Source of the DNA: a virus
Taxonomy: Duplodnaviria; Caudoviricetes
IMG/VR virus record: IMGVR_UViG_3300011335_000529
Coordinates: 1 to 27,232 of that record
Length of the DNA stretch: 27,232 nt
Strand: one strand, 5' to 3'
This document shows, piece by piece, positions 1 through 27,232 of this stretch. The notes beneath the pieces were generated by a model. That model saw nothing but the letters and a program-made list of their open reading frames with translations. It was not told where the DNA came from and did no database searches. Position numbers and translations under genes: made by a program. The number at the start of each line of letters is the position of its first letter. The first letter of the stretch is position 1.

Positions 1-2
1 AC

Positions 3-224
3 AGCCCAGAAACAACTACTAGAGACAGCGAGCCAGCTTATATTAGAGCTGCTAGAAACTGGTATAACGTCATCCTCTATTGCGCAAATGAAGACCTCAC
101 CAAAACTGAAGAAATTGAGCGAACTAGTGCTATCGGAATCTTCAACTTCCTTGCGTACAAAACAGATAAACGAAAAAAAGAAGAGCTCGCTCGTAAAAAG
201 ATGGAGCTCGAAAATAAAAGATAA
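3..224 (+). CDS. 3' end of a probable tail assembly chaperone (gpT-like frame), partial
   Basis: Manual translation of frame 3 is open from the window edge to TAA at 222-224: ...RNWYNVILYCANEDLTKTEEIERTSAIGIFNFLAYKTDKRKKEELARKKMELENKR*. It lies directly upstream of the tail genes, and frame 1 is also open over the same bases. Confidence 0.55.
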   Translation, partial: SPETTTRDSEPAYIRAARNWYNVILYCANEDLTKTEEIERTSAIGIFNFLAYKTDKRKKEELARKKMELENKR

Positions 225-230
225 ACTAAC

Positions 231-1712
231 ATGGCGATAACATCAGTACCATACAAACCAGTTTGGATTTCACCAGCCTATAATCCAATTATATGGTCAG
301 TGGCAAGTTCTAAAGTTAATTCAACAGACTTTAAATATGTCTTTGATATTTACGAAGTAGGCACAGCAACACCAATTCAAAGAATCAAGCAACGTGCAAA
401 TCCTGCAGGCTTTGGTATGATTGACATCTCGACCCTAGTGCAAGGTTACATCGATTCATCTAATAGAGATGCTGCGATGACTCAAGGTGAATTAACTATA
501 GACTATGATAATGGTAAAGTCTATAGCGATAATAATTTAATGTCAAACAAATACTTTGTAAAAGTAGGTGAAGAGTATACCTTTAACGGCGTAACACAAA
601 TTTATAATGGTGTTACAGACACGGCGGGAGAACCTAACTTTTTACTTTATTCAGGCAACACACAGAATGGAAATCTAACTACACCAGTTACAGTTTTTTG
701 TGCATCAATGACAGACCTTGAACAACAATGGCAGATGAGATCTACGTTTCAATCTGGTATTTTTGGTGGTAATCCATTCAATGCTAACACAAACTATGAC
801 CACAATATAGGCTTAGCACATCCACTAAACTATGCACCATTAACTCAAAGCATTTATCAGTTTGATAATGCAGTCCTAAGTTATTTAAACTGGACACCAA
901 TATCGGGTTCACAACCTTATGCAATCTTTGGCTTTCGCTTTAAAAGACTGGCAGCTAATGGTACAATTGTAAACACAACAGATGTGCCAATGTTAACTAG
1001 TTCTGGCTTTGCTCAAAGAGAACTATGCACTAACACAATTGGTACCACACTAGATGCTAAATATAGTTTAGTCCATGTTTTAGCTTCACCTGATAAATTA
1101 GCACAAGCTCTTGGTTGGTCACCAATCACTGCTGGTCAGACTATCTCTATTCAAGGATATAACCAATCGACTGGCTGTGAATTCAGCACGCCAGCAACAC
1201 AAGAATCACAATTCCAGATATTAGAGTACTGTCAGCCACTATACCCAAGAGTTAGACTATCATGGTTTAACACTTTAGGTGGTAGAGACTACATGAACTT
1301 TACAATGTTTACAGAAAAAACTATAAATACAACACAGAGCAATTATAACCAAGAGCAGATTGATTATTCATCAGCCCTTCCAGTTCCAGTTGCACAACCC
1401 AATACAGTGCCTTTTGGTAATGCGAGTGTTATTGGTGGTACAAAACCATACGCTAAACAAGCAGAGACTATGTATGCAATTCAAACAGATTGGTTACTAC
1501 AAGACGAGATTGATGTATTAGAAGGTTTAGTTAAATCACCACAAGTGTTGGCTTATATCAAAGATCCTAATAACACACAAGCGGATAATATTCCTTATAA
1601 CTGTACTATAACAAATACAAGTTATACTACAAAGAATGTTAGACAAACTAAAATGGTACAAGCATCTTTTACAATTAAATTAGCAATGTCTCAAAACATA
1701 CAAACAATATAA
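231..1712 (+). CDS. Tail structural protein (distal tail/baseplate-like)
   Basis: 493 aa ORF, beta-strand-rich and T/N/S-rich, with a C-terminal WFNTLGGRDYMNF...TDWL...SPQV segment I associate with Bacteroidota phage tail proteins. It abuts the large tail gene. Confidence 0.6.
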   Translation: MAITSVPYKPVWISPAYNPIIWSVASSKVNSTDFKYVFDIYEVGTATPIQRIKQRANPAGFGMIDISTLVQGYIDSSNRDAAMTQGELTIDYDNGKVYSDNNLMSNKYFVKVGEEYTFNGVTQIYNGVTDTAGEPNFLLYSGNTQNGNLTTPVTVFCASMTDLEQQWQMRSTFQSGIFGGNPFNANTNYDHNIGLAHPLNYAPLTQSIYQFDNAVLSYLNWTPISGSQPYAIFGFRFKRLAANGTIVNTTDVPMLTSSGFAQRELCTNTIGTTLDAKYSLVHVLASPDKLAQALGWSPITAGQTISIQGYNQSTGCEFSTPATQESQFQILEYCQPLYPRVRLSWFNTLGGRDYMNFTMFTEKTINTTQSNYNQEQIDYSSALPVPVAQPNTVPFGNASVIGGTKPYAKQAETMYAIQTDWLLQDEIDVLEGLVKSPQVLAYIKDPNNTQADNIPYNCTITNTSYTTKNVRQTKMVQASFTIKLAMSQNIQTI

Positions 1713-4700
1713 ATGGCTCAAGTACAACTTTACGCACAACAACAAAACAATGGCCAATACGTAGCGCTTGATCTTCATATTGAAGAACCAATCAAGTTAA
1801 ACTTGTCTGTGGCTAATATTATCGACCCAACTGCAACCAACTCTACATTCTCAAGAACATTTAGAGTACCTCATACTGCAGTTAATGGACCTTATTTTGA
1901 AGGTGTCTTTAATGTTAACTCACTAAACTTTGACGCTAGCAAAAAAGCAGATGCATACATTTTAGATAATGGTATCTTCTTTGAAAATGGTAATATCAGA
2001 CTTAATGCTATTAATGTAAACGGAAAAGACAATTCTGTTGAATATGAGATTACATTCTATGGAGCTACATCTGACTTTGGTTCAAAGATTGGTGGTGGCT
2101 TTATGAATGAGATTGACTTAACACAATACAACCACACTAAATCATGGGCTAATATTTCTGGCAGTTGGACCACAACGGGTGGTCTTTTTGATGGTAATGT
2201 TAGATATGGTTTGATTGAGTGGGGTTATACTTATAATGCTCAAAATCAACCAAATATCCCAACACTTTCAACAGGTTTTGCAAGGTCATTTACTAATATT
2301 GCTAATGCATATAAAAAGGACCAATGGAAACCACAGATTAGAGCAAAAGCTATATGGGATCAAATCTTTTTAGAAGCAGGTTACACATACGATTCAGTCT
2401 TTTTAGATTCTGAATTCTTTAAAAATCAATACATTATTTCTGACAATGTGGCTTCTGCTACTCTAAATAACTCAAACACATTTAGTGCAGAAAGAGGCGG
2501 CATTTATAATACAATTATTGGTCAAACATTTCCATGGATTACACCAATAGAAACTGAAGATCCTGGTAATAATTTTACACCAAGTTCTATAGATTCTGGT
2601 ATCTATACTGCGCCATCAACTGGTAACTATGATATGAATATGAAGGCCAGTGAAGTTGAATTCTATTTATACGGCGGAGGTCAAGACATTGTAGTTATTG
2701 GTTATGAAGCTAATGTAATAGATGCAGACACTGGTATATCTCTAAGCCAATATAACGATGACTGGACATTTAGTTCTAGTAATCCAGGTGGCCAAACTTT
2801 AGATGCTAACTTTAATTTATACTTACAAGCTGGTCAAAGAGTTAAATTTCAATTTAGAACTTTTGTTATATCAGGCCAAGTTTCTTTATATGGTACTAAC
2901 ATTCAATTTTATGGTCAAACTGTAGCTTGTACTTTAGCACCAGAAGTTTTATCTGTCAATGGTATTATGCCATCTAACATTAGAAAGATTGACTTTATGA
3001 AGTCTATCATCAACAGATATAAACTTGTTTTTGCACCATCAAAGTTTCAAGCTAATCACTTTACAATTACACCATGGAAAGACTGGGTTTTAGAAGGTCG
3101 ATCTAAAGATTGGACTACACGTCTTGATACATCTAAGGATATGGTTATCAAACCGCTTTTCTTTGATCAAGCCAGATTTCAAATCTATAAAGATCAAGAA
3201 GACTCAGACTACTTAAACTATAACTACCAATTAGGTATCAAACAAACCTTTGGTCAATTAAACTTGGACTCAACCAACGAATTGATCAAAGGAACTAAAG
3301 AATACAAAGATCAATTCTCACCAACACCTTTAGATGGTATTGGTTATATTACTGGCTCTGCATCAGAAACAGAGGCTGCCAACTTTTTAATACCACACAT
3401 AGCTAAAGATACTGGTGGTAATGGTGAATCAGTTGGTAACGTTTCTGTTGGTAAAAGAGAACCAATCCAACCTAAATTAAGATTAGTATTTTGGAATGGT
3501 ATGAGATCAGCGCCAATAACTTGGTATGCACAAACAGATACTGTTACACCAGCAACCATGTTTGATTATCCATTAATGAGTCAGTACTCAAATTTTCCAG
3601 TTACCTCGACAACCTTTGATTTAAACTGGGAAAACGAACTGCCTTTATATAACTATGAATTAATTTCAGGTGTACTAACCAATTCAAAAGCACAAACACC
3701 ATTTAGTTGTTTTAACACCTATTGGAAATCGTGGTATGATGTTACATTTGATCCATACTCAAGATTAGTAGAAGCTCATTTTGCATTAGACTATAATGAA
3801 ATCTTAGACTTAAAGTTTAATGATTATATCTTTGTAAAAGATGCATGGTATTTTGTTAACTCTGTCTCAGATTATGTTGCAGGCGAAACATCAAATTGTC
3901 GAGTACAATTAGTTAAGTTAGGTAATAATATTGGTATTACATTGCCAGTAGTTACACCACCAACTTATACAGCTTTTGAAACATGTTATACTCAAAACAA
4001 TTTATGTGCAGCTCATTGTTGCGCAGCATATGAAGGATCACAAAACGTCACCATTTACGCAAACGGTGCTACTCTAGTTGATTCTACTTTAGCTTATCAA
4101 GATTCTACTGGTGGTATTATTGCAGCACCTGGTTATTATTCTAATGCATCTGGCACTATATTTGTAAACTCTAACGGTGCAATCTTAGTGCAAGACACAA
4201 GCGCTTGTAACTGTGTACCTGTTTATTATACTTTTACAGTTTCTGTTAATACATCTGGTTGTGAAGTTTGTTGTAATAATGGACCAACAGTTGTTTTATA
4301 TGGAGCTAATCCTGTTTTTGAACAAAATGGTATTTTCTTTCAAGATCAATTATTAACTATACCAGCACCAGCAGGTTTTTATAAAGAGTCTGGAGCTACA
4401 TTTGCATTACAAGTAATACCAAACGGTACAGTTGTTAATAATTTCTTATGCTCAAACTGTAATTGCACAGTTTACTATCCATTTACTGTTTGTCAAGCTA
4501 ATACTTTATGTGACGCTTGTTGTTGCTTTGGTGGTACTTCAACAGTTTATGGTGAAAATGCAACCTTTGCTAACAACACTACACTTTATTTAGATAATAA
4601 TGGTGGTCAAAAAGTTACAAATGGTTTCTATAAATTTAATGACACAACAGTTGCACAAGTAACTGGTGGAGAAGGAGCTGTGACTGCCTTTGGTAATTGT

Positions 4701-7700
4701 ACTACATGTACACCATGTCCAGCAGGTCCTGTTGAGATTACAGTTAATGTATCTGCGCAAGTACCTGGTTATACTACATCAACTCTTTTACAAAAGTCTT
4801 ATGACAATGGTATAAATTGGGTAGATGTAGGCGCAGTAACTGTCGAAGCTTCTGATGCAGCAAACACACAAAAGAGCCAAATATTTACAACAGAACTTAA
4901 TGTTAGAGTTAGAGCTATTAGTTCTACAACAACATCAAATGGTAATATGCAAACTAATTATTACATTAATTTAGATGTGTTTGAAGATTCTGTGGCTTTA
5001 ACACCAACTACAAAAACCTTAACTATTCCATCGATAGTAACAGATGAATATACTTATGAGTTTAATAATATTGTAACTAACGGTGATCCTTTAGAAGGTG
5101 ATAAAATTGTAGTAGTTGGTCAATATGATGACTATCAAGGTGGTAGTACAATTGGATCTTTATTAGCAGTAGATGAAACAGATGCAGATGTAAATCTATC
5201 ATATAATACGGGTGTTGGTTTTACTGGTACTTCAGTTACAGCACCTCTTTTAAACTCAACTGCAACAGACGGTACTAGTTTATATGGCGGTATGGCTTTA
5301 ACAAGTAATTTGACTTTTAGAACATACTATAAAGATACTCAAATAACCAAATCTGTAATTAAACTTAATCAAGATGGTTCATTTGATACTACATTTGCAT
5401 CAAATTGGCCAGATAATATTGGACCTATACAAGCAGTTGTTCACATTGCAAATAATAAAGTATTTGCAAACAAATCAGGTCCGGTAATTATTGTTGGAGG
5501 TGGTTATCAATACAGCATAGTATCGACAGATTTAAATGGTGTAACAGACGCTGGATGGACATCTCCTACCATTATTAGCACATTAACTACGAATCCGATC
5601 AATAAAATTTTATTCTATAATAATTTATATTATATTTTTGGTGCATTTACTAGCGTAAATGGTACTACACGTAATAGAGTAGTTGTATTAAATACAAATG
5701 GTTCAGTTAACACAACTGAAAGTGATAAATTTGGTACTGCTTTTAGTGGTACCGTACAAGACGCATATATTTATGGTACAACTTTAATAGTCGGTGGTAG
5801 TTTTGCACAATATAAAGGTGTAGCATCAGGACCTCTTTTAGCTTTAGATATTACAACAGGAAATATTTTATCTGGATTTGTAGGAAGTACAACTGCACTA
5901 ATTATAAATGGTGTATTAGCAGATGCTAGTGGTATTTATGTTTCTAAACAAGTAGCAGCTGGAACTTGGAAAGGTACAAGTGTAGGCCCAGTATTTAAAT
6001 TAAATTATTCTGGTAATATTATTACTGCCTTTGTACAACCTACATTTACTACACAATCATATATTACAACAGCTTCAATGGCTGTAAATAGAATAGTATT
6101 TGACACAGATGGTAATATTTTAGTACCTGGTAGATTTAATAGAGTTAACACAAATACTTATGGTGGTCTAGTTAAATTAGATAAAACTAATGGTAGTATA
6201 GTTACTCAATTAAATGTAGGTAATGGTTTTACACAAATTATACCAAATAACTATACTTCTGTACCACCTACAATCACACATTTAACCGTTATTAATAACA
6301 ATTGTTATGTGAATGGTAACTATAGTTTATATAAAACAACTGAAAAGTATATTATATCTGTTATAGATCAATCAGGTGATTTAGTATCTGGCTTTAATTC
6401 TGGCACAGGTTTACGTGTTGCTTTATCGCCAACTACATTTAATATTGCACACGCTAACTATATAGGAGCAGATAGTTCTAACAATACTTATATTAGATTA
6501 ATAGGAGCTACCACAGTTGAACCTAATGTTAGCGCCGCACCAACTCCTTTAACAGGAACTCCTTTTTATTATAAAGGCACCATGCTAACTAGTGATGTTG
6601 CAAAAATTGATCAATATGGTAATTTAGACACTACTTTTAATACTAATATTAATAGTGTATCACCAATGACTAGTAGTCTATTTTTTAAAGTAATAAATGA
6701 TAAAATATACAGATACGGTACATATTTTCCAACATCTGGTACAGCAGTATCACAATTAGTTAGATACAATTTAGATGGTACTATAGATAATACGTTTACA
6801 CCTATAACTAGCGCCATTATTACAAGTGCTTTAAAAGATATAATTGAACATAATAGTTTATTATATTTAGTTTCTAATTTATTTACATATGCCGGAGGTT
6901 TGAGACAAATTTTAGTTGCAAATCTAGATGGTACTATTAATGCAACTGAAACTGCTAAATTTAATCGTTTTAGTACTGTAGCTCCTGCTGCTGATTTTGT
7001 AGCCCTAAAAGTTTATAATGATATTTTATACATTCTTTATAGTAATGGTAGTGCTACCAATGTTGTCTATAATAGCGTTGAATCAGCTAATATAATTGCA
7101 GCAAATCTATCAGATGGTACTGCAGTTAGTGGATTTACAACTAATAAAGGTTTTAGACAATATGTTCCATTAACTAGTTCATATTTAGGTGGTCTAGTTT
7201 ATTCATTTGATATCGATAGCACTGGAATTTATATTGCAAACCAACAAGGTACATTTAATAGTGTTGCTTGTAGTAAAGTTGCAAAGTTAGATTTTACTGG
7301 AAATATAATCAACACATTTGACATTGGAACTTTAGATACTTCAACACCAAATGTTATTGGTACAATTCTTTTAGATGGCAATAACTTATATGTAACTGGT
7401 ACTTTCTCAACAGTAGACGGCACTACTACTAAAGGTTTAGTTAAAGTAGATAAAACAACTGGAGATATAGTAACTGCTTTTGATGTTAACGCTGGTTTTA
7501 CATTCGATGCTACACAAGGTATTACTACTAGAACTAATGATTTAGTAATATTGCCAGGTGCAGGTATAACATTGTACCCAATTTTAATTGCATATAGTAA
7601 TGAAAATCCATGTGCTGCTTATTGCGCTACACCTAAATCAACTACAATTTATGGTAATGGTTTATCATTAATTGAATCTACTGTTTTATACACAGATGCT

Positions 7701-8258
7701 AATGGAACAATTCCTGCAGCTGCTGGTTGGTATTCTGATGGTGTTTCAATTGCACAAGTAGATGGTAATGGTATAATTATAGCTTTTGCAAATCCAGAAT
7801 CATGTAATTGTAATACTTTATATCAATTTGATGTACAATATGACGCTGAAATTTGTATAGCATGTGCAGTTACTGGCACACCTATTTCAACTACAGTATA
7901 TGGTTTAAACCCAAACTGGAGTTCAAATACAGTTTTATATTCAAACCTTGCAGGTACTACATTTGCCAACCCAGGTTATTATGTATATGGTAATGGAATT
8001 GTATTATATGTTACTAATAATGGATTTGTGCAATCAGGCAATGATTGTATACAAGCCTGTGGTTTTTCTAGCAATTGCGTTGCATATAGAATTACTAATA
8101 ATACAGCTTCGACAGTAAATTATACTTACTATACGTGTCTACAAGATATAGTATTTGGTACATTATTTGCATTCGAACAACATAATACTGGATGTGTTAT
8201 AGAAAATACAGTTTCAGTTCCGCAAGGTGTATCAGTAGTACAAACCGCTACATGCTAA
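1713..8258 (+). CDS. Large tail tip/hub protein with Cys-rich repeats and beta-propeller (delta-60/DUF5122-like) adhesin regions
   Basis: 2181 aa ORF. The N-terminal ~740 aa look like a tail hub (FSRTFRVPHT...N..YF), followed by five ~80 aa Cys-rich repeats and recurring LNxDGxxDxxF-type blade motifs. Confidence 0.75.
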   Translation: MAQVQLYAQQQNNGQYVALDLHIEEPIKLNLSVANIIDPTATNSTFSRTFRVPHTAVNGPYFEGVFNVNSLNFDASKKADAYILDNGIFFENGNIRLNAINVNGKDNSVEYEITFYGATSDFGSKIGGGFMNEIDLTQYNHTKSWANISGSWTTTGGLFDGNVRYGLIEWGYTYNAQNQPNIPTLSTGFARSFTNIANAYKKDQWKPQIRAKAIWDQIFLEAGYTYDSVFLDSEFFKNQYIISDNVASATLNNSNTFSAERGGIYNTIIGQTFPWITPIETEDPGNNFTPSSIDSGIYTAPSTGNYDMNMKASEVEFYLYGGGQDIVVIGYEANVIDADTGISLSQYNDDWTFSSSNPGGQTLDANFNLYLQAGQRVKFQFRTFVISGQVSLYGTNIQFYGQTVACTLAPEVLSVNGIMPSNIRKIDFMKSIINRYKLVFAPSKFQANHFTITPWKDWVLEGRSKDWTTRLDTSKDMVIKPLFFDQARFQIYKDQEDSDYLNYNYQLGIKQTFGQLNLDSTNELIKGTKEYKDQFSPTPLDGIGYITGSASETEAANFLIPHIAKDTGGNGESVGNVSVGKREPIQPKLRLVFWNGMRSAPITWYAQTDTVTPATMFDYPLMSQYSNFPVTSTTFDLNWENELPLYNYELISGVLTNSKAQTPFSCFNTYWKSWYDVTFDPYSRLVEAHFALDYNEILDLKFNDYIFVKDAWYFVNSVSDYVAGETSNCRVQLVKLGNNIGITLPVVTPPTYTAFETCYTQNNLCAAHCCAAYEGSQNVTIYANGATLVDSTLAYQDSTGGIIAAPGYYSNASGTIFVNSNGAILVQDTSACNCVPVYYTFTVSVNTSGCEVCCNNGPTVVLYGANPVFEQNGIFFQDQLLTIPAPAGFYKESGATFALQVIPNGTVVNNFLCSNCNCTVYYPFTVCQANTLCDACCCFGGTSTVYGENATFANNTTLYLDNNGGQKVTNGFYKFNDTTVAQVTGGEGAVTAFGNCTTCTPCPAGPVEITVNVSAQVPGYTTSTLLQKSYDNGINWVDVGAVTVEASDAANTQKSQIFTTELNVRVRAISSTTTSNGNMQTNYYINLDVFEDSVALTPTTKTLTIPSIVTDEYTYEFNNIVTNGDPLEGDKIVVVGQYDDYQGGSTIGSLLAVDETDADVNLSYNTGVGFTGTSVTAPLLNSTATDGTSLYGGMALTSNLTFRTYYKDTQITKSVIKLNQDGSFDTTFASNWPDNIGPIQAVVHIANNKVFANKSGPVIIVGGGYQYSIVSTDLNGVTDAGWTSPTIISTLTTNPINKILFYNNLYYIFGAFTSVNGTTRNRVVVLNTNGSVNTTESDKFGTAFSGTVQDAYIYGTTLIVGGSFAQYKGVASGPLLALDITTGNILSGFVGSTTALIINGVLADASGIYVSKQVAAGTWKGTSVGPVFKLNYSGNIITAFVQPTFTTQSYITTASMAVNRIVFDTDGNILVPGRFNRVNTNTYGGLVKLDKTNGSIVTQLNVGNGFTQIIPNNYTSVPPTITHLTVINNNCYVNGNYSLYKTTEKYIISVIDQSGDLVSGFNSGTGLRVALSPTTFNIAHANYIGADSSNNTYIRLIGATTVEPNVSAAPTPLTGTPFYYKGTMLTSDVAKIDQYGNLDTTFNTNINSVSPMTSSLFFKVINDKIYRYGTYFPTSGTAVSQLVRYNLDGTIDNTFTPITSAIITSALKDIIEHNSLLYLVSNLFTYAGGLRQILVANLDGTINATETAKFNRFSTVAPAADFVALKVYNDILYILYSNGSATNVVYNSVESANIIAANLSDGTAVSGFTTNKGFRQYVPLTSSYLGGLVYSFDIDSTGIYIANQQGTFNSVACSKVAKLDFTGNIINTFDIGTLDTSTPNVIGTILLDGNNLYVTGTFSTVDGTTTKGLVKVDKTTGDIVTAFDVNAGFTFDATQGITTRTNDLVILPGAGITLYPILIAYSNENPCAAYCATPKSTTIYGNGLSLIESTVLYTDANGTIPAAAGWYSDGVSIAQVDGNGIIIAFANPESCNCNTLYQFDVQYDAEICIACAVTGTPISTTVYGLNPNWSSNTVLYSNLAGTTFANPGYYVYGNGIVLYVTNNGFVQSGNDCIQACGFSSNCVAYRITNNTASTVNYTYYTCLQDIVFGTLFAFEQHNTGCVIENTVSVPQGVSVVQTATC

Positions 8259-8266
8259 AAAACTTT

Positions 8267-8296
8267 AAGAAGAGGCTTTCAAAATGCCTCTTCTTT
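8267..8296 (+). terminator. Stem-loop after the large tail gene (possible intrinsic terminator)
   Basis: AAGAAGAGGC-tttcaaaat-GCCTCTTCTT forms a perfect 10 bp stem; the T tract is weak. Confidence 0.6.
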
Positions 8297-8319
8297 ATAT
8301 TTATAATTATAAAAAGATT
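8277..8319 (+). promoter_or_regulatory. Putative late promoter (TTTCA-N15-ATATTTA) for the tape measure block
   Basis: Same spacing as three other sites with one mismatch. Bases 8296-8319 are identical to 17023-17046 (TATATTTATAATTATAAAAAGATT). Confidence 0.65.
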
Positions 8320-8327
8320 TATATAAC

Positions 8328-10772
8328 GTGGCAAATAACGAAGTAGGTTTCACAATAAAGGTTAATGGTATTGATCAAACGGTCAAGTCTTTATCCGAAA
8401 TGGAGCAAGCCATTAGAGATTTAACAAAGGAAGCAAAGTCTGCCGAATATGGTAGCGCTCAATTTGAAGAAATTACAGGTAGAATTCAACAAGCCAAAGC
8501 TGCTGTTAGAGAATTCAAAAACGATACAAGAACCAAAGAAGTAAAAGATCAGTTTAATGATCTTGCTGGCGGTATCGCTGGTTCATTTGATGTGGCTGAA
8601 GGTGCTCTAAAATCTTTTGGTGTAGAATCAAAAGCTTTAGGTGTCATTTCATCTTCTGCGCAAGGTATTATTACTGCAGCCTTAAATGCCAGACAAATTG
8701 CAGAACTTAAAGTAGATGCTGCGGTAGCATTACGTACTACCAGAGAGAAAGCGGCAGCTGCTGGTACAGTTATTTTAAATGCAGTTAATAAAGCCTTAAA
8801 CGTAACATTAAGTTTAAACCCGATTGGTATAATCGTTACAGCGTTAGGTCTTTTAGTTGTTGGTATTTTAGCCGCAATTGGGCCAATCAAAAAATTAATT
8901 AGCCAATTTGATTTCTTAAATGAAGCAGTTACAGTAGTCCTAGATACTTTCCGTAACGTGGCTTCATTCTTAACTGGTGGTTTGATTGATGATGCTGCAA
9001 CTGCTAAAACCAGATCTAATGCAGATAAAATGATTGAATCATTAGATGATGTAGGTTCTGCTAGTAATAAAATGATTGCTGATAGTAAAAGAAGATTGGC
9101 TTTAATGGAAGCCCAAGGTGCAACTGAAGAGCAGTTATTAGAGCAAAAGAAAAAGATTAACAAAGAAGAAGTTGCATCTAGACAAGCAGCTATCGATGCT
9201 TTGTTAAAACTACAACAGATTGATGGTGAACTAGATGAAGACAAGAAAAAGAAGTTAGCAGAATTACAAAATGCTTTAAAAGATTTACAAAATCAAGCAG
9301 CGATTGATCAAGCGCAATTCGATAAAAAGAAAGCTGATGCTACAAAAGCTGCAAATGAAAAAGCTGCAGAAAAAGAGAAAGAGAGAAAAGACAAATATAA
9401 CGAGCATTTAAAAGAAATACAAAAAGCAACTGAAGAATCTGAGAAAAAGATACTTGAATTAAAGCAAAAAGCTGAGATAGATGCCATTAAAGATGCGGAT
9501 CTTAAAGCCCAAAAAGAATTAGAGATTCAACAAAAGAATGCTCGTGATTTATTGCAAGTTGAAATCAATAAACTGGCTCAGAAAAAGAAATTAACTTTAG
9601 AAGAGCAAAAGTTATTAAATAGCTTATACGCACAACAAAAGCAATTATCTACTACACAAGGTCAAGAAACTCAAAACCTTTTAGATGAGCAAGCTAAAGT
9701 TAAAAAAGAAAAAGAGGCTCAATTCCAAAAAGAACTAGAAGAGATCAAATCAACTTCATTCTTAATGAGCATACAAAATCTTAGAGATAGAGCTCGTCAA
9801 GAATTACAAGTAGAATTAGATAAACAAATAGCAGAAGTAAATTCTTCTGAGTTATCAGCAACTCAAAAAGAAGAAAAGATCAATGCCATTAAAGATGTTA
9901 ATAGATTAAAGAGACAAGAGCAAGATAAAACCTTTGCAGAAGAAGATCGTCAAGCACAATTCCAGTTTAACGAAGCTGAGATTAATGATACAAGAAATTC
10001 ATTCGAACAAAGAATTGCTTTAGTAGACGAGAACTTAAAATTAATTAATGAGTCTACTACTTTATCAGAACAAGAAAAGACTGCTGCCATTAAAGCTAAT
10101 GCAGATCAAAGAAAAGCTATTGAACTAGCAGAACTTGAGTACAGAGCTTCTATTGCAACTGCTGGTATGGATTTGGCTGCACAAGCTGGTCAATTCTTAC
10201 AACAAATTGCTGGTAAAAACAAAGGCGTAGCTATTGCAGGTATCGTGGTTGAGCAAGCCGCAGCAATTGGTAAGATTGTAGCTAACACTGCAGTTGCCAA
10301 TGCTAAATCTGTAGCGACATTCCCAATCACAGCGGGTATGCCATGGGTTGCTATTAACACAGCTTCTGCTGCGTTATCAATTGCATCTACTATTGCAAGT
10401 GCCGCTAAATCAATCAGAGAAATTAACTCTGCTGGTGGCGGTAATAGTTCTGGTGGTGCTGGAGCAGCTCCTAAACCTAGCGCAAGTAAATTTGCAGCTG
10501 GTGGTTATGTTAGTGGCGCTGGTACTGGGGTTTCAGATTCTATTCCAGCCATGTTATCAAATGGCGAATCAGTTATTAATGCTAATTCAACTGCTATGTT
10601 TGGTGGTTTATTAAACCAAATTAACCAAGCTGGTGGTGGTGCACCTATACAAACATCAAATGGAGGTGGTGGCAATAACGCTGCGCCTATCTTTAAAACA
10701 TATGTTGTCGCTTCTGATATGACATCACAACAAGAAGCAGATAAACGCATTAATGATTTAGCAAAAATATAA
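8328..10772 (+). CDS. Tail tape measure protein
   Basis: 814 aa, GTG start. Long A/K/E/Q-rich helical coiled coil, hydrophobic NPIGIIVTALGLLV segment, and C-terminal KFAAGGYVSGAGTGVSDSIPAMLSNGESVIN motif typical of tape measure proteins. Confidence 0.85.
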   Translation: MANNEVGFTIKVNGIDQTVKSLSEMEQAIRDLTKEAKSAEYGSAQFEEITGRIQQAKAAVREFKNDTRTKEVKDQFNDLAGGIAGSFDVAEGALKSFGVESKALGVISSSAQGIITAALNARQIAELKVDAAVALRTTREKAAAAGTVILNAVNKALNVTLSLNPIGIIVTALGLLVVGILAAIGPIKKLISQFDFLNEAVTVVLDTFRNVASFLTGGLIDDAATAKTRSNADKMIESLDDVGSASNKMIADSKRRLALMEAQGATEEQLLEQKKKINKEEVASRQAAIDALLKLQQIDGELDEDKKKKLAELQNALKDLQNQAAIDQAQFDKKKADATKAANEKAAEKEKERKDKYNEHLKEIQKATEESEKKILELKQKAEIDAIKDADLKAQKELEIQQKNARDLLQVEINKLAQKKKLTLEEQKLLNSLYAQQKQLSTTQGQETQNLLDEQAKVKKEKEAQFQKELEEIKSTSFLMSIQNLRDRARQELQVELDKQIAEVNSSELSATQKEEKINAIKDVNRLKRQEQDKTFAEEDRQAQFQFNEAEINDTRNSFEQRIALVDENLKLINESTTLSEQEKTAAIKANADQRKAIELAELEYRASIATAGMDLAAQAGQFLQQIAGKNKGVAIAGIVVEQAAAIGKIVANTAVANAKSVATFPITAGMPWVAINTASAALSIASTIASAAKSIREINSAGGGNSSGGAGAAPKPSASKFAAGGYVSGAGTGVSDSIPAMLSNGESVINANSTAMFGGLLNQINQAGGGAPIQTSNGGGGNNAAPIFKTYVVASDMTSQQEADKRINDLAKI

Positions 10773-11254
10773 TGGAATCTATATACGCTTGCTTCATGGA
10801 ACAATTAAAATATTTAACAATAGCTCTACAAAATAGTGCGCATAGAATTATGATAGTAATAGCTGCTTTTTTAGCACCAATATACGGTATCATGTTAACA
10901 GTTGGCGTATGCATATTAGCTGACACAGCAATGGGTGTTTGGAAAGCTAAAAAACTAAAAGAGACTATAACTTCTAGAAAGTTAAGTCAGATTATATCTA
11001 AAATGTTTTTATATCAAGCTACCGTTGTTTTAATCTATGCTGTTGATAAATTCATATTAAATGATATTATTCAACAATTCTTTACAGTACCATTATTAGC
11101 CACTAAATTAGTTGCTTTGACTTTGATCTCAATAGAATTATTTTCAATTGATGAGAATTTTAAAGCAGTTAAAAAGAAAGGTTTTTGGGATTACTTTAAA
11201 GAGTTATCAGCAAGAGCTAAAGATATTAAAAAAGAAGTCGACGACATAAAATAA
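10772..11254 (+). CDS. Holin (phage holin 4/toxin-secretion-holin-like)
   Basis: About three hydrophobic segments, DTAMG..KA, ITSRKL and ELFSIDEN motifs, and a charged C-terminus. The true start could be the second Met at 10796. Confidence 0.75.
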   Translation: MESIYACFMEQLKYLTIALQNSAHRIMIVIAAFLAPIYGIMLTVGVCILADTAMGVWKAKKLKETITSRKLSQIISKMFLYQATVVLIYAVDKFILNDIIQQFFTVPLLATKLVALTLISIELFSIDENFKAVKKKGFWDYFKELSARAKDIKKEVDDIK

Positions 11255-11264
11255 TACATATAGT

Positions 11265-13067
11265 ATGGAACAAAATAAAAGAGTTATAGAATTAGGTATT
11301 ATACCTGAAGACGAAATCAGTGGATGCTCTGCAATTGCATTGGTTGAAGAACCTGCAATTGAATTAGACTTTAGATATTTTAACAAAGAAAAGTTTGTAA
11401 CACCTTCTGCTGGCGAAAGCGAAGATGAGTTTATAAGTCGTTGTATACCAGTTGTAATTGGTGAAGGCAAAGACCAAGATCAAGCTGCAGCTATTTGCTA
11501 TTCATATTGGGACGAGAAGATGTCAACTGAAAAGTTTGAGAGCTATAACGATTACCCAGAATCTGCAAAGAATGCAGCTAAAAGAGCATTAGAAATTAGA
11601 AATAAAAATCCAGATTTAGATTGTGGTACAGCAGTTGGTTGGGTAAGAGCTAATCAATTAGCTAAAGGTGAGAATATCTCAGAAGATACTATCGCTCGCA
11701 TGGCTTCATTTGCAAGACATAAACAAAATAGTGAAGGTAATCCTAATGAAGATTGTGGCGCTTTAATGTGGCTTTGTTGGGGTGGAACTGCGGGTATTGA
11801 ATGGGCATCAAACAAACTAAAAGAAATTAGAGGTGAAGACTTCCAAATTATTAATCCAGACAAAGAAATGATTGATGGAGTGATCGATCTATTAAATGAC
11901 GTCGAAGATCTAGATAATAGATTATCAATGGCTAGAGAAATAGTAGATCAATTTATAGAAGAAGGTGTACAATTTGATATTGTAGATTTTATGAATAGAA
12001 TTGGATTTCATAATTTTGAAATAGACACTACTGGTTTAACATCTTACGTAGATCCAGGAATTAAAAAGAAGCGCATAGAAGAGGTTTATTCTGCAGAAGT
12101 ATTAGATACTATCATTGCAATGGCTGCTGAAATGGGTTACTCTGAGGATGAAGTGGAGATCGTTACACCTAAAGAAAAGTTTGCTAATCCAAAAGATGCA
12201 GACTACACACCAGCTAGAACTATTACACAAGCAGATGGTGTTGAGAAGTTATATCGTTATGAATCATCAAGAGTAGCTGATAATTCTAGATCATTCTGTC
12301 GCAGAATGATGGGATTAAAAAGATTCTACTCAAGAGAAGAGATTGATGCACTAGATACATTTAACGAAGAGTTTGGACCAGGAACTGGTGGTGGTCAATA
12401 CTCAATCTTCTTATACTTAGGTGGAACTAACTGTCAACATTACTGGCAACCATATGAAGCACAAAGAATTGGTAGAAAATTACAATTAACACCAATTGCG
12501 CCAGAATCTAGAGAAGAAATGAGAGCTAATACAGCACCAAGAACCACACAAGGTAGAGGTTATGTTAAAAGACCACAAAGAAGTTTACCACCTTTAGCAG
12601 GTCACTCAGCGTTTAGTAAAATGTTATTTGCTGATGACGAAAAAAAGATTGTAGTCGGAGCTTGTATGATTCCTAATATTGAGATCTATAGAAGAGACGA
12701 AGATGGTGATCCATACTATGTAAAGTTTAGCGAAGAAACCATCAAAGAAATTGCGATGAAGTATATGAAGCAAGCTAGAACTAATGATATTAACCAAGAT
12801 CATATCGAAGACAAAGATGCTGGTACTTATATTTTTGAATCATGGATTGTAGAAGATCCAGAGACAGATAAAGCAAAAACCATTTATGGTTATGATGTGC
12901 CTAAAGGGACTTGGATGTGTGCTATGAAAGTAGAAGATCCTGCAGTATGGAAAAGAATCAAAGATGGTGAATTAAAAGGCTTTTCAGTTGAAGGTTCATT
13001 CGCAGATATGGAAGATTTACAAGCCAGAAAAAATTACGAGAAAATCAAAAGTATTTTAAAAGGATAA
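11265..13067 (+). CDS. Prohead serine protease (XkdF-like) with several inserted modules
   Basis: N-terminal AIALVEEPAIE and C-terminal VGACMIPN...ESWIVED...VPKGTW...IKDGELKGFSVEG resemble XkdF-like proteases. It lies upstream of the scaffold and capsid genes. Confidence 0.8.
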   Translation: MEQNKRVIELGIIPEDEISGCSAIALVEEPAIELDFRYFNKEKFVTPSAGESEDEFISRCIPVVIGEGKDQDQAAAICYSYWDEKMSTEKFESYNDYPESAKNAAKRALEIRNKNPDLDCGTAVGWVRANQLAKGENISEDTIARMASFARHKQNSEGNPNEDCGALMWLCWGGTAGIEWASNKLKEIRGEDFQIINPDKEMIDGVIDLLNDVEDLDNRLSMAREIVDQFIEEGVQFDIVDFMNRIGFHNFEIDTTGLTSYVDPGIKKKRIEEVYSAEVLDTIIAMAAEMGYSEDEVEIVTPKEKFANPKDADYTPARTITQADGVEKLYRYESSRVADNSRSFCRRMMGLKRFYSREEIDALDTFNEEFGPGTGGGQYSIFLYLGGTNCQHYWQPYEAQRIGRKLQLTPIAPESREEMRANTAPRTTQGRGYVKRPQRSLPPLAGHSAFSKMLFADDEKKIVVGACMIPNIEIYRRDEDGDPYYVKFSEETIKEIAMKYMKQARTNDINQDHIEDKDAGTYIFESWIVEDPETDKAKTIYGYDVPKGTWMCAMKVEDPAVWKRIKDGELKGFSVEGSFADMEDLQARKNYEKIKSILKG

Positions 13068-13116
13068 GATAAATATTAAGAGTTTTTCATTTTTATATAG
13101 TTTTATTATTTTTTAG

Positions 13117-13154
13117 AAAGAGAGCCAAGAGTTTTTAATTCTTGGCTCTTTTTT
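13117..13154. terminator. Probable bidirectional intrinsic terminator between convergent genes
   Basis: AGAGCCAAGA (13121-13130) pairs with TCTTGGCTCT (13140-13149), followed by a T run and preceded by an A-rich run. The stop codon of the minus-strand 65 aa gene lies in the loop. Confidence 0.8.
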
Positions 13155-13332
13155 CGTCTATATAACTAACAATAAAACCAATAAAAACAATTAAATTCAT
13201 TCCTAAAGATGTACATATTTCAACTATATCTTCATAAACATTTAACATTAGATGGAGATGTCCTAAAGTCCAGAAGGGAATAGCTAAATTTTGACTAATC
13301 CAAACAATAGTATATTTAAGAAAGTGTTTCAT
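13135..13332 (-). CDS. Small membrane protein, unknown function
   Basis: 65 aa with two hydrophobic stretches. Its start overlaps the upstream stop (TAATG), implying translational coupling. Confidence 0.65.
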   Translation of the reverse strand: MKHFLKYTIVWISQNLAIPFWTLGHLHLMLNVYEDIVEICTSLGMNLIVFIGFIVSYIDEKRAKN

Positions 13333-14135
13333 TACTTTTGATATATTGCAAGATCAGTATTTGATCCAGACGTACCATTATAAATTTTATGACATAAAGA
13401 ATTACGTAACATTAAATCAAATGCATAGTCTTCTGGAAGATTTAAAAGTAAACATGTTTTTTTAACAGCTTTGCGAGTAAACATATTTGGTAATTCATTA
13501 TAAACTTTCATAACATTATTCATCTTACAATTTTTTCCATGCCATCTTTTATGATTTTTTCTATCAACCATTTGTTTACAACATACACATTGTATTTTTT
13601 CATTTGCTTTTAATGTTGCTATTTTTTGAACATTAGCCCAATGTCCTGATTTAACATTTTTTGATCCACCACTTTTTCCAGCTTTACTTTGATGTTGTTT
13701 TGTTTTAATATTTTTAAGTTGTATAGTTTTAAAACTATATCCTAAATTATTAAATTGATTAGTTGCTAAAATATTTGTATTAATAGCATTATTAGTACAT
13801 TTAGTAACATTTAATTTAAATCCTTTATTTCCAGAACAACCATATTCTTTCCACAATTCTAATTTTCGTTCATTTGCTTTATGATTTTCTACAGTACCTA
13901 AAAATCTAAAAGTAGATACATCAAATTTATTTTGATCAATTCTAGCTTTAGGTACATCTACATATTTAGTACCTTTAACTTTCCACTGGCCCTTATGATT
14001 TCTAATCAAATATAAAAGTACTTGTGTATTATCTAATTCTAATAATTTAGCAGCAGCTTTTAAAGCCGGTGAAGTTTCTACAGCCATAAAAGCTGCAAAT
14101 AAACCACCTAATTTTAAAAATGAACGACGATCCAT
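13332..14135 (-). CDS. Tat-signal-bearing degenerate GIY-YIG-like/zinc-finger protein
   Basis: N-terminus MDRRSFLKLGGLFAAFMAV...ALKA fits the twin-arginine consensus. The body carries SKAGK and C-x2-C-x12-H-x3-C, both shared with ORF 25696-26112. Confidence 0.6.
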   Translation of the reverse strand: MDRRSFLKLGGLFAAFMAVETSPALKAAAKLLELDNTQVLLYLIRNHKGQWKVKGTKYVDVPKARIDQNKFDVSTFRFLGTVENHKANERKLELWKEYGCSGNKGFKLNVTKCTNNAINTNILATNQFNNLGYSFKTIQLKNIKTKQHQSKAGKSGGSKNVKSGHWANVQKIATLKANEKIQCVCCKQMVDRKNHKRWHGKNCKMNNVMKVYNELPNMFTRKAVKKTCLLLNLPEDYAFDLMLRNSLCHKIYNGTSGSNTDLAIYQK

Positions 14136-14136
14136 A

Positions 14137-14547
14137 TTATTTTACTTTAGCTTTTTCTTTATATTCATTCCATGTTAAAATCAAACGACCATACGCACGC
14201 TCTTCAGCATCAGTCGTAATCAATCGATCTAAAAATTGAATTTTTTGTTCAATAAAATCAATATCATTTTGAAGATAAAAACTTGCTTGAAACATTGCAT
14301 TAGTAGTAATATACTCAGAATAAAATGAGTCAATTAAAGTGTACATTTTTGCAAGACCAGATTTAAAAGTACCTGGTAATGCAAATTTAGACATTAATTT
14401 TCTATGTGAACTTTGATCGTCAAGTACTTTTTTCTTAACTTGACGTTGTACACCACTAGAAATGTCGCGACCTAATTGACGACCTGCTCCACGGAAGACT
14501 TCCCATACTAGAATGTCAAATCCGCCTTTTTTAAATCCTTTTGCCAT
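14137..14547 (-). CDS. Hypothetical protein (first gene of the minus-strand cassette)
   Basis: 136 aa ORF with an A-rich start context (AAAACAAAACAATT-ATG) and an upstream promoter-like sequence; it ends 1 nt before the next start. Confidence 0.7.
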   Translation of the reverse strand: MAKGFKKGGFDILVWEVFRGAGRQLGRDISSGVQRQVKKKVLDDQSSHRKLMSKFALPGTFKSGLAKMYTLIDSFYSEYITTNAMFQASFYLQNDIDFIEQKIQFLDRLITTDAEERAYGRLILTWNEYKEKAKVK

Positions 14548-14573
14548 AATTGTTTTGTTTTAATGTTATACAG

Positions 14574-14597
14574 TAAATATACGACAAATCCTTGACA
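14574..14597 (-). promoter_or_regulatory. Putative promoter of the minus-strand cassette (TGTCA-N12-ATATTTA)
   Basis: The minus strand reads TGTCAaggatttgtcgTATATTTAc, ending 26 nt upstream of the ATG. TATATTTA resembles the Bacteroidota -7 box TAnnTTTG. Confidence 0.55.
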
Positions 14598-14690
14598 TAA
14601 AAAAATCTGGGGCTAAATATTTTTACTTTTTTTTCACTTTTTTTACAACTGATTGGTTTCCAATAATAAAAATTTTATATATGTAAGATA

Positions 14691-14717
14691 TGTCAGATGA
14701 CATTAAGTCCATATTTA
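14691..14717 (+). promoter_or_regulatory. Putative late promoter (TGTCA-N15-ATATTTA) for scaffold/capsid/tail tube genes
   Basis: TGTCA at 14691-14695 and ATATTTA at 14711-14717; same spacing as the sites at 17004 and 23813. Confidence 0.7.
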
Positions 14718-14762
14718 AGGATATATAGGTTTTAAACCTAACTAAACATAAATTAATTTATT

Positions 14763-15374
14763 ATGACGTACAAACTAAAATTGAACCAGATTAGACAAGT
14801 TCTAAACATGGACATCAAATTAGAATCGGCAAAATTAATCGATGGTGTAACTGTTGTAGAATACGAGAAACTCGAACCTGGGTTCGCAGTTTACGTAGTA
14901 GACGCAGAAGGTAACAAGATTCCTGCACCTGCAGGTTACCATACCTTAGAAGACGGTATCACTAAGATTGAAGTTGATGAAGCTGGTTTGATCATGGAAG
15001 TTTCTAACGAAGGCGCTGAAGCTGACGAAGAAGCATCTGAAGAAGGTCCTGCTGTTGTAGAAGTGTCTGGCGCTGCTGCTGAAGAAGCTGCCGCTGAACC
15101 AAAATTAGATGTTGCGATGGAAGACGCAATCATCGAAAAAATTGCTGAAAGAGTTGAAGAGAAAATGAAAATGATCTTTGAAGCTGTTGAAGAAGTTGCA
15201 AAAGAAGTTTCTACTATTAAAGAAGAAATGGGTGCAATGAAAACTAAAATGGAAAAGTTTTCAAAAGCTCCAGCAGCTACTAAAATTCCAGCGGTTAGCA
15301 CTGCTAAAGTAACTGACGCTATCGATGCATTCGATATGAAGTTAGAAATACTTAAAAATGCAATGAACAAATAA
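14763..15374 (+). CDS. Capsid scaffolding protein
   Basis: 203 aa, acidic and E/A-rich, with PAPAGYHTLEDG motif and a C-terminal coiled coil, immediately before the capsid gene. Confidence 0.75.
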   Translation: MTYKLKLNQIRQVLNMDIKLESAKLIDGVTVVEYEKLEPGFAVYVVDAEGNKIPAPAGYHTLEDGITKIEVDEAGLIMEVSNEGAEADEEASEEGPAVVEVSGAAAEEAAAEPKLDVAMEDAIIEKIAERVEEKMKMIFEAVEEVAKEVSTIKEEMGAMKTKMEKFSKAPAATKIPAVSTAKVTDAIDAFDMKLEILKNAMNK

Positions 15375-15408
15375 ATAAACCCCAAACATTAAAAAAACCT
15401 AAAAAATC

Positions 15409-16347
15409 ATGAGTTTTAATTTATCAGGTCTTACTACATATGTAGACCAAACCTCACAAACTGAATTGATTACTAAAGCGTTGCTTAAACCACAAACTGT
15501 AAATAACTTAACAGTAAAAGCAGGTTTAGTATCAGGTACAGTAAACTTAAACATTTTAGACGCAGTTGCAGACATTAAAGATGCATCTTGTGGCTTTGGA
15601 GCTTCTCAAGTTGGTAACAACTCGACTATCTTCACTCAATTACCTATCGTTGTAGGTGCAAAAATGATGAAAGAGCAATTATGCCCAGACAGTTTATATG
15701 ACTACTGGTTGTCTTCTCAATTATCTGCTAATGCATTACACGAATCAGTTCCTTTTGAAGCAGCTATCGCTGATTTAAAAGTAAGAGAAATCAACAAATA
15801 TGTTGAATCTACTTTATGGGCTGGTGACGGTGCAAACTTAGATGGTTTGTTATTCCAAACTTCAGTTGCTGAAGGCGCAGTAGACGCAACAGCTTATTCT
15901 ACAGCATGGACTGCTGCTAACGCAGTAGCTAACATGTGGGCAGTTATCGATTTAATCCCAGTTGCTTTAAAGCAAGAAGATGATATCGTAGCTTACGTAT
16001 CTTTCTCTACGTTCTCTAAGTTAACTCAAGGATTACAAAAAGAAGGTAACTCTATTTTGTTACAATATCCTAACATTAACAACGTAACTGGTTCTGCTGA
16101 AAATTCTTTCATCTTCCCAGGTACAAACATTAAAGTATTTGCTAGCCCAGGTTTAGTTGATCCAGCAGGTGATTCAGCAGTTATCGTAGGTCCTAAGAAA
16201 TATGCTTTCATGGGTACTGGTATCGTTGACAACCAAGATCAATTTAAATTCTACTACGATCCTTCACAAGACGTTGTAAACTTTATGGCGAAATTCAAAT
16301 TGGGTACTGCTGCTTACGCATCTCAGTTTGTTTCAACTGTAGCATAA
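15409..16347 (+). CDS. Major capsid protein
   Basis: 312 aa with a strongly biased codon pattern (GCT/GCA, AAC, TTC). It follows the scaffold, and its motifs (LTTYVDQ, EQLCP..L..YW, LWAGD) resemble Bacteroidota phage capsids. Confidence 0.85.
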   Translation: MSFNLSGLTTYVDQTSQTELITKALLKPQTVNNLTVKAGLVSGTVNLNILDAVADIKDASCGFGASQVGNNSTIFTQLPIVVGAKMMKEQLCPDSLYDYWLSSQLSANALHESVPFEAAIADLKVREINKYVESTLWAGDGANLDGLLFQTSVAEGAVDATAYSTAWTAANAVANMWAVIDLIPVALKQEDDIVAYVSFSTFSKLTQGLQKEGNSILLQYPNINNVTGSAENSFIFPGTNIKVFASPGLVDPAGDSAVIVGPKKYAFMGTGIVDNQDQFKFYYDPSQDVVNFMAKFKLGTAAYASQFVSTVA

Positions 16348-16366
16348 TTAAACCAATAAACCAATC

Positions 16367-16388
16367 GAGTGGGTCTTCGGACCCACTT
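16367..16388 (+). promoter_or_regulatory. cUUCGg tetraloop hairpin between capsid and major tail genes
   Basis: GAGTGGGTC-TTCG-GACCCACTT, with no downstream T tract. Confidence 0.75.
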
Positions 16389-16415
16389 ACTTAAACAAAA
16401 ATAACAATTTATAAC

Positions 16416-16943
16416 ATGGCTTGTAATATCACATCAGCATTAGCGTTAGATTGTATGAATTCTATTGGTGGTTTAAAAACTGCTTACATTTTAGCTGGTA
16501 CAATTACCTCTACAACTGAAAATATCAGTGGCGAAATCACTGACATCGTAGGTTCTGGTTCTTTCTATCAGTTTGAATTAGCTAAGGACACTGCTTTTTA
16601 CAATGAAACTATTACAGTTTCTAACGTAAACGGTACAGTTTTCTACCAAGGCGAATTAACAATCGTTTTACAAAAAATGAGTGCAGAGAAAAGAAATCAA
16701 ATTTTGTTGCTTGCAGCAAACAGAGATTTAAGAATCGCATTCGAAGATAACAATGGCATCTCATACATCGCTGGTTTAACTAGAGGTATGGTAATGTCTT
16801 CAGGTACAGCAGCTACTGGTACAGCAGTTGGTGACTTGAACGGTTACACTTTAGTATTCCAATCTCAAGAGCCTGCATCAGCTGGTATCTTAGATGGTAC
16901 TGTAGCAGACGTAGTAACTGGTATCACTGTAGTAAACGCATAA
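16416..16943 (+). CDS. Probable major tail (tube) protein
   Basis: 175 aa, beta-rich (MAC...C..SIGG, NGTVFYQ.EL, GTAVGDLNGYTL.F...EP), with codon bias like the capsid gene, directly after it. Confidence 0.65.
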   Translation: MACNITSALALDCMNSIGGLKTAYILAGTITSTTENISGEITDIVGSGSFYQFELAKDTAFYNETITVSNVNGTVFYQGELTIVLQKMSAEKRNQILLLAANRDLRIAFEDNNGISYIAGLTRGMVMSSGTAATGTAVGDLNGYTLVFQSQEPASAGILDGTVADVVTGITVVNA

Positions 16944-16966
16944 TCTTTAATTAGATTATTTTAAAT

Positions 16967-16995
16967 AAAAGGGACTCAAACGAGTCCCTTTTTTT
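16967..16995 (+). terminator. Intrinsic terminator
   Basis: AAAAGGGACTC-aaac-GAGTCCCTTTT followed by TTT. Confidence 0.9.
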
Positions 16996-17003
16996 ATGCT
17001 TTA

Positions 17004-17046
17004 TGTCAAGAAGTAGAATTCGTATATTTATAATTATAAAAAGATT
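17004..17046 (+). promoter_or_regulatory. Putative late promoter (TGTCA-N15-ATATTTA) for the fibre block
   Basis: TGTCA at 17004-17008 and ATATTTA at 17024-17030, directly after the terminator; 24 nt identity with 8296-8319. Confidence 0.7.
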
Positions 17047-17054
17047 CCTAATAG

Positions 17055-17552
17055 ATGATTAATTTACAAAATTTACAGACCAACGATGACATATTAATTT
17101 ATGTTAACACGTTAGATGCTGATATTCCTTACACGTCTAATCTATTTCTTTTTGGTTTCAAAAATGGTTTTACTAATAAATGGACTTATGTAATGCCAGA
17201 AATTCTTGTACAAAATACAAGATACACTAAATTTAGAATTACATTAGTACATCCAGACGATCAAGATCCAGAGAATGGAATAGTGACTATGTCACCTGAT
17301 GGCAACTGGGATTATAAATTATGGGCGATTGATGAACCAACATTAAGTCCAGAATTTGGTTACGTATTAGACGAAGGTCAAATGTATTTAGACGGTACAT
17401 CGAATGAAGTAAATACAGTAACATACTACTCTGATAATGAAGCTGAAGAAAACGTTGTATACTTAACAAATGATTATGTACAATGTACAAAATGGAATTC
17501 AGCACCAGATTTATGGCAATTTGCTGTACAAAAATGGAATGAATGTTCATAA
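17055..17552 (+). CDS. Virion structural protein (possible neck/fibre-attachment protein)
   Basis: 165 aa, acidic and beta-rich, with a C-terminal Trp-periodic tail (KWNSAPDLWQFAVQKWNE), within the structural cluster. Confidence 0.5.
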   Translation: MINLQNLQTNDDILIYVNTLDADIPYTSNLFLFGFKNGFTNKWTYVMPEILVQNTRYTKFRITLVHPDDQDPENGIVTMSPDGNWDYKLWAIDEPTLSPEFGYVLDEGQMYLDGTSNEVNTVTYYSDNEAEENVVYLTNDYVQCTKWNSAPDLWQFAVQKWNECS

Positions 17553-17569
17553 GAAAATAAAATAAAGTA

Positions 17570-18568
17570 ATGGCGAATTTATTAAACAAATACATTTACG
17601 AAACCTATAAATCAATTATAGGAATTGGTCAATCTGGAACCTCTGGTTTAACTGGAAATCTAGAACCACTTACAGATGGAGAAGGTAAAGAATTACCTAT
17701 CGAAGTTTCTGAAACTCAAGTTAATTTAACTGCACCTACAACTGTACCAAATCTTTTTATTGAAGGTTATGGTGAAGTAATAAATGAACAAGGTTATTTT
17801 GTTGGTGAAGGCGGAGGTGGTGGAGGTACTGGTACTTCTGGTACTAGTGGCACGAGTGGATTGACAGGAAGTTCTGGCACAGCAGGAACAAGTGGTCAGA
17901 ATGGCTCATCAGGTACATCAGGTCGTAATGGATTTGCTGGACTAAATGGAACATCGGGTACAAGCGGTGTGTCTGAACCTGGTACGCCTGGCACATCAGG
18001 TACGAGTGGTACGAGTGGAGTACAAGGTCCAAGTGGCACGAGCGGAACATCAGGTATAAATGGTATTGGTGTTTATCAAAATTTAACACCAGCTAACTCT
18101 TCAATTACTTTAACAGCTGGTGTAAATACTATATTCGATACAATTTTAATTCCAGGAGATACTGTTAAAGATGCAAATAAAGTAGAAATTACTGCTAGAT
18201 ATTATATAAATAAAAATGGTTTAAATCCAACTACGTTAGGTGCAGTAACTTTGTATATTAACACAACACCTACTATCGGTGGTATTTCAACTGGATTACC
18301 AGGAATAATTACAGGAACTGCAAATGTAGCAGCTCAATTAAAAAGAGATGTTTTTGTAGTTAAAGCAGATGGTACAGGTCAAGGTAGTCAATTGTTTACA
18401 ACTGGAAGTTTTGCGGCTGAAACGGGTTTAACAGCTAACCCTGTCGAAGCTACTACATTTACACAAAATGCGATAGATTGGACCCAAGATCAATATGTTG
18501 TATTAACTGCAAACTCAACTTTAACTGGCATATCAATAGTACCAAAAGGTATTTCAATCAAAATATAA
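17570..18568 (+). CDS. Short collagen-like (Gly-Thr-Ser) fibre protein
   Basis: 332 aa: an N-terminal domain paralogous to the next gene, one Gly-X-Y tract and a C-terminal beta domain. Confidence 0.75.
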   Translation: MANLLNKYIYETYKSIIGIGQSGTSGLTGNLEPLTDGEGKELPIEVSETQVNLTAPTTVPNLFIEGYGEVINEQGYFVGEGGGGGGTGTSGTSGTSGLTGSSGTAGTSGQNGSSGTSGRNGFAGLNGTSGTSGVSEPGTPGTSGTSGTSGVQGPSGTSGTSGINGIGVYQNLTPANSSITLTAGVNTIFDTILIPGDTVKDANKVEITARYYINKNGLNPTTLGAVTLYINTTPTIGGISTGLPGIITGTANVAAQLKRDVFVVKADGTGQGSQLFTTGSFAAETGLTANPVEATTFTQNAIDWTQDQYVVLTANSTLTGISIVPKGISIKI

Positions 18569-18575
18569 TTAAATA

Positions 18576-20813
18576 ATGGCAAGTTTATTAAACAAATACA
18601 TTTACGAAACCTACAAAGGTTTAATCAAGACTTTAGATAACGAGCCTATTGATGGCGCATTAAAACCATTATCAGATGGTGAAGGCAATGAATTACCAAT
18701 TAAAGTATCAGATACTGACGTTGAAGTTGGTTTTTTAACTTCTAAAAACGTATTCATCGAAGCCTATGGTGAAGTAATTGACCAAAATGGTAATTGGGTT
18801 GGACCTCAACAAGGATTCGCTGGCACATCTGGTACGAGTGGTACTAACGGACAAAACGGTTCGTCTGGTACAAGTGGTAAGAATGGTACTACTGGAGTTT
18901 CTGGTAGTTCTGGAACTTCTGGCAAGAATGGAACTAATGGTTCTAGTGGCACAAGTGGAGTAAACGGTTCAAGTGGTCAAACTGGTTCTGCTGGAACTAG
19001 TGGCACATCTGGTTTATCTGCATTAGGATTACCTTCAAAAGTAATAACGACTGATAACCAAGGTTGGACTTTTGCTGATAATAAAAATACTAAAACATTT
19101 ACTTTTAATTCTGCTTTTGCTAATACAAATTATTCTGCAGATTTTACTTGGGATGTTAGCGACTTACCAAATCAAGTATTTAGTAATACTGGAGCTGTGC
19201 AAATAGAATTTATTAATAAAACTACAACCTCTATTACAGTTGTTGTTTATTTAGGAACTCCAATATCTAATTTTACATTTAATGGCTTTTTAACTTTAAT
19301 TGCATCTGGTGAAAGTAATGGATCTGGTACAAGCGGAACATCTGGTATGACTGGTGCACAAGGACCTCAAGGTGCCAATGGCACATCAGGCACGTCAGGT
19401 CAGAACGGAACTAGCGGAGCTAATGGAACATCAGGTACATCAGGCATCTCACAACCTGGAACACCTGGCACATCAGGAACAAGCGGTACAAGTGGTAATG
19501 GCACAAGCGGTACGAGTGGTACAAGTGGTATAAATGGTATTTCTACTGGTAGAACATACTTCTTTAACAATTCTCAAAATGCTGGTATTAACACATATAA
19601 ACTTTTATCACCAGATCCTACTGCCACAGCACAACAAACTGTTACTAAAACTTTAACTAATCAACAACAAAATGTTTTAGTACAAGAATTTATAACACCT
19701 TCATTAGGTTTTACAGTTATACCAGGTGGTGTACAAAGATTTCATTTACATTATAAAAAGCCTGCACAAAATGATAATATTGAAACATACGTTACATTAC
19801 AATTAGCTGACTCTGCAGGTGTACCATACGGTCCAGCAGCACCAACAAATGCTGCACTAATAGGATGGACAGATAATGTAAATCCAGTTGAAGTAGAAAT
19901 CGATTTAGTATTACCTACAACTGCAATACTTGCAACTGATAGAGTTATTGTTAAAATCTATTTAAATAATTTAGATTCAACATCACATACAGTTAACTGG
20001 TACACAGAAGGTTCATCTAATTATTCATACGTAACTACAACTGTAGCACCAACAACTGGTACGTCAGGAACTTCTGGCACAAATGGCACAAGCGGAACAA
20101 GTGGAGTTAATGGAGCACAAGGACCACAAGGAGCAAATGGTAGTTCTGGTACGAGTGGATTAACTGGTGCTACAGGAACAAGTGGTACGAGTGGTACATC
20201 TGGTGGTGGAGGTGTAGATATTTATAATTCTATTACAACCCCAACTATAATTTCAGGAGGTTTATCTTGGTATAAATTAAATGTACCAGCCTTATCCTTT
20301 GGTTTAACAGCCCAATCTATATCTATTAATAATGTTAGATTTACACCTGTTTTATCTTTACTACCCGGTGAAATAATAAAAGATGTTGCAATATACATTC
20401 AAACTGCTGTTGCTAGTTCTACAGTTGCATTAGGTTTATATAGCGTTAGTTTAGATGCAAATGGAGCTTTTTATGCAAGCACTTTAGTATCTAATTTTGG
20501 TACTATAGATAGTTCTACTACTGGTAGAAAAACAATAACTGGGGTAAACGTTACAATTCCAACTTCTGTAAATAATATTTATTATGTAGGTCTATTACAA
20601 GTAGGGGGCGCTTCAGCTGTTGCTGTAGCTGGACCAACAAATGGTTTATCTCCAGCATATTTTGCATCATTAAATGCAACAGTAATGGATAGAGCAATGT
20701 CAGTGCAAAGTACAGGTGTTAGTTATAGTGCATTACCATCTTCTATTAGCGCAGCAACTTGGGCAACATACACAAATAACACAACATACATATATGTTGG
20801 ATTTAAATCATAA
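18576..20813 (+). CDS. Long collagen-like (Gly-Thr-Ser) fibre protein
   Basis: 745 aa: three Gly-X-Y tracts (~18820-19015, ~19320-19550, ~20058-20213), each followed by a beta-rich globular domain. Confidence 0.75.
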   Translation: MASLLNKYIYETYKGLIKTLDNEPIDGALKPLSDGEGNELPIKVSDTDVEVGFLTSKNVFIEAYGEVIDQNGNWVGPQQGFAGTSGTSGTNGQNGSSGTSGKNGTTGVSGSSGTSGKNGTNGSSGTSGVNGSSGQTGSAGTSGTSGLSALGLPSKVITTDNQGWTFADNKNTKTFTFNSAFANTNYSADFTWDVSDLPNQVFSNTGAVQIEFINKTTTSITVVVYLGTPISNFTFNGFLTLIASGESNGSGTSGTSGMTGAQGPQGANGTSGTSGQNGTSGANGTSGTSGISQPGTPGTSGTSGTSGNGTSGTSGTSGINGISTGRTYFFNNSQNAGINTYKLLSPDPTATAQQTVTKTLTNQQQNVLVQEFITPSLGFTVIPGGVQRFHLHYKKPAQNDNIETYVTLQLADSAGVPYGPAAPTNAALIGWTDNVNPVEVEIDLVLPTTAILATDRVIVKIYLNNLDSTSHTVNWYTEGSSNYSYVTTTVAPTTGTSGTSGTNGTSGTSGVNGAQGPQGANGSSGTSGLTGATGTSGTSGTSGGGGVDIYNSITTPTIISGGLSWYKLNVPALSFGLTAQSISINNVRFTPVLSLLPGEIIKDVAIYIQTAVASSTVALGLYSVSLDANGAFYASTLVSNFGTIDSSTTGRKTITGVNVTIPTSVNNIYYVGLLQVGGASAVAVAGPTNGLSPAYFASLNATVMDRAMSVQSTGVSYSALPSSISAATWATYTNNTTYIYVGFKS

Positions 20814-20823
20814 ATATTATAAT

Positions 20824-21003
20824 ATGACAAAGCAAATAAATACAAACGAAGTATTCAAAATGAATGAAAATGGTGAAATGGTTTTAGTACACACTGAAAC
20901 TGTAGAGGTAGAAGTACCTACACCAGAAGAAATTATTGCTGAAAAAGAGGCAGAATTAATGAGAATTTATGCAGAAATTCAAGCTTTAAAAGAAACAAAA
21001 TAA
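20824..21003 (+). CDS. Small acidic coiled-coil protein (possible fibre chaperone)
   Basis: 59 aa from the ATG at 20824 (MTKQINTNEVF...), 10 nt after the fibre stop. The tracked ORF from 20716 overlaps the fibre gene and is probably over-extended. Confidence 0.65.
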   Translation: MTKQINTNEVFKMNENGEMVLVHTETVEVEVPTPEEIIAEKEAELMRIYAEIQALKETK

Positions 21004-21023
21004 AATAAAGTCGTATATATAAC

Positions 21024-21144
21024 TAGTAATTGATTTGTGCCAACATTGAATTACGATTTCATAATTAATTTTGTAAGCTAGTCTTTTTAGTACTGACTTA
21101 TTTTTTTGACTAGCTAAGCCCGTAGGTTCTCTACGGGCTTTTTT
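21024..21144 (+). ncRNA. Candidate structured small RNA or structured 3' UTR
   Basis: ORF-free segment with three consecutive stems: GTAATT/AATTAC (21026-21054), AGCTAGTC/GACTAGCT (21076-21115) and the terminator stem. Confidence 0.45.
21116..21144 (+). terminator. Intrinsic terminator
   Basis: AAGCCCGTAG-gttct-CTACGGGCTT followed by TTTT. Confidence 0.9.
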
Positions 21145-21187
21145 ATGTCTTATAATACTATAATATTTTTAAGTATTTAAGTAATTT

Positions 21188-21217
21188 TGAAACCTTTCTA
21201 TGGATAGATATATAATA
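21188..21217 (+). promoter_or_regulatory. Putative promoter (TGAAAC-N17-TATAATA) for the replication module
   Basis: TGAAAC at 21188-21193 and TATAATA at 21211-21217; the identical arrangement occurs at 25651-25680. Confidence 0.55.
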
Positions 21218-21243
21218 AGTAAATCATTAAAAAAATAAAAACT

Positions 21244-21486
21244 ATGGAATTACGTACAATTTTGCACACAGCAAACATCGATGCATACCAAAAGGTATTG
21301 CTAATGTATCTTTTAGATGCACAAAAAAATGGTAGAGAATGGGTTTGGTTTGAAGACATAGTCTCAGCAATGGGTGTCTCAGGTAAATGCTTTAGAGAAA
21401 AAGCAAACTTGTTAATTGAAAATCGCTGGATCACTAAAGGTCGCAGAGGTTATTATTCATTAAACAAATTCCCAAATTTATTCTAA
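21244..21486 (+). CDS. Small winged-helix DNA-binding protein
   Basis: 80 aa; FEDIVSAMGVSGKCFREKANLLIENRWI..GRRGYYSL has a wHTH pattern. Confidence 0.6.
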   Translation: MELRTILHTANIDAYQKVLLMYLLDAQKNGREWVWFEDIVSAMGVSGKCFREKANLLIENRWITKGRRGYYSLNKFPNLF

Positions 21487-21752
21487 TGGCACTAGCATCA
21501 TTACCTACATTACAAGAGTACATCGCGCATACTAATGCTTTAGAGCGCGATGGCTCACTTACTGTTGAACAGGTTATTATCCTACAGCAATGTTATAAAA
21601 ACACACTGGTAGACACGACAACTAATATCAGATACCTTATGCATGTAACTGGTCTAGATTGGAAAGCCATTAATTGGACATTGAATGGTTTAGTTATGAA
21701 AGGTGCTTTAGATAGAGTAGAAACAGGATATTATAAAACTAAAATCAAATAA
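21486..21752 (+). CDS. Small winged-helix DNA-binding protein
   Basis: 88 aa; IRYLMHVTGLDWKAINWTLNGLVMKGALDRVETGYY has a wHTH pattern; TAATG coupling to the previous gene. Confidence 0.6.
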   Translation: MALASLPTLQEYIAHTNALERDGSLTVEQVIILQQCYKNTLVDTTTNIRYLMHVTGLDWKAINWTLNGLVMKGALDRVETGYYKTKIK

Positions 21753-21753
21753 C

Positions 21754-21936
21754 ATGGAAGATGAAAAACACTACTTTATTATTGACATACTATTTAAAGA
21801 TTACCCACAAATAGAACCAATACTAAATACACTCAAAGAACAAAAGCACTATTTTATAGTTAATTTGTGTTCTAATATTAGAAATAGCAAAGTCACTAAA
21901 GTCTCTGCTAAAAGATTTAAAAAAGAAATAGAATAA
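21754..21936 (+). CDS. Hypothetical protein
   Basis: 60 aa ORF tightly packed in the operon, with an internal KHYFI duplication. Confidence 0.55.
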   Translation: MEDEKHYFIIDILFKDYPQIEPILNTLKEQKHYFIVNLCSNIRNSKVTKVSAKRFKKEIE

Positions 21937-21938
21937 TT

Positions 21939-22481
21939 ATGGAAAAAGAACAATCGTATTTTATGGTAATCCCAGCGTCAGTATGGGATTCTGAATTATC
22001 TGCTAAGGCAATGATATTATACGGTCACATAACAGTGTTGGCAAACAAAAAAGGCTTTTGCTTTGCTTCAAATGATTACTTTGCAAAACAAATGAGATGT
22101 AATGCAAGAACAATTCAAAGATGTTTTGTTGAATTAGAATCAAATAATTTGATAACAAGAGAGAATGTTTACAAAGAAGATTCTAAAGAAGTTGATATGC
22201 GAAAGATATATTTGTCACTAGCTAATGACAAAAATGTCAAGAGACCTAATGACAAAAATGTCAAGAGGCCTGTAGACAAAAATGTCACAAGGCCTGTAGA
22301 CAAAAATGTCATAGATAAGGATACAAGGTTTAATACTACAAGGGATAATATTACAAGAAGTAATAATAAAAAATTATTAAACCCTTTAACCCTAGGGCAA
22401 GAAGCTATTTTAGATGATTCTTTTGCAAAACAAGAACCTTATTCAAATGATGAATTAATGGTATTATCAATCGATATTTAA
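21939..22481 (+). CDS. Replication initiator-like protein (N-terminal HTH_36-type domain)
   Basis: YFMVIPA.V.D.ELS.KA..LYG.I..L.NK.G.CFASN.YFA...RTIQR...L is the typical phage replisome-organiser N-terminus; the gene contains iteron-like repeats. Confidence 0.8.
   Translation: MEKEQSYFMVIPASVWDSELSAKAMILYGHITVLANKKGFCFASNDYFAKQMRCNARTIQRCFVELESNNLITRENVYKEDSKEVDMRKIYLSLANDKNVKRPNDKNVKRPVDKNVTRPVDKNVIDKDTRFNTTRDNITRSNNKKLLNPLTLGQEAILDDSFAKQEPYSNDELMVLSIDI
22224..22311 (+). repeat. Iteron-like 24 bp tandem repeats (candidate replication origin)
   Basis: The core GACAAAAATGTCA starts at 22227, 22251, 22275 and 22299 (24 bp period) and is itself an inverted repeat (GACA-AAAA-TGTC). Confidence 0.8.
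22322..22365 (+). repeat. Three 15 bp-period AT-rich repeats next to the iterons
   Basis: TACAAG at 22322, 22337 and 22352, each followed 3 nt later by TAATA, then an A-rich run. Confidence 0.6.
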
Positions 22482-22497
22482 AAATTAAATTTATATT

Positions 22498-22869
22498 ATG
22501 GAACAATGGAAACTATTTAACGTTAAACCTTGGGTAATGGGTTATCCACAAAGCACAGGTATTTTTATTCAAGAAGACATGGGTACTAGAAATTGGATGG
22601 TATCAGACCATGGCAATGTTAAATTGGTATTAATGGCACATGATGGTATTATACATGAGGAAAGAATGGTTAACCAATTTTGGAAAGGCAAAACAGTTAA
22701 GTATTTAGGTATACCAACTGGACCTTATGTACACCGTTTAGTAGCTCAGCATTTTATAGACAATCCAAATGATTTTAGGTATGTTACGCACATCGATGGA
22801 GATCTAAGCAACAATCATGTTGATAATTTAGAATGGATCCCTGGAGGTAAACGTAAAAAAGATAAATAA
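22498..22869 (+). CDS. HNH endonuclease (NUMOD4/HNH_3-like)
   Basis: VSDHGNV...VHRLVAQHFIDNPND...VTHIDGDLSNNHVDNLEW. Confidence 0.85.
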   Translation: MEQWKLFNVKPWVMGYPQSTGIFIQEDMGTRNWMVSDHGNVKLVLMAHDGIIHEERMVNQFWKGKTVKYLGIPTGPYVHRLVAQHFIDNPNDFRYVTHIDGDLSNNHVDNLEWIPGGKRKKDK

Positions 22870-22890
22870 TCTATACTTAAAAAATAATAA

Positions 22891-23580
22891 ATGAAAGTTT
22901 ATCTACCTAATTGTTTTGCTAAATGGTTACAAACCTCACCACAAGAAGGTCAAGTCTTAGTAGTTGCATTGCTAACCAAGTTACATTCAATCTATGGTGT
23001 CGATACCTACTTTGAAATGTATAATGACGATTTAGATGCCATTAATCATACAGCTATTAAAGGCAGTGCGGTAACAGAAATTAAAAAGTTACAAACAATG
23101 GGTATCGTTAAACAAGCTAGAGGTTTAGAAATGCGTATAACATTACGTATCTCTGAAAATCTATTTGCAGGTTTAGATAGACGTTCACTTTATACAGATT
23201 CAATACCTTATGATCTATCGTTAAATGGTGCAATGCTTTGGACTTATGTTCTAGGTCGTATGGCTAATGTTGATGAGAATATAGAAATAACTGTAATAAA
23301 TAAAGTTAGAGAATATAGTAATACTCAAAATTCTGCTAACTTCCGCGGTAAAGAAAAGAAGGCCACTAGTCATATTTTGCCACAAGTTTACAGAGACTTA
23401 TTCTTAAAAGAAGTTGGTCAAGCTTTTAAAGGTGTAACAGAGTTTAAAGAGTTAAACCACAATGAGATGACTAAAAAAGAATATGGTCAAGTCTACTATG
23501 AAATGAGAAAGGCCGATGTACTAGAGAAGAAGCGTCAGCAATACCAAGAAAAAAAGAATAAAGAAAATGGAATCAATTAA
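22891..23580 (+). CDS. Hypothetical protein with basic helical C-terminus
   Basis: 229 aa ORF with an A-rich start context; no family recognised. Confidence 0.6.
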   Translation: MKVYLPNCFAKWLQTSPQEGQVLVVALLTKLHSIYGVDTYFEMYNDDLDAINHTAIKGSAVTEIKKLQTMGIVKQARGLEMRITLRISENLFAGLDRRSLYTDSIPYDLSLNGAMLWTYVLGRMANVDENIEITVINKVREYSNTQNSANFRGKEKKATSHILPQVYRDLFLKEVGQAFKGVTEFKELNHNEMTKKEYGQVYYEMRKADVLEKKRQQYQEKKNKENGIN

Positions 23581-23806
23581 TCTTTTTATAGAATTCACGT
23601 ACGATGAGTATAAAGGGATGTGTGATGCTGACAGAGAACAAGTTTATTATGCTTTATATAGTTTCTTTAACAACGAAGCCCTAGCTTACGATATGAGTCA
23701 GAGAGAAGTCTTTGACCACGTATATGCTAAAACAATAGAAGACGAATCATACGAGTTTACACATATTTTAAAAGACTTTGAGCAATTCTTTGGCGATGAT
23801 TTCTAA
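23567..23806 (+). CDS. Hypothetical acidic protein
   Basis: 79 aa, D/E/F/Y-rich, overlapping the previous gene by 14 nt. Confidence 0.6.
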   Translation: MESINLFIEFTYDEYKGMCDADREQVYYALYSFFNNEALAYDMSQREVFDHVYAKTIEDESYEFTHILKDFEQFFGDDF

Positions 23807-23812
23807 TCTTTT

Positions 23813-23845
23813 TGTCAAAAACCTATAATTTTATATTTATAATTA
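23813..23845 (+). promoter_or_regulatory. Putative late promoter (TGTCA-N15-ATATTTA) for the portal block
   Basis: TGTCA at 23813-23817 and ATATTTA at 23833-23839, continuing TAATTA as at the 8297 and 17024 sites. Confidence 0.7.
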
Positions 23846-23863
23846 GAAAACATACTTAAAAGA

Positions 23864-24997
23864 ATGTCAACATACAAAAAACAAATCTTCAACGTAGATA
23901 GAATTGAACCAAATCTACCAGTTTTTATCGAAAGACCTGGTAGAAGATGGGTAGAATACGGTGCAGACAATTTATGGCCACAATTTGTAGCTGGTCTTTA
24001 TAATAAATCAGCTATGAACAGAACCTGTATCGCATCTAAATTAGATGGTACAATTGGTCAAGGTTTTAAAACCCAAAAAGAAGAAGATAATTACTTATTA
24101 AAGAGAGCAAATCCAGATGAATCTTGGAATGAAGTGTTTGAGAAAGTAGCTTTAGATTATATTACATTTGGCGGTTATGCTCTTAATGTTATTTGGTCAA
24201 ACGATGGCGAGACAATTGCAGAGTTTTATCATTTAGATTTCTCTAGAGTTAGATCTGGTATTCATAACCCAGTTACAGATAAAGTAGAACACTATTATTA
24301 CTCATCAAATTGGGGTGACTGGAAAAAGTTTAAACCTTTAGAATATTGTGCATTTGATCCAGCAAAATCTATTGAAGCACCATCACAAGTAATGATGGTA
24401 TTTGATTACGAGCCTGGTTCATTGTTTTATCCATTACCGTCATATTCTGGTGGTCTTAATGATATTCAAATTGACGTAGAGGTATCAAAATTTCACATAA
24501 ATAATTTAGCAAATGGATTGGCACCATCTTTGTTCATTGGTTTGAATAATGGTATCCCAGATCCTGAAGCTAGAGAAGAAATCTACGATGAGATTACAAT
24601 GGCATTTAGAGGTTCTGAAAATGCAGGAAAATGCTTTATTGCTTTTTCTGATGACAAAGAACACGAACCAACTGTTTCACCAATACCTGCAGCAAACTCA
24701 GATTACTATGTACAACTAGAAACTAGAATAACATCTAGAATTTTATCAGCACATAGAATTACTTCACCTTTATTATTAGGTTTATACCATGAAGGTGGCA
24801 CTGGTTTAGGAAGTAACAAAGACGAGATCGAAACAGCATACGCTCACTTTATCGCGACAGTTATCAAGCCAATACAAAAATCAATGTTAAAAACATTTGA
24901 TAAAATTATGTACTACAGAGGTTATCCAGAAGTAGAATTGTATATTGAGCCTAATAAAATTGTTGAAGCAACTGAAAATACAATAGCACAAGAATAA
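23864..24997 (+). CDS. Portal protein
   Basis: 377 aa; WVEYGADNLWP, G.G, D...FGGYAL.V.W, YPLPSY, NGLAPS, GSENAGK and ILSAHRITSPLLLG resemble phage portal motifs. Confidence 0.85.
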   Translation: MSTYKKQIFNVDRIEPNLPVFIERPGRRWVEYGADNLWPQFVAGLYNKSAMNRTCIASKLDGTIGQGFKTQKEEDNYLLKRANPDESWNEVFEKVALDYITFGGYALNVIWSNDGETIAEFYHLDFSRVRSGIHNPVTDKVEHYYYSSNWGDWKKFKPLEYCAFDPAKSIEAPSQVMMVFDYEPGSLFYPLPSYSGGLNDIQIDVEVSKFHINNLANGLAPSLFIGLNNGIPDPEAREEIYDEITMAFRGSENAGKCFIAFSDDKEHEPTVSPIPAANSDYYVQLETRITSRILSAHRITSPLLLGLYHEGGTGLGSNKDEIETAYAHFIATVIKPIQKSMLKTFDKIMYYRGYPEVELYIEPNKIVEATENTIAQE

Positions 24998-25650
24998 TGA
25001 CAAACCCTAACGTTTTATTCGTATCAGAAGAGAAGTTAAAATCATTTACTTCAATTCACCAATCTGTATCACCTACAGACTTAACTCCTTATGTTTTGCA
25101 AGCACAAGACATTTACTTACAAAACTATTTAGGTGCAACATTCTACCAGCAATTACAAAATCAAGTAAAAGCTGGTACTTTATCTGCACCTAACAGATAT
25201 ATTTTAGACCAATTTATTGGTCCAATGCTTTGTAACTATGCATTTTACCATGCATTGCCATTCTTATCGTATAAAGTATTCAACAAATCTGTCTTAAAAC
25301 CAGAATCTGAAACTGCACCATCTATTGAATTAGATGAGTTAAAGTTCTTACAAAACCAAGTAAGAGAAGTAGCAGAGAGTTATACTAAACAAATGCAAAT
25401 TTATTTAAATAACAATCCTAATTTATATCCAGCGTGGACATCACCTAATACTTTAGATGGTATGACACCAGATAATAAAACACCTTATTTCTCAGGATTA
25501 CAAACCAATAGTAAATTCTTTAATTATAAGAAATACAGAAACTATCCTTATGGTACTGGAACTGCACCAGCAGGGTGGGTTGGTGGAAATGGATCTGGTT
25601 ACAATGGCGATCAACCGTGCTACGGATGTGGTGACTACCCCCTTAATTAA
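24997..25650 (+). CDS. Head-tail connector/adaptor protein
   Basis: 217 aa, coupled to the portal gene (TAATG); LFVSE..LK...AQDIYLQNYLG..FY..L is a motif I associate with Bacteroidota phage adaptors. Confidence 0.65.
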   Translation: MTNPNVLFVSEEKLKSFTSIHQSVSPTDLTPYVLQAQDIYLQNYLGATFYQQLQNQVKAGTLSAPNRYILDQFIGPMLCNYAFYHALPFLSYKVFNKSVLKPESETAPSIELDELKFLQNQVREVAESYTKQMQIYLNNNPNLYPAWTSPNTLDGMTPDNKTPYFSGLQTNSKFFNYKKYRNYPYGTGTAPAGWVGGNGSGYNGDQPCYGCGDYPLN

Positions 25651-25680
25651 TGAAACTATCTGGTGTTTGGTAGTATAATA
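25651..25680 (+). promoter_or_regulatory. Putative promoter (TGAAAC-N17-TATAATA) for the GIY-YIG-like gene
   Basis: TGAAAC at 25651-25656 and TATAATA at 25674-25680; matches 21188-21217. Confidence 0.55.
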
Positions 25681-25695
25681 GATAAATAAAATATT

Positions 25696-26112
25696 ATGTA
25701 TTACATTTATCATATACCAGGAATTAAAATAGGAGTTAGTACTAATCCTAAACAAAGAGTCCATAATCAAGGATATAATAGTTTTGAACTATTAGAACAA
25801 CATGAAGATATTAACGTTGTATCTAAAAGAGAAAAAGAATTACAAAGACAGTATAATTATAGAGTAGATAGACCAGATTACGCAGATACAGTCGAACGAT
25901 CTTATATAGCAGCCAAAAGTAAATCGATAGCTAAAGTAAATGCAGCTAAAGAAAATATTAAAAAAGCAACAGCGGCTGCAGTATTAGCAGGAGCACCATC
26001 AAAAGCTGGTAAAGTAAATGCAAGTAAAGAAAGAAAATGTCCATATTGTGGTAAAGAAGGTAAAGGACCAACAATGTATCGATATCATTATGAAAACTGT
26101 AAACAAAAATAA
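25696..26112 (+). CDS. GIY-YIG-like free-standing endonuclease with C-terminal zinc finger
   Basis: YYIYHIPGIKIGVS...KQR...SKREKELQ is a minimal GIY-YIG-like pattern; C-terminal CPYC-x12-H-x3-C. Confidence 0.6.
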   Translation: MYYIYHIPGIKIGVSTNPKQRVHNQGYNSFELLEQHEDINVVSKREKELQRQYNYRVDRPDYADTVERSYIAAKSKSIAKVNAAKENIKKATAAAVLAGAPSKAGKVNASKERKCPYCGKEGKGPTMYRYHYENCKQK

Positions 26113-26197
26113 AACAAAAACACTTTCTCGTCCATATCCTAAAACAGAAAAGAACGAGAAATTATTAAAGGTTTATTTAAATAAACAAACCAGATAA
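26090..26197 (+). CDS. Small basic peptide (35 aa), not in the ORF track
   Basis: Manual translation MKTVNKNKTKTLSRPYPKTEKNEKLLKVYLNKQTR*. It fills the gap and stops 2 nt before the terminase start. Confidence 0.45.
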   Translation: MKTVNKNKTKTLSRPYPKTEKNEKLLKVYLNKQTR

Positions 26198-26199
26198 TT

Positions 26200-26478
26200 A
26201 TGGCATTTAAAAAAGGACAATCAGGCAATCCCGATGGTAGACCGAAAGGTGTTACAAATGCTAGTACTGAGAGAGTAAAGCAATTTTATCTAGAACTATT
26301 AAATGGTAATCTAGATAATATTCAATTGTGGTTATCTCAAACTGCATCAGAAGATCCTGCCAGAGCATTAGACTTTTTATTAAAGTTATCACCTTTTGTG
26401 ATACCAAAGAAAACGGAGACAGATCTAAACATAGAAAATCCGTTAAAGATTATTATCCCGCCTAAACAGGAAGACTAA
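26200..26478 (+). CDS. Terminase small subunit (DUF5681-like N-terminus)
   Basis: FKKGQSGNPDGRPKG motif, helical core and extended C-terminal tail. Confidence 0.75.
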   Translation: MAFKKGQSGNPDGRPKGVTNASTERVKQFYLELLNGNLDNIQLWLSQTASEDPARALDFLLKLSPFVIPKKTETDLNIENPLKIIIPPKQED

Positions 26479-26493
26479 AAAGTACTAAAAACT

Positions 26494-26525
26494 AAGGTCA
26501 ATATATAATTATATTGGCCTTTTTT
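26494..26525 (+). terminator. Probable intrinsic terminator between terminase small subunit and sigma factor genes
   Basis: AAGGTCAATATA-taat-TATATTGGCCTT (one G-U pair) followed by TTTT. Confidence 0.65.
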
Positions 26526-26547
26526 ATTAAACAATACTTTCAACCTA

Positions 26548-27018
26548 TTGGAATTCAATGACTATTTAAAGCAAGACTATAATGATTTGGTTAAAGCAGC
26601 AAATAAAATCACTGGTAATTCAGAACTATCTTATGATTTGTTGCATTATGCCATTGAAGAAATGTCATTTAAATCTAATATCCAGGATATTATAGATTCT
26701 GGTGGTGCAAGGTTCTATTGCGTTAGAATTATGATGACACAATGGCGCAGTAAAACAGGACCATTCTATAAACAATATATAAAGAGTGGAGAACAAATAG
26801 AACACCATGATATAGAAGAGAAGGAAGAAAAAGTCTTAGACATAAACAAAGTTAATAGCATCTTAGAAGAATTAACTTGGTATGACAGAGAATTATTCAA
26901 ACTATATGCAGATGGTGAACACAACTATTCGTCCTTAGCGAAGGAAACAGGTATACCTAGAACTTCAATAGGACTTACTATAAATAGAGTTAAAAAATAC
27001 ATTAAACAAAACCTTTAA
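26548..27018 (+). CDS. ECF-type sigma-70-like factor
   Basis: 156 aa, TTG start. Region 2-like Y.DL...A..I......DLLH and region 4-like L..L..YDRELF.LY...YSSLAKETGIP..SI..TINR.K. Confidence 0.75.
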   Translation: MEFNDYLKQDYNDLVKAANKITGNSELSYDLLHYAIEEMSFKSNIQDIIDSGGARFYCVRIMMTQWRSKTGPFYKQYIKSGEQIEHHDIEEKEEKVLDINKVNSILEELTWYDRELFKLYADGEHNYSSLAKETGIPRTSIGLTINRVKKYIKQNL

Positions 27019-27021
27019 ATT

Positions 27022-27232
27022 ATGGCATTTATTTTATTACAAAATGGCAAACCATTAGGCCACGAAAACATCAAATGGAAATTCGTAAACAGAGATGGTA
27101 TCTTTGAATCAAGACCAGAAAAGTTAGAACGTAACATTGCATTCTGGAGAAACAAATTAGGTATTACTGCAGAAGTAGAATACTTAAACGTAAAACAAGA
27201 AAACTATGATGAACCAACTATTATTGAACCTA
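27022..27232 (+). CDS. Hypothetical protein, 5' part (runs off window)
   Basis: ATG 3 nt after the sigma stop, open to the end of the window: MAFILLQNGKPLGHENIKWKFVNRDGIFESRPEKL... Confidence 0.6.
   Translation, partial: MAFILLQNGKPLGHENIKWKFVNRDGIFESRPEKLERNIAFWRNKLGITAEVEYLNVKQENYDEPTIIEP

Follow-up and report, generated by a model that had tools for sequence, protein, structure and literature searches.

Why would a phage place a twin-arginine leader, the mark of the host route for folded proteins (Tat), in front of a protein resembling the homing endonucleases, which are selfish nucleases of the cytoplasm? The question was raised by one gene, gene B, in a 27,232-base virus record with an estimated completeness of 93%, the whole of which is called the window here. 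The window had genes for a portal, a head protease, a tape-measure-like protein, a holin, and replication initiation. An antisense block of three ORFs (13135-14547), in which gene B followed a second gene, gene A, separated the head protease gene (11265-13067) from the next head-module gene, at 14763. An earlier note on this DNA had viewed gene B as a single gene; the fusion of a leader to a degenerate GIY-YIG protein held, but gene A and the cassette that it forms with gene B had been missed. The features of the locus were as follows.

14574..14581, minus strand: candidate promoter element of Bacteroidota type, weak, one mismatch to TAnnTTTG
14137..14547, minus strand: gene A, 136 residues; N-terminal amphipathic helix and helical bundle, without a transmembrane helix or a known family
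13332..14135, minus strand: gene B, 267 residues; Tat-type leader, predicted GIY-YIG-fold domain, and basic tail
14049..14135, minus strand: Tat-type leader, residues 1-29; RRSFLK at 14112-14129, h-region 9-19, basic K26
13830..14024, minus strand: predicted GIY-YIG-fold domain, residues 38-102; Lys at the inferred positions of the YIG Gly (54) and the metal-binding Glu (91)
13596..13826, minus strand: basic, low-confidence linker, residues 104-180; SKAGK-type repeat, 14 K/R and 1 D/E
13527..13589, minus strand: zinc finger C-x2-C-x12-H-x3-C, residues 183-203 (C183, C186, H199, C203)
13335..13517, minus strand: C-terminal module, residues 207-267; also in leaderless phage proteins, e.g. P0034, P0037, P0041, P0055
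13121..13149, no strand: hairpin with a perfect 10-bp stem and a 9-base loop, seen directly in the sequence
25696..26112, plus strand: comparator ORF outside the cassette; leaderless small GIY-YIG-like protein with Gly and Glu retained

Setting of the locus

Gene B started one base past the stop of gene A. A Shine-Dalgarno-like word was found at none of the 26 gene starts of the window, all of which were A-rich, and a Bacteroidota host was inferred from these starts by a rule that we take to hold for that phylum. Of 18 loci, only 4 had an exact copy of TAnnTTTG, presumably the Bacteroidota-type promoter consensus, within the 215 bases 5' of gene A, in DNA that is AT-rich, and a sigma-70 scan gave fewer sites than shuffled sequences did. 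The hairpin at 13121..13149, located between the cassette and the convergent head-protease gene, is likely a terminator; a hairpin scan with a loop limit of 8 did not list it, its loop being 9 bases. The third ORF of the block (13135-13332, minus strand, 65 residues, hydrophobic) overlapped the gene B stop with its start and ended inside the loop of this hairpin. It is possibly a third cassette gene here, and its match to HupF/HypC was weak and below the cut-off.

Conservation of the leader

The gene B protein began with MDRRSFLK, in which DRRSFLK occupied residues 2-8, followed by 11 uncharged residues (L9-V19), [AVS]-x-A sites ending at residues 24 and 29, and AAA at 27-29; cleavage after A29 would be possible. 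The RRxFLK motif, hydrophobic region, and Ala-rich cleavage-like sites described in the earlier note were thereby located. A search with gene B against 1.84 billion representatives returned 95 matches, and the 46 whose alignment started within the first 15 residues and spanned the N-terminal domain were placed in the gene B family, which comprised 49 members together with the query, P0003, and P0009. RRxF[LIF]K stood at the start of 48 of the 49, and the only exception, P0027, began inside the h-region; none of the sequence-level outcomes that the earlier note named as refuting its reading was seen. Residues R3, R4, F6, and K8 were invariant in all 48 complete starts, exceeding every residue of the domain, and pairwise identity averaged 71% for the motif, as against 34% for the h-region and 38% for the domain. 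The strict motif was present in none of the 49 non-member matches, one of which contained a loose RR match.

The motif count was rechecked by routes independent of the motif because the whole-protein query favored leader-bearing matches and the leader-pattern scans of IMG/VR used the motif itself. All 11 GIY-type partners in the loci reached via gene A (window excluded) carried RR, and a scan with the domain only returned two contigs, those of loci L002 and L005, both leader-bearing and both already known. The arginine codons varied (CGT, CGC, AGA, AGG) across the nine loci with DNA, and pN/pS at leader positions 3, 4, 6, and 8 in these loci was 0.08, a pattern indicating that the R, R, F, and K of the leader are under purifying selection. 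With this composition, RRxF[LIF]K would be expected close to the start of at least one among some 30 ORFs with a probability of about 8e-5.

The features used as Tat criteria were then compared. The gene B leader carried a motif of the S/T-R-R-x-F-L-K type and a c-region with AxA and a basic residue. Of the 48 leaders, 47 had a basic c-region residue, the Sec-avoidance criterion, 33 had a helix breaker placed 12-17 residues beyond RR, and 32 had an [AVS]-x-A site, which the other 16 lacked. Tat signals have a moderately hydrophobic h-region of at least 12 residues according to part of a review (PMC7317946); the uncharged run was 11 residues in gene B, with a family median of 12, at least 11 in all 48 leaders, at least 13 in only 23, and a mean hydropathy of 1.5. 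Phe occupied the consensus position in 48/48 leaders, compared with the two thirds of E. coli Tat signals given in the same excerpt (PMC7317946). The register was also that of MdoD in the TatBC structure, D2-R3-R4-x-F6-I7-K8 in the portion of that report available (PMC13323110). With the family profile, N-terminal matches to PsrA, CueO, formate dehydrogenase alpha, and MdoD were obtained from the PDB at E values of 0.014-1.9. Gene B scored 13.8 bits (E 0.058) on Pfam TAT_signal (PF10518), which did not reach the cut-off of 22.7, and no match to the gene B protein was found in NCBIfam, TIGR01409 included. The best of eight members scored individually on TAT_signal gave 19.1 bits, none of the eight reaching the Pfam cut-off; at an E value of 0.05 or better, 17/49 members matched TAT_signal and 13/49 matched TIGR01409. 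The strict RR motif, the full n-h-c layout, and the basic c-region residue of the GIY-type leaders are best explained by TatC recognition, and the gene B leader quite probably binds TatC.

The leader patterns matched 87-147 stretches of IMG/VR, and in one unrelated phage gene (L003:2703-3047) a Tat-like leader preceded a body with a weak beta-helix match. Judging from such patterns, Tat leaders may be commoner among phage genes than reported. L001 and L003 were dropped as family members, being chance or leader-only matches.

Fold of the domain and replacement of its presumed catalytic residues

An AlphaFold2 model of gene B, built on a seven-sequence alignment, showed three strands and a helix in residues 38-97, in blocks at pLDDT 59-85, and residues 106-267 were almost entirely below 50. 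When the model was compared with 48,161 chains by VIA-align, the top match was I-TevI (Z 5.1, rmsd 3.5, 66 aligned residues), followed by the UvrC N-domain, PD-T4-3, the plant Grx N-domain, and T4 EndoII. The third and fourth of these we take to be GIY-YIG domains as well, so that all top five were of this fold, with Z scores of 5.1-3.5 that were middling but concordant. Residues 38-102 of gene B thus have a GIY-YIG fold, as modelled. In agreement with the structural comparison, hhalign matched the gene B family to six leaderless small GIY-YIG-like proteins at a probability of 93% (E 3.4e-7). These comparators, which include ORF 25696-26112, shared an invariant K-x-G, an R, and R-E-x-E-L-Q, with the Gly and the Glu present in 6/6. 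The matches of ORF 25696-26112 itself to T5orf172/MUG113 were weak and below the cut-off, its PHROG endonuclease matches fell on the zinc finger, and pairwise BLASTP between gene B and this ORF aligned the zinc finger only (E 0.051).

In the profile alignment, the invariant Gly and Glu of the comparators were matched by K54 and K91 of gene B, respectively. The earlier note had aligned gene B with ORF 25696-26112 by eye, with the presumed catalytic Glu as Lys, the YIG Gly lost or shifted, and the zinc-finger spacing and SKAGK in common; the family profiles gave the same register, both replacements extended through the family, and both shared elements were present in the two proteins. At position 91, the 46 aligned members had K in 23, R in 21, and Q in 2, and never E; at position 54, K (31) or R (11) was found in 42/49, and never G. 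The Tyr of GIY (Y42) was kept in 46/49, and R65, at the position of the conserved Arg (R27), was R in 23 and K in 15. The GIY-YIG Glu (E74 in I-BmoI) is the ligand of the one metal ion, and cleavage is lost when it is mutated, according to the available portion of one study (PMC2853131). Position 91 would correspond to this metal-ligand column by alignment register, in comparison with a family whose own nuclease activity is putative, and E93, present in 22/46 members, is a possible substitute for the lost Glu. Catalysis by gene B has likely been lost. The domain retained Y42, G49, W51, T56, F76, and W95, and in four close pairs pN was 0.13-0.23 against a pS of 0.53-0.80 (pooled pN/pS 0.49, with pS saturated), which indicates that the domain is still under selection.

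Tails of the gene B family

The tails differed between members. The zinc finger was found in only 11 of the 44 full-length members; gene B had been described in the earlier note as a homing-endonuclease-like zinc-finger protein, of which the GIY-YIG part stands, and the zinc finger does not define the family. NUMOD3 was found in 7/49 members, I-HmuI-like modules in 3, and NUMOD1 in 2, and HTH modules also occurred. Only 99 of the 946 pairs among the 44 full-length members aligned in their tails, indicating that the tails have been shuffled or exchanged between members. The mean net charge of the mature members (after residue 30) was +25, and gene B is likely a DNA-binding protein, as judged from its modules and composition. 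An Atlas search with gene B gave NUMOD3/GIY-YIG clusters at 0.76-0.77, below the bar.

Stretches resembling the gene B linker occurred in leaderless phage proteins. A family of such proteins, in which the nuclease domain is lacking (P0034, P0037, P0040, P0041, P0045, P0054, P0055), had the basic repeat and C-terminal module of gene B and often the zinc finger too. Pfam gave no name to the shared C-terminal module or to any of the three P0034-type proteins scanned. In a word-limited search, no relatives of B(1-105) shorter than gene B, leader-only ones included, were found. B(1-105) and gene A had no match among 50,697 GenBank phage records, no copy of gene A or gene B was found in the GTDB genome contigs, and a metagenome scan using the gene B alignment gave no match.

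Gene A and the exchange of cargo

Gene A was represented by 262 clusters, with 12 invariant residues across 120 aligned members and conserved G20, R23, and G26 in the N-terminal helix. The AlphaFold2 model had a mean pLDDT of 79, with a confident bundle and low confidence in helix 10-41. The hydrophobic moment reached 0.64, and the peak 19-residue hydropathy was 0.52. In TatA and TatB, an amphipathic helix comes after a transmembrane helix at the N-terminus, as given in part of the report cited above (PMC13323110). Gene A was rejected as a TatA/TatB protein: the amphipathic helix was present, but the hydropathy was below the transmembrane level (0.33-0.72 in four members), and a Pfam scan of 120 members gave only scattered weak matches and none to TatA/B. 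The TorD, DmsD, and NapD families had no sequence match in the 120 members, and none of their entries was among the structure matches listed. Fold searches returned generic helical bundles only (best Foldseek E 1.4; best Z 10.6, for a designed protein). Kinship with ferritin was not accepted, the matches being weak (E 0.15 or worse). Atlas feature search gave no usable match, cluster look-ups returned the annotation "hypothetical protein" only, and PADLOC matched 0/7 proteins.

The cassette set consisted of 24 loci with 21 distinct gene A sequences; 13 repeat contigs or sequences (L009, L011, L012, L014, L027, L031-L038) and the non-members L001 and L003 were left out. Gene A of L021 ran to the contig edge, which left 20 distinct loci with downstream DNA. 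In 19 of these 20, the gene after gene A started within -4 to +4 bases and bore a leader, L022 being the exception; conversely, gene A was upstream in all four contigs found through gene B. RR leaders accounted for 14 of the 19: twelve sat on GIY-like bodies, one on a protein that breaks off after 32 residues, and that of L029 on an unrelated body. The other five were single-arginine leaders (RG, RL, RI), three on TPR-like bodies (weak matches, related helical bodies) and two on HNH-like bodies. The pattern M-x-R-x-x-F-[LI]-K was common to all leader types, whereas the second Arg was not. The HNH-like assignment rested on a PHROG match at E 2.8e-5 for L008, and the usual His-Arg-Leu stretch aligned with non-His residues (weak, E 0.013). 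Gene A of L029 (2502-2900) was the closest to that of the window (58% identity), and its cargo combined a full RR leader (TAT_signal 20.1 bits) with an aromatic-rich 170-residue body for which Pfam had no family.

Cargo type changed four times on the gene A tree, and 170 of 500 shuffles were as low, in a tree with several long branches; on this count cargo type does not appear to follow the gene A tree. The neighbors of the cassette also varied, according to a reading of the ORFs by eye: head genes in the window, replication-to-portal boundaries in L004 and L005, a position upstream of terminase in L006, and, in L002 and L010, larger phages whose genes included ribonucleotide reductase-like or T4-type capsid-like ones. 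The cassette is by these comparisons widespread among uncultured phages and mobile. Its constant unit is gene A and the leader, with the cargo swapped among unrelated domains. The slot keeps an export-type signal since a leader-bearing gene was found in 19/20 loci despite four kinds of cargo, and DNA binding is not common to the cassette because TPR-like and unrelated cargoes exist. Gene A is likely a dedicated partner or escort of gene B.

The single-arginine HNH-type leaders of L008:3045-3566 and L019 (693 onward) ended in Cys at position 23 (VVC, TAC), which presumably resembles a lipoprotein processing site (lipobox), and the slot may hold lipid-anchored as well as cleaved cargo. In L024:904-1365, the gene B copy was broken after 57 residues with the remaining domain in another frame, through decay or an assembly error. 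Near the cassette of L002, in a 60-kb phage, three related ORFs (1041-2598 and 3408-4124) looked by eye like Mom-type DNA-modification genes.

Proposed function and alternatives

We tentatively propose, as a possible reading with somewhat less than even support, that gene B encodes a Tat-targeted, likely dead DNA-binding GIY-YIG protein that, escorted by gene A, acts in the envelope against competing phages. The twin-arginine leader would dock on the host TatBC receptor, and gene B would be carried across to the periplasmic face of the inner membrane. Having lost the metal ligand, the protein would not harm DNA during folding and zinc loading in the cytoplasm, and the basic residues in the former active site could keep phosphate contacts. 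Gene A may bind the leader and would protect either it or the cargo up to the point of export, in the manner of NapD with NapA. An envelope DNA-binding protein would then block later-arriving phages, giving gene B a presumed role in superinfection exclusion. Blocking later arrivals is the most plausible gain for a phage, and the varied tails would then track varied rivals. Extended to the whole cassette, this becomes a polymorphic Tat-export module, with a constant escort and a disarmed homing-endonuclease cargo whose tails stop the DNA of particular rivals beyond the membrane, which we consider somewhat unlikely. Completed export, or anchoring of the protein, has about an even chance. The reading in the earlier note, of a domesticated DNA-binding protein directed to the periplasm or tethered at the membrane, is supported in part, by the leader, the fold, and the replaced Glu. 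The short h-region, the library scores below the cut-offs, the basic and poorly folded tail, the five single-arginine leaders in 19, and the 16/48 leaders with no [AVS]-x-A site were counted against export. Tat aborts the export of unfolded proteins, as stated in the part available of one study (PMC3712460), and the basic tails could be DNA-bound in the cytoplasm before export.

The same tails fit a different outcome, in which gene B is a decoy or plug of the translocase. The leader would grip TatBC while the basic, DNA-bound, or unfolded cargo becomes stuck, so that export is blocked, the membrane is disturbed, or DNA is tethered inside, and the cargo would need only bulk and harmlessness. 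A motif stricter than natural Tat signals, the cleavage site absent from 16/48 leaders, poorly modelled tails with a net charge of +25, and four unrelated cargoes in one slot, repeatedly exchanged along the gene A tree, are all consistent with a plug. Yet the GIY-like domain keeps specific residues under selection beyond the needs of a plug, and a cleavage-like site is retained in most leaders. In the available portion of the TatBC structure report, a twin-arginine residue pairs with TatC E103 (PMC13323110), and the single-arginine leaders, which have no residue for this pairing, would make poor jammers. We regard the plug as unlikely.

Single-arginine signals are poorly tolerated by Tat according to the review excerpt (PMC7317946), and these leaders are more easily accommodated if the leader is a docking peptide for gene A. 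Gene B would then be a cytoplasmic DNA-binding regulator or an antitoxin-like partner, and any Tat export would only remove it, as a sink or timer. The gap of -4 to +4 bases in 19/20 loci indicates tight coupling, M-x-R-x-x-F-[LI]-K rather than the second Arg is what all leader types share, and DNA-binding modules are readily understood in a cytoplasmic protein. A precedent is found in NapD, whose epitope on NapA (R6, K10, A17) overlaps the Tat motif, as described in the accessible part of that study (PMC3712460). A private docking site, however, should drift with its partner, and RR was constant in 48/48 members of GIY type, from three divergent clades of gene A, in leaders with a full n-h-c layout and, in 47/48, a basic c-region residue. 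L022 also has gene A with no leader gene, and PADLOC matched none of the seven proteins. In comparison with toxin-antitoxin systems, the coupling of the gene pair was seen, and toxicity of either product is only putative. A docking peptide of this kind appears quite unlikely. That gene B is an active or decaying selfish homing endonuclease joined in frame to the leader of a small export gene from a phage, in a fusion with no function of its own, is very improbable: the tails recombine with ordinary homing-endonuclease modules, and a second nuclease fold (HNH-like) in the same slot and the interrupted L024 copy would also fit, but the Glu is absent in 46/46, the domain is nevertheless conserved with the leader in 48 members (38% mean identity), selection persists on both, and the word-limited search found no short leader-only relative.

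Comparison with known systems

In the fold of residues 38-106, and in having an N-terminal domain with exchangeable NUMOD, zinc-finger, or HTH tails, gene B resembles the GIY-YIG homing endonucleases (I-TevI, 1LN0; I-BmoI; T5orf172/MUG113-like). It differs from them in the inferred replacement of the Glu and of the YIG Gly by Lys or Arg, and in the addition of an export-type leader and a fixed upstream partner gene. T4 Imm and P22 SieA, which act in superinfection exclusion, and the DNA-binding phi29 p16.7 have ordinary transmembrane anchors and are not known to use Tat signals. They are likewise accessory proteins of phages, located at the inner membrane, where they influence DNA entry or retain DNA; the Tat-type leader sets gene B apart, and the likeness would be one of location and role. 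The leader is similar to the Tat signal peptides of MdoD, CueO, PsrA, and formate dehydrogenase alpha in motif, register, and n-h-c layout, whereas it is phage-encoded, has a short h-region and a stricter motif, and precedes a strongly basic passenger derived from a nuclease. Homing endonucleases that phages have put to use act in the cytoplasm. Such uses, in competition or counter-defence, are published for the intron endonuclease of PhiPA3 (PMC11620839) and in bioRxiv 2025.09.07.674715, and the available parts of both reports mention no export signal or partner gene. Like the genes of the Tat proofreading chaperones (NapD-NapA, TorD-TorA, DmsD), gene A is small and adjoins a Tat-signal gene, and it is made up of helices only, a property also ascribed to TorD in the available part of one study (PMC3712460). 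Unlike them, it had no sequence match to these families, its substrates are non-redox, and the cargo is swapped while the partner stays constant.

In open-licence PMC and bioRxiv, no Tat-signalled homing endonuclease or phage Tat cassette was found described. On the basis of sequence, the cassette appears to be a previously undescribed kind of phage cassette, for which the mechanism is a proposal only. A disarmed homing endonuclease with a Tat motif stricter than natural ones would imply that phages either send out DNA-binding proteins or target the Tat translocase; neither was found described in these sources. With either outcome, the cassette offers a small, directly testable two-gene system leading to a new route of phage-phage exclusion or to a natural Tat inhibitor, and gene A is a candidate for a new signal-peptide chaperone, one tolerant of unrelated cargo. 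The proposed export, if true, would be the first use of Tat by phages for competition, and gene B the first exported derivative of a homing endonuclease.

Other features of the window

Two neighboring proteins encoded at 17570-20813 of the window had related N-termini and long Gly-Thr-Ser repeat runs, and they are probably fibre-like.
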